Below, one piece after another: positions 1-64,000 of a DNA stretch of 64,000 bases; positions within the stretch are counted from its first letter, which is position 1; each line of letters starts with the position of its first letter. The stretch lies in contig NW_026781915.1 in NCBI RefSeq assembly GCF_031769215.1, positions 496,001 to 560,000 of the forward strand, written 5' to 3'. The notes beneath the pieces were generated by a model. That model saw only the letters and a program-made list of their open reading frames with translations. It ran no database searches and was not told the DNA's origin. Both the position numbers and the translations under genes were made by a program. This stretch comes from Ylistrum balloti (taxonomy: Eukaryota).

Positions 1-268
1 ATATAATTCAGAATTTGCATTAAAAGATGCTGTCTCTTGGTGTGTATAAACTTTTTAACTGTGATAAACAGTATTTAAATTCAATCATTTTTGGAAGAGT
101 TATTGCCCTTTCCATTTTTCAGCATTTCCATCAGTTTCTGACTGATCTGTACAAATCATCAGTAAAACATGCAGCACTGTTTTCCCCTGAGGCATTTTGA
201 CTGAAGTAGATAGAAAATGAAATAAATGATAAAACCATGATGTACATCACATCCTCTCTCTTTTTCAG

Positions 269-1600
269 GGGATGGAAAATTAGAATTTCACACCAAACAG
301 CAAAACAGAATTCAGGAACATATTCAATGCCATACTTATATAACCGATTGACAAGGTAAGCATATGTTCTGCTTAGATATTCTGATATTTATAAAAAGAA
401 TATATTAATACAGTATTTGTTTCACTAATAGAAAGCAGCATTTGCCTCTATCTCAAGTCTTCTGTGTTAAACTTGTTGGAATGAAAGTTGAACTACTGAA
501 CATTGCAGTTACCTTTATATTGGAATATCTGTAAGCAAAACTTCCTGAGGTCAAGTCCCAATATTCTGTGAAACTGTTATAGGGTTACTGGAAGTTCAGT
601 CGTACTTTTTGTGTGTCATTAGTGGCAGTTTTGCTGTACTATTTGTGTATGACTCAGTTGAAATTCAGCTGTATGATTTCTGTGTAGCTGTTGGATGATG
701 AAGTTCTGCTATGTGTGTGACTGTTAGTGGAAATTCAGCTGTACTATTTGTGTTTGGCTGTTAGTGGAAATTCAGCTGTACAATTTGTGTGTTGTAGATG
801 GGCTAAGCTGCGAACAGCCATGGTCCCTTCACTGATATTCTGGGAGCCGGTATCTCAGTGTCTAGTGTTGGGTGTCATCAATGCTTTATCCATGGCCTAT
901 CTTTTCAACTGGACAGCTTCTGTCATCTTTTTAGTGCACTGTTTGATTTGGTTTCTCCTAGACTACATTCTCATCAAGATTTTAGAGGTAAGTAAGACTG
1001 ATTTAGTGATTGATTTTTTGCCAAAATTTATCTTTGTAAATGCCTGTCAAACGGTTTTGAGAGGATATGTTTTAATCGTACCCTGTCAAGAAATCTTCTT
1101 TAATATGTTGTGGCTATGTTTTTATTTTTTTCTGTCATATTATTTTCGTCAAGATCTATCTCTTCCTGTGAGCTATTCACCTATCTTTAAACTTAATATG
1201 CCTTATGACCATGTCATGAAGTTGTTTTTTCCTGAATAGCTTCATAATTCTTCTTGTATTTTGATTCAATGTTTATTTCACTTTGTCCTAGGAAAGGGAT
1301 TGTTTTGTAATCTATGTCCATGTGATTATTATAAGAAATCCAACTTGTCAAGTGTTTGATGTCCATATTGAAAAAAATATTCCTAGATCTGAAGATAAAA
1401 ACTTGTCCTTTTCATTTCAGGGAGGACCACTTCCTTTCTCCAAATTTGAATTCCTGGTTGGATGGATAATAAATGAGTGTACCTATTTGTGTGTGATAAT
1501 TCGCTCTCATTGGGACTCAACCATTGTCTGGAGGACAAAACGTTTCCGGCTCCGCTGGGGTGGTATCGTTGAAGAACTCCATACAAAACAAACAGTGTAG
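269..1600 (+). CDS. UGCG: Ceramide glucosyltransferase (glucosylceramide synthase), last three coding exons; the 5' part lies upstream of the window
   Basis: AG/GT-bounded exons 269-355, 798-987 and 1421-1600 join in frame: GWKIRISHQTAKQNSGTYSMPYLYNRLT|RWAKLRTAMVPSLIFWEPVSQC...LIKILE|GGPLPFSKFEFLVGW...WRTKRFRLRWGGIVEELHTKQTV*. This follows the UGCG C-terminus, including the (Q/R)xxRW motif (NRLTRW), EPxSxC and the terminal WRT.R.RLR.GG. Confidence 0.95.
586..797 (+). repeat. Degenerate ~38-bp minisatellite in a UGCG intron, ending at the splice acceptor
   Basis: About 5 copies of tgttagtggaaattcagctgtactatttgtgt; the clearest units start at about 722 and 760. Confidence 0.8.
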
Positions 1601-1829
1601 CACAAGGGAAATAAGTTTTGATTCACTTCATGCAAAACCATGCTTCAGTTAATGATTATAGGTTGTAGGATGCTTCCAAACAAACGCAGATTATGATTGA
1701 AAGGAAACCGTGCACCTTCGTCAGCAAGCCATCCTCATGACGATACAAGGACAGAGATTCTTTACTCATAACCATTAAATCTAATTATAGGTCTACATAA
1801 TGCAGTAAAACCACAGTAGCATTTTCAGA

Positions 1830-2010
1830 GACTGTACTGATCACCAAGGCAGAATTGTCTGTGACTATTCTGATCACCATGGCAACATTATCTGCAACTT
1901 TATTGATCATCATGACAACTCTGTCTGTGACTGTTCTGATCACCATGGCAACATTGTCTGTGACTGTTCTGATCACCATGGCAACTTTGTTGGTGGCTAT
2001 GATCATGCCT
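1830..2010 (+). repeat. 33-bp minisatellite downstream of the UGCG stop (probable 3' UTR)
   Basis: About 5 copies of gatcaccatggcaacattgtctgtgactgttct; this accounts for the repetitive ORF at 1785..2006. Confidence 0.9.
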
Positions 2011-3224
2011 TCAGCGAATTAGACTATCACTGGATTTATGGATGTGGATTGTCAGATGTAATGTGACATTTCTCTGTTAGTGATGTGCAACACCTTGTCA
2101 GGGTAATTTGTCATTTCCGAGTACAGCTCTTAATATCTATTAAGAACCATATATAAACTTTTTTAACATCTAAAGAAAAAATTTTAAGTATTCCTTGGAA
2201 TTAAATGCCATTCTATGGCTATTATATCAGACAGACTCAATTCTGAGCAGCCATTTTCAAAACTAAAACAATCAACAATGTATATTCTGTAAAGTGAGCA
2301 TGATCTGGCTGTTTAGTTAGTTATTTTATTTATCTTTCAACGCCACAATTATAAGTTGCCAAAATTTAAGATGTCTGCTTAAATTGTATCATCATTCATT
2401 TAAATCTTGACCAGTATAAAACTTTCACACCATTCCTGTTCTTTTCCATAGATGTTAACTTAAGTGAGTGCTTTGAAGTGAAGTCTGTTTCTATTGCTAC
2501 ATTGATTCTGTGCGGTAACTTTATTTTTGACTTGGTGAGAAGGGAGATTGTCTGGGTCAGTGCACAGTCACATTTAATTGTGGCTTAATGAGAAAGGAGC
2601 ATGTCTGCTGAGTGGACTTGTTCGATTGTTAAGTGTGTTTTAAGTGATTGTTATATGTTTTAAAGGTGCTGAAATGAGTATTCATTTTATGTATATGCCA
2701 GAAAGATGATTTTAAGTGATATTAACTTAACATGATATTTTTGAAAAATTTGCTTACGTTTTGAAGGTGCAATCTTTATGTTGTCATCTATATATTAGTG
2801 TTTCTTGCCAGAAAGAGATTTGTTTTGTATAAAGAGATTCAAGTTAGAGTGTTATACCTCTAGTCGTCTGTCTTGCCGTAGTTGATTTACATTATGCCAA
2901 TATTGTTCAATGTGTTCAGTACTGATAGTTTAAATGATAGTTCAAAAGGAAGCAAAATCATTGTGACTTGGAACTTAACATTACCTTAACCATGATGAAT
3001 GTTTTGATACAGTAAATATATATATCAGTTAGGACTTCCTACAGACCATTTGATATGTAAGACAGGTACCTGGGTAATACAAACTATACAAGGTGAGACA
3101 GCTGGTAAAATTTGTTCTCTCTTAAAAAACAAGGTTGTATAAATAAGGCAAAAATTGCGATGAAATAGCCCATTGTTCTAAGATTTGTAACATTTTCTAT
3201 CTAGTCATTTCCTGAAAGATCTAA

Positions 3225-3530
3225 CTCTCATATATGCTAGATATCAACTTTAATGTACTAGATATCAACATAAATATACTAGACATCAACATAAATATAC
3301 TAGATATCAACATAAATATACTAGATATCAACTTTAACATACTAGATATCAACTTAAATATACTAGATATCAACTTTAACATACTAGATATCCACTTAAA
3401 TATACTAGATATCAACTTAAATATACTAAGATATCAACTTAAATATACTAGATATTAACTTGAATGTACTGGCTTTTAAATTTGATAATGTTGGATATCA
3501 ACTTTAATATATTAAATATTACTGAATGTT
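3225..3530 (+). repeat. 21-bp minisatellite
   Basis: About 12-14 copies of tagatatcaacttaaatatac, degenerating towards about 3720. Confidence 0.95.
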
Positions 3531-6500
3531 AACTTTAATATGCTGGAGATTAATTGTAATAAAGTTGATATTAAATTTGATATAACGGTACATGTACTAA
3601 CTGTTAATCACTGGATGTAAGCTTTCAGCAACTGGGTGCAGTATTAGCGTACATCACTCAGATATTAATTTTTTATTAACTGGATGTTAACTTTCATCAT
3701 ATTATTATGAAGTTTTATCGACTTGACGTTAACTAGTACCAACAGGAAACTGTCTTGAGTAGAGTAAGGAAGCATATAATCGCATAGGAAGGAGTCTGAC
3801 TGAAACTTTGTGACAAAGGTTTTCTAAAACAATGTATTGTCTGTTATACAATATAACTTATTATATGAAGCTTCATACAAAGAAACAGGAAGAAGATTAT
3901 ACAATCATTTTGTAAGTAAAATGTATATGATCAGTATACAACACTATTAAATACCAGGCATTGAACGCAATATATATATACCTACCACACTTCTGAACAA
4001 ATGATCATACACAGGAATATTATATCAGTCGTTGATCCCTTTTATAATTCTGCACTGAAATACATGACAATATTATTTTCAGATGTTGAATCTCATATTT
4101 ATTTCCTTTAGAACACAATTTATTGTATCCATGTTAATGAGTCTTTAAGAATGTTAAGTATTATTCTAGCACCTTCCTGTAGGAAAACTGTATTCCAACT
4201 CTTTATTATCACAAGCTCTTTTAAGTATCTTTTATGCATGTCATTATATACATATTATTAAATATTTATAATTTTTTAACCAACTAAGGTCGGTTTTGAT
4301 ATTTGCTGTAGGATTTTCTCCCTTTGATATGTTTCGCTACAGAAAACAACTTTTTGGAAGGCAAATGTACAATTTCAGTATTAAATAGATGTACTATTCA
4401 ATTTTATTGGAAGTTTTTTTATTGTAGTTTGTTATGAAACATCAGGTAAACTATACAGGTATTGGTGTATTGTGACCTATTAGGTCTCTCAGAAAAAAAG
4501 TCAACAGTTAATTGTTATCTGAAATATATATTAAAGTATTTCTTAAGTTTTGTAACAGATTTAAATCAATTTCATTATTATTATTTTTAAAAAGATTATT
4601 AACATTTGGTTAAAGAGAGGTACACACTATGGTCTCCCAAATATATATACATAATTAAACTTCAGTAATATGTATTGTACATGAAATTCCAACTGTAAGT
4701 ATTGTTTATACCCAAAATCAATGACTGTGGTCAGTAAAGCCCTGTAGATCGGTACATTACCCCTCAACGTGTTCATGTTAGGAATAAGGAAATTTTATGT
4801 AGTACAGCTTGTTTAACCCCCTTTATTCTCAATACTACATAGGACATACACTTGTTGATAAAATCAGGAACTGATGTTGTATGTGGTCTTGGTGCTAGAT
4901 TTCATCATATTATTGAGTTTTGTATTTGAGATAGACATTTTTTTTATATATCTGATTGATTGGGATATTTTTTATACTTTAGGTCATTCCCTGGTTGGAT
5001 TTTGTTAATGCATATATGAATGCTACAGTCTTATGTCTGTGCTGTCACTGCATGACTTGTTACCATGGTAACAATGATTAGTGGCAGATGTCATTTTATA
5101 CTTTGTTGCATGTATTGATATTTATGTTCATTCCCATATCTGAGGCTCCGGTAGTGAAGTAGCAGCTCATTTAGCACTGTAATTGATGTGCCTTTGTACA
5201 TTACAATACAAAGTAGATCACCAGGAAGCTTATCAACACTGATGTCTCACTTAACACCGATGTGTAGAGCTGCAAAATTCATTGCACGTTCTACATAAGG
5301 TGTAGTCAATGACGTGTTGCTTCTCTGTCAGATCTTGTTTGACAACAGAATTTTCAGTATTCTAATTTATGATATATGTTGATTCCAGCTGGGTTTTTTT
5401 ATTTTATGAATTTGGTATAAATTGAATGTTAAATTGTCTACAGGGTATAATCATGATGAAAGTTTTAATTAGTGTTCCTTTTGAATTCTGATAAGCCTGA
5501 GTAATACTCATTTTTAATTTGATTAAAAAGAAAATCATTATAAAATGTACATAACATACTGATGATTTAAGTAAGTACAAGGTCAGTAACATCTGAATCC
5601 CCCAGATGTTTGATGATATAACATTGTCGAGTCTTGTTACCGTAGTAACTGATGTACTACCTACCTCCAGCCTTCCCTGTTCACTAGTCCAGATAGAGTT
5701 GTGCCAATTGTACCCATTTGTAGTAATACAATCTCCACAACAAACCATTTTTTTTAACTTCAATATTTTTTAATTAAGTTTTTACCTGTACTTAGTACAA
5801 AATTCATTTGTTTATTTTTAAAGTTTATGTGAATTTGCTGGTCATTAGACCTTGTAAAACTTAGGTATTTCATATAATGTCCTAACAATGTAGCAATGAC
5901 TTGGTGTAACTGTTATACTGATATGTATGCACAGACATATGAACAACATTATTAACACTTTGTATAAAATGACCTAATTGTCAAAAGCTGAATTTATTTC
6001 AACCTTTGTATTGAGGTTTATCACATATTGTCAAAACAGTGCTTGGTCTTGCACCAAGTCTTCTGTTGATTCATTCACAGAAACAAATTTTATGATGTTG
6101 CAAAACATGATGTTTGAATCGATTCCTATTTCTATTAATAATAATTTGCACTTATTGTAAGTGCCCTACATTTCATTAAAATACGAAGATTGATTAGCTT
6201 TGATAATGATGGGTTTTTTTCGTTTATTTAAAGGTGAGTTTTGATATATAGTGTAGTTAACTGGGGACAAGACTTTTTTGTTCAAAATGCATGTACCCAT
6301 GTTTTGTTTGATATGAAATCATCACAGAGCTTTTAACCTTCAGTGTAAAATGAAAATGTACTGCCAAATATATCCTGGATTAAATGTAGATTAAAGTTGT
6401 GCAAGTAATGTGCCAACATCAGAATGGTTTGATTTTTACTCTTTCTGCAAGGGAGATAAATGTTTGAAAATGTGGGCCCAATTTTCAGCGTATTGTTGTT

Positions 6501-6539
6501 GAAAGCCAGCTCTCCATTTGTCATATTATGGACAGCCAT

Positions 6540-7230
6540 GCAGCTGTCAATGTATTGATATATTGACAGTCAGCTCGTTGTGTGTCAGTGTATTGACAGC
6601 CAGCTTGCTGCGCATCAGTATATCGACATCCAGCTCACTATGTGTCAGTGTATTGACAGCATGCTCGTTGTGTGTCAGTGTATTGACAGCGTGCTTGCTG
6701 CACATCAGTATATTGATATCCAGCTTGCTGTGTGTCAGTGTATTGACAGCATGCTCGTTGTGTGTCAGTGTATTGACAGCCAGCTTGCTGTGTGTCCGTG
6801 TATTGACAGCATGCTCGTTGTGTGTCTGTGCATTGACAGCATGCTTGTGGCGCATCTGTATATTGACATCCAGCTTGCTGTGTGTCGGTGTATTGACAAT
6901 CAGCTTGCTGCGCGTCAGTATATCGACATCCAGCTGGTGTGTGTCATTGTATTGATAGCATGCTCGTTGTGTGTTGATGTATTGACAGCCAGCTTGCTGT
7001 GTTTTTGTGTATTGACAGCTAGCTGTGCCAGTGTATAGACAGTGGGTTCTCTGCGTGTAGGTGTATTGACAGCAGGTTTGCTGTGTCAGTGTATTAACAG
7101 TGGGCTGTTTGTGTGTTGGTGTATGGACAGTCAGCTCTCTGTGTGTTGTGTATTGACAGCAAGCTCTCTGTGTGTCGATGTATTGACAGTCAGCACCAGT
7201 GTGTGGTTATTAAGTATCACTGGTGTACAC
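6540..7230 (+). repeat. 30-bp minisatellite
   Basis: About 20 copies of gtgtattgacagccagcttgctgtgtgtca and variants; accounts for the Cys-rich ORFs in several frames. Confidence 0.95.
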
Positions 7231-9224
7231 TAGCTGTGTGGTCTGTACCATACCAGATATTGTCCACAAGTCATACAGTGTCTTCAGTTTGTACAAGTAA
7301 AATTATGGACTGAGTTACAAGTGTTTGTTATTTATTGATTCAAGTAAGTGAAGTTTACAATTATTGGAACATGGACACTTGATCACTGTCCAGAAAATCC
7401 TTGTAAACATGGGTCATTTATCTCTATCAAAAAAATTTCATTAAAACCAATTTATCCAAGATGGTTGCCAATTGGCCATCTGGTTTTTACAACTTTGATT
7501 ACAACACTAACAATTTTGAGAAGGATCTGTTCGGTGCACCATTTAAGAACCGACAATAAACTTTTACTTCAAAATCCGAGATGACTGATGCCAATTTGTT
7601 TTTCAGATCAGTTTCTTGAGTTTATTCTGCACAACTAGGGACCAGAGTTAGCCCAGGTATAAAAATCAGACATAAAAACTGACTTATATAGTAACTCTCC
7701 ACACCTTGTGTATGTAGGATGGAATAGAAAACTGGAAACCATAATAAGTCACCAGACAGCAACAGTGTATAAAGCACAAGAGATGGGCATCAGTCAGGTA
7801 GCACTTTCTGAGCATAGAAGATAAATGATATCCTCATACATTTCATGGTGGTTTGACCTATTTTTTGTTTCAATAATAAACAACAGGTCATATAAAATAT
7901 TTGATGGCCATTTATGAAATAGGGAGATGCTATAAGACGAGAGAAAAACAAAACAAAAAATACACATACTTTGAACAGGAGACTGCATGTATATAATAAC
8001 TGCAAATTACCAATAGAACTTTGATCTGAAGATTTTACTGCTCTTAACTTTACAAGTATTGGACGATTACAACTATTTTCAAAAGTTTGCCCAAGTAGTC
8101 TAGTGAATTATAGATTTTCAAATCAGCAGCAATGTACAGTTAAAAACTGCTTAAAGGTTCTACAATGTTAACTCCCTTTAACCTCGAAAATGCAGTTAGA
8201 TCCTTCACCACTCAACTAACACCAATATCCTGGATATTGTGGCCCAATTTCGTGACCTTGGGCATAGTGGTTATTTAATTGTACTATGCTTAACTGGTTT
8301 AATCTCTAAAGTGGATCAAGGCAATTCATTTTAACAGATTTGATAAGCCCTTCACCTCTGCAAAACACTGGTCAAATATTGTGACCCTGGAATCTTTTCT
8401 GAGTTAGAAGTTAGATCAAATTATTTTTACAACATTATCCCAACTAAATTTGACCTTCATCAGAGTATGTAATAAAGTCCCATAAAGGTTTAACCATCTG
8501 ACCTTTGTGTCCACAAAAAACAGATTAACATTATTTAATGAAACAACACTTGTAATTCCTATATTCCAGCAGGCTACTTGCCCAAAATAATGTAAGAGGT
8601 CTTTTAATTGCAAAATGTTGTTAAAATTAGTTGTATAAAGGCAAAAATTGACCCTGGTGAAAGATGAAAGAAAGAAAAGGCATTTAAGTAGGAAATAAAC
8701 AAAGGCACCTCATTCTATGTGATCTCCATTCCAGTACCTGTTACCTCTCTTCCAATGATACACAAGATTATACATAACACGAACAATAGATAGAAAAAAA
8801 CATTTTATCAACAGCATGTATACACTATAAACAGCACTGATCACATTAGTAACACACTGATACATATTTTTACATAGAAGAAAATCACAAATACCATGAC
8901 ACCTATGGTATATATTTTCAATTACAACAATATCACTGGATCTTTCCAACAATATAAATTAATTCAATTATGAATTTGCTAAATATTCAAAATCAAACAC
9001 ATGGCTCTGAGAACCATGCAGGAATTAATCTCCAAATCTGTCGTCTTTTTGGGAAATATTTTCTGACATGTGTCCATGACCTTGATCTATGGTCATGTAT
9101 TTTGATTGACATTGTCTCTTTACATCTCTTAATTACAACGGTAAATAAAATAATGTATAGTTTAAAAGCATGAATGAATGTTATAGATATGTCAAGCATG
9201 TGACACAACAAGGGACGTACACAA

Positions 9225-9470
9225 AATTTGTAAACAGATTAATTCTGTCCTTTTCAAGGAAAAGCACTAAGCATCTATAGAGTCATGATCAGATTAAGCT
9301 GAAACCACTTCTGACCATGGTGAACACCCAAGTGGAATTTGAAAAAGATCTGTCCTGTGCTTCTCAAGGAATAGCAATGAGAAATATTGTGTAAGAATGG
9401 ATGACAGACCATGGCAATTTGTCTAAATGGTACAAGCTACCATCTACTGATGATGGTGGGCTAAACATTG
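9225..9470 (+). mobile_element. Non-autonomous bivalve-type (pearl/HINE-like) element, partial
   Basis: Starts with aacaagg, carries family modules and a gatgacagacc spacer, and ends in a short hairpin (ccatc...gatgg). Confidence 0.45.
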
Positions 9471-9714
9471 AAAATGAAAAATTTACCATTTTTACTAAGA
9501 TTTTACAAAAGCTAATCTGCATTTCCATTTCTGATAAAAAATTTTTTTATAGAATTAAAATAAATATGTGATGGATTCCATCAATGCTACATGCAGTACC
9601 ATAACACAGAACATTCCCTCTCATCTTGGTCTTTTAGAGAACTAGAAGAAAAGGCTCAATTCAAGTGATTGCCAACACAAATAAAGTTCCAGTCATTGAT
9701 CACACTGGTTCCTG

Positions 9715-12700
9715 TCAGGATTTAGAGGGAAATGTGGTGCCTTTAACTGTGGTCCGATGAAGTATTCGAAGTCCCACCTGAGACACGGGGTACTGTGTCT
9801 CTGGTGTTGCCTCATGTCCTACAGCCAAGTTGTCAGAGATGATGAAATCTCCCTCCTCCCACTGGAAAGTATGTATAAATAACTGTAAAAATATCCTTAA
9901 TACAGCAAAATGAATTTAATATGTGCATAATCAATGCAAAGATTTGTCATAAAAATGACAGTTGTTTATCTACTTAAGAAATAACTTTGGATGTGAAATA
10001 AGAGGTTTGTTTTAGGAAACAAAAACATATATCTTCCTTACTACAAGTAGCAAATATGTATATATACTGTTTTTGTAATAGGTTGTGTGTGCAAGAATGA
10101 AAATGAAGAAAAATATTAATTTAACTGTTGCTATTTATAAACTGATAACAATGTTGGTAATTTTGATATTCAAAGCAGAGTAACCAAAGCACTGCACTTT
10201 GTCAGCAAGTGATAAAGGTGTACAGTAACTTTCATAAAGAAATCTTCAGCAGCTTAAAAGTAATCACCAAGACAAGATATAATTGAGTGGTGATGATATA
10301 CAGCAACTTTTGTGATGATATCTTAATAACACCTGACAAGAAATTATTGGAAAAAATTGCACTTATTTGACCTTTAATAATGAGGTCAAGTGACCCCATG
10401 GCAGTGCATTGCACATCAGCTTTTGGTAATTCAAATATAAAGTTTTGTTAAGATATGTTCAATGGCCTGGACAAGAAATGATCAAAATAATCATAATAAG
10501 GAACCTGTAAAACAAATTTTCTTTCCTCATTCAAAGGGAAGACAAAATTGACAATGAGATTGACAGGGTTCCAAGTTGGGTCATGCTTTAATCTTGAAAT
10601 TAAGGTCACGGTGACCTAACAGCATAGTAGTTGACATCAACTTTGGATGATTGAATTGAACAGCAAGTTTCAGTGAGACATCTTCAACAACTTAAATGTT
10701 TTCACCCAGAAAAGATGTCATAGAAAAATTCACACTTATTTGACCTTTAATCTAGAGGTCAAAATAACTGTGACATAACTGCAGTGCACTGCACATTGGC
10801 TTTAACAGTTTAAAATGTATTGTCTTCAAATAGAAATTAGAAGATCCAGAAGTCCAGTAATAAAACAGTATTTCTCTCTCCCTTCACTAAAAGAGGAGAC
10901 ATGGTTAATGACTTTTTGGAGGATGGGACCTTCTCTGGAACACTAAAGGTGATCTGACTTAACACTTAGGAAGAATTTTGTAAGGATATTACCACAATGT
11001 ATATTGTGTTTCTTGTGTATGTATGACCAATAAACATATGTTCAGAAGCAGAGAGGACTCTTGCGTGGACACAACCATGCTGACTAACCTTGTGGGAATA
11101 AATGAGACGTCGATCATCTTTGACAATTTCCTGATGTATGTCCTTAAGAATCCTTATTGTCTCCATGTCAGTGGTGAGTCGTTCTTCTTTTGTACCTTTG
11201 TCCATAACAAACCCCTCAGTCATACCAAGATGGAAACATAATGTCTACAACCAAAGATAGTGTGTCACAGCTGAAACCTCACAAATAATACAGAATAAAC
11301 TTAGTACTTGGTCAAGCGATGAATATCTGACTAAAAATTTTTAACTTCATATAACTACATTGGTCTATTAAATCTTAAACTTTCAACTTATATCATTGCT
11401 GTATGGTGTTACTGTTTCAATTAAAACAAAAGACTCAATGGGCCTGCATCACTTACCTGGTATTCAATACAAAGTGGGTCAATATCAAATTTATTGAAGT
11501 CAACTTCAAAAAACTTGCAAAGTGAAATAGAATCCAACTATAAATGATGGATGATATTCTGGAAAACTCCAATGAAATTAATATCAGGTTATTGAACTTT
11601 GAACAGAAATTCCATGTTTCATATCACAATTCTGCAAGTAAAGATTTTTACCACTTCCTAATAGACAAATCTGCATTAATTTTTGTGATCAGCCAGAGGA
11701 GGTCATTACAGTATTTTAACAAATTTGACACTCGTGAACCAGAACAAACAAATTTATACTTTATTCAGCAACAAATTATGATACTTTATGGAAGTAAAGA
11801 CAGGTTACTGAGTGGGAGTAATGAGAGGTTACCGAATGGGAGTTTTCAAAACTGCTTAGATCTCACTCTATCCCTGATGAATGAACTTGTTAACTTACTG
11901 GAGCTCTGGTAACAGGGTGGGAGTAAATGAGAGGTTACTGAATGGGAGTTTTCAAAACTGCTTAGATCTCACTCTATCCCTGATGAATGAACTTGTTAAC
12001 TTACTGGAGCTCTGGTAACAGGGTGGGAGTAAATGAGAGGTTTGGAAGCCTTTTCTCTGAGGTCACTAATCATCCACAATCTCTCCCAAAGAGCACGTTT
12101 CTCTGGTGATAAACTCTCAATCAAGTCAGACAGCGAAACAAAAGCTACAAAAAGAAACAATTCAACGGTAGTAGAAATGCACACTAGTGTGGTGTTAAAA
12201 GACGGACACTCAGACACCTGTGGACAGACCGGTCTTATTGTAAATCAACACTTTGCCAACTACCTTCATCATGTTGATTGGGAGGTCAATGCGACTGGCA
12301 AAGAGAATACTGTACTCATCTTGCAACTGAATGATTATGGTTCAATTCCCTGTTACAACCTGAATCACTTGCCTGACCACATGCGTCTTCTTTGCATGTC
12401 ACAGTTTCTTCCCATAAAAAGTCCAAGGCAGTGCAATTTTATTCCAGCCGACAGGAGTAATGAAGAAAAGTTAATCTAACTTAAATGTCTCATAATCTAC
12501 AATAAACAGACAATTCAGCTGATAATAATCCCCATCACCACACCATCTCACCAAGGTGAACCAATACCCTCAAGTATGCAGTATCAGTTACTAGGAGCGC
12601 TGGAAATTGAACCTGAACAACCTTTTTCTTTTTAATAGGTTGAAGGTCAAAATGTAGGTCACAATGATTTACTTTTGATACATGACTCAAAGCGAACCCA

Positions 12701-13537
12701 TATCCTAAGTATTAAGTTTCCATAAATAGAACTGTTGGAGGTAGTGCCCAGACAAACTTTTCCTTTGATGTAGATCAAAGGTCATAATGTAGGTCAAAGT
12801 GATCTGATGAAGGTGACCATGTGGTCATCGAGACGTCATACTCTCATCTTCTACTGGTTGCGTTATAAGAATTTTATTCTGCTGACATTTCCAACCTGAA
12901 CAAATATACGTTGACACACCAACTCCCATATCACAAGTAGTAAATTCCTGTGATTAGTTTTGGACAAGGCACGAACAAGATAGTTGAAGAACAGAAGGAT
13001 GGACGGACACAACGCGAAACACAACACTCTGGCGATGGACTAATAGAGAAAAGTGTTTGAACATAAAAAGGTTACAAATAGACGATCATACTTGATTGTC
13101 AATGTAATATAGAATTATTTGCCTTTAGACGAGTGCAATATCAATAGGAAGCTGCCATCGATGTGCCAGTGCGTTAGCTTACCCGTATCTCCGCGTTTAG
13201 GTATGGATACCATATGATAGATGGAATATGAGAATGGCTTATTCATGAAGCTGCCATCGATGTGCCAACCAGTGCGTCCCACTCGTGTACAGCCTTCCGA
13301 TTCATCGTTCGATACTCGGAAAACGTCGGGATGAGGAGATTTTGGATGTTTGTAAAACGTCGACTCCAACTCTCCAAACCATTTACTGATTTCAACGTGC
13401 TTGTCACCACTGACAATGCCCTGGTTTTTAAAAATGAGTAATTTGTGTTTATGCACGTCGTCTCGAATACTATTTATGACTTCCTGACATGTAATTTCTA
13501 TTAACTTAATGTTTGACACAATCTTGCCGATTTTCAT
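9715..13537 (-). CDS. TauD/TfdA-family alpha-ketoglutarate-dependent dioxygenase, 4 exons, 265 aa
   Basis: Exons 13537-13183, 12144-12005, 11244-11089 and 9861-9715 (phases 1,0,0; all GT-AG) total 798 nt. Motifs: LLIFKNQG, GWHIDGSF (HxD), GDTAFVSL, HPVT, HKWEEGDFIISDNLAVGHEA (distal His) and ILHRTT (2OG-binding Arg). A few N-terminal residues from an upstream exon cannot be excluded. Confidence 0.9.
10170..10900 (+). mobile_element. Non-autonomous pearl/HINE-like element with internal tandem modules, in dioxygenase intron 3
   Basis: Repeated modules aaatt.cacttatttgaccttta...gaggtcaa...gcagtgca.tgcaca at about 10354 and 10726, with a related module at about 10590. Confidence 0.55.
11803..12040 (-). 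repeat. 106-bp tandem duplication covering the 3' end and donor site of dioxygenase exon 2
   Basis: atgagagg recurs at 11821, 11927 and 12033, with near-identical sequence between copies. Confidence 0.95.
12490..13050 (+). mobile_element. Non-autonomous pearl/HINE-like element in dioxygenase intron 1
   Basis: aaggtca...gtaggtca modules, aagtttc motifs and a ggatggacggacac microsatellite near the 3' end. Confidence 0.55.
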
Positions 13538-16227
13538 TTTTGTCTATATTACTTTCTTACCTCAAAATAAAAGAGTTCATTGACTCTTGTCGATCCAACC
13601 GCCAAATTTTAAAATGAAAAATCCTAAATCTAGATAAATATAAGGAACTGGATGCTGATACTTGAGGAGGAAGTCTACGTGGGATATAGTGCTAAACATG
13701 CCCGAAATAAAGATGAGATCATTTGGCTCTACTGACAATACTGCACTGTATTTGATTGTAAATTTGTATTGAAAGGTACAAGACATATTCACTTGTGTAC
13801 TGTAACGTTGTCTTACAAACAACTTTCAAAGTCATTCTGATATCCCAGAGTTACTACCCTTCCTTTCACTCAATCAGATGGTACAGTGATAAGCTTGACA
13901 GCCGATGGGGTCCGAGAAAGGGGTGAAATATATTCACACTCCAAAAGAGCTTGATAATTATACAAAGTTTTGAGTAATTATCTTAAATAGTTTCAGAGTA
14001 CTGGTCTGGAAAATGACCTTGATTGGATGGACAGATGGAGCCCAATTTAATATCCCTTGCAAACATGTTTTGCAGAGGAAAGAAATAGAACTCTTATAAA
14101 ATTTCTTTGTACAAAGTGCCATAACTCTGTAAAAAGTGGTAATAAGGAACTGAAGCTTGATTTGTGACTTTTTACAATAAAAAAAATATACATAATTTCT
14201 GCACAATATGTTGGTATGACAAAACTAGAAAATGTCTGTAACACATGAATGCTTCCACATGCGTCAATACATGTATTATGTATGAAGTTACCAAGGGTGA
14301 ACTTTGACCTTTAAACCTTGGCCAATGACAAATGCAATGTAAGGATACTATGAGGCAAATAAGAACCAAATCTAGAATCGGTGTTCTTATAACACCACCA
14401 ACAGAAGATACAGAATGTTAAGTTGACTACATTATGTAGTTTGTATACAGATTTTGAAGGTATCTGATATTAATAAATCAACACAGTATTTTTTTAAAGA
14501 AGGATGTGTTTTAATATCTCATTTTTTTTTTATTTTTTGTTATACAAAATGAAAATACTTCAGTCTTTGATTTTATCAATGTAGAACCCAACCAATAGTT
14601 CAATACAATGTTAAATGCTGCATCAAATTATACATATAATCCATTCATCTATCAAACCTAATCATAGCTCAACAGGTACCTAGGAGACTAATATAAACAA
14701 AATCAATACATGAAAAAAAAGAAAGCTGTTTTCTTGAAAGGAAGCAGTCACTTTGAAAATGAATTTTAATAGTTAACATGTCTAGAGATAGAAGACTTGT
14801 CATCAAAATTAAGTTTTTGAAATACTCCATACAAAAACAATGGGTTTTTTCTCTCTTCAAAATACCCACATTCAGTATGTGGAAACTTACTTTAAGGAAA
14901 ACAGCAAAAGTGGGTTTTTTTTGTTTTATTTTTTATCAATAAGGTGATTGTGATTATTTGATCAGTGCATGACAAACTGACCTGTGATGAAACCATCCAA
15001 AAAACATCCACAGCATTTTCCTTACAATGGCACACACCCTGATTTCTCAAATATCTTGACAATAAAAGTACATCTTTACAAAGAATTAACTTAAAATTTG
15101 TTGATAGTTCCTGTGTATCTCTACTCGAGTGTGCACCCTTATGGGGTTTCAAATGAATGTATAAAACTTGAATGATATCCTGTCTACAATTTCAATATAT
15201 CAACTACATAAATGCTAACACATTCACTGTACACAATGTAAAACATATTAAAACAGCTTTAGTTCATCATTACTTCAAAAAATTACAATGTTTACAAGTC
15301 TAAAATCATCAACTAAAGTTGGAGTAACACATTTTTATCAACAGTGTCTTTTCTGATATGCAGTTTTTGCAATCTGAAGAGCAAGTAACAAAATGAAACA
15401 TTATGAACTATCATGACAAATCTTCTAGATGAAAATATCCACATGTCAAATCACATTCTTCAGAGAGGATCTCAATGCAGAAATTAATAAAATGAATAAG
15501 ACTGGCAGTCAAAACAATATAAAACTTATATCAATCTCTTAACAGACAGATACAAGCAAAATAATGAGAAGAAAAAAAATGATATTACTATATGCCCTAT
15601 ATGGGATTTTGTCAGTCATTAGCCATTACATTGATGCAATTTTATCTATATTAGTGTACCAAAGTTTATATAATGTAAGTATGAGGTTTTTTTGACAGCA
15701 CTGTAATTTATTGTATGAGCTGATCCCTTTCAAAACTAATATGAAGCATGAAAGACAGAAAAGAATGTAAAGAATTAAGATCATTATACTGATAGACATA
15801 GTAAGTACTAATACAAGAAGAGTATACAGATCAAAGTTTTCAATGATAGTGTACAGAAGAAACATTTTTGATGCTAGTGTAACCATCAGTAAGAAACGGT
15901 GTCAATGCTAACATCCTGTAAGACGATCAAACAAAATTGTTGCCATGCCTTTAAGTATCACAGTTTATGAAGCAGGCAAGAATTTACTAGAATTAAATGC
16001 TTGTGTTAAAACGTTGTTGCCACATGCCAAGGAAAGGCAGATTGTGTCTTTATGAACTACATTCAGGGTGTGAATGAAATGAGAATGTCTGTGGGTATCT
16101 CTGTGTGCGTAGTTGTGTTGGCAGTCACTGTAGAGCTGTCCTTGGGAGGCGTAAATAGCAAACTTGGTCGCTGAAATGTACAATATACATTGCATTACTC
16201 CAGATTATATACCAATATACAGCTGTA

Positions 16228-19200
16228 TTAAACAAGATCATCACACCTGTCAAATTGCTGGAGCTTTATGGATAAAAGACAACAAAGAATTACCTGCTTA
16301 TGATCAATGCATAAAAACAGAAATTATTTATATCAAAATTCAGCTATATCAGCATCTTTCAGATAAATCAATCGTCTAATGTAATAAAACATTTGATAGA
16401 TTTTTTAATCACACAAAATTCAATATCCCCTAATAAATGTTATGTGCATACTCACCGCATTTCGACAGGCAGGAGTAGCCCCAGCATTTTGATTAAGGTA
16501 GCTATCATCTCCAAGATGCATTAAAGACTGCTGTCCTGGTGGTGTGAAGATTAACATATCATCACCGACTCGATCAGGCACTGAAATAACAAATACACTA
16601 TTGAGACAACAAACACATAAATGAAACAACAAACATAACTGAAACAACGAAAGAATACTAAAACAAGAAACACAAAAGGGCACTTCTAGGGACCAAGAGG
16701 AGCCCACAGGTGAAATTTGGGAAAGGCTCATTCTGTTTTTCAAGGAATGGTGATAACAAACTTTCATGGTCAACATCCATGATGGCTGCCTGTCAGCAAA
16801 TTTATTCTTCTGACCAGTTCAATTTCAAAAGTGCACAAAAGGGAATAACTTTCACATGGAATCTGAGTAAGATCCATACAGCAAGAAACAGGCATAGCAA
16901 TGAGAGACAAAGGATCGTCAATACAGATTGATCTGAACTGCCCACCGTCTAAAAAAAGACAGGAATCCCAAGAAGTGACTTTAACTGGACAAAGGTTGAC
17001 GAGACAATTTTCTTCATGATGATGGTGCACCGAGATATCCAATGTATGGGAAATGTAATAAGATCACTAAACTGGCCACCAGTATCCTTGCCAAAATCTA
17101 ATTGAAAATTTGTGGCAAGATCTTGAAGTTGAAGCTTGTTGCTTACAGAGTGGAAACTTCAGGGAACTGGTCATTAATCTTGATTGAACATGGTCATCAA
17201 TTTCCAATGAAAGGTGTGCCTATCTATCAGGTAGTTATGAGTATGTCAAACACAGGTATTTTCTCCATGATAAAAAAATGTCATAAATTATCAACATTTT
17301 TCAATTATACATTTACAAAGAAGCATTATTATATCATGATTAGATGGGTGTGATAAATTCTTAAGAACTGAAAACCTACAGTTCCCACCTGTATTACATA
17401 TGTGATGTAATGAATTATCACAAACTTTGAAGACCTTCGCATCCCTTTTGTATTGTGTGCGGGGTGTAATAAATTCTCATAGGATGAAAATCACAATTCC
17501 CTTCTGTATTACATGTGAAATGAATCAATTCTAATGATGGACAAGGAAATCCAGTTTCATTGTTTATAATTCAAATAAGAAATTTGTTTAGAAAGCAAAA
17601 GCACATGTCTCCACTTATTAGCAAATTCTTATTTACTGCTTTTGAAGCAGGTTGGTTTCGCTAGAATAAGAGCTAGAAACTTTTACAGTTATCTATTTGC
17701 CATTGTGTTACTGTTAACAATGGTGTTAAGATTTGGTTGCTATGGTATAGACAAATACATCTCTGTACTAGATATAGCAATCATTACAAAATAAAAAAGT
17801 TGAATGAGTTAAAAAACCATATCTACAGAGCATGATATCTATGATATCTTCAACAGTAAAAATGTAATGGCCCTGACAAGAAATAATTGGAAACATTCAC
17901 AGGTATTTGACCTTGAGGTCAAGGTCACACTGACCCAACAGAACCAGAAGAACTAAAAGAACGAGAGAGAAAAGAAAAATATGTCTCTCTTCATTTGAAG
18001 GGAATATATAAATGAAGGACAGAGAAAACTAACAACCCCCTCCCCTGACAAATTTCTATTTTTTTTTTTTTTTTAATAACATGATGTACACATCCGTAGA
18101 GCAATAAAAATAATTGTGGTTGGAGTTAACTCAGGAATAAACAAAACAATAAAAAAAAAATCAATGAAAATAACAGTTATTCTTATTTGTTAGCCAAAGG
18201 GTCTGAATATTCATGCATTAAAGAAAACTTACAGTAAATTGTGTCCAATGTTCATTACAAAACAACAGATGCAAAATGGTGCAAATATGGACAGAAAATT
18301 AGGATAGAAACTCAGGCAGACTGAAAGATTTTGAAATAGTGAGATAATTGCCACAGAAATGTGGTAACTGCTGTTGTTTGAGGGCAGGGAACAGGTCAAT
18401 TCTGACAGCTTTTTCTTGTACAGACTTGTATCTCATCTGTTTATGCAGAGCCAGGACCAAACTACAGCTTACCACTTATTACGTCCTCTACCACTTCTGC
18501 ATTTTCTTGTGCCGGGGAAGCTGAGAAGTGCACACTGCGTCTAGTTGAGCGACGGCGTTGTGAGGATGGCAACTGTTTAAGACTGGATGTGCGTCGTTTT
18601 GGTATAACTGGGGAATTTTTTATGACTTTATCTATAAATACAAAAAGAGGCAGATGAAGGAAAATAAAACCGAAAGTTAATAGCTGTCACCTGTTCAAAT
18701 GTATAAACCAAGCAGTTGTGAAGTTTATGTATGGGCACATTAAAATTGATATTTCATAGATTTAAGTTTTTCCATTCTTTCCTATTTATTTCAGCCCTTA
18801 TTTCAGTTATCATTTTTCCCCCAATGTGTTCTAAAATCTATACTACACCACAATCCAAACAGTATATAATGAGAAATTGCACAGAAAACTTCAATTACCA
18901 AAATACAAAATGGCCACTTGTCAGCCTTATTCTTTTTTCAGCCAGACTCAAAGCTGATCACACAGGGCTAGGGACCAAGGTAAATCTTTATAGTAAGTTT
19001 AAGAAATATCCAAGACTTCTTCAGAAACAGTGATAAAAGTAAAATAAACTATGGCCAAAATATTTCAAGATGGCTGTTTCTCAGTCATGTTGGTTTTCTA
19101 ATCAGTCACAAACTCCAATATACATGATCTGAGACAAAGAGGAATTGGCATATGAAATATAAAAATATGTCTTGTACTTGTCCGTAAACACTGATAACAA

Positions 19201-22200
19201 AATATAACCATAATAAAATTCAAGATAGCCACCTGTTGATCATATTGTTTTAAAGATTATTCTCAAAATTAATTATAAACAAGGGACTAAGGAGCGTCTA
19301 CATGTGAGATATGACGCAAATCTGTAAATACTTTTCAAGAAATAATGACAACAATCATTGAATTGCACACAATTTAACAATGGTAAGCTTGTAAAATTGA
19401 AACATTGTATCACAACTAGTGTGGAGAATGTCTTTACCAAATGGTCAGATATCTGAATCTTACACTTTTCACATCATCTTGCAGTTCTAAAAGTTTCTCA
19501 AATCTTGTTATTTAGAAAAGAATCAATTGTATTAGTTTTCACAGTAGTCACATGAACTCAACTTATAAAAATGTCTTAATATAAGAATTTTATTCCCTTC
19601 AGTCATATGAATAAATATTAGACTGGAAATGAAAAAAAATCTCAGTCAACAGTAAATAATCTAGATTGATGTTGAGTTGATAATCACACAGATATAAATT
19701 ATCATTTCTTATAAAACTATAATTTGATAGGTGTGACTATTACCTTACAGACAAGAGTAATCACAATGAGTTAGAATGTTGGGATAGCCAAATCAATTTT
19801 ATTCATCTTATTAGAAAAATAACTTTTGTGTCACCGTTTGGCTTCCTTCTCTGAAATAATTTTAGTACCCACCAGTGGTCTCAGTTGCAGAAAGAGCAGA
19901 GGATAGGTCCCAGACCTCATCATCATCATTGTCCAGGGCACTCGAGTCACAGGGAGCCTTGGAAACAGTAACATTGCTTGGCTGCAGATATTTGAAGAAA
20001 TCATTGCTTTTGTCTGTGTCCTGAACCACAGATGAAGGTGATGAATCCTCACATATTGACCTTCTCGATCGCAAAGATCTCCTGAAGAATAAATCATTTC
20101 AAACACTGAACTCAATTAAATAAACACACCAAGTTAGACTTGTTGTAAAACAGACATCTAATTTAACTTAACAAAAATTCATTACAAAAGTGGAATGATA
20201 CTGGTATCCAAGATATGTATTGTATAATTTTCTGACTGAATAAGCTAAAAACTTAATTTACATGTTAAGGGTATACACTACATATAGAAGTGGCATACAA
20301 AATTTATTGTCAATGAGCACAGTTTCTCACAATCACCAAAATTTCATGTTTTTTATCCAAAAAATGGACAACTGTATTTTTAAATCTCTATTTTTTCCGA
20401 ATTTGAATAGTACACTTCAGGATCTTACCATATACCAAATTTAGTGACTCTTAATACTTCGAGAAACTGAACCTAACCACAACTTTTTCACACTGGCAGA
20501 AACATAGCATCCATGTCTGGCATTCTCTCATTCATCAGGAGATTAAAAACAAACATGTAAAACAGTCATCAATGAATTAATGATCATGAAAAGTGACTTT
20601 GTGTTATATGTGTCCGTGTTTTTATCCTGATCCACCATAGTTACTGACCCTTACCCAAATGAATGATTTCCTAATCAAGGTGACAGTTTATGACGTATAA
20701 TGGATTTCTGTCTGTTATTATTTTTTTATTTATCTATTTTAGTTTAATTCAACAAAAAAGGCTTTTCCTCAAGTTGTCTGTGGTAATTATATGATTATTT
20801 ACTTGAAGTCATAAAAAAAATTCAATCTTTGTAAATGTGTATAAATCTAAATAATAACACCACTTCTCCACTTGGCACATGCATCTCTGATCTAGGACAG
20901 TGCTAAAAAATTACAGCAGAAACAAAACTTTTATACCAAGTAACTATAATAATATTGCAACTTTATCTCCAGACATTTTGACTTCCAAATATAGAAGGGA
21001 CAGTGGAGTTAAAACACTAATCCCCTCAGATACAAACCTTGGTGTCACCTTTGCTCTTGGGGTTCCAGTTGCTGTTGAAATATTTTTCACCACAGGAATT
21101 TCCACTTTTTTTACTGCGGTGTCATTGCTAAAATTATCATCCATCTCATTTTCCTTGTTATGAACTTCTGCTTCAGCTTCCATCCCTGAACACAGTCTTT
21201 TGGATAATGAGTGACGGGCAGGCCTGCTTGTACTTGTGACCTTGGGAGTGATGTCTCGTAACAAAGGACTGGGGTTCACTGGCACATATGACTTTCTGCT
21301 AGGTGTACGCAGGCTTGTAAGTCCTAAACTTTCAACAGCAGGAGAAGCAACTTCCAAAAGAGGTGTGCTCTTAGATTCTGAGACTTTCTCTTTTTCTGTA
21401 GAAGTGGTTGAAAGGTTCCTTTGAGGTGAACCAGCTGAAAATTATAAAGTATTATCTGCTGATTTCCTCTTAGTTCTGCATTTTTTGGTACTTGATGTAA
21501 TTGCTCGATAAATAAGAAGAAAGATTGTTGAGAATCATATCACTAATACAGGTTTCACTATCATTTCCCCAGCTTTTTACCTCCTCAATACTCAAAAATA
21601 TCAATGAAATGGGATGGCATTTCTTAATCTGGCTCAAGTTGATGTAAACAGTGAAATTAATATTATCAACGATCAGTGATAAATACTGAAGTGATCACCT
21701 TATTGAAAAATCTTAACTACCATGAGCACCAGATCAGGAGTAATATCTTAAAATATTGTTTGTTTAAAATCTATGACTTCACATGGTTGAACTATTACAG
21801 AATGGGCAAATTCATTAATATTTCTACAAATGACATACCTTCACAATGGAACTTTGGAGTCTTTTTAGGGCTGGCAACTTTAAAGAATCCCCCATCAAAA
21901 GTGACAACAGGTTCTTCATGGCAAATGATGTCTGGCGCAGTCTTTTTGTTTTTCATTTGGGCACGGAAGGCAGCAAATTTCGATACAACAGGAGGGCGTT
22001 TCACAGCCGGTTTTGCAGAAACCTTTTTCTGTATAACATACCAAATCTACTTTAAAAACCTAAATAATTTGTGTACCCATGTAATCTGCACAGGTACCTT
22101 TTAGGGAAGAAATTACAAAAATGAAAAGTTCCATCTATAATGCTAACCAATTATCTGTCACTGCATGTAACAAGCAATTTCAGCAACATGACAAACTTAA

Positions 22201-25200
22201 TCCGTTTTATGTAATCCAAACCAACTTTGTAGAATGTGTTCATTCTTTCAAACCGTGTAGGCTTTTGAGGGACATGGATTAGTGAAGCACTGTTCAAAGA
22301 CCAGAACTGTTGTTATTTTATTAACAGCAAATATGATACAATACACTTAAAACCAGCCTAGTGTCACAAGAATGGATGTCCCTTCATCATATCTGATGAG
22401 TGGGTGGGTAGGGGTTATTAATCATTTTTCAAATTTTGTTAAATTTTGGTCCGACCAGAAGTAAAATCTAACAACTATGGATCTTAATTCTTGAAAAGAT
22501 GAACGCATTGGATAATTTACATGTTTTTTTGAATGCAAGTCATGTTTTTTCATGTTATTAATTGATCTCCTTGGTACTGGGAACATTCAAATACAAATTT
22601 TTCAGCGTATTTGTTTGTAACCATCTTGACAATTTCTTCATCAGCTATATTCTTGCCATTTAGATCAACTGCTCTTAAAAATACTGCTCACATAAACTCA
22701 ACTGTTTCACTTGATGACTTTCAAGCATTTTGTAAACATCAAAAACAATTGTGTAAGTATGTTCATATTGTGATGTCACTTGTAATCCAATTTACAGTTT
22801 AAAACTGTCATTAAATGATAATGCAGTACTATAAAAAAACAATAATTATTTGATCTGTTTTCCAGAGAAGTATGTTAGTATGTTGTACTGAGGAAGCTCT
22901 AAAAACATCTAACATGACAAAGGTCTTTTTACACTGCTTGATTACCTTGATAATTTTTTTCTTGATTTTTGGTTTATCATCCACCCAATTGTTAGCCTTC
23001 AGCTTTTCCAGGTCTGCAAACTTAGTATGGACATCTTCCACCTGTAGTAAATAAAGTTATTGATATTACCCAGTAAACAATGACATCTTATCCAATAACA
23101 TTAGGCATGGGTAAAACCACACCAATGCCAAGGAATGACCCCGTATGTAAGCTTTCATACAGAAGGTATCATACGTCAACATAGCATGAAAATAGCACTG
23201 CATGGTTATGACCTAATAAGGTTAATTTTGTAACAAGTTAGGAATCATTACTGCATATCTTTCAGTACCCATACCCAACGCACAGCACCCCACTGATCAA
23301 CCTACATGCTTTAAATTTTTGTGATCAAAGTCCCATATATGCAAATTTTCACAAACTACAATAATAGGGCAAACCTAATTAGAACCATTCCATCTGGAAT
23401 AAAAATCCAAAGAGAACATCTAGAGAGTACGGTGCCACGCCTTTGTAAATGAAGTTCATGACAAAAGTATGGATAATGCCATAATTTTTGACAAGCATCT
23501 AAAACTTGGTTTATTCATTACAATACCTGGTAGTAGATCATGTCCCAGAAACCCTGGAGGTCTGTTAGGGTTGTCTCTTTCTCACCAGTTCTAAATTCAC
23601 AGTTGTCAACTAGACCTGTGAACTGCTTGAAGCGCTGTGACATCAACAGCTGGGCCTGACCAATACAGGTCCTTATTTGACCCTCCACTGGAAATACAAT
23701 ACATTCAGAGTCAAAATTATAGCTGTCCAATAAACAGTGTTACCACTGAACATACCAGTAACACCAAACTTAGCCACTCACTAATGAATATGACATTCTA
23801 CTCAACAATAAATAACAGTCTATTATGATTATGTCCTTGCACTTGGTATGACAAAACAAAAGATCATTCCTGTCTTAATGTCCAACTCATAATAATGAGA
23901 AAGAACACTATAAGATGTAATCCCTTTTTTTGGTAATAGGTATACTTGTGTATTCAGTGTTCAATAACAATAAGAAATAATGAAGAATCAAGATGAATTT
24001 GCAACAGGACAGCATTGCAGATAAACAAGAGTCGCAAGAGTCAAACAATATACACATACCAAAGCATATTACATAAGTGTTAAGTACAGGTAAATGAAAT
24101 GATTACCTCAGCAAAATGCCACTGAAAACAAGTTTCTATTAATAAATTAATAAAAAAACCAAACTGAGTGAGATTATCACCATACAAGACCAGGAGATTC
24201 CAGAGAGATCTTAGTGCCCACCATTTTTTACAAGTTTCAACTTTCCACTTTTTTCTTTTTCTCTAAGGGATAAAGAAGAACCTACATATAAAGACCTGAG
24301 AATACTCCATTTAGTAATTACCAATTGTCAAACTCAAAGATGGACACTTGTTGGCCATTTTGATCATATGATTAATCCCATAATGTGAAATGCACAACAA
24401 TGGACCAAGGACAATCTTCAAATGAAATCTAAGAATGATCTGTCTGGTGTAACAGAACAAAAGCAATAAGTCTTTGAAAGGACATAAATCACTTTGTCAA
24501 AATTGGTGAATTTAACTACTGTTCAGGAAAACCTACATAGACCATACAAGAAGATTTAAATCATGTTACAAAATTAAGGGCTAAAACTCCATATTACCAT
24601 TCATGCCAGATAACCATAGTGATACACATTTGGATTTACAGGCAGTATTTCCTACACGGAAAATACATGAGTCCCATAATTATTGAAATTGTTTATCATA
24701 CCTTCTTCACTTAAACCTGGATTGTCGTTGTTGATATCTTCCCACTTTGAACAATATCCATTGAAAATATCAGTTTCCTTAGACATCAGGTTTCGGAAAT
24801 ACTTCACATTGTGCTCCTCTGGTTCCGATGATATTGCCTCTGTACAGGGATAGGGAGAAATCATTGAATATAAAATATAATATCTGATCAATCTCTTCAG
24901 TGTCAATAGGGGTAATAATTAAGATTATAGTGTAGCATGGTCATTCGAGTCCTGACAATCAACCAGTTCAGGCATTTACATAATTTTTCTATTGATTTTT
25001 GTTGTTGATTTTTTCTGTAGGTAGCCAAACCTTCACAACTATTATGGAGCTCTGGAAGTGACACACTAATTCCAAAACTGGAGGAATAAATGACATCGGG
25101 AGATTTCGTGAATGGCTCAATATGATTGAATTTTGTTGTAAGATTGCCTGAATAAAACTAGATGACTGTCAAAGGCCACACCCATATAAGTGTTGAGTTT

Positions 25201-28200
25201 TATATAATAAATGATTTATGTTTGTTTGAACGTAGAGAATTAGAATCATAAATAGGCATACAGAAGTATTAAACCTAGTTCAGTAAATTGTTCACCGATG
25301 AAATTGACATTTTGAAGAAACATAAGACTGACACAGTTTTGCACAACTCCTTCACAAGTTTGCACCTTCAAAAGGAACCCGGTGTTTACTACCTTTTGGT
25401 TGTGATATGGCAAGCTGTTCAGATGGCACAGCATCTGTCAGATCTTTTCCAGGAGACAATATTGCTTGATCTGTTGTGGTTGGAGCACTGCCATCAGACA
25501 TTTCTCCTGAACTGAGAGGTATGTGCTCATCAACTAGAGAACTTGAAGTCACTTCTGAAGTACTGTCATTGACTGCCTTCTGAGATGTCTCAAGGTCTCC
25601 ATCAAAATCCATATCTAGGTCTAGCATCAGCAAAGGCTCTGTATTTAAAATACTCATGTCAAATCTTCGTCCATTATGGTTTAAATATATCCATGCATCA
25701 AAATTATAATCATATTGATGTTTTTTAACAACATACTTCAATAATTGTCTGGTGTGTTTAATGAGCTATATTTCAGTTTAACCTAGAACCTGAAAAGGAT
25801 TTTGTCGATTCTCTCATAATCATATCACAAAAATGTTTATAAACAGAATGTTATCAGCAGCAAAAACATAAACCAAGTGTAACATCGCACACAATACAAA
25901 TACAATTGTGCATTTAAATTTGCCTAGTTTGCCTAGAGGTAATAGTTAGTAAACCCAGCCACTGATAGCAGTAATTTATTTTATAGCCATGGCGTCACAG
26001 TTTTTATTGGAATAGTCCTGAGTGTTTCCAAATTTTTTCATGAAATATGTTTTCCCAATATATGCAGATGCAGCTTACTGCTGCAAAATTCTTTTAGAAC
26101 ATTGTTTTATGTAAAGCTTATGTTTTACCATTACCCATAGTTTTGGTCTTTGGTTTCCTTCTGTTCATCTCCACCATAGGACTGTTTTTCAGCAAGCTGA
26201 CCCTAAAACAAAAAAGGTCATTTATTAAGTTCAACACAATATAGATATCTTAAAAAAGATACATCAGCTGTCCCTTGTTTAACTGGCATTGTTAAGTATG
26301 TGCTCATTCTTGATATAGAGAACTACAAATACAAGCATCATTTCTCATTGGCTGAACTCAAATTTGAGAATAAGAATGTACTTTAAAATGTTTATCAACA
26401 TGGTGTCAAACTTTACATAGAATTAATGAATGGTACAGTCAAGCTTCTTGATTAAAATATTGATGCTTCATATTTAAGTTTGCTTTTATGATGGTGGTGT
26501 CTCATGCTAGTATTCTTGGAAAAAATAACTCTAAAATTTTAACCACTAGACTCTCTGAAAGACTAACAAATCCAAATTAATTTCTTCAGGCCCAGATGAA
26601 TGTAAAAATATGGCTTAAACAGCTTATTGATATAACCTCAAATAAACAATTAAACTTTATAATTACAGTTTCCTGAATAAGATGATGCAGTTCTTTGCTG
26701 AAGTGGAAGCCCACTGCTGCCGAAATTTTCTTAAATAGCATACAGAAGTTTCCAAATAAAACTGATCATACCATTCTTCTGGACTTTTTGGGTTGACAGG
26801 ACGATCATGTTGCGTCTTCCTCCTTTTCCTCTTACTCCGGGATGCTGACAGCACCAAACAGTCGCTATTAGGTTGTGCAAAAGGTGCCAAGTTACTCATG
26901 GTACGTCTGTTATTTCTTCTTTCAGGTGTTTGATTGGTGTCAGTGTTGTCTTCCTTTGTTGGTGAATTTGAGAATACTTCATCATCCAGAGGTTTAGCAA
27001 CCATGACCTCATCAGGAGGTGCCATCACAGATCTTTGTGACTTACCACGGGTGCTTCTCGGCGTTAGCACCTTCTTGGGAGATGTTAGGGTCTCAGAGGG
27101 AGGAGATAAACACAATGAGCGCCTCAGACTTCTTGTCATTCTCTTAGGTATTGATTTTGCTTCTTTCTGTGTGTTTAGTGGAGTCAGTGATTCCTTCAAC
27201 AGTGTCAGTTCTCTTGGGGCAGTAGAGATCCCTTCATTGTCACTTTCTTGTACACTGGCAGGGGCCTCGATCATGTCTACCTCTGAGGTCTTGACAGAAT
27301 ACTGACCACTTGACTGTTCACAGACTTCTGTTGTTGGTGTAGCAGACTGAGTTCCCAAAATGGACCGTCGTAGACTTCGTGTTACACGTCTTGTTTCCCC
27401 AAGATGAATGCTGACATCAGTCTGCATGGTAGGTTTCTCTGTGTTAACCTGTGGTTGAGCAAGTATATCCTGTGATGTCTCTCTCATACAATCACTGTCC
27501 TCAACCTCTGAAACATTGGTAACAGTAGACTGGGTAAGCCTGTTGCTGACTTTGGAAATGTCTACGAGGTTAATTGAACAATCCACTGCAGAAAGCTTGG
27601 AGTCTATGAGGAAAAGGTAAGAAAAAGTTAACACATCAAAACAATTTTATCCACAAGGAAAATAAAAAATGTGACAGAAGTAAGCTTAGTTCAATTTGAG
27701 TTTACTAGAATAATTATCATTCTATAGAGCAGTCCTGCTATTATCAACTGTGAAATGTTTTGAACTTGATGAATGCAAAAGGAGGAAAATCAGTTAAGTA
27801 CAAACACAAATCCAGTCACAAATGTTGTAACAGGGAAAACCAGGTGGTGCAAGGTTTTACCTTGAGATGGATCAGGTTTTGGTGTAGAGCATCTGAAACA
27901 GAGGATATCATGTTGTCACATGCAAGAATAACAGTGAAAATGATGAGTGCTTCCTGAAAACAAATTCTTACGAAGGGCAATAATTCTGTGGTTAAGGGAT
28001 TTCAGGCACTGAATTTTGTATATTGTACATCCTCTTTGTATGATCAATGTAAACACCATGTTTCATTATCCTAGTTCAAATGCAAGCAATTTAAAGTTGT
28101 GCTCTTGACACAAAATTCTAATAAAGGGCAAGATCTTTGTAATTAAGGGAATGCAATGCACATCCTCTTAGTAAAACCAATGTATGCACCAAATGTCAAA

Positions 28201-31200
28201 AATATTGTGACTAAGATGAAGTAAATTATTTTTCTAGACACAAACAAATGTATAAATTGCAATAACGCTTTACTTAGACCTTACAGGTCCTGAATTTGGT
28301 ATACTGCACATTTTCATAGTATGATCAATGCATACTCTTAACTTCAATATAACAGTTTTAATGAAAGCAAAGTTATGCCTTGGACAAGAAATTTTTAACA
28401 AATCTGTAATCAAGGGGTTGTAGGCCCTGACTTTGGTACAGTGCACAATTGTCTTAGTATGATCAATGTATACACACAAGTTTCTTTATCCTAGTTTAAA
28501 CGCAAGCAAAGATATGCTCCAGAGAAGAAATTTCAACAAAGGTCAATAACTCTGTAATTGAGGGTCCTGAATTTAGTACAGTGCACATCACCTAAGTATA
28601 ACCAAGGTATACAAGTTTCATGATCCTTGCTTAATTGTGGACATCAAAGGCCGCACAGAAAGAGGGAACACGGACAAAGTGTTGACTATATATGCTCCCC
28701 AAGAAAATTTTAGGGAGCATGATAAATATCTAATTTTAGCAGAAATTTAAAACCTTACAGTGATAAGTCATTGCAAGCATACTTTGTGTAATGCAAGATC
28801 ATAATGATCAAGGTAGTCTTGGACACGTTTAAGGCTCACTGCTGGTCCTTATAATGAGCACTTTTGTTAAATTATCATATGTATATAAAAACAAACTTTA
28901 GCTGAATGTAAGCCTTATAATTGACAGCCTTCATTAACACATAAGTTATAGCAAATAAAACTATCATTTGTATGATAAAACATAAATCCATTCAGTTGAC
29001 ACTGTCATATGGTAGTTACCTTTTAGGATCAGTGCCAATGAAGGATGTGGTGGCTGGACACAGGAAGCGAGCAGTACTGGCAGGACTCAAAGGTTTAAAT
29101 TCAAAGGTGGAGATGTTTGATGGAGCACTGAATGTGAAATCTTCTGGGGCAAACGAGATGCCTCTGAAAGTTGACACTTTCTCCAAGTTCAGGTTGGATG
29201 GTTTCTCCTTTGCTGTTGTCTTCTTTTCAGTGGCAGAATTTGGTTGTTTGGAGGAAGCTGTTACAAAATATTTTTCATGAACATCATAAAGAATTTCTCT
29301 ATAACATAAACATTAACAGCTAAACCATGTCTGGCTGTGACAGGATTAGGATTGCTAACATCATTTCAATGGAGCATACATTGTATTGAATAAATAAGTA
29401 AAAAACATTACTTGCCATATTTGTTTTCTAACACTGGATTAACATATGTTAAACACTAGCTTACACAAAAAGAAGATTTTTATCAGTCACACTACTGACA
29501 CAAAAACCAGAAAATGTTTGGAAGACAAATTTCCCCTTACTTTAAGTGCATAATTTTGTATCAACCCATAACAGAACTAATGTACAGCCAACATAGCATT
29601 TAAATATCACATGTCCTTCTGCTGAACTTAACACATAAAAAATATTACCAGAAGCTTTCTGTTTTTCTGAGGTCCTCGTTTTTGCTGATGGCCTGGATGT
29701 ATTGGATGATATGGTAGAACTTTTGGCTCCTTTAGATGCAGTTTGTGACCTGGTGACTCGACCTACTACAGGAGCTGGAGCTGTACTTTTGGATTTAGAA
29801 GTCTGACAATTGAAAACAAGGCAAAAATGCAGTACAATATATATAGGTTTTTATGATTATAGCATGACCAAGTAATACTTGTTTAGTTTCAAGGACACAC
29901 TGGTTTATAACAGCTGATGAGAACAACCACGCTTGCCTATTGATAACTTGTGAATACCAAATCAATGATAGAAATATATACCCATTATTGGTCCAATTAA
30001 CAAGAAAAAATTAAACAGAGTGCATGTGCTGTTTGATCTTATAAGCAATAACACAACACACAGACAGATATGGCTAGTAATCAATTTCATTTAGGCTGAT
30101 AATGTGCTTCCAGAAAGCTACAAAATCAGGAACACGTGTCAGTGAAGCATTTATTCATTACATAGTTCTATTGCATCTCTTGCTTGCACATTTACGATTT
30201 CAAGTACAGACCTCACTCCCTCATAAGCTTTGATAGATGTATTAACGAAGGTGTATAACAAGCTCTTGCGTGAAGGCCTATTTATTGATCAAGATTATCT
30301 TGGTCAGATTATTGTTGATGTAAACAAAATAAGAGCAAATTGGTTTGATTTTAACTTCACATACCAACTTTGTCAAATCACAAGTATTCAACAGATACAT
30401 TAGAATTTATATGATGTGCACATACCTCTGGTCTTTTGTTTACTGTCTTGACAGCGGTGTTTTTGGTGCTAACCCGACTTTCTACAATTCCCGGTTTCAG
30501 TGATTTCTGAAACAACAAAACAACAGACTTTGAAATCAGCTGAACATTAACAAGATGTCTCCATATCAAACTAGTATACAGTATATCAGATAATTACAAG
30601 TGTTTAATATAAACCTCTAGTTTTAAGTTGTTGTCATTACTCTCCCTAATGCCTGAGCCAGGTGGTTGGTGTTCAACAGCAGTATGAATACTAACATGCT
30701 ATATTTTCTATTCTTACTTACTAAAAAATAGTTGGTTGAGAGTTGATAAATAACAGGCACTGGTTGGGACGTCATTATAACTGAAGGCACCAATACTAGT
30801 GACAGGAGTTTACTCTACTCTTCTACTACCCTAACAACTAATTATGAAAATATAAAGAAGTTGAAGATGAAAACTTATTAGTTACTTTGAATCTGTTAAT
30901 ATTATATCATAAATAGTGACCATGTTACCTTATCTACTTCCTCAATAAATACCACTGATTCAGGATTTTCAATACTGCTAGTTTTAATTTATCTCCAACA
31001 GAATTTCGATTTCTGCATTTCAGAGATATTCCTGAATTCTACCAACTGACTTTGCAATTTTGGTATCCATTCAAAGATCTCATTATCTTAATTTATTTGA
31101 TTATAGATCCATGACTAATTGCTACAGTAGTTCAAAGTAAAGTACTAATAATCCTGTGTGATAAATACGTAATTCAAAGGTCCAAGAGTGGTGTAAATAA

Positions 31201-32664
31201 ATACAATACAAATATGTATTTGGAAAAATGTAGATATAACAAATAATGAAATAGAACATAATTATGAGTACTTTTTTGAGTAATCATTGTTTGGCAAAGT
31301 TTTTGGAGTTTCTGTTATGAAATTCTAATCAGAAAAATCAGAACCCAACCTTGTTATCAGAGTGCCATGGAAAAAAAATGACAAGGAAAACATGCTGATA
31401 TTTGGTGTACCGTTTTAGTCTGTGTTGAAACAAATCCTGCAACAGGACAAATTTGTTTCCCTTTCTTACTATCCTTCTTGTATAATTCATTATCATTATG
31501 GGCCATATGAAAAACTTTGAAAGAGGGTTTCAGCTTTTGTTTTTCTTTTTCCAGTTTTTTCTTCAATTCTTTTTCTTTCTTCCACTTCACAAGTTCTCTC
31601 TTCACATCATCTGCAGTTCTCAGTTTCCTTTTTTTACCATTTACTGTAAAAAAATCACAAAAATCAATAAATTGTACCTTGAAATTAAATTAATATCACA
31701 ATGTTACAACATACAAACATGCTCACTGAACAATGTCACAACAATGGAGTGATCAACCACTAAATGGAGTGTTACCAACTCGAATTTACCAATGTTAAAC
31801 ATCAACTGCACATAATCCATGAAAAGGGGTAACATATAGTGTAAGAGAGAGAGAGGCAGAGAGGACAAACAGTTAAAAGCTTTTGAATTATACCTTTTAC
31901 AAAACATACATGGTTAAGTGTCATTTTATGAATCAAACAGCAGAAAACACATAACCTGGCATTTTTTGAATGAGGGTGTTATTTGTTTATTGCTATTTGT
32001 TTGATAAAACGATAAGGACCTATGGTTGTACCATGCCTGTTATATTTGATTCCCACAACAGTGCCAATAATTTTTCATGACCGGTGATAAAGAATCCTTT
32101 CCTAATCCTACCACGAAACATTTATACGTCAGTTTTGGAAAACGAGGAACGACAATCGTCGAATTCATAAATTTTGATTTGTAGAATAATTCTAAATGCA
32201 CGTCTCTTGTAGACAAAAAACAGGCCAGGACACAGCCCAATTATTCATTTTTTATTTGTGCAAAATTTTCAAGTGTGAACAAGCATTTCCAATATCATAA
32301 TTTAACAAATCGGGATGAAAGTAGAATTAATTATGGCGAGAGGTAATGACTAGTATATATATTCAAATATTGCGTTTTCCCCATGCATGGCCAGTTTGAA
32401 ATAACTATTTAACCGGATAAAGACTTATGTGCTTATACCTTCTGCTGCATCCCACTTTACTGGTGTTTTCCCTTGGTAAGACGAAGTAACATTGTCATTG
32501 CAGCTTATTTCTTGCAAGGGCGAAAGATTCTGAAGATTTCTGCCTTTACTTGCTTCTTCGTGACGATTTTTCTTCCAGTCTAATGACCTTCTATGTAGAC
32601 GAAGTTTTTTGGCGTCAACTGATGTAGATTTTATTTTATAAGCGCCTTTCATTTGAAGCTCCAT
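16228..32664 (-). CDS. DLGAP5: Disks large-associated protein 5 (HURP/Mars), about 1200 aa
   Basis: In-phase exon chain: 32664-32439, 31643-31411, 30506-30426, 29802-29649, 29257-29020, 27892-27861, 27603-26772, 26202-26135, 25638-25393, 24839-24702, 23687-23527, 23041-22946, 22028-21839, 21434-21038, 20081-19873, 18631-18473, 16580-16456, plus a tentative last exon 16257-16228. It has the HURP N-terminal basic/coiled-coil region (HRRSL..KKNRH; KWKKEKELKK..PSFKV) and SFAPEDFTF. It also has the GKAP homology domain (YFRNL..ETD; GQIRTCIGQAQLLMSQRFKQFTGLV; DLQGFWDMIYYQVEDV..KF..LEKLKANNW) and FDGGFFKVASP. Confidence 0.93.
16700..17370 (+). mobile_element. Decayed Tc1/mariner-type transposase fragment in a DLGAP5 intron
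   Basis: Frameshifted motifs occur in the expected order: VKFGKGS.CFS (cf. VKHGGGS..WGCFS), FLHDDGAPRY (cf. FQQDNAPxH), NWPP...NLIENLW (cf. WPSQSPDLNPIENLW) and MKGVPIY (cf. AKGG.TKY). Confidence 0.8.
24180..24640 (+). mobile_element. Non-autonomous pearl/HINE-like element in a DLGAP5 intron
   Basis: Family-typical segments (ggccattttg, aagggctaaaactcc). Further partial copies lie at about 17660-18010, 19010-19260 and 23330-23500. Confidence 0.45.
27950..28725 (+). mobile_element. Best-preserved pearl/HINE-like element: about five ~139-bp internal modules plus a terminal hairpin
   Basis: The module core g.cctga.ttt.gta.a.tgcaca occurs at 28286, 28425 and 28564. It is followed by a cacggac spacer and an 8-bp inverted repeat atgctccc/gggagcat (28692-28720). 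Confidence 0.65.
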
Positions 32665-32689
32665 CTTGATCCTCCCTTCTCCGTTCCCT

Positions 32690-32815
32690 GTGTTTCAAAT
32701 TTCGCGGAAGTGTTTGTTACATCAATTTTGATTGGCCAATTTAGATTTCCCAGTGCCACCTAGGAAAACACCGAGGAACGATAACTCGTACTTAGTAATT
32801 GGTTTTCCCGCGCTT
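32690..32815 (-). promoter_or_regulatory. G2/M-type promoter of DLGAP5 (CDE/CHR, CCAAT boxes, E2F site)
   Basis: The minus strand reads CCGCG-AAA-TTTGAA (CHR at 32694-32699). There is a palindromic double CCAAT, ATTGGCCAAT, at 32731-32740, another ATTGG at 32798-32802 and TTTTCCCGCG at 32803-32812. Confidence 0.7.
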
Positions 32816-33789
32816 CATAGATTATGCCTGCTTGGTTGATTTTTATTCCTTTTATTTTCAAAAGAGAGTTTCCCTGTAAAAAAACAGTGGGATAATTATT
32901 TAAAAAATAATATCACGTTTGCGGGTAGCTTTTTTAATCACACAAGCACATTTTTTTTAACACTTTACAGCGCTGAGCAGACTAAGTGAAGTTACTCCAT
33001 AGGAGATAGCACTGTTTTATAATCTAGAAGGGAAAGAATGATGAAAGAGAGAGAGAGAGAGTTTAGAGTCGATAAACTCGACATCGATTTAAAAAGGACG
33101 ATAGAACCTCACAATAATTCGGACTTTTAATGAAATAACATAATTTTTACTGAAAAGATGCAACATAAAAAATGTCACCAGCATAAATTATACCTGGTTT
33201 AGGCAACATCAACCAATTCAATCAATTTCTTCCATTCATTTTGACAAAAGTATACAGGAATCACCTTTGCCATATGTAATACACCTTTTAGATACAAAGT
33301 TAGTTTTTTTTTAATTACATAAACTTGCGCCATCACTGATACTGTACTGTGGATAGTTCTGATTATGTAGATGTAGGATTTAAACAGCAGGAATTTCATT
33401 ATCTATTGTAAATACCAGTGTTATTAACAAAACCAAATAACATCGTTTCCTTGTTGATTGAGAGTGTAGTCGTTCATTCGTTTGATAACAATCAAGCACT
33501 TGCCAGACAATTATGGACTACATTGCATTCCCACAACGTATGCACAGTTGTCTCCCTTCCTCTATCATAGAAATTACTTGTAGGATTATTGAAAGCCATA
33601 TTCTGTGTGCATAGGAGTTGGTTGTTAAAATATAGTGAATTAACTGAAACTAGAATATTAAGTTGATCGAAAATAAATATTGCATTTACCTCCGTTTCTG
33701 TTCATGTGGGAGTTAACAATGAAAGTGCTGTTACCCTTTTTCTTTCTGTATGATTAGCATAATATAAATAAAAAAAATGTTTCGAGAAC

Positions 33790-36700
33790 ATTTTCATTTT
33801 TATTGTGTTCTTTTTTTTAAAAAAAGAATCGTGTTATGAGAAAATATCAGCCAATGTGTACAAATCTTCATTTAATCAAATTGCACATTTGATGCTGTTT
33901 TGAATGTCTTATTTGAATTAAATGAATTAAACATATTTGATTTGTAAATTGTTTAAAAAAAGGATCGGGCACAAAAAGGGATGACGTCATTGGAAGTAAA
34001 ATTATAACAGAGTTTCATGGTTAAAACCTGTTGCTACTTTTTATAAAACGTTGGGCTCGTAAAAAAAAGATTAGAGTTTGTTTCAAGGGACAGTTGATCA
34101 TTTCCATTAAGGAGAAGATCTAAGTCACAGTGAACTTGTAAATTCATATCATTTAAACGTTGGAAAAGGACATTTCTGTGAACATTATAACGCTGGCATT
34201 CAAAGAAAAAGTGATAGACATTTTCACACATCGGTTCATCCGAAATAAGTCGTAATTAAGGGAACTGCAATTATGTCTAAGCTTTGTATGAGTAATGTTT
34301 AGTTTAAGGTCACCAATACCAAAGTAAAAAGGATACAAAGGAAGATCGTTAGGTATTAAAGACTTTTTGAAGAAGTTGAGTGAGGCCGATGACCTGATAG
34401 AGCTATCAAGTGTATTCCAACTCCGAAGAGTAGACGGCAAGAAAGAAGACATGGTAGTTGAAAGACGAAAGAATGGGATTCTATGATTATTATTCTTTCT
34501 CGAAGTATAACGAATTTCATCTTGAACAGTAGAGGAAAGTAAGGAAGATAGATATTCAGGAGTTTTGTTAGTATGCATTTTATATAAATGATGGAGTTTC
34601 CTTCTCTTTCTCCAACCAGACAGTGATTCTAAACCAGTTTCAAAAGTTAAAGAATAAATATGTGCATAGGATGGCAGACCTGTGATAATTCTTGCTGCCT
34701 CACGTTGGGCCTTTTCTAGCATTTCAGATTCAGAAATTGAGCACCCGTCCCATAATTCATACGCGTATTCTAATACAGGTAAAATAAAAGTTCGATAAAT
34801 TCTTAAAAGAGCATCTCGCTTTAACACAAATTTCAATTTTCTCAGAACATTATTTTTTTTTCATAACAGAAGAATAGATAATTGGTATATGATCACCCCA
34901 TTTGGCACTAGAGCTGAAATTTACGCTAAGGTGCCTATAATTATCTGTAAAATCTAAAAACTTACCATCAAACTCTTATTCTAATAATTCATCAATTTCG
35001 TTTCTATTAGAAATAAAAAGAACATCAGTTTTATCTGGATTAAAAGATACTAGCCATGCTTTAGCCCATGCATTTAAAGATTCCAGATCATTGTTAAGAA
35101 TAGTTTGAATTTCGTGACAGGAAGATGAAGAGTATTGAAGAGATGTGTCATCCGCGAAAAGACGAGAGGCTGAATTAAATACATCTGCAATATCATTACT
35201 ATAAATAAGAAATAATAACGGACTTAGGATAGAACCTTGAGGAACCCCAGCATCAATAAAACCTAAGTTAGATAGATAAATAATTTTTCAACCAGGCCAA
35301 TAACTCTCCTTCTATACCATAGTATCTTAGCTTAATACACAAACCATTATGCCAAACACGATCAAAAGCTTTTGTTATGTCACAAAAGACTATACATGTA
35401 TGTGTTTTTTCTTCAAGAGATAAACAAATAGTATGATACATTTCAATCAGCTGAAACAATGTAGAATGGCCAGGTAAAAACCTTATTGTATTTATAGAAC
35501 AACGAATTTTCAATAAAATAATTGTGGATATGTTTGAATATGACACGTTCAAAAACCTTGCCAACGGTAGAAAGGAGAGATATTGGACGATAATTTGATG
35601 GAGAATGTCTTTCACCCTTTTTGAATAGTGGCATAACTAACATATTAAATAATAACTCAAGAGGTTTACAAACTGAATTACAGACATTCTTTAACATATG
35701 CTGACTGATTTCATCATGGCCCGAGGCTTTGCCAAGTTTCAATATTTCTAAGACATCTTTAATTTCGGTATAGTTCACTCTGATAGAATTAAACTTTTTA
35801 TTAATTTTTGGGGCAATGGTGGGGTCTGGGACATTATCCTCATCAATACGACTTATACTACAAAAATAATCTTTAAGTACATCAGCTTTATCCTTATCAC
35901 TCATAATTATTTCATCCGTCATTGGATCTATGAGAGTTGGAATTGTATCAGATGAACCACTAGATTTCATTAGACGTTTAATTAATATCCAATATGCTTT
36001 TGGGTCGGACGAAGAATAGCTATCTATTAGCCCATGGACATTTTCATAAAATATTTGTCTGTAGTACTTCTTCATATTTTTGACCTTATTTCTCTGAGTT
36101 TTAAACTGATTGATATCATGTTGTGTTTTTGTCTTTCTAGCTGTTTTAATTAAATTATCTTTTATTCGTATATTTTTTCTGTTCTGTTGTCATCCATGGC
36201 TTATCATTTGGTCTGATTGTTACAACTTTCGAAGGTATTGATAATGCTGCAAATTTCATAAAAAAAAGCATTAGTTAAAGTTTCATAAGCAATATCGACT
36301 GATTGAGAATTTGTAAAAGCTTCACTCAAGTCAAATTGATTTATAAGATAATTGAATTTACCAAAATCTGCTCGTTTATACAACCAAACTTTACGTTTGT
36401 AAACTGATTTAAAAGAAAATGTTAGTTTAACACTAACTGTACAACCAATATGATCGCTAATTGACCTTTCAATATCTATAACATATGAGACTATACAGGA
36501 AAGAGATTCACTTAAAAGAACTGGATTAAGTAAACTTGATCTAGTATGACCTACACGAGTGGGTTCTAATATAACATTTGACAAAATGAGGGGATTCATT
36601 ATATCTACAAAAACATGCGTTGGTGCAACAGTTAATAAATCTACATTGAAATCCCCTGTAATGATAACATTTGATGACATGTAAAACGCATTATGAATAG

Positions 36701-36830
36701 CTGATCTAAAATTGTCCTAAAATGGTAAAACAGAATTTTCAGGTCTATAAATGGTGCCAACTATATAAGTGATTTGTAGCCAGATGGTTTCATTGCTATT
36801 ATCATCTCCTTACACTTACATACTGTCTAA
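33790..36830 (-). mobile_element. 5'-truncated, frameshifted CR1-group non-LTR retrotransposon (APE endonuclease + reverse transcriptase ORF2)
   Basis: APE motifs: ETIWLQI, VGTIYRP, IITGDFN, SDH. RT motifs: KASGHDEI, PLFKKG...NYRPISLLSTVGKVFE, FCDITKAFDRVWH, GVPQGSILSPLLF, LFADDT. C-terminal region: IYRTFILPVLEY and LEKAQREAARIITG. Confidence 0.92.
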
Positions 36831-37699
36831 AAATAGCCCAAACAGGGACACAGTTGTGACATCTTTTTTGATATCGACATTATAACAGGAAAAAAGTACA
36901 ACGGAATAAAAGTTTTTGAAAATATATTTTTTTGACATTTATGGTGACAAGGAAGTAAGGAAACCCACACATTCAACAATCTTTGCAGTGTTATATCTTC
37001 TTATTGTGTAACACTTTGCATGAGAAATTATATAACGCAGATTTGACAAAATGCTTTATCTCGGGTATTTAAATGAAGAGGGCAATGAAATCTCAGTATG
37101 ACTGACAAGCATTCTTAAATATACGATATAGGCTGTTTAATTATCTTACATGACTAATGGTACATTCACATTAAAAAATATATTAGTCATAAAATTTGGC
37201 AATTTGTTCTATTTTTTGTGTCATTTTTTTTTGTCCAAATTAAACGAAACATATATTTCTCCAAGAGGTTATCTTAATAAGAAAAAAAAACAAACGCTTA
37301 AAGCATTTTTATTTATTTAAAATGACAATTGTGGTAAGATGGGCTTACAAATATGTATAAGTTTTCATGGTGAAAACCATGCAATTTTGGTTGAACAGTT
37401 AAAAAAAATTGCAATATTCACGAATTTGGACAACATTTCTTTTATTTTGTGCAGATCATGTCAAATGACACAATGATTTTGCTAGAAAAACCCTCATGGT
37501 ATCGATATTTTCACGACACAAATCTAAAGTTCATCTTCATGATTTTATTAGAATTTACATATAAAACTCTCTCTACCTGCACTGTACTAGTGTAGGAAAA
37601 GGAGATTTAATATTTTATTAAATATGAAATATATCAACCATGACAACTCACAATCACAAGGACCATTTTATTGTGACAATTCCTTTTCCTTACGATGGG

Positions 37700-39563
37700 C
37701 AATTCTTCAATATTTTTTCTGAAATGTTTTTTAAAAATGCTAAGCGTATTATGGATATTTATCAGTAATGTTCCTGGCATGATCAGTTCACGAAGATGTT
37801 TTTGTGAGGATGTTTCAGAGGTAAAAAGAGTTCTTTCAAGTTGGGGGGGGGACCGGATAATGATTATTGTTTATCGTTTACTTGTTCAAGAGATTATATG
37901 TTTAGTCAGAGTTGAAATCTCACTTACCATTTGGATGACCATTCTTGAATTGAAAGAAAGCCATTTTGCTATACATGTATATAAATCAAATGCAATGATT
38001 CTTTCCCGGTATCAATGGTTATGGCGTCTGACTGTCTTCATCATTAGCCTTCACATGCCTCTGGGTAGCGGAGCTCGAAGCCTACATCGGACAGTCGCCT
38101 GGTACTTACATGGATAGTGTTAAGAAAATGGAACGGATTCTGGAACGTGCTTTGAGGTCTATGTATTAAGACTGCCTGTTTAAGTTGAAATAATCAAATA
38201 ATTTTAAAAATGTGAAAAGGTTTTTTGTACATGTAAAGATATGACTTCCGAGGTTGTATAGGATCTGATCTCTATCAAACAGCTTTTTTCTTATAATTTC
38301 AGACATGAAAGAACAACAGAGGTAATGAGAATAAACGCAATAAGATTTGGACAGAAATCTTCTAATTTAAAACATCTTGAGTGTGGAACAGTCTTCCAAA
38401 CGAATTCAGGAGGGTGGATAACTAGAAGGTATCCATGAGATGGATGATACCTGGTAGGGTCCAATTCATACCTAATCATTTTTTTCGCAGCATGATTCAT
38501 AACAGATACATCTCCATTTACAAACACTTAGATTGTAAAATAATCCTTTGCATATTTGTCAATACTTGCTCATTTGGTAGCATTTTTTCGACTCAGTAAT
38601 TTTCCTTTTTAGAAAAAAACCATTGCGCGACTAATAGTAAGCTCTTTCAACCTGTATGTTTCTAAATAACATCATTTGATCTTCAAAATCCTTCACCAAA
38701 AATATTAACTTTTCAGTATGTCGAAGTATCGAGATTTTTGTGCAAGATAACGCAGGTTTCGAGAGATGCAAAGTGATGAAGATTATTGAAAAGCTTTACT
38801 GTCGGTCTTTGTGAAATATGAAGCTAGGCGTGTTTGATGTTCTTCGTATATATTGTCTTCATTAGGGAACGTGACAAAACTTAATTGGACCAAGATTTAC
38901 CTTCCGGAACATCTGGTCTATCCCCCTTGTACTTTTTCATGATTCTACGTGAAATAGCTTTTCATTTCTTCGTCGATTTTGTTTTTAAATCATGATTCTC
39001 ACTCTTCACCTACATTTGCATGGAAATGCTTACTGAAAAAAAGCTGTTTGTATGTTAATCCGTCACCTGGTTGAATGTCATGCAATTCAATCCCGGAAGA
39101 AACATAGCAAATTGATATCATGAATTTAGGTAATAAGTGTCTTTACATGGCAAAATGTATTAATAGTAATACAATCATCGTTGTAATTCAAAGCAACTTT
39201 TTACAATACCAAACCATGCATACATTCTAATACATTTTCCCCAAAGAGCATCCATAAGATCAAGTGAAAACTGCAGGGTCTTTTCCTTGGGGGACCATGA
39301 CTCCGGATCGTGTTCCAGAACTAAGAATCACTTGTTTCAAAAGCGCAATATTTTGACAGAATAACTTGAGGTATCTTTTTCAAAGTCATTGAGATAAAGT
39401 AGGTAACAAAATAGCTTCAGTTCTACGTTTTTGTTGTCATGTAATAGAATACTTTCACCAAAAGTAGAAATCCAGATTTATACGATCTGTACAAATCCAT
39501 GCAAAATCTTTTCTGTTTTCTCTGCAAAGTCCAGACGTGATATCAACATTAGAGTTGTTAACA
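37700..39563 (-). pseudogene. Decayed coding-like relic; the first ~500 nt carry motifs reminiscent of the Mab-21/cGAS-like (cGLR) C-lobe
   Basis: After a polypyrimidine/AG acceptor at 39564, one frame reads ...HGFVQIV*IWISTFGESILL..ELKLFCYLL..DTSSYSVKILRF*..LEHDPESW..CIR....FAMFLPGLN, with several stops. The family call is pattern recognition only. Confidence 0.3.
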
Positions 39564-40904
39564 CTGTAATGATATAAAAATAAATATACCCCCTTTCTCT
39601 CTCTTCTACTCCTATAGACAATATACTATTGGTATTATTGTTTTTTTTCTCTTCTCACATAGTATGGTAGTTTATGTTCTTAATTTCGATTACGTTTTCT
39701 TTAACTGGAGATGGATTTGTGTAAGTTGTAAAACTAGTTTCCATGTATAATTTCAATTACGTGTTTGATGTTACTACTGATGCTATGTAAAGAGAAATTA
39801 AATAAAAGTTTATAGTAAAGATAACTGGATGTAATACCATGATGCGTATGGCTTCAAAATTTAGGTCATTAGCATCACTAACGAGTCCTAGAAACAAAAT
39901 TAAAAAAACAACCAATAAATTGCAGCTTAATTCATTCTTAGCTCTACTGTATTTAACTCTATATATGTAAGCTAATATGGTTTTCACTTGTGTGCGCGTT
40001 GTACCTTCTTATGACTTCATATTTCAGCACTTTGTCGTACTTACAAACTGTTGATAAACTCGAACTCCGTGTTATGATACCAATAAAATAAGTTTTTAAT
40101 GTTTGCATAATTTAGTACCTTTCTTGTTAACACCCTGTAACCAGAAACAGGAAACGAATGTTTCCGTTTCTACAAAGTTGGAAACAATTTTAAAAAAAAA
40201 GAGTTGAAAATTGTGTGTAATTTTTTTGCTAATTGGCGTGTTATGTACTCATTATCATATTAATATCTTTGTTCATGTATATTGTACACGCGATGTATTA
40301 CTAGTACAAAAAAAAAATAATAAAAAAACCAAAATACAACAACAAAATACATTTATATATCAATTAGACCTATAATTAGTTAAAAAAGGAAATTTCTATA
40401 GATTTAACAACTTTTACGAGTCACTTATTGTTATTGACAATTTGTTTATCACAACCTTATCCAGTCTATAGTTGTTGCAAAACTTCCTATACGGCGTTTT
40501 ACTTTCGAGATGATGACTGAGGCTAATGTGACAAATCTGAAATATGCCCCAGCAGTGTCCATTGTCCTGGGACAAGAAAAGTTATGTCCCACTTGTTCTT
40601 TACTTTGCTTGGAATAATCGGATTAAGTCTCCGACCAAGTTTTAAATGGTATAAGAATCCGGTTTAATTTCTAGCTGAATGAATGGTACGAAGTGCCGTG
40701 TGACCGGGTCATTATAAAATTAGCTTGTCTTTCACAACGGATATGTCTTGCTGTCATGCTAATACAGGAAAGTGGTTCTAATTCCTTGGTAATTTTCACA
40801 TGACAAAATAATTTTCAAGTGAGTAAGTATGTATCATCTTATAAAAGAAAATCTGAACCATTTACACTAAAATAGACACTTTTCCGATATTCTGTGCATT
40901 GATG

Positions 40905-41030
40905 TAATTTCACCATGCTATGGAAGGAAACCGAAATACCCGGTGACCCCAAAAAGTTTTCACATCCGTTCTGGAATTGAACCCCTGACACCTAGGTTAA
41001 AGGCAAATGCGTTACCGGTACCCCACCTGA
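40905..41030 (-). mobile_element. tRNA-derived SINE fragment
   Basis: ggaattgaacccc is the reverse complement of a B-box-like GGTTCAATTCC. The adjacent ggaaaccgaaatacccgg resembles the mollusc SINE body. Confidence 0.5.
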
Positions 41031-41059
41031 TCATTGTTGAGATGATACAATATTAGACA

Positions 41060-41115
41060 GGAAAACCCACGTAAGAAACCATATAATACCAAGTGACAAT
41101 ATTTCAAGACAGTTT
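41060..41115 (+). promoter_or_regulatory. Putative core promoter of cytokine-like gene A
   Basis: GGAAAACCC (kappaB-like) at 41060-41068, overlapping CCACGTAAG (bZIP-like), TATAAT at 41082-41087 and a CAGTT initiator-like sequence at about 41110. The ATG is at 41163. Confidence 0.4.
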
Positions 41116-41162
41116 TAAAGATCACAGATTGATACCGAAGTCACCTTTCTAATATTGTTACT

Positions 41163-43122
41163 ATGATGTGTTTATTGTACTTAGGTAAACTTCAACACCT
41201 TTTGATTTGCACTAATTTCTCACAATAACGCGCCTGAAAACGATATGCGAGAATATCGTTGAAAGAATGTCTTGTAAGAATCCTTGAGTAGACTGAGGGT
41301 GTAGCAAATCCGATTTATAGTTTTCCTGAAACTGGTATTACATCCGTTTTGAAAAGCATCCATAAAACCATTGTCTTAAATAATCTTAAATATTGTATTA
41401 AAAGAAACACTGTGAGAAATGAAGAACGAAATAGTTTTAACAAATTATTTTCTATTCTGTGCAATATAGGGACAGTTCGGTAATATATTCTTATATACAA
41501 TGTATAGACATACCAGATAAAAACAAATCATAAAATGAATTTGTTTCAAAGGTTTGTTATTGGCCCAAACGTTCGGCGTTTTGGCCGACTGTCCAGGATT
41601 GCACCACGACACACCCACGTCTGAAATAATGGGAATATGTGGACAACTGGATGTTTGTACTGCGAGAGACCCCAATCACAGTTCTTCTCAGGTATTCGAC
41701 AGAAACATAGCTCTGAGACTTTGGAGGAAAGCTAAACGGATGGACAGAGCGTTTGACGACCTGGTAAGTTGTAGAGTATCGAATACATAACGACTAATCA
41801 TTGTTTCCCTTTGGCCTGTTGCTGCTTGTTTTCAATATTCGTTACTCTGTGAAGAACAAGCTTTGTAATGAACGGGTTAGGCTTAAGCATTGTGTTGGTT
41901 ATGCAGAATGATAAAATTTATTTGGAAGTTCTGCATTCTTAATAGCAATCTCATCGAGATTTTATTGAAGCGATATGGATCTGAACGAGTTTGATGCTCA
42001 TTATTTTGCGTGTTGGGTCAGTGTATACGTTGTTCTCATTTGAGAACATAACATTACCAGTACTATGTCACAAGCTATCTATCTGAGCCAGTACGATCAT
42101 CTCATATTTTTTTCATGGATACAAATGGATTTGTCAAATGTTATACTTTGCTAGTATGGCCGATGTAGTCCTAGCATCATACCATCTCCGACTGAGGAAT
42201 GTCGCTCATGTATGGAAACACTCCTCCCTCATAATCTACCTTATGAGAACGTCACGGCAAAAGAAGTAAGTATATGAATTGATCAAAGAAGAAAAGTCTT
42301 GGCATACACACACATTTGTTTTTGTAATTTACTTTCTTCAGTAAATCCGTTGACATTATCACAAGAGTTTTAGAATGGAGATTTAAAAAAAAGTCAAATA
42401 GTTAGATGTTTCATGTTTGTGTGTTTTTATATAGTTTCACGTTATCTGAATGTATATAGTCTAACAACGGCGAGTAAATATTATTCAAAGCTGAAAATCT
42501 CTTAAATGAAACATTTGCAACGTTTAGTATCGCACAGAAACGTTTTTGAAAAATACAGCATTTTTTACTGAAATAAACCATTTTCAGAGTGACCTATTCA
42601 CTTTACGTTATCATGCAGTCTTTGAAAAGAGAGAACCATGGCTCTTTCAAAGCTCCGATTTCAACTAGGTATCTGTAAGAGTGTAAATTAAATACAAAAT
42701 AGCCAGCGGAGGGACAATGCAAACAGTTTTAAAATAATCATAATGTGTATATATATATTTTGTTTCAGATGAGGGATAGTTTATTAACAGATTATACAGT
42801 ATTAGGAAAGGTCGTGGGAGCCCTCACGCGCATGCACGAAGGTTGTTCGCGATATCTGTATGTCCACCATCATATCACTAGGGCTGAAATTGCGACGAAA
42901 CAGCTCATGTGTGAGATCGGTGTGTCCCTTCCAAGTGTCGGGGGTGATCAACCCTGTGGCCCTCTGTATCCTTTACTGACCTCATGGTGTCATACAAACA
43001 ACTGTTTTGATTGGTATGATCGCAACTTTCTAGTTATGGACAAGCTCATCGATACCTCACAAGCCGTGAAGAGCAAGTATACCCATTTATTGTCAAGCCA
43101 CGTGATATACGATGCGAAATAA
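41163..43122 (+). CDS. Secreted 232-aa protein, candidate long-chain four-helix cytokine (Unpaired/IL-6-like), paralog A
   Basis: Exons 41163-41184, 41552-41763, 42155-42265 and 42769-43122 (intron phases 1,0,0; GT-AG) total 699 nt with no internal stop. The signal peptide is MMCLLYLGLLLAQTFGVLA. Amphipathic segments: RNIALRLWRKAKRMDRAFDDL, SLLTDYTVLGKVVGAL, EIATKQLMCEIGVSL, DRNFLVMDKLIDTSQAVKSKY. Exon 1 is the least certain element. Confidence 0.75.
41945..42057 (+). mobile_element. Penelope-like 3' fragment in intron 2 of cytokine-like gene A
   Basis: Aligns by eye with 45477-45601; shared blocks include atctcat.gaga, tttgatgctc.tta.tttgc.tg.tgggt and tcatttgagaac..acattac. Confidence 0.7.
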
Positions 43123-43469
43123 GGTCGCAGGTATTTCAGCTGTACACGAATGAGGAGCAAACAGTTTCGATGTGTCGTTTCAACATGTAATGCTTGTTCT
43201 GTACATTAACTTATAAGGATTACTTTATACAAGGAATAATGACATGTCAAAACAATTGCATCTAGGCCAATTGTTTTGGTGAAATCTTATTTGCTTTCTA
43301 TTTTTCGACTTAGGTTCCTAAAGCATACTACCTCCAGCACTTGGTCGAATTAATGCCATCGTTGTATTAAACTTACACACTTTGCTATGATTATGTATTT
43401 TATACCATATTGAAGTTTATGTATCAATATATACGTGTTTTTTTATCACAAATACTTATCTTATATGTT

Positions 43470-44335
43470 GAATTGATATCGTCACTGGGCGGTATCTTTT
43501 TCTGTATCCTTTATTTCCACTGGATAACGTTTATTTTTTTTATTGAATGATACCTTTTTACGTGTTACTATTTTCATTGGATGCTAACTTGTCACGTATT
43601 ATAATTGCCATGATAACTGTTTACGTTTTATTATTTTCACTGGATGATAACCTTTTACGTATCTTTCATTGGATGATAACTGTTTACGTTTTATTATTTT
43701 CACTGGATGATAACCTTTTACGTATCTTTCATTGGATGATAACTGTTTACGTTTTATTATTTTCACTGGATGATAACTTTTTACGTATCTTTCATTGGAT
43801 GATAACTGTTTACGTTTTATTATTTTCACTGGATGATAACTTTTTACGTATCTTTCATTGGGATAACTGTTTACGTTTTATTATTTTCACTGGATGATAA
43901 CTTTTTACGTATCTTTCATTGATGATAACTGTTTACGTTTTATTATTTTCACTGGATGATAACTTTTTACGTATCTTTCATTGGATGATAACTGTTTACG
44001 TTTTATTATTTTCACTGGATGATAACTTTTTACGTATCTTTCATTGGATGATAACTGTTTACGTTTTATTATTTTCACTGGATGATAACTTTTTACGTAT
44101 CTTTCATTGGATGATAACTGTTTACGTTTTATTATTTTCACTGGATGATAACTTTTTACGTATCTTTCATTGGATGATAACTGTTTACGTTTTATTATTT
44201 TCACTGGATGATAACCTTTTACGTATCTTTCATTGGATGATAACTGTTTACGTTTTATTATTTTCACTGGATGATGACCTTTTACGTTTTATTATTTTCA
44301 TTGGATGATACCTTGCCACGTATTATTATTTTTTC
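43470..44335 (+). repeat. 63-bp dimeric (34+29 bp) higher-order minisatellite just 3' of gene A
   Basis: tggatgataactgtttacgttttattattttcac alternates with tggatgataactttttacgtatctttcat; this produces the 21-aa periodic ORFs. Confidence 0.95.
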
Positions 44336-44729
44336 ATATACGGATCCTTTTGTCAGTTTCTATTTTACCTCATTTTTCGTGGACAATATCGGCCTATTAT
44401 AGCATGTCTTTTTGATATAATAAATGTAATTATAAAGCAAATGTGTTTGACTCTAAGTACTAGATGAATAACACTACTTTGAGTATCAAATGATTTGATT
44501 TGATTTTTCAAATGTTTTGTTGACAAAGACATCGTTGTATAGGAACAATCACGAAGGACATGTCCCAACAAAGGAGGGCTGTCATTTAACAGACATCAAC
44601 CACACTGTCATCATCCACATTGTCATTAATTCTTTCAATAACATAAATACATGTATCTACACATAAACATACATTATATTGGCTATAACAATTTACAAAA
44701 CTTTTAATTAATTTATTCAATGAAATTTT

Positions 44730-45700
44730 CAAATGTATCCTCATCACCAAATCTTTTTTCTATACTACTAACCACCATTCCAATTACTATCAAAACTGGG
44801 TTACACTCTTCTTGTGATACTGTTTACTCAAGAAATGGAGTTAATAGTGTGTGGATTTTGAAGAATTCCAGAGAACTTTTGACCAATCTTTAACACCCTC
44901 TTCTAAAAACATTTCTTCTATAATAACATTTTATATTTACACACTGTACACAACCTTACCCCATTCTAAACGGAAGAGGCGCCTTCGTTCTCTTGTTATG
45001 AGAGCTTGCTTCTCCAAGAAAGGTGAACGGCGGTATAAATATGTAGCTGTGAACTATACAGAAGCGTATTTCGTAAAACTTACGTCAAAATCAAAGAAGT
45101 AATATACGGAGGACAAAATAATCATTGAGTTTTTTGTTGACAACGTCTTCGTCGAGTTTGGTGGAAAGACTTTGAAAATCCTTTAATTCCACCTTCAGAT
45201 ATATTGATGACGTCTTGTCTTAAAATTATAAGAAAATTTATTGACTGCGTCCATCGTATATATCCATCAGAAATGGAAGTCAAAGATACGACAGACTCTT
45301 CTACGGCAGCTGCTTATCTCGATCGTTTTCCTACAACGAAGCCAACATGGACAGTTGTACGATAAACGTGATGATTTAAATTTCCCTATTGTGAATTTTC
45401 CATTTCTGGTTCCTAACACAAGAGTTCAAAAGATGCAGGCCGGTGAAATTTATGGGAAAGTTTTATGGTCGCCATAGTGATCTCATTGAGAAATATTCTG
45501 TTTCTTTGTGGGATATGAAGCTGGACGTATTTGATGCTCGTTAATTTGCCTGCTGGGTACGTTGTTGTATATCTTGTTTTCATTTGAGAACGTGACATTA
45601 CTTACTGGGATTGACCACGGTTTACATAGCGGATGTCGTCGATGAAGCAGAAAACGCTTACTCTTCCGAAACACCTGGTCTTATTCTCCGTGTTAATATT
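44730..45700 (+). mobile_element. Decayed Penelope-like retroelement (bivalve-type RT)
   Basis: Frameshifted motifs: GLHSSCDTVYSRNGVNSVWILKNSRELL, TLYTTLPHSK, GERRYKY, DNVFVEFGGK, KDTTDS..AAYLD, LYDKRDDLNFPIVNFPFL and GKFYGRHSDLIEKYSVS. The tail acgcttactcttccgaaacacctggtc is typical of this family. Confidence 0.85.
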
Positions 45701-48311
45701 TCTTTTGTTAATATTAGGCCCTAGTTTTATGGAATTTGAGTTTGAAGTATGATGATGTTGCCATGTTGGTATTTTCTGGATGCTTTTTTTTCAACAGAAT
45801 CTAGAAGTATCTTGAAATTCACATTCCAATTAACAGACGGGATTTCACGATATCTAGGACCCTTCATGAAAAGCTCTCGTACTTAACATTTTGAATAATG
45901 GTTAAATCACAAGTTACCATGTGCCCAGTTAGACCATAGTTACAAGTAGATGTAGATCAAGAACAAGGTGACGGAGGACAAGTTCTTATGTTATCTACAT
46001 TCAGTTGGATGCCTTGAGTAACTATAGCAAATTACAGGTTTTTTTTCTGCTTTGAAAGTATGGCGGTATTTAGCCTGAACAGACTTCTGGTATAAAATAT
46101 TGCTGATGTTTATTATTATTATTTTCATACTTGTTTATACTGAAATACATTATGCAAATTGATAATAGTTATAAAAATAAAGACAAAATATAAATAAATC
46201 TTTATATAAAAATGAATGAACACACAAAAGTAACATTCCGGAGCAATTCTTCGGATTGGCAATGTCATTTGAATAGAAGTTCTTAAACGACAGGAAGTAG
46301 AATTCATATTCACATACTATATACCCTAACATGATATATGGATAATTCAAATATAGCTTTCCCGTTAGGGTATATATCAGCGTCATTATTGGACAACAAA
46401 TGCTCTATTCTAATATGACGATGCTATGATTTACGTGTTGGTTTTAACTCGATATAACAAAAGGTCTAACGTTTTAAAGCAATGTTATTATCACATATAT
46501 TCTTCTCATATAATAATTGTATTGTAACAAAAAAGAAAAATACTACCGAAAAAGTACATATCATGTATCATATCAAGTTTTTAAAATTAATTATTTAATT
46601 TTAATTGTGCTTTATTGGAATATTACTTGTGAATAATTTTTTCCAAAACTAAAGTATCTGGAGATTGAGCCTTGCTGACGTTCTACATATCACATCTTAT
46701 TCTAATTAAGAATGACACCTGCACATAATATGCATTTACATGAATATTTATTTTAACATTTGATTCCAATGATCTGCATCCATATGGATTCTTAACTTCA
46801 CTGAGGATTTCTAGTAGAACAAAATGTTGCATTTTGAGGTGATTTCCCTTTTTATTTAGTTGTATTTGCTATTTTTAACCCTCAAGACTACTATGTTGAC
46901 ATGCTGTTCGATGTTTGCGTTTACTCACACAAATCAATAATTACAACAAAAACACAAAGAATGTAATCTTGTTTAAAATTATAAGCAGATGAAAACAAAT
47001 ACTAGTCATATGGCATTTTAGGACCCAATCAATTGATCACGTACTTGTCAAGATACAAGAATCTTTTTTCTAATTTTATTGAATGTCGTTTTGTTCAGTA
47101 GAGCTGTTTCTCTGTCTTTCTATACTGATATGACCTAGACCGTCAGACAGATGTCAAACAACAACATACCTGAATAATATACAGAAGAACATGTACATAA
47201 ACTGTGTAAAGGATCTCTTATTTTTGTTGTATTTATTACAGCTTTCACCCTTGCTTTAGATTGATAGCAAAACTAAGACAATTAAAACCTTCATTTTGAT
47301 GGTGAGGAAGCAATTACAAATATTTCCGATTGAAAAAAGAAACAGGGGGGAAGTGCCAATTCTATAAAAGTAAGGACTTACCTCTTTGTGAAAAGAAAAG
47401 AAAACAAGAAACTTTCCACGATAACTTCAGTAACATTTTTGTATCATAGGTTTGGTATACACATAAATTACCAGTGATATTTCGGAGTACAACATTATTC
47501 AAATTGTCATTGGTCAGAAACGCTGATCAATTCAGTCCCACTTGAAAGCAGGAAAAAATGTCAAAGGGTGACATTGACCCTGGAGTATAAACCTGTGACT
47601 CATTAGTTCACTCATTGTTACAAATACCTATTGGGATTATGGTAAAGTACAACTACTACAATCGCGTGACAATTATTCACAAGTTGAATACAAAGCCATA
47701 AAGCAAACAGTCACAGTATTGGTTTCATGGGTAAAGAAAGAGGTATTTAACTTTCTTTAGGGTAGTTTCTATTGCTATACAAATTACTGAGTGCATAGCA
47801 ATTACTTCTTCGATTCCATTGGCATCTAAAGGAAAATGGCTTGTAACAAAATAGAAAGGCGTGTTATTATTCGTGGGATTAGAGATGACTAGTTCTACTG
47901 GGAATAACCACAGGGTTTCCAATTTTAGGAAAGTTTTCCCCAGTTTTCTTTATAAAAGCATTGCGTTCTGAAGAATCAGATACATTAGTAAGTACAGTGT
48001 AGTGATCTAGAACATGACAACATTTAGTCGTAAGTAACCTAGTTATCCCATTGCAATGTATCATTTCATTATCAGCCAGTGTGATAAATATTTGTACCAG
48101 CTTGACATTAGAAACTTATATATTTTTAATCATCTCTAGCTTTTCCGATGATAATATAACTCACGCATTTGTGACCAATTATAGCGGTGCTCTCTATAGT
48201 CACTGAGTCAGGTTTTCTTGTTAGGACACAGCTGAAGAGAAGATTGAATGCGTTGGTTTTCAATCAAGTTATTTGTCTGTGTTCTCTAATTTAGTGTGTA
48301 AAATAATTATG

Positions 48312-48358
48312 TATAAATATTTCGTACCAGGTAACAGTACTAAAAGATAAAGGATCAG
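48312..48358 (+). promoter_or_regulatory. Putative TATA box and short non-coding first exon of cytokine-like gene B
   Basis: TATAAATA at 48312 is followed by a strong donor CAG|gtaagg at 48358. An acceptor tatag| at 48875 lies 7 nt before the ATG. Confidence 0.4.
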
Positions 48359-48882
48359 GTAAGGCATTTAATTCAAATTGGCGACATCATGTTGTCACTT
48401 GGAACGTCAAATCATCTTATGTTTTTCATTTTGAAAAGAAACAGGAAGAAAAGTGTTGGTGTTAAGTATCATATACAATACTATTAGTGCGCCAAATACT
48501 TTCAAATAGAGGACACGCTTTTAAGGAACAAATGACAAATTGTGGGTTTCATACTTCAGTCCTAAAGAGTGTTTTACATCAGAGTAAGAAAAAATACAGA
48601 CTAGGTTTGGCATTTATCTGCTAAATCATGGTAACATCTTTATCACTCTTCTTCATTTAACAGAGTTTTAGGTTTTGTCTTGTTATTCATAATAAGCCTT
48701 TGTAATGTGTAACCACAATATACATATGACTTACTGTGGTTCCTAGGATTATTGATGGATGGTTTGATGTAGAGTTTTAGTTCAATATTGTAAAATTTAC
48801 GGAATCTAGAAATATTTCGACGATCAAGTGTTGTGACTTTTTTTTTATCGAAGATTCCTGTAAACTATCGTATAGAAAAAAT

Positions 48883-51352
48883 ATGCATATCATACAGGTA
48901 TGTTCCATCTTCACAGTATGGTTGGCTTGCCTGTGCGTGGCGTCATATTTGCTGCCGTCGATGGGAGAACTTTCTCCTGCGTTTTCCGATCTTAACATTG
49001 GCACCAAGAACATTTGTGGAGAAAATGTCCCTCCTCAGTATCCAGCCGACATCGATTTCCCATTCCATGAGGTCGTTATCCCGCCATCATTCAGACGGAA
49101 CATCCATCGTCTAGAGAGGAAGGCACTCCAGCTGAAGCACAGTGTGACGAGCTTGCTTCGTCTATATGTAAGTTTATTGTGAAAAGCATCATATTTGGTT
49201 TGGTTTTCTATGAGATCAAAATACATTTAAATGAAACATAATAATAACAATTATATGATTGTGAACAGCAAGATGACCGTATTTGACGTGAATAAAACAA
49301 TTTTGGTGCTATTTTAAGGAAGCTGAATTTATCTTAGTTCTTCCAGATGTAGATTTTTTATTTCATCCTCTGCGTATCTGCCTTTCCCTAGTTTTCCCTT
49401 GTATTTTTCATTGCCATTAACTTTCAAACAATTGAATTTTGACCGTTTTGTAAACTTTCCTCGCCTAGATAGTTTACTGTTTTTTCTCGGTTAGTATCAA
49501 TCCTACCGAATGATTAAAATCGTGAGTAATCACCACTCTCTGATATTACAGGAGGAAGACAGACTATCCAGATCTGCTGATATCGATGAGATAACATACT
49601 TTCCACCGTGTTTTCAACTCATCAACAGAACCAGTTTTGTTGTGATGTCGGAGTTGTCTCCCTTCACGGTAAGTGTAAACTGAATATTTCATTTGTACAT
49701 ATTTTGGCATTGTTTCATCTATTTTAAGTTCGAATGAAAATTTTATTCACATGTTGGCATTTTTGTATTTATATAAATACTTATTAAATGGGTTTGATAA
49801 GGACTTGAATATTCACGGGACAATAACAGATCTAACAATGGTTTATTGAAACACACGCAGTCTAACCAGATTTTATATAGTATACACAGGGAATCTAACA
49901 AGGTTTTATATAATATACCCAGAAAAACTAACAAGGTTTGATATACCCTGAGAATCTAATAAGGTTTTATATACCCTGGGAATCTAATAAGGATTAATAT
50001 ACCCTGATAATCTAATAAGGTTTTATATACCCTGATAATCTAATAAGGTTTTATATACCCTGATAATCTAATAAGGTTTTATATACTCTGATAATCTAAT
50101 AAGGTTTTGTATACCCTGATAATCTAATAAGGTTTTGTGTACCCTGATAATCTAATAAGGTTTTGTATACCCTGATAATCTAATAAGGTTTTATATACCC
50201 TGATAATCTAATAAGGATTTATATACCCTGGGAATCTAATAAGGTTTTATATACCTTGGGAATCTAATAAGGTTTTGTATACCCTGATAATCTAATAAGG
50301 TTTTATATACTCTGGGAATCTAATAAGGATTCATATCCCCTGAGAATCTAATAAGGATTCATAACGTCTAATCAAGATTTATATACTCTGGGAATCTGAT
50401 AAGGGTTTACATAATCGCACTGTTACTTTCTTTAATTAGATAAGTGACAGTGTCATTTTTCACAAAGGGCCGAGGAAGCATATATCCTGGGGAACTGGGA
50501 AAGTAGACAAGGTTTCTAAAAAGGGTTTTAAAATTATCCAGGAACGCTACGCGGGGTTTATATATTCGGGGAAAATTATGTAATTAATAAAATTCAATTT
50601 CTCTTACTTTTATTTTATTATTTCTATATAAATGTATTTCAAAATAAAAAACATAACAAAATGGCAGAAATCAGATATATGTAGTAGCATCCCAAAACAT
50701 TATTTTTTTATATTTATTGGAAAATTTAAATGTTTTAATGAAAATCAAAATTTTCGATAAACTTAATTCTAGCAAAGGTACTTTTCCTCACACCGCTGAC
50801 TTCAATTTTGTCAAGTTTTAGTAACACTTTTTTCTTTCAGTTCATGAACTTGATGTTTTTAAGGAAAACACTCGCCATACAAGTTTATTTTTCTGCTTAA
50901 CTAATGAGTCGTCTTGAACGGAAGAGAAAATTTCACTCTCGTTTCTTGAGGTTTTAATAGGATTTTAACATCTTTCTGTTATATACGCCTTTGTGTTACA
51001 GATATATCGATCACTGAAACGGGACTTTCATACTATGACAGACTTCCTTGGTATGTTGGAACTTATGAAAGAGGACGAAGCAACTTTCGAAAATTCCGAG
51101 TTAATTCTGAACTTTCTTCAGATAGAAATCAACACAAAGAGTCTTCTCTGTGAACTTTCTTTCTCCATTTCTGCCCTAGAAAGTTCCGTCCCCTCCACAG
51201 TGGTTAGGCTTCGTCTAGACAAATGGTGCGTTGCTGAGGGAGCAGACGACTGTTGGCGCTGTAACAGAGATTCCATGATACTGAGTATGATTGATAAGCT
51301 GTGTTTTACACTTCGAGATAAATACAGACACATCAGGAGAAACATATTCTAG
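48883..51352 (+). CDS. Secreted 250-aa protein, candidate long-chain four-helix cytokine, paralog B
   Basis: Exons 48883-49167, 49552-49668 and 51002-51352 (both introns phase 0; donors gtaagt) total 753 nt. The signal peptide is MHIIQVCSIFTVWLACLCVA. It shares with paralog A the motifs ICG, RNI..RL.RKA, SL..D, EI.TK.L.CE, WC, R...L.M and KY.H. Confidence 0.78.
49860..50415 (+). repeat. 28-bp minisatellite in the last intron of gene B
   Basis: About 18 copies of ataccctgataatctaataaggttttat. Confidence 0.95.
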
Positions 51353-52575
51353 TGGCGGGAAAGGTCCATCCAGATATATATATTTTTTTATTGTTGAAAG
51401 TCATTCTAAGCAAGGAACAATATACAACAATAAACTACTGGTAAATTTGAAATGGCGCTGTCTGCTGGTTAAAGTCAAGTGTATAGATCAGATCCGATTC
51501 TGGTGACAGGGTTGGAGTCATTTTAATTCTCTAAGTTACATACCTTGTACTACCCGGTTATCATTGATATTCGGGATTAAATAGATAACATTTGCGCCAA
51601 ACATTGAAGAATGTGTGTACGGGTATTTGAAAGAGTTGTTTCATTTTATTTGTCAGAGGCTCGGTTGAATTTTTGTTTTTGTTTTCTTTAATCTTGATCT
51701 CGTTTCAAATACACGTGAAATCACGTGAATGTAATTATAATCTGTATTGTAGAGTATATAAGTATTTACTATAATAATTGGCTATATAAAAGTTTGTACA
51801 ACTATTGAATGCATGTCTATATTAAATCCTTTACAACTTCAGCTTATATCTTGAAGTTTGTCTATCTATATTACATAGATTTGGACAGAAGATGGTGCAT
51901 GTAACGAGTTTACATTTATTCTACATTGAGATATTTATAAATAGAGAAAACATATCTTTACAATTTAGAACGTCTTTTGAGTCAGTTTGCTGGCTCTAAC
52001 TTAGGTTTGTTGGTTTATATTGAAGATTATACAGTATATGTGTGTCACTATTTGGTATACAGACATACACTGAATCACGTACGTGTAACTTTTGAGAATT
52101 TTCAGCATGCACAGAACGTATAACACAAATCTTAGTCATAGAATAATATTTTCAAGAAGCGTGAAACATGATGAGAACGACGGGAATATAAAAGATAGCA
52201 TCCAAGTCAAACATACTGACCAAACATCCCAAACATAATTAATGATGACATAATTCTGGAGTAAACACAGAACTGACGATGTAGCAGTGATGGTGAGCAA
52301 AGATATTACCGATAACGTTAGAAGTTTTGTAAACAAAGAATTTTAGTCTGCATGAAATTATTTGACCTGGATTATTTCCAAAACAAAAAGTGCAATTTAT
52401 TTTAAGCGATTAAGCATTTCTTATGGCAAGGAATTTAGGCAGACTTGTTTAACGACTCCTAAATACTGAACACACCAGTGCATATGTAAACTGATACTCA
52501 TGCAGAGTAGTCTCCCCTGGATGCTGAAGAAGAATTATTGCCAACAGTAATTCAAGGGTATAAGGGCATAGCAGA

Positions 52576-55500
52576 ATGGCGGAGGAACTCGAAGACTCGG
52601 ATATGGAACAGTTAACGCTGGTGGGTTTCTTTTAAAATCACTATCAATTATCATTACATGTCAGCCAAGAAATGTAAGGAAATTGTTTAGAAACAATTCA
52701 AAAACATTTGAAAATATGTGGCACAAGCAGTATGTATCAGACTACGCCTAAACAAGTGAACGGGATGCTGCGTCCACCAGCGTCAATGCTATACTGCGCA
52801 GTTGAAGCGAGGAACGACGAAGAACGATCACGTGTGCTCTTTGTTATTGTTTACATTTTATATATAGGTTATTTCTGTAAAGCACGTGCTGACTTCTGCG
52901 TACCTCACTCGTGATTTTTTTTGCTCCGTTTCATCACCAACATGTATGATTACGGCACGCTGAGTCAAGTATTAAACATCTTGACGATTTTTAGGTTTGA
53001 TCGAAGGTAACATCTACAAGAATATGTAAATGAATATAATCCCGACCAAAATAATTCACCCTTCAAATTAATAGTTAGTGGACGGGCCATAGTCCGTTTC
53101 ATTTATTTTTGGATATTCAAACAAAAATTCACTATGCATTCAGCATTGGTTTCTGACCGGTATATCGGGCCATCGTTTGGAATGACCGTGTAAGACCACG
53201 GGTGGACATTCGCTCGAGATTTTATCTTCAGTCTCGGTATCTTGTTTCAGAAAGCAACAGTGTAAACTGTAAAATCCTAGCCAGTAACACTAAACCTTTG
53301 ATGTTAGCTTCTATTACTCCGCGAACCGGCCGGGGATGAACAGTATGATCCTCGTGATGATAACATGAATGAACAGTATCTATTTGATCTCTCGGGTGAT
53401 CCACATTATATTAAAATGAGTGATACCATTCTATTACTGTAAACACTGTAGATTGTTTCGTGAAAACACCAGTGAGATAATATGATGTTAAATATCGGTG
53501 ATATAACCATTGTAATTCAGATAGAAGTAAGATCAGTGCAGACGTTGCAATCAATTAGACCTGAGAATCTGTTGAAGTCTAAGTGGAGATGGGCCTGTCC
53601 TGGTCTGTATCACAGGGGCCTGGGAATATGTTACAGTCTAAGTGGAGATGGGCCTGTCCTGGTCTGTATCACAGGGGCCTGGGAATATGTTACAGTCTAA
53701 GTGGAGATGGGCCTGTCCTGGTCTGTATCACAGGGGCCTTGGAATATGTTACAGTCTAAGTGGAGATGGGCCTGTCCTGGTCTGTATCACAGGGGCCTTG
53801 GAATATGTTACAGTCTAAGTGATGATGGACCTGTTCTGGTCTGTATCACAGGGGCCTGGAAATATGTTACTGTCTAAGTAAAGATGGGCCTGTCCTGGTT
53901 GGTTTGTATCACAGGGGCCTGGGAATCTGTTACAGTCGATCACAATAACCAGAGAATCTGTCACAGTTTAAGTGAAGATAGACTTGTCTTGATATTTATG
54001 ACAAGGATCTGATTATCCACTACACTCCAAGTGAAGCTGGGCTTATACATCACAAAGTAGGGCCACTTGTACTGAATGTCACTCTAAAATTTCTTTCTCT
54101 CACAACATTCTTATAACGAACCACTCTATTCGGCTAGACAGTCAGACAACAGATTACCAGCTACTACAAAAAAAGTCAATCTTAAATCTGAAGAGGTCCG
54201 AATCTTTCCAAAACATGCAGGAAATAAAAACTAATGACATTTTCGTCGTTTACCAACAAGTAGGAAAGCAAATTCAGGAACTTTCAGCAAACGGCTGTAT
54301 ATCTTCGTTCGTAAGTTGCTGAGCAATATGGCTGGTTGCCAAAGACGCATATTCCGGACATAAACACGGATGTATGGTAATGTGGGTTGAATATGAAAAA
54401 GAGGTCGAAGTGGTGTCCCCAAATCAAAGCCGGCACCATATGTATCTCCGAAACAAGTGACGTTTTGTTTACAAATAACTTTACAGAACGCGAAAAAGTG
54501 AAGTGCGCGCGGGTATGCATTCATTGTATATAAACTTGTACACGGGCACGTACAGACCAGTGTATGTAGACTGCTGTAGTAGACGGTAGTAGATAGATAC
54601 AGGCATGCTGTCTTCAGATCTGTACCATGTGAGTACTATACTCAATCCATTTTTGTTTTTTTTTTATTTATATAATTTTTTTTAAAATTTTTGCTTTTTC
54701 AAAAAAGAGTTTTCAAAACGATATTATGTTTGTTAGATGTGTCAGATATATAATTCACAAAATCTTCGATTTAACAGTGATCGTACAGTGTATTACGGAA
54801 TCTATTGCGTTATACATACATGTTCGACACGTTCATAAGCATCAGTAGAACTCGGATTTCTTGTTCTCTCCTTCATCAACTACTGAAATCCGTTAACAAT
54901 GCAAACGGTAAAGGTTTACCCATATAGTAACTAACCTTCACTTCTAGCAAAACAGTAACTAACCATGACCTCTACCAGTACAGTACTTAACCCTCAGTTC
55001 TACCAGTACAGTAACTAACCTTCACATCTACTAGTACAGTAACTAACCCTCACTTCTACCAGTACAGTAACTAACCCTCACTTCTACCAGTACAGTAACT
55101 AACCCTCACTTCTGCCAGTACAGAAACTAACCTTCACTTCTACCAGTACAGTAACTAACCCTCACTTCTACCAGTACAGTAACTAACCCTCACTTCTACC
55201 AGTACAGTAACTAACCCTCACTTCTACCAGTACAGTAACTAACCTTCACTTCTACCAGTACAGTAACTAACCTTCACTTCTACCAGTACAGTAACTAACC
55301 CTCACTTCTACCAGTACAGTAACTAACCCTCACTTCTACCAGTACAGTAACTAACCTTCACTTCTACCGGTACAGTAACTAACCCTCACTTCTACCAGTA
55401 CAGTAACTAACCATGACCTCTACCAGTACAGTAACTAACCCTCACTTCTGCCAGTACAGTAACTAACCTTCACTTCTACCGGTACAGTAACTAACCCTCA

Positions 55501-58116
55501 CTTCTACCAGTACAGTACTTAACCCTCAGTTCTACCAGTTCAGTACTTAACCCCCAGTTCCACCAGTTCAGTAACTAACCCTAATTTATATCAGTACAGT
55601 AACTAACCCTCACTTCTACCAGTACAGTACCTAACCCTCACTTCTACCAGTACAGTAACTAACCCTCACTTCTACCAGTACAGTAACTAACCTTCACTTC
55701 TACAAGTACTGTAACTAACCTTCACTTCTACCAGTACAGTAACTAACCCTCACTTCTACCAGTACAGTAACTAACCTTCACTTCTGCCAGTACAGTAACT
55801 AACCTTCACTTCTACCAGTACAGTAACTAACTCTCACTTCTACCAGTACAGCACTTAACCCTCAGTTCCACCAGTTCAGTAACTAACCCTAATTTTTATA
55901 AGTACAGTAACTAACCCTCACTTCTACCAGTACAGTACCTAACCCTTACTTCTACCAGTCCAGTAACTACCCTTACTTCTACCAGTACACCAACTAACCC
56001 TAATTTTATCAGTACAGTAACTAACCTTCACTTCTACAAGTACTGTAACTAACCTTCACTTCTACCAGTACAGTAACTAACCTTCACTTCTACCAGTACA
56101 GTAACTAACCCTCACTTCTACAGGAATTCACTTTCGCTACTATATGGACAGACACTCGTACTCTCTTACACCTTCATAACATTTACCCTCATAGTAACTC
56201 ACGCTCACTTTCCCTCACTTGTTACTGTCATCACTCCTCCCCATTGTAACTTAACATCGCTGCTTCCTTAACGTAACTCACCCCCATTTCTTCCCCATTG
56301 TAACTAACCGTACCGTCATTCATCCTTACTTCTACCAGTACAGTAATTCACACACATACATTTCTATCCTCTATTCAACTCACCAGTATGTTTACCAATT
56401 CATTTACTCACTATTAGTCCTACCAGCACAGTATACCGTCGTCTTTTCCATTTTATCAGTAACTTATCATATCTCCATCATGTTCCTCCAGCACGAAAAT
56501 TAGTCATGATCTTGGCGTCAAGAATAACAATCCGTAAAGAAAGGACCCCGTCTGATAAAAACATGCATTTGACACGGTACCTGGCCCCTAGGTGTACACC
56601 GAGATATGTTTCGGTCAAGACGTCTGTAGCATGGCTACAAGTATTATAAAAGGCATTTGATTTGTATTATTTCCAATTTCGTCTTCTAAGAATGAAGTTA
56701 TTTAATTTCAACCTCATATACTTTCAGTATCTCCGACTTTTTGGCTTCGACAAGAATAGAGAACCGGAACTAGAGGAAGTGGAAGATGAATACGGCTGGG
56801 CTCACCTACCTGACATTCTGCTGGAGGACATCTTCGCTATGTTGACCCCCAAAGCCCGCCATCAGGCGTCGCGTGTGTGTAAATCATGGTACAAGACATT
56901 TTACTCTCCGCGCGTCTGGGAGACATTTCTTTTCGAAGAAGGAACTCTCACGAGACGACGATATAACTTGTTCAAAGGATTCACTCGTGAGTTGTGTCCA
57001 AGAAAGGCACAAAACTGTCTCAATAGTGTCGGGACGCTTTTTAAAAAGATCATTATTTGTCCGATCAGTGACTTTTATAATCTTCTTTTCTTGGGTGTCC
57101 TCAGCTCATTTCTCTCGTTCTTTGAAGAATTTCCTATTCCCCTGCTGCACACTTTCCAGTTTACGTTTGCTTGCGAAAGTCGCGGTATCAATGGAAACAT
57201 GGTGTTCGGAACCGGCGGGCAAATCCTCCAAGAACTCAACACACTGATAGCCTGTATCAAGAACCTCAAAACCTTGAGTATCAATCAACTTTTGCTTGCG
57301 GAGGAGGACGTACCTGGCTTGTTTGAGGCCGCTCTTAAATACAATACCGAATCTATTCGCTTTCTTGAGATCATCAACTGTGCAAAAGCTGACACTCCAA
57401 TTCCACAATTGGCAAGATTCGATTGTCTTCAGCGTCTCACTGTGAGTAATCAGCACGTTGATGACGAGGTAGCGATCCTATTGGCGGGAACAGGGCTCTC
57501 TGACCTTCGTCTTGTTCAGGATAAGTACACGTGCGCCACAGAGCCTGTTTCAGCAGACGCCTGGCGTATCATCAAAGATATGGCACCGTTCCTTAAGGTC
57601 ACGCTAGAAATTCGTGGAAAGTGTAAAAACTCACTGTTGCTTCAGCCACATGCACCTGTGACTAGTATCGTTTACGACACGCCCTACTACAAAATTTCGC
57701 ATGCAGATGCAATGGACTTTGTCCACTTCTACAGTAAAACTCTTGAACTGTTTATCCAGAAAGGAATCCCGCGTGTCCATGGCCCCAGATCATTCCACGA
57801 AAGAGGAGATTCTTCTTTTGTAATGATGGTGAAAAATTGTCCGAAGCTCAAAACCCTCATCATCAATGAACGCATATCAACGGCAACTGTTCTCTTGCTC
57901 TCGCACGAGGGAAGGTCATTGGAGACGTTCCTCGTACGGGCAAACGCCATTATCAAGCGGTCGGACTGGCCACGCGATCGAGACTGGTCTGAGGAATTTT
58001 ACATGAAATTAAGAACTAATGCACGCTGTTATAATCGGATGGAAAACGAAGTTGCGCAGAAACACGATTGGAAATGGCGGCCTTTGACGGACAGGGAGTT
58101 TAAAAATATGATGTAA
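52576..58116 (+). CDS. F-box/LRR-type protein (FBXO39/FBXO33/FBXL3-like group)
   Basis: The large exon 56728-58116 follows the acceptor ctttcag| and starts with an F-box (WAHLPDILLEDIFAML...ASRVCKSW..F.SP.VW), followed by LRR-like segments (LKTLSINQL, LQRLTVS, CPKLKTLII). Two phase-0 first-exon candidates are 52576-52620 (MAEELEDSDMEQLTL) and 54215-54310. Confidence 0.88.
53530..54060 (+). repeat. 59-bp minisatellite in F-box gene intron
   Basis: aagtggagatgggcctgtcctggtctgtatcacaggggcctgggaatatgttacagtct at 53581, 53640, 53699 and 53758, with degenerate flanking copies. Confidence 0.95.
54935..56125 (+). repeat. 28-bp minisatellite (about 40 copies) in F-box gene intron
   Basis: Unit agtacagtaactaaccctcacttctacc; period 28 (for example 55145 and 55173). 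Confidence 0.97.
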
Positions 58117-59669
58117 AATATCAGGTTTGAAAGCGTCGGATTAACGAGTTCAAGTGTGGTGCAGGACATTTTTGTTTTATACATATTTTTTAATGATTTA
58201 CAAGTCAGTTTCGAATATTATATAAAAATTCATAATGACTTATTTGATGTGCCTATTCGTCCAACCGTCATACTGACCTATTTTCACACTTGTCTGCTAC
58301 AGTACTCTCGAGAGACCGTGCTGATTCACTCGTGCGAATATGGATGTTGTGATCTTTCTCTGATTTTTGCATGTTATGTTGTAAGAGATCATTTTTATGC
58401 TGGAGCCATGTTGTATTTATATTTGCCTCGTTTTGATAAAAAAAATGTCTTAAGTTGTCTTTTGAGATCAGTTTATTGAACGGCGTTAATATGTTACTTA
58501 AGAGTTGCCAGTACAGTGGTGAAAACAATCTAGAATTGACAACATTTGTGCTCTTAATGCCAAATTTTCCTGGCTGAAGTTTAAGTTACACTTTCAAATC
58601 AGTCGAAACTATGTTTGGAATGCAGCGTTAAACTTAATGGAGACATACTACCCTCTGGTATCTAAAGAGCTAATACGCCGTACATCAATCTTACTTTGGA
58701 ATTCTTTTTGGTCAGATTGGCGGTTTTACCAATTACTTCTACACCATGTTTACTGGTTCACTAAAAATGATTTTTTTTTTTACTCAACGTTTAAGTCGTA
58801 CTTAATAAAGGACTTATCCAGGACTTAGAAAATTGCTATAATTAAGTATTATGTGTACCCGATACAGGACCCGACAAAAAAAGATTTGGTTTCAAATGTA
58901 GATGGTTTTGTTTAATACATAAAGCTTTATCAATGGTGTTACCACAACAATTGATTAAGTAGAGAATGGACAGTAAATTACAGTGAATTGATGATTTTAA
59001 AGTGTTTCCTCATACACAAACTCACTAAAATTCCACTCTTTAACATTTGTAGTGCTTAAAAGCTGTTCTAGTTTAAATACCGATTTTTTACCCCTAATAG
59101 TACGAGAATAGCAAAATATGCATATGCATTCACGTCTAGCTATATTTACATAACACTGCTTCAATTCATGGGCTATGTGCTAAAAAACTCATTTTTTTTG
59201 TAAATTCATAAACAAATAGTGTTTCGATTCTATCATTCTTTATCACAAAATCGGCGAGGTTTGACTTTAAATAGATGTGGTATTATGCGCTCAATGAAGA
59301 GATTCGTTGTACTTTTCCTCGAAAGAAATAAAGATTTTGATATTTTAGAAAAGTTAAAATGATATAAATAATTAATTGACGAATGCGTGTTGAACTGATA
59401 TAAACTACACAAAGATATCAGAGAGCCTGACACACGTTCCCGATAAGAATTGCTGTTATTAGCTTTTAGTACCTAGACTCAAATTCACAAATCCTTCATT
59501 TTTTCTGTTAAAATTATAATATCACAGAAATGATCTGTACACATTTAAAACTTGGATTTCTGTCTTAGATGACAAGGAAAAAATCAACAACGCGACTGAC
59601 TGATCCGCAAGACGACGTTTTCAAAAGCTACATAATTCCTTATCATCTTTGACTGCAGTCAGCCAGACA

Positions 59670-60200
59670 TCAAGAATATCTGGAGATATGGGGAGGATAT
59701 ACTGTTATACATTATAAATATCTGGTGATATGGGGAGATGGGGAGGATATACTGTCATACATTAATATCTGGTGATATGGGGAGGATATACTGTCATACA
59801 TTAATATCTGGCGACATGGAGAGGATATACTGTCATACATTAAGAATATCTCGTGATATGTAGAGTATATACTATCATCGTTAAGAATATCTTGTGATAT
59901 GGGGAGGATATACTGTCATACATTAATAATATCTGGTGACACGGAGAGCATATACTGTCATACATAAATATCTGGCGACATGGAGAGGATATACTGTCAT
60001 ACATTAAGAATATCTGGTGATATGGATCCGATATACTGTCATACATAAAGAATATCTGGTGATATGGGAGAGGATATACTATCATACATTAATATCTGGC
60101 GACATGGAGAGGTTATACTGTCATACATTAAGAATATCTGGTGATATGGGGAGGATATACTGTCATACATTAAGAATATCTTGTTATATGGAGAGCGTAT
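59670..60200 (+). repeat. 39-42-bp minisatellite
   Basis: About 12 copies of gggaggatatactgtcatacatta(aga)atatctggtgatatg. Confidence 0.95.
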
Positions 60201-60829
60201 ACCCCGAAGTTATTTCGACTTAATGAAATTTCACCGCTCTATAATTGTTTGCGTGTTAGCGCAATGATGAATTCGTATATCCACAATAACTTATATGCGA
60301 ACAACACAACGAAGCTGAAATTAGCGCAATCATGTATTAGCTTGATACTTTCAGTGCGAAAAGAGCCAAACTAAGATGTACAACTTGGTCTCCTGTCAGA
60401 GTATCTACTAATACTTGTAAAGATAATGGCCATTCGGGTTTATATGACATTGCCATAAGCTATAAAAACTTCAGAAATTAATTCCAGCGTCGTTCAACAA
60501 TTGTGAGCGTAAGTCATTGAAACAAAAATGATAAAACACGAAGCATTGGTTCCTCCGCAGAATATATCTAAATGCGACAGGGAACGCCACAAGACGGGCC
60601 TTATCAGTGTGTGATTCGAATGATTTTCCTGCAACTATTGCCCATGCTGACGGAATACAACGCCATAGCACATTTTAATAATTTACTTCTAGGACTTGCT
60701 AGTGTCAGTGATGCTAGGTCCTAATTTTTAAAGCCTAGGAGGCCACCGAGGAAAATCCAAAGTGATAGAAATAAAATCCAAATCTAGTTTCATTAGGGAC
60801 ACCGTTACACAGATTTATACCTTTCACTT

Positions 60830-61200
60830 TTTCGGCCTGAAAAAATGACCCCACCGTCATCGATAGTAGGCTGTTCAAATCGCCTTGCGTCCGTGGTCCT
60901 TGGTCCGTCGTTAGTCCATAAACAATGGTTGTTATTTACGTATTTCTTGAGAAGCACATTGTACTGGTTTGATCTTTCTCAAATTTCATGTAAAGTACCT
61001 CCTTGGTCCCCTGTTTTGCCTTTTGATTTTGAGATTGATTTTAAAACAAAATGGCTGATAGGCGGACATTTTGAATTTCGACAATGAAATAATGTTATAG
61101 CTATTTCTAGAATTTTTGGATGGATCTTTCTCATTTTCATATATAGATTATCCTTATTCTCTGGTTGTGACCTTTTCATTCTGGGACTGATTAGAAAAAA
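60830..61200 (-). mobile_element. Pearl/HINE-like non-autonomous element in the orientation opposite to the intronic copies
   Basis: tcgccttgcgtccgtggtcc...tccgtcg, gatctttctcaaatttcatg and aaaatggctgataggcggacattttg are the reverse-orientation signatures of the family. Confidence 0.55.
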
Positions 61201-61881
61201 CAAAATGACCGTTAGATGACGATATTGAATTTAAGAGTTAAAGATCATTAGCGTTATTTTTGAAGAGGAATTTTCAAATTTCATATAATTAAACTGCAAA
61301 AACAGACGAAAGAAGAGAAATAGGAAAGTTATCACTTTAAAAAACAAACAAAGATAAAAGAAAAAAGGAGTCACTTTGATTGGGAATATTGGATATTTTA
61401 CCAAAACTAAAACTAACAACAGAATCTTCGTTTGACGGTATTGTGGTCGAACTGAGGTGTGCATTTGATGAAATTGATCTTGACTGTTAACTGATTACTA
61501 CAGACATGTTGAAAATGTCCTTCTTATGTGTATTTTCTCGTTACATTTAGATCTGTTCCCCGGCCGAATAGAATATTTTCGCTACGGTATTGATGGAGAG
61601 GTCTATACCGAAGCACCAGTTTTTACGATCTGTGTTAAACTTTCACATACCACTATGAATAGTCATCAGTTGTCGTCTCTATTTTATCATTTTTTTTACT
61701 TGAAAGTCTAATGAAATATTTGACGGACGTAAGATTTTGTCAAAGCATGCTGTTATTGAATATATCAATTTAAGATGATACTGACGACACATAAATTCAC
61801 TTGAACATTCTTTGACATCCGGAATTTCTTCTGTTCCGTTCCGACTCCATTTTATTTATTAGTCACCTACCGGTAAAAATA

Positions 61882-62018
61882 ATGGCGGGCACCTCATGTT
61901 CTTGGGAAAATATGAGATGGTATTGCCGTTCAGTGTTGGAAGATTAACGGTTACATTGCCTTGGTCAAGACTGGACAAACTACTCAAAGAAGTTTTACAC
62001 TATTATTGACTTCCCTTG
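61882..62018 (+). other. Probable first exon of an unidentified downstream gene
   Basis: It has an aaaataATGGCGG start context and a strong donor TTG|gtaagt at 62018/62019. The ATG frame is interrupted by a TAA, and no product is recognisable. Confidence 0.35.
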
Positions 62019-62762
62019 GTAAGTGTATGTTTTACATTTCGTTACTTTCACATTGAATGATTGTGATGGCCATCCTATTTTCTTATTTAAAAAAAATAAA
62101 AATCATCATTTGGATTTTCTTTCTATGTCGTCAACCCCCGGGCCATCTTCAGCTGTTTGATATTGTGCCACAAGGATGGGTTAAAACAATGAAGAAAGAT
62201 ACTAAATCATATGTTATTTAAGTACATAAGTAGATTTTGTTAGTTAGACGGATCAAAGTTCTGCAACAGTACAGCGGTTGAGGAGAGTTAAAATTATTTT
62301 CCAATGCACAACAAAAGACTTACTAGGAACCTATGCTATCGTTCGTGAAAATTATAAAATTACTACTGAGTAATGAGCATCGTTCCTAGGATGCAATGTT
62401 AACGTCAAGCCCTTTCACTAAAATTAGATTTAATACAATATTTAAACATTGTTTTCTATGCGAGTCTTTAGTCTATTAAGGTTGTCAGATTTATATAAAA
62501 GATGTGGTATTTTATCATCACAAGGGGTAAAGATTCATGATAATCTCTGTTGCATTGCAGACTTATAAATAAACAATGGATCACATATTTCTGTGTTTTT
62601 TAGTATGACTACTTTGATTAATCAAACCCTGTCTCCTTTATTCCAGCTAAGAGGATACAAACATTTCACCATATATTTGAAATACAAAAGGTTTCATTCC
62701 CTTCTTTTTTCCAACCAAAAACAAGAACATAGAAACATATCTGAATAACTACATCTGTAATT

Positions 62763-63126
62763 GTAATACCTCCACTAGGATTTGAACATGGATCCTTTAG
62801 CTTACTACTTTTATGCTCACCCAGTCAAGCTGAAGAGAAGTTCTCACTGGCCATGTGGTATATTTTAGCTAATATTTACCAGGGTTTACAACAATGCTTA
62901 TAGGGCATGGCTAAGAGTTATTCATGAGTCTCTTCATGATGGGCACTAATCAATGAAACTAAAGTAATTTATTTCAATGCGTCAGCAAGAATTAAAATGC
63001 ATGACCTCTGTCTTACTAGCTGCAATTCCCTGCTTGCCTAGGGGGAAAAAATCTATTTTACTTTATCGGTTGAGCATCAGAATAGTAAGCCAGAGGTCCC
63101 AGATTTAAATCATATTTGGGGCATTG
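62763..63126. mobile_element. Inverted pair of degenerate tRNA-like SINE heads
   Basis: 62763-62848 and 63040-63126 are imperfect reverse complements of each other. Each has A-box-like (tt/gtgagcat) and B-box-like (g.tt.aaatc) remnants. Confidence 0.55.
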
Positions 63127-64000
63127 AAATAAATGAATACATCCGGTACTCTTCACATTATATAATTATTTGCCATATAGAGGTTATTCTATCAAAATCA
63201 CATCTCAGCATTTAATTTAATCAATTATGCCTTTATATTTGATATGAAATGCCACATCATGGTAAGGTCAAAGTATATATAAGGAGGTATAAGTGTATGC
63301 TATAAATATTGATAGGACGATGATTGGATGTAATTGATCTTCTAATTGTTTAACCTTATCTGATGCAATGATTGATTGTTATTTTTTCACAAATCATGAT
63401 CATTACCTTAATATTTTCTTGTATTTTAGCAAAATTAAAATTCATATTATGGATAATAAAGATGAAAATTGCCAATAATATTCATTCTTAAGTTAAATTT
63501 AGGTAATTGAAGCATTTTAGGTTGAAGTTACAAAAAAAAAAGAAAATATCTTTGGCTCAGAGAATCATACACTTTTCCAAAATATTGAACACACAGTTTG
63601 TTGCTTCTGTAATCAATTAACTATATCGAAAAGTTGATTTTAACTGATAACTGATTATGAATTTAACTGATTACCCACTTGTAATGAAACTTGCTGCATC
63701 ATATCAGTTTGAAGAAAAGGTGAAATGTACTGCACAGTAATGGTCCATAGTGAAGCAAAAATTCTTGAATTAAACATTAGATAATTGTAACATCAAGTTT
63801 ATATGATGTAAACAATGTTTTTGCATTGCTACAGAAAGTTTATGAATTTAACTTTAAATACTTTGGTATCATGATTTGATATATGGACCTATAGAGATGG
63901 AAGCATTAGTCATTTTTTAAAATTATTGTTCTGATAAGTACACAACAAATGTTGTTTATATATTTATTATCATGTTCATAGGGAAATGGCTTCTTTCATG

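Follow-up and report, generated by a model that had tools for sequence, protein, structure and literature searches.

A tandem pair of candidate class I helical cytokine genes in the scallop Ylistrum balloti

We describe two neighbouring genes of the scallop Ylistrum balloti, one of which (gene 2) encodes a protein whose predicted fold is well supported as that of a long-chain class I helical cytokine, while the other (gene 1) is assigned this fold solely through its full-length homology to gene 2. The reading that we favour, and consider likely, is that both products are secreted glycoproteins of ~210-225 mature residues that adopt the cytokine fold (in the case of gene 1 by way of homology) and act as ligands of class I receptors. 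Recent surveys know of no IL-6-like or Upd-like ligand in molluscs, despite the presence of IL6R/Domeless-type receptors, JAK and STAT (PMC13203501, PMC9601804). The gene pair provides the first concrete candidates for this missing mollusc JAK/STAT ligand, and the availability of clonable candidates in scallops, mussels and a gastropod makes the question of what activates bivalve JAK/STAT directly testable. The window that we analysed is a 64,000-nt stretch of Y. balloti DNA that is free of any N.

Gene models and the start of gene 2

Both genes lie on the forward strand (Table 1). Gene 1 is composed of four exons, separated by GT-AG introns, that splice into a 232-aa ORF, and this part of the original prediction stands. 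The accompanying 250-aa ORF of gene 2, drawn from exons at 48883-49167, 49552-49668 and 51002-51352, likewise splices through GT-AG introns, but its start most likely needs correction. At 48014-48031 there is a homologous ATG that opens a 16-nt coding stretch with a gtaagt donor, which would splice to the acceptor at 48915-16. In an alignment, this short exon matches the one annotated as first in the coding sequence of Pecten maximus XP_033736526 (16 nt, then a phase-1 intron). Because the homologous ATG, 16-nt exon and donor match the first coding exon of the Pecten ortholog, the gene 2 product is likely 244 aa long, with the signal peptide MTTFSLWLACLCVASYLLPSMG and the same mature protein as before. 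The ATG at 48883 probably falls within the 3' end of gene 2 intron 1, and the revised start most likely gives each gene four exons, the intron phases being 1-0-0. Further upstream, a block that is conserved in Pecten ends in a TATA-like ttataaaag located ~55 nt before the gene 2 ATG, and is the probable core promoter of gene 2. The small phase-0 exons of 37 and 39 codons that had been proposed in both genes are real, since blastn of Ylistrum against Pecten shows nucleotide conservation in exons only, including a segment at 49541-49674.

Table 1. Coordinates of gene features within the window
Feature	Position	Strand	Content	Further observations
Gene 1 exon 1	41163..41184	+	22 nt with ATG (MMCLLYL + 1 nt); signal-peptide start; followed by phase-1 intron	GT donor; Pecten maximus counterpart is a 25-nt ATG exon with gtaa donor, upstream of the ortholog
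Gene 1 exon 2	41552..41763	+	Remainder of signal peptide, Cys-rich N-terminal segment with ICG, helix A (DRNIALRLWRKAKRMDRAFDDL)	Phase-0 end; 54% identity to Pecten locus; same sequence as RefSeq model P0012, residues 1-45
Gene 1 exon 3	42155..42265	+	37 codons between two phase-0 introns; AB loop; NVT glycosylation sequon	Shared by P0012 and Pecten P0003 (69% identity)
Gene 1 exon 4	42769..43122	+	Helices B, C, D and stop; EIATKQLMCE, WC, DRNF, KYTH	Family HMM E 1e-42; 56% identity to Pecten
RefSeq "intron" of LOC132561093	42842..48916	+	6.07 kb	P0012 matches blocks of both proteins exactly; tblastn coordinates agree
Putative core promoter of gene 2	47885..47960	+	Conserved block	Alignment with Pecten maximus upstream region
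Gene 2 exon 1 (revised, likely)	48014..48029	+	16 nt from ATG (MTTFS + 1 nt); gtaagt donor; followed by phase-1 intron	
Gene 2 exon 2	48917..49167	+	Remainder of signal peptide, N-terminal segment with ICG and beta-strand, helix A (RRNIHRLERKALQLKHSVTSLLRLY)	Acceptor AG at 48915-16 also used by RefSeq model P0012; 72% identity to Pecten
Gene 2 exon 3	49552..49668	+	39 codons between two phase-0 introns; AB loop with mini-helix; NRT sequon	
Gene 2 exon 4	51002..51352	+	Helices B, C, D and stop; EINTKSLLCE, WC, CWRCNRD, KYRH	Family HMM E 7e-52; 80% identity to Pecten

Public annotation hides both genes. In Ylistrum, RefSeq LOC132561093 (P0012) joins them in a single 345-aa model, in which residues 34-139 of gene 1 are fused to gene 2 by way of an "intron" whose donor is a GT within the fourth exon of gene 1 and whose acceptor is that of gene 2 exon 2, and in Pecten the ortholog of gene 1 is truncated in RefSeq. 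We reject the fused model as a true gene because it cuts helix B of gene 1 and is without a signal peptide, and also because two genes are annotated in Pecten and a gene-2-only transcript exists.

Conservation and paralogy

In Pecten maximus the pair recurs in tandem, with both genes on one strand and 4.5 kb apart. Between Ylistrum and Pecten all exons are conserved and introns are not, with dN/dS values of 0.22 and 0.19 for the pair. Additionally, a 908-nt Logan contig carries an ORF that is unbroken across all exon junctions of a gene-2 ortholog and thus represents a spliced transcript of that ortholog. All relatives are uncharacterised mollusc proteins, derived from bivalves (including scallops and mussels) and from one gastropod. 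All family members have one gene plan in common: a helix-A exon, an AB-loop exon of ~38 codons and a single exon for helices B-D, preceded by a short exon for the signal peptide and its phase-1 intron, which are seen in the scallop pair. An Argopecten paralog and two gastropod genes in tandem also follow this arrangement of exons. No third family member was found in the window; a weak match of the family HMM between the two genes at 46414-46524 (E 0.08) was considered as a relic exon and rejected because its translation is AT-rich and of low complexity. When only the last exon was given to a word-indexed search for homologs, nothing came back, as expected from its length window, and searches of this kind with a full-length ortholog and a family alignment gave no members beyond those of an exhaustive HMMER search.

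The last exons of the two paralogs are 22% identical (pairwise E 6e-7), and hhalign of the two ortholog groups gives a probability of 98.35% over 217 columns, indicating full-length homology. We regard the two genes as ancient tandem paralogs within a sequence family that is specific to molluscs. The features that had been read from the letters of the two proteins are largely confirmed: ICG is found in both, EI.TK.L.CE, WC and KY.H are common to the paralogs, and RNI..RL.RKA is shared as well, although here a one-residue gap is required in gene 2. The mature Cys counts of 11 (gene 1) and 7 (gene 2) are likewise borne out, with all 7 Cys of gene 2 kept in its Pecten ortholog and one Cys, located in helix C, invariant throughout the family. 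From its 7 mature Cys, gene 2 is predicted to have one Cys that is free or takes part in an interchain bond. By inspection, both proteins also have the signal peptides that were ascribed to them, with hydrophobic N-termini, small residues at -3/-1 and cleavage between VLA and DC in gene 1 (an approximate position) and between SMG and EL in gene 2. No membrane anchor was seen by inspection in either protein, and their N-termini are conserved in the Pecten orthologs.

Predicted fold and competing readings

The AF2 model of mature gene 2 has a pLDDT of 80.9 and a pTM of 0.82. Its helices (residues 42-70, 104-132, 141-166 and 190-221) run up-up-down-down, with long AB and CD crossover loops of 33 and 23 residues and a short BC loop of 8, and the AB loop corresponds almost exactly to gene 2 exon 3. 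A sequence-ordered superposition of this model on CNTF covers 170 of 174 residues. When the model was submitted to Foldseek, the check proposed along with the original prediction, long-chain cytokines and hormones made up 49 of the top 50 PDB matches and all of the top 30 in Swiss-Prot. A Foldseek-independent search of 48,161 PDB representatives returned cytokines in all top 22 places, with a clear gap to generic bundles, and the similarity to solved long-chain cytokines is clearly above that to generic helical bundles. The solved structures closest to the predicted model are those of the gp130/IL-6 group, namely CNTF, CLCF1, IL-11, IL-27p28 and LIF. In the language-model search, the Pecten orthologs of genes 1 and 2 both have as neighbours clusters with IL6, LIF_OSM, CNTF, IL11, IL12 or Hormone_1 domains, at scores of 0.93-0.95. 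Shape searches of the ESM Atlas retrieved helical proteins that were for the most part ferritin-like or unrelated (TM 0.3-0.4), together with one Hormone_1 row at 0.60; we judge these searches to be noisy and uninformative. For gene 2, the AF2 model and the structure and language-model searches support the helical-cytokine interpretation at the fold level.

Sequence-level searches placed the proteins in neither the IL-6 nor any other Pfam family. No Pfam cytokine family, IL-6, G-CSF, IL-11, LIF-OSM and CNTF included, was matched at E up to 10 by any of the exon pieces or full-length relatives, and the family profile gave 0 matches against PDB sequences. In the LIFR-binding gp130 cytokines (LIF, CNTF, OSM, CT-1 and CLCF1), the N-terminus of helix D carries a site-III motif, FxxK. 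Sequence inspection found no FxxK just before or at the start of helix D, where gene 2 reads CWRCNRDSMI and gene 1 reads FDWYDRNFLV.

For these candidate cytokines we infer receptor binding and a JAK/STAT ligand function. In the likeliest mechanism, the helix faces of the secreted protein would engage a class I receptor, which in molluscs would be Domeless/IL6R/gp130-like, at its cytokine-binding module, and ligand binding would bring about receptor dimerisation and the activation of JAK and STAT. The window itself contains no receptor sequence. A broader proposal, which we advance tentatively, is that the genes are members of a family of genuine IL-6/gp130-type cytokines, old and found throughout molluscs, that are homologous, not convergent, to vertebrate long-chain cytokines and arthropod Upd, and that are the endogenous ligands long sought for the IL6R/Domeless-like receptors of molluscs. 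Three features would then speak for common descent: the fold, the intron phases of 1-0-0 and the position of an intron behind helix A. The family bears on the question of whether helical cytokines had a single origin before the protostome-deuterostome split, and if it is homologous then the ligand side of the IL-6-JAK-STAT axis would have originated at or before the bilaterian ancestor.

The fold alone fits a gp130-type cytokine, a GH/PRL-type hormone or a non-signalling protein of the same fold equally. It is unlikely that these proteins, with the cytokine fold and still acting through a class I receptor, serve as systemic hormones comparable to GH/prolactin/somatolactin or leptin that affect growth, metabolism or reproduction, and are not immune IL-6/Upd-like factors. 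The Hormone_1 HMM (GH/prolactin/somatolactin) gave no match, the likeness to that family existing at the fold and language-model level only. We regard as decidedly improbable a lineage-specific, non-receptor role for secreted four-helix proteins (for example as a carrier, matrix protein or antagonist) whose topology would be convergent, a reading favoured by the lack of sequence homology to any cytokine family, by the occurrence of the family in molluscs only and by an N-terminal beta-strand/CD-loop pairing and Cys pattern that are atypical of IL-6-type cytokines. We find it scarcely credible that the shallow alignment produced the bundle as an artefact and that the proteins are helical with a generic or different topology: the AF2 alignment contained only 15 sequences, the other four AF2 models have pLDDT values of 70-74, the ESMFold model of P0001 (pLDDT 0.66) has no cytokine neighbours by shape and gastropod member P0009 gave a weak model with weak, non-separating cytokine matches, but against this stand the pTM, the loop lengths read from sequence (long AB, short BC, long CD), which fit the topology, and the structure-independent language-model search, which leads to long-chain cytokines from both paralog lineages.

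Comparison with known ligands

Structural alignments with vertebrate cytokines of the gp130/IL-6 family (CNTF, CLCF1, IL-11, IL-27p28, LIF and IL-6) show identities of only 10-14%. The scallop candidates differ from IL-6-type cytokines by ~40 additional residues at the N-terminus, which include a beta-strand that pairs to the CD loop in the model, and by a different Cys pattern that includes the invariant Cys of helix C. A survey of the IL-6 family obtained no invertebrate matches (PMC9601804), and no IL-6-like ligand is known to accompany the IL6R-like receptors, JAK and STAT of molluscs (PMC13203501).

Among protostomes, Drosophila Upd1-3 are the known four-helix JAK/STAT ligands (Oldefest et al. 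2013, cited in PMC9601804). Upd ligands, like the scallop candidates, are secreted by protostomes and viewed as cytokines of the four-helix-bundle kind, and they act on the gp130-like receptor Domeless. The AFDB fold clusters that match the gene 2 model include uncharacterised proteins of arthropods as well as B4JXR1 of Drosophila grimshawi. Within molluscs, the only helical-cytokine-like ligand reported so far is the oyster interferon-like protein CgIFNLP, with its receptor CgIFNR-3. This ligand reportedly has similarity to class II helical cytokines and activates STAT reporters (PMC8218723, PMC9756803).

Structure and conservation of the tandem gene pair

The window sequence contains 0 N, and within it gene 1 and gene 2, a same-strand tandem pair of candidate helical cytokines, could be delineated to the exon (Table). 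For gene 1, the predicted exon chain and open reading frame hold: its exons join cleanly and, including exon 1, are conserved in Pecten maximus. For gene 2, the original prediction stands with respect to exons and splicing, which are likewise conserved in Pecten, whereas its start at ATG 48883 probably does not. The first coding exon of the Pecten gene 2 ortholog is only 16 nt in length and is followed by a phase-1 intron, and a homologous exon and donor occur in the window, preceded by a conserved TATA-containing block. With this start, the gene 2 product is likely 244 aa, judging from sequence, and the mature protein is the same as before. Because short first exons are conserved in both genes, each comprises four exons, and the intron phases are 1-0-0. 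In IL6, GH1 and LIF, too, the first coding exon is short and ends in phase 1, and phase-0 introns follow. Both products begin with a signal-type hydrophobic segment, and a recount returned the mature cysteine numbers originally claimed (11 for gene 1, which has 12 in total, and 7 for gene 2).

In Pecten the two orthologs share a strand and are separated by 4.5 kb, with tblastn identities of 44-56% for gene 1 exons 2-4 and 65-80% for the gene 2 exons. Ylistrum-Pecten nucleotide similarity is restricted to exons, and dN/dS between these species is 0.22 (gene 1) and 0.19 (gene 2). In a 908-nt Logan contig (SRR23580857), the reading frame of a gene 2 ortholog runs unbroken across every junction, so the contig represents a spliced transcript. 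The two genes are conserved paralogs that bear signal peptides and are under purifying selection, with the ortholog of gene 2 being transcribed. The sole upstream ATG of this contig (L002:1-60) is shifted by one nucleotide relative to the frame of the main ORF, which may reflect an indel in the assembly or use of another 5' exon.

Features of the window and of related loci (L001, Pecten maximus LR736841.1 stretch; L004, Gigantopelta aegis stretch)
Feature	Position	Description
Gene 1 exons	41163-41184, 41552-41763, 42155-42265, 42769-43122	GT-AG introns; 232-aa ORF
Gene 2 exons, original prediction	48883-49167, 49552-49668, 51002-51352	250 aa
Gene 2 first exon, by Pecten homology	48014-48031	ATG, 16 nt coding, gtaagt donor; joins acceptor 48915-16 in frame
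LOC132561093	41629-51352	junction 42841 / 48917; GT inside gene 1 exon 4 (42842) to acceptor 48915-16
Gene 2 promoter-proximal block	47885-47960	aligned with L001:9870-9945
Minisatellite, gene 1 3' flank	43538-44287	63 bp, 12 copies, 96% matches
Minisatellite, last intron of gene 2	49913-50363	28 bp, 16 copies, 91% matches
Repeat of ~70 nt, gene 1 intron 2 and intergenic	41985-42060, 45525-45600	tttgatgctc...catttgagaac.t.acattac (by eye)
F-box ORF	56662-58116 (+)	484 aa, intronless
LOC117325755, Pecten gene 1 ortholog	L001:3390-5480	annotated as 158 aa
Gigantopelta tandem paralogs	L004:2436-3596, 10001-13543	same strand

The promoter-proximal block of gene 2 shares GGGAATAACC, TTTCCAA, TTTTCCCCA.TTTTCT.TATAA between Ylistrum and Pecten; it has a TATA box and GGAA/kappaB-like strings, whose regulatory meaning is speculative. 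Elsewhere in the window, the 63-bp minisatellite gives rise on either strand to spurious ORFs 116-129 aa long, and the ~70-nt repeat is probably a dispersed-repeat fragment. The F-box ORF (Pfam E 5e-9) has a faint LRR match, and the surrounding 54-58 kb shows raised G+C with a strongly negative GC skew.

Paralogy, relatives and public gene models

The last exons of gene 1 and gene 2 share 22% identity (pairwise E 6e-7), and hhalign aligns the two ortholog groups over 217 columns with 98.35% probability. Consequently these genes are diverged paralogs with a common exon plan, in agreement with the highly diverged pair first proposed. When 1.84 billion representative proteins were searched exhaustively by HMMER with a profile of the two last exons, only 11 matched. 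Those named, from Pecten maximus, Argopecten irradians, Mytilus and the gastropod Gigantopelta aegis, are all annotated "uncharacterized protein", and the remainder are Logan/JGI contigs. An Argopecten paralog and two tandem Gigantopelta genes have the helix-A exon, ~39-codon AB-loop exon and B-D exon of the scallop pair. The unannotated Gigantopelta copy lies ~7 kb upstream of the matched protein (P0009) and the two are 77-87% identical in two exons; thus tandem duplication of this family recurs outside bivalves.

A further relative beyond these 11 is the Ylistrum balloti RefSeq model LOC132561093 (345 aa), whose letters match exactly residues 34-139 of gene 1 and then residues 12-250 of gene 2, and which therefore fuses both genes. 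This chimera is without either signal peptide and cuts gene 1 helix B; the model stems either from read-through transcription or from an artefact of annotation. The annotation of LOC117325755 takes an internal Met as its start. Upstream are an unannotated signal-peptide exon and helix-A exon (about L001:4173-4388), with which the protein would be ~230 aa.

Predicted fold of the gene 2 product

The mature gene 2 protein was folded as residues 124-345 of LOC132561093 (P0012) using a 15-sequence family alignment (pLDDT 80.9, pTM 0.82). The model has helices at 42-70, 104-132, 141-166 and 190-221, with AB, BC and CD loops of 33 (including a mini-helix), 8 and 23 residues, and exon 3 corresponds almost exactly to the AB loop. 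Strands are predicted at the N-terminus and in the CD loop, and these probably pair.

Foldseek against PDB retrieved long-chain cytokines or hormones (CLCF1, prolactin, CNTF, IL-27, G-CSF, IL-11, IL-6, GH, OSM, leptin and IL-12) in 49 of the best 50 matches, the lone exception being a flagellar stator row of low probability. The matches reach TM 0.77 at modest E-values (about 1e-2), and a search of AFDB Swiss-Prot agrees. In a Foldseek-independent scan of 48,161 PDB representatives, cytokines alone occupied ranks 1-22; long-chain class I members scored 11.7-15.7 and interferons 9-10, against 8.4 for the first non-cytokine and <=7.6 for Dps/ferritin-like proteins. Matching AFDB fold clusters comprise cardiotrophin-2 and uncharacterised proteins, probably from brachiopods, mussels and arthropods. 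Searches of the ESM Atlas by shape gave noisy results.

A long-chain helical-cytokine fold is thus predicted for gene 2 from this model, so the original proposal of candidate class I helical cytokines is supported at the level of fold. Structure-independent language-model neighbours of both Pecten orthologs are the IL6, LIF_OSM, CNTF, IL11, IL12 and Hormone_1 clusters (scores 0.95, 0.93). The same fold would extend to gene 1 through its homology to gene 2 and the language-model result for its ortholog. Pfam and PDB sequence searches gave no match for the family, so membership of IL-6, GH/PRL or Upd is not established at the sequence level.

A putative ligand role in molluscs

The products of gene 1 and gene 2 may be secreted ligands of a Domeless/IL6R/gp130-type class I cytokine receptor, whose binding would activate JAK/STAT. 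Such receptors, JAK and STAT are present in molluscs, with no IL-6-like ligand known (PMC13203501), and a survey of the IL-6 family gave zero invertebrate matches (PMC9601804). The pair represents a sequence family that is new within a known class of fold, such ligands being undescribed in this phylum so far. The sole molluscan helical-cytokine-like ligand reported is oyster CgIFNLP, a protein of ~15 kDa that has been likened to class II cytokines (PMC8218723, PMC9756803).

Follow-up and report, generated by a model that had tools for sequence, protein, structure and literature searches.

Molluscs possess an IL6R-like receptor, JAK and STAT, with no IL-6-type ligand known; a 2026 survey placed the IL-6 family cytokines in vertebrates alone and suggested that 'alternative ligands' may serve the mollusc module (PMC13203501). 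Our search of the literature likewise found no report of an IL-6-type ligand in molluscs. Two neighbouring genes of the saucer scallop Ylistrum balloti, here called A and B, raise the question of whether such ligands are encoded in a mollusc genome, and whether their intron phases, described in an earlier sequence-only reading as the signature of vertebrate helical cytokines, are a trace of common descent. The window that we analysed is a stretch of 64,000 nucleotides (RefSeq assembly GCF_031769215.1, contig NW_026781915.1, positions 496,001 to 560,000) within contig JAUZWB010000590.1, to which the RefSeq protein P0018 (LOC132561093) maps at 100% identity; positions are those of the window unless another locus is named, and a slash marks a splice junction or a cleavage site.

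The sequence-only reading had proposed that gene A opens with a 22-nt coding exon (MMCLLYL-G/gtaaac) and is interrupted in phase 1 and then twice in phase 0, and our analysis reproduced this model exactly (Table 1). The joined coding sequence of 699 nt encodes 232 amino acids, with its sole stop at the end and intron phases of 1, 0 and 0. From the ATG at 41163, the first exon (ATGATGTGTTTATTGTACTTAG) runs to 41184, with GTAAAC next to it; the acceptor of intron 1 reads ..tttcaaag/GT at 41551/41552, and exons 2 and 3 close in the phase-0 donors CTG/gtaagt and GAA/gtaagt, the 3' end of exon 2 being used by P0018 as well. The leader, MMCLLYLGLLLAQTFGVLA/DCPG, was judged by eye to be a signal peptide: its core is hydrophobic, the residues at -3 and -1 are small, and its FGVLA is conserved in three species. 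Exon 4 carries the family-conserved motifs D[YF]xxL..G.L..M, LMC, WC, RD/RN and KY, and an RD[YF]-type motif lies in helix D of the family. In a three-way alignment, the TATA-like motif ahead of gene A is matched at the Pecten and Argopecten loci by a conserved CYATAATA, ~80 nt upstream. Separately, the 36 nt at 42022-42057, within intron 2, form the end of a very high-copy repeat, at which many contigs of the DNA run end and the summed contig depth reaches ~3900, against ~10 in the flanks.

Table 1 Features of genes A and B in the window
Feature	Positions	Strand	Description
Gene A TATA-like motif	41079..41089	+	CCATATAATAC; ~75-85 nt upstream of the start codon; putative promoter element
Gene A coding exon 1	41163..41184	+	22 nt; MMCLLYL and first base of a Gly codon; donor TAG/GTAAAC
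Gene A intron 1	41185..41551	+	367 nt; phase 1; in signal peptide at codon 8
Gene A exon 2	41552..41763	+	212 nt; leader remainder, Cys-rich N-terminal stretch, helix A; cleavage after FGVLA
Gene A intron 2	41764..42154	+	Phase 0; ~4 residues ahead of the C-terminal end of helix A
Gene A exon 3	42155..42265	+	111 nt; AB loop with short helix and conserved N-glycosylation sequon (NVT)
Gene A intron 3	42266..42768	+	Phase 0; ~3 residues inside helix B
Gene A exon 4	42769..43122	+	354 nt including stop; helices B, C and D
Gene B coding exon 1	48014..48029	+	16 nt; ATGACAACATTTAGTC/GTAAGT; phase 1; aligns with Pecten and Argopecten B first exons
Gene B intron 1	48030..48916	+	887 nt; phase 1; signal peptide codon 6
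Gene B exon 2	48917..49167	+	Remaining leader and helix A; phase-0 end
Gene B exon 3	49552..49668	+	117 nt; AB loop; phase-0 end
Gene B exon 4	51002..51352	+	Helices B-D and stop codon

Given that the only public run containing DNA of the window (X1) is genomic, with contigs collinear with the introns, and gives no splice junction, we made the test of the 22-nt exon a comparative one. Gene A of Argopecten irradians has a counterpart of 22 nt (L002 9368-9389; MLVIFYL-G, ATGCTTGTTATATTTTACCTAG/GTAAGT) and that of Pecten maximus one of 25 nt (L001 9084-9108; MALFIFYI-G, ATGGCGTTGTTTATATTTTACATAG/GTAAGC), both upstream of the RefSeq starts. The ATG, the hydrophobic codons, the donor GT and the phase are kept in all three genera, the difference in length being an in-frame 3 nt. 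Furthermore, the codon split by intron 1 encodes glycine in each scallop (GGT, GGA and GGG), the place of the acceptor in exon 2 is identical, and exons 1 and 2 together measure 234, 264 and 240 nt in Ylistrum, Argopecten and Pecten, respectively, all multiples of three. The junctions between exons 2 and 3 and between exons 3 and 4 are identical in the RefSeq models of the three species. An out-of-frame ATG at 41535, which the sequence-only reading had named as a start that would contradict its model, proved to be intronic, and neither Pecten nor Argopecten has an equivalent.

Exon 2 opens in the middle of the hydrophobic core of the signal peptide (LLLAQTFGVLA/DCPG), leading into the conserved FGVLA site, with no in-frame ATG before MGICGQ and with an in-frame stop just upstream of its only acceptor. 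Such an opening is difficult to reconcile with a gene in which the 22-nt exon goes unused and translation starts at an internal methionine, as in RefSeq, or in some other upstream exon. That alternative draws on several observations: the RefSeq models of all three species begin at internal methionines; the one run that matches the window is genomic and shows no read across 41184/41552; the donor of exon 1 is weak (TAG/GTAAAC scores 1.3 in a crude matrix) and further ATG..GT candidates lie upstream of it; and a transcript contig of Argopecten gene B has a different, unplaced 5' leader. Nevertheless, the features of the mini-exon are conserved in three genera while the sequence of the flanking intron 1 has no alignment across them, and RefSeq itself models the analogous mini-exon of gene B in Pecten and Argopecten. 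We consider a wrong 5' end to be distinctly unlikely. Whichever upstream exon is chosen, intron 1 is in phase 1, because its acceptor and the reading frame fix it. Judged from these conserved sequences, gene A is a real gene with four coding exons, including the 22-nt first exon. Across its 117 codons, exon 4 is gap-free in the three scallop species, 55-63% identical and with a dN/dS of 0.10-0.23; gene A is therefore constrained by purifying selection but fast-evolving.

The RefSeq annotation presents the two genes as one. LOC132561093 (P0018, 345 aa) is a chimera of A and B that spans 41629-51352: it enters gene A at an internal methionine, leaves it through a cryptic donor inside exon 4 (42841/42842) and is joined to the gene B acceptor at 48916/48917, and it contains neither true N-terminus. 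In Pecten (P0003) and Argopecten (P0012), too, the RefSeq gene A models lack their 5' part, and the mini-exon is missed in all three species. These mis-models, comprising one A-B fusion and three truncated N-termini, help to explain why sequence surveys have overlooked the genes.

Gene B has the same intron phases as gene A, 1-0-0, and encodes a protein of 244 aa with the spliced N-terminus MTTFSLWLACLCVASYLLPSMG/ELSP; over the last exon, the two are 22% identical (E 2e-8). The start of gene B had earlier been placed at 48883, with the leader in a single exon, and this we replace by the 16-nt phase-1 first exon, whose homologues read ATGGTTATATTCCGCG/GTAAGT in Pecten and ATGAAAATATTCCATG/GTAAGT in Argopecten; a TATA-like motif upstream of the exon is conserved in an alignment of the 5' regions with these two species. 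The open reading frame from 48883 had also been considered as an in-frame read-through of an 18-nt relic of intron 1, an idea that was dropped once the alignment with Pecten and Argopecten had revealed the true 16-nt exon and the promoter motif. The claim that gene B has phase-0 introns at the two positions equivalent to those of gene A was borne out, with orthologous junctions in a spliced Argopecten irradians transcript contig (L006, from Logan SRR23580857). This contig confirms introns 2 and 3 of gene B, together with the intron-1 acceptor, which is equivalent to the one that P0018 uses. The 18.8 kb ahead of B in the Argopecten locus L002 contain no match to the first 29 nt of the contig, which place an out-of-frame ATG before the reading frame and could derive either from an alternative leader exon far upstream or from a chimeric assembly. 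Since these 29 nt are unplaced, the contig provides no evidence on the junction between exons 1 and 2.

The gene order GKAP (minus strand), A and B is conserved in the Pecten maximus and Argopecten irradians loci. Three tandem arrays are interspersed in the window: a 63-nt unit repeated 12 times between A and B (43538-44287), which generates long spurious open reading frames on both strands; a 28-nt unit repeated 16 times (49913-50363), assigned to gene B intron 2; and a 59-nt unit repeated 6.3 times further downstream (53560-53937). The next downstream gene, at ~52576-58116, encodes an F-box protein of 477 aa according to the RefSeq call in L007, and the G+C-rich, strongly C-skewed stretch at 54-58 kb falls within it.

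To place the family, a profile of the last exons of A and B, covering the C-terminal 120 residues only, was searched against 1.84 billion protein representatives. It returned 11 matches, every named one from a mollusc and annotated as 'uncharacterized', and no annelid, arthropod or vertebrate protein was among the 11; this search was also the source of the Pecten maximus and Argopecten irradians orthologues compared above. Within the family, the AB-loop exon ranges from 99 to 117 nt and the last exon from 330 to 375 nt. The sequence-only reading had called for a comparison with other mollusc loci, and this shows the architecture to be common to the orthologues in three scallop genera. Gigantopelta, a gastropod, and a third scallop paralogue also have the two phase-0 introns, and a Mytilus member has the intron ahead of helix B. 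The Gigantopelta gene model has no leader intron, and a profile of the helix-A exon recovered nothing convincing as an upstream exon in the Mytilus locus L005; the leader intron has therefore not been traced outside the scallops.

The third scallop paralogue, C, lies on another chromosome and has the same two phase-0 introns (Argopecten L004 10001-12565, P0007; Mizuhopecten P0020). No signal peptide can be recognised at its RefSeq N-terminus (MVIIQVSCHGNSC...), so that either its first exon is missing from the model or this member is leaderless. In Gigantopelta aegis, a second copy of the family last exon (L003 3198-3596), with 87% amino acid identity to P0009, is situated ~7 kb upstream of the annotated gene; from this pair of sequences, the family is evidently duplicated in tandem in the gastropod too.

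Sequence comparison with the known cytokine families was negative throughout. No Pfam cytokine family matched the exons or any of eight family proteins even at E-values up to 10, and the family profile found no cytokine among all PDB sequences, only chance matches to vinculin. A regular-expression search for the IL-6 PROSITE-type signature, C-x9-C-x6-G-L-x2-[FY]-x3-L, found it in no family member, and the FxxK motif of LIF and CNTF was likewise absent from the family members. The profile search of 1.84 billion representatives with the C-terminal 120 residues detected no similarity to Upd and no arthropod match.

We then turned to the predicted folds, for which the RefSeq orthologues P0012 (gene A) and P0001 (gene B), modelled on shallow alignments of 16-19 rows, stand in for the window's own spliced proteins. 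The AlphaFold model of P0012 (pLDDT 82.5, pTM 0.79) has helices at 22-46, 77-101, 109-136 and 158-188; its AB loop has 30 residues and contains a short helix, its BC turn has 7 residues and its CD loop 21. The model of P0001 (pLDDT 72, pTM 0.71) has the same arrangement. Both show four long helices in an up-up-down-down order, in which a short turn joins B to C, and long crossover loops join A to B and C to D. In a Foldseek search with weak E-values, the best 50 matches were all helical cytokines. The proteins of A and B are accordingly predicted to adopt a long-chain four-helix bundle shaped like IL-6, IL-11, CNTF and LIF, with helices A and B running up and C and D running down.

An AlphaFold artefact would account for this likeness if four amphipathic helices had been packed, from a shallow alignment, into the commonest template-like arrangement; we regard this as very improbable. 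The intron plan is evidence independent of both sequence similarity and AlphaFold. The 1-0-0 plan matches the one typical of the first three introns of the IL-6, IL-11, G-CSF, GH/PRL and EPO genes. Human IL-6 has coding exons of 19, 191, 114, 147 and 168 nt, and its introns fall at codon 7 (phase 1), at LRKE/TCNK near the end of helix A and at FNE/ETCLV where helix B begins (both phase 0). GH is interrupted in phase 1 after 10 nt and has boundaries at 31/32 and 71/72, to be compared with helices at 9-34 and 72-92; in both IL-6 and GH, introns 2 and 3 mark the close of helix A and the opening of helix B. No cytokine subclass other than long-chain class I is known to combine a leader intron in phase 1 with phase-0 introns after it.

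In the scallop models, intron 2 falls at 42/43 in P0012 and at 88/89 in P0001, four residues short of where helix A ends, and intron 3 at 79/80 and 127/128, respectively, three residues into helix B; the equivalence of these positions with those of the vertebrate genes holds within about one helical turn only. When set against the four-intron long-chain plan, both A and B have the first three introns and lack the fourth, after helix C. Of the vertebrate-type plan recognised by the sequence-only reading, the scallop genes thus show the phase-1 leader intron and two phase-0 introns, one close to where helix A ends and one close to where helix B begins; the fourth intron is absent, and the gastropod model has no leader intron.

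Published gene structures provide points of reference. IL-6 genes have one leader intron and three introns in the IL-6 domain, with conserved phases, although single genes have lost the leader intron (PMC13081863); in IL-11, 7 bp separate the start codon from the first intron (PMC3271213); exon 3 of GH begins at residue 32 (PMC6114276); and class II cytokine genes have the phases 0-0-0-0 (bioRxiv 10.64898/2026.05.30.728932; PMC4929537). A published statement of the phases 1-0-0-0 was not found in our literature search. Phase 1 is the commonest phase in genes for secreted proteins, with a peak near the cleavage site at ~codon 20, and phase 0 is the commonest overall, while codons 3-20 are described as intron-poor (PMC1626468). 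Because of this paucity of introns at codons 3-20 (PMC1626468), a leader intron at codons 6-9 is less generic than the earlier reading had implied. Phases alone are weak evidence; the strength comes from phase, position in the fold and fold class together. The intron plan and the fold ranking indicate the same subclass independently.

Taken together, these results lead us to the following model. Gene A would encode a secreted, glycosylated and Cys-rich long-chain four-helix-bundle cytokine of 232 aa, from a gene in which a 22-nt exon and a phase-1 leader intron come first, one phase-0 intron lies near the close of helix A and another where helix B begins, and a last exon covers helices B-D. 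The shared architecture would reflect common descent from an old long-chain cytokine gene, and the protein would act as an extracellular ligand that pairs class I receptor chains (mollusc gp130/Domeless/IL6R-like) and switches on JAK-STAT.

Common descent with the vertebrate long-chain cytokines is plausible, and as the best explanation of the data we lean, by a modest degree, towards A and B being IL-6-shaped cytokine genes homologous with them. The competing explanation is a mollusc-specific family of secreted four-helix proteins, in which the fold would be convergent or would serve another role (hormone, carrier, shell or reproductive protein) and the 1-0-0 order would be a coincidence of general biases. 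The taxonomic range fits such a family, all named members being molluscs with no sequence link to vertebrate or insect cytokines, as do the general prevalence of phase 1 in secreted-protein genes and of phase 0 overall, the gastropod model without a leader intron, and the 3' flank of gene A, in which no AU-rich ATTTA motif occurs. It is harder to accommodate that the fold ranking, the leader intron at codons 6-9 and the pair of phase-0 introns that flank the AB loop, where helix A ends and helix B begins, all fit a single cytokine subclass, and that up-up-down-down bundles with two long crossover loops are, to our knowledge, rare outside the cytokines and hormones of the long-chain class. We judge the mollusc-specific explanation rather unlikely.

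Homology with the vertebrate cytokines, towards which we lean, had been proposed by the sequence-only reading from gene architecture, which it took to point to a bilaterian-ancestral gene. The architectural part of that argument stands, in that the plan is real, is shared by the paralogues and by three genera, and accompanies a predicted fold of long-chain class I; the bilaterian ancestry is less well served, as every named profile match is a mollusc. That A, B and their mollusc relatives descend from a bilaterian ancestor of the IL-6/CNTF/GH-type cytokines, keep its gene plan and act as ligands of gp130/Domeless-like receptors is possible, and we put it forward tentatively. If true, a ligand-receptor-JAK-STAT axis and its gene architecture would be older than the protostome-deuterostome split. 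The scallop A/B family offers concrete candidate ligands for the mollusc JAK-STAT receptor, which can be expressed and tested.

A comparison with known systems delineates where the scallop genes would stand. The members of the IL-6/gp130 family (IL-6, IL-11, CNTF, CLCF1, LIF, OSM, IL-27p28 and IL-23p19) have five coding exons, whereas the scallop genes have four and no intron after helix C; their cysteine pattern also differs from that of the scallop family, which is marked by a conserved helix-C cysteine and by a WC within the CD loop, and sequence similarity between the two groups is undetectable. Growth hormone, prolactin and placental lactogen are vertebrate pituitary hormones with disulfides unlike those of the scallop family and without sequence similarity to it, and GH has an extra intron after helix 3. 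An argument of the same type was made for the IL-6 of lamprey and hagfish, identified from structure, synteny and exon-intron plan (PMC13081863), which resembles the scallop case in its extreme divergence, its four-helix model and its conserved intron plan with a leader intron. Unlike the scallop genes, which are known from sequence and models and have no synteny link to vertebrates, the lamprey and hagfish genes have preserved the vertebrate synteny (TOMM7) along with all three domain introns, and have been functionally tested (PMC13081863). The Unpaired proteins of Drosophila (Upd1-3), ligands of Domeless, are the only accepted helical JAK-STAT ligands of invertebrates (PMC13203501). They are secreted glycoproteins without sequence similarity to the vertebrate cytokines, and they occupy the same functional slot that we propose for the scallop family.
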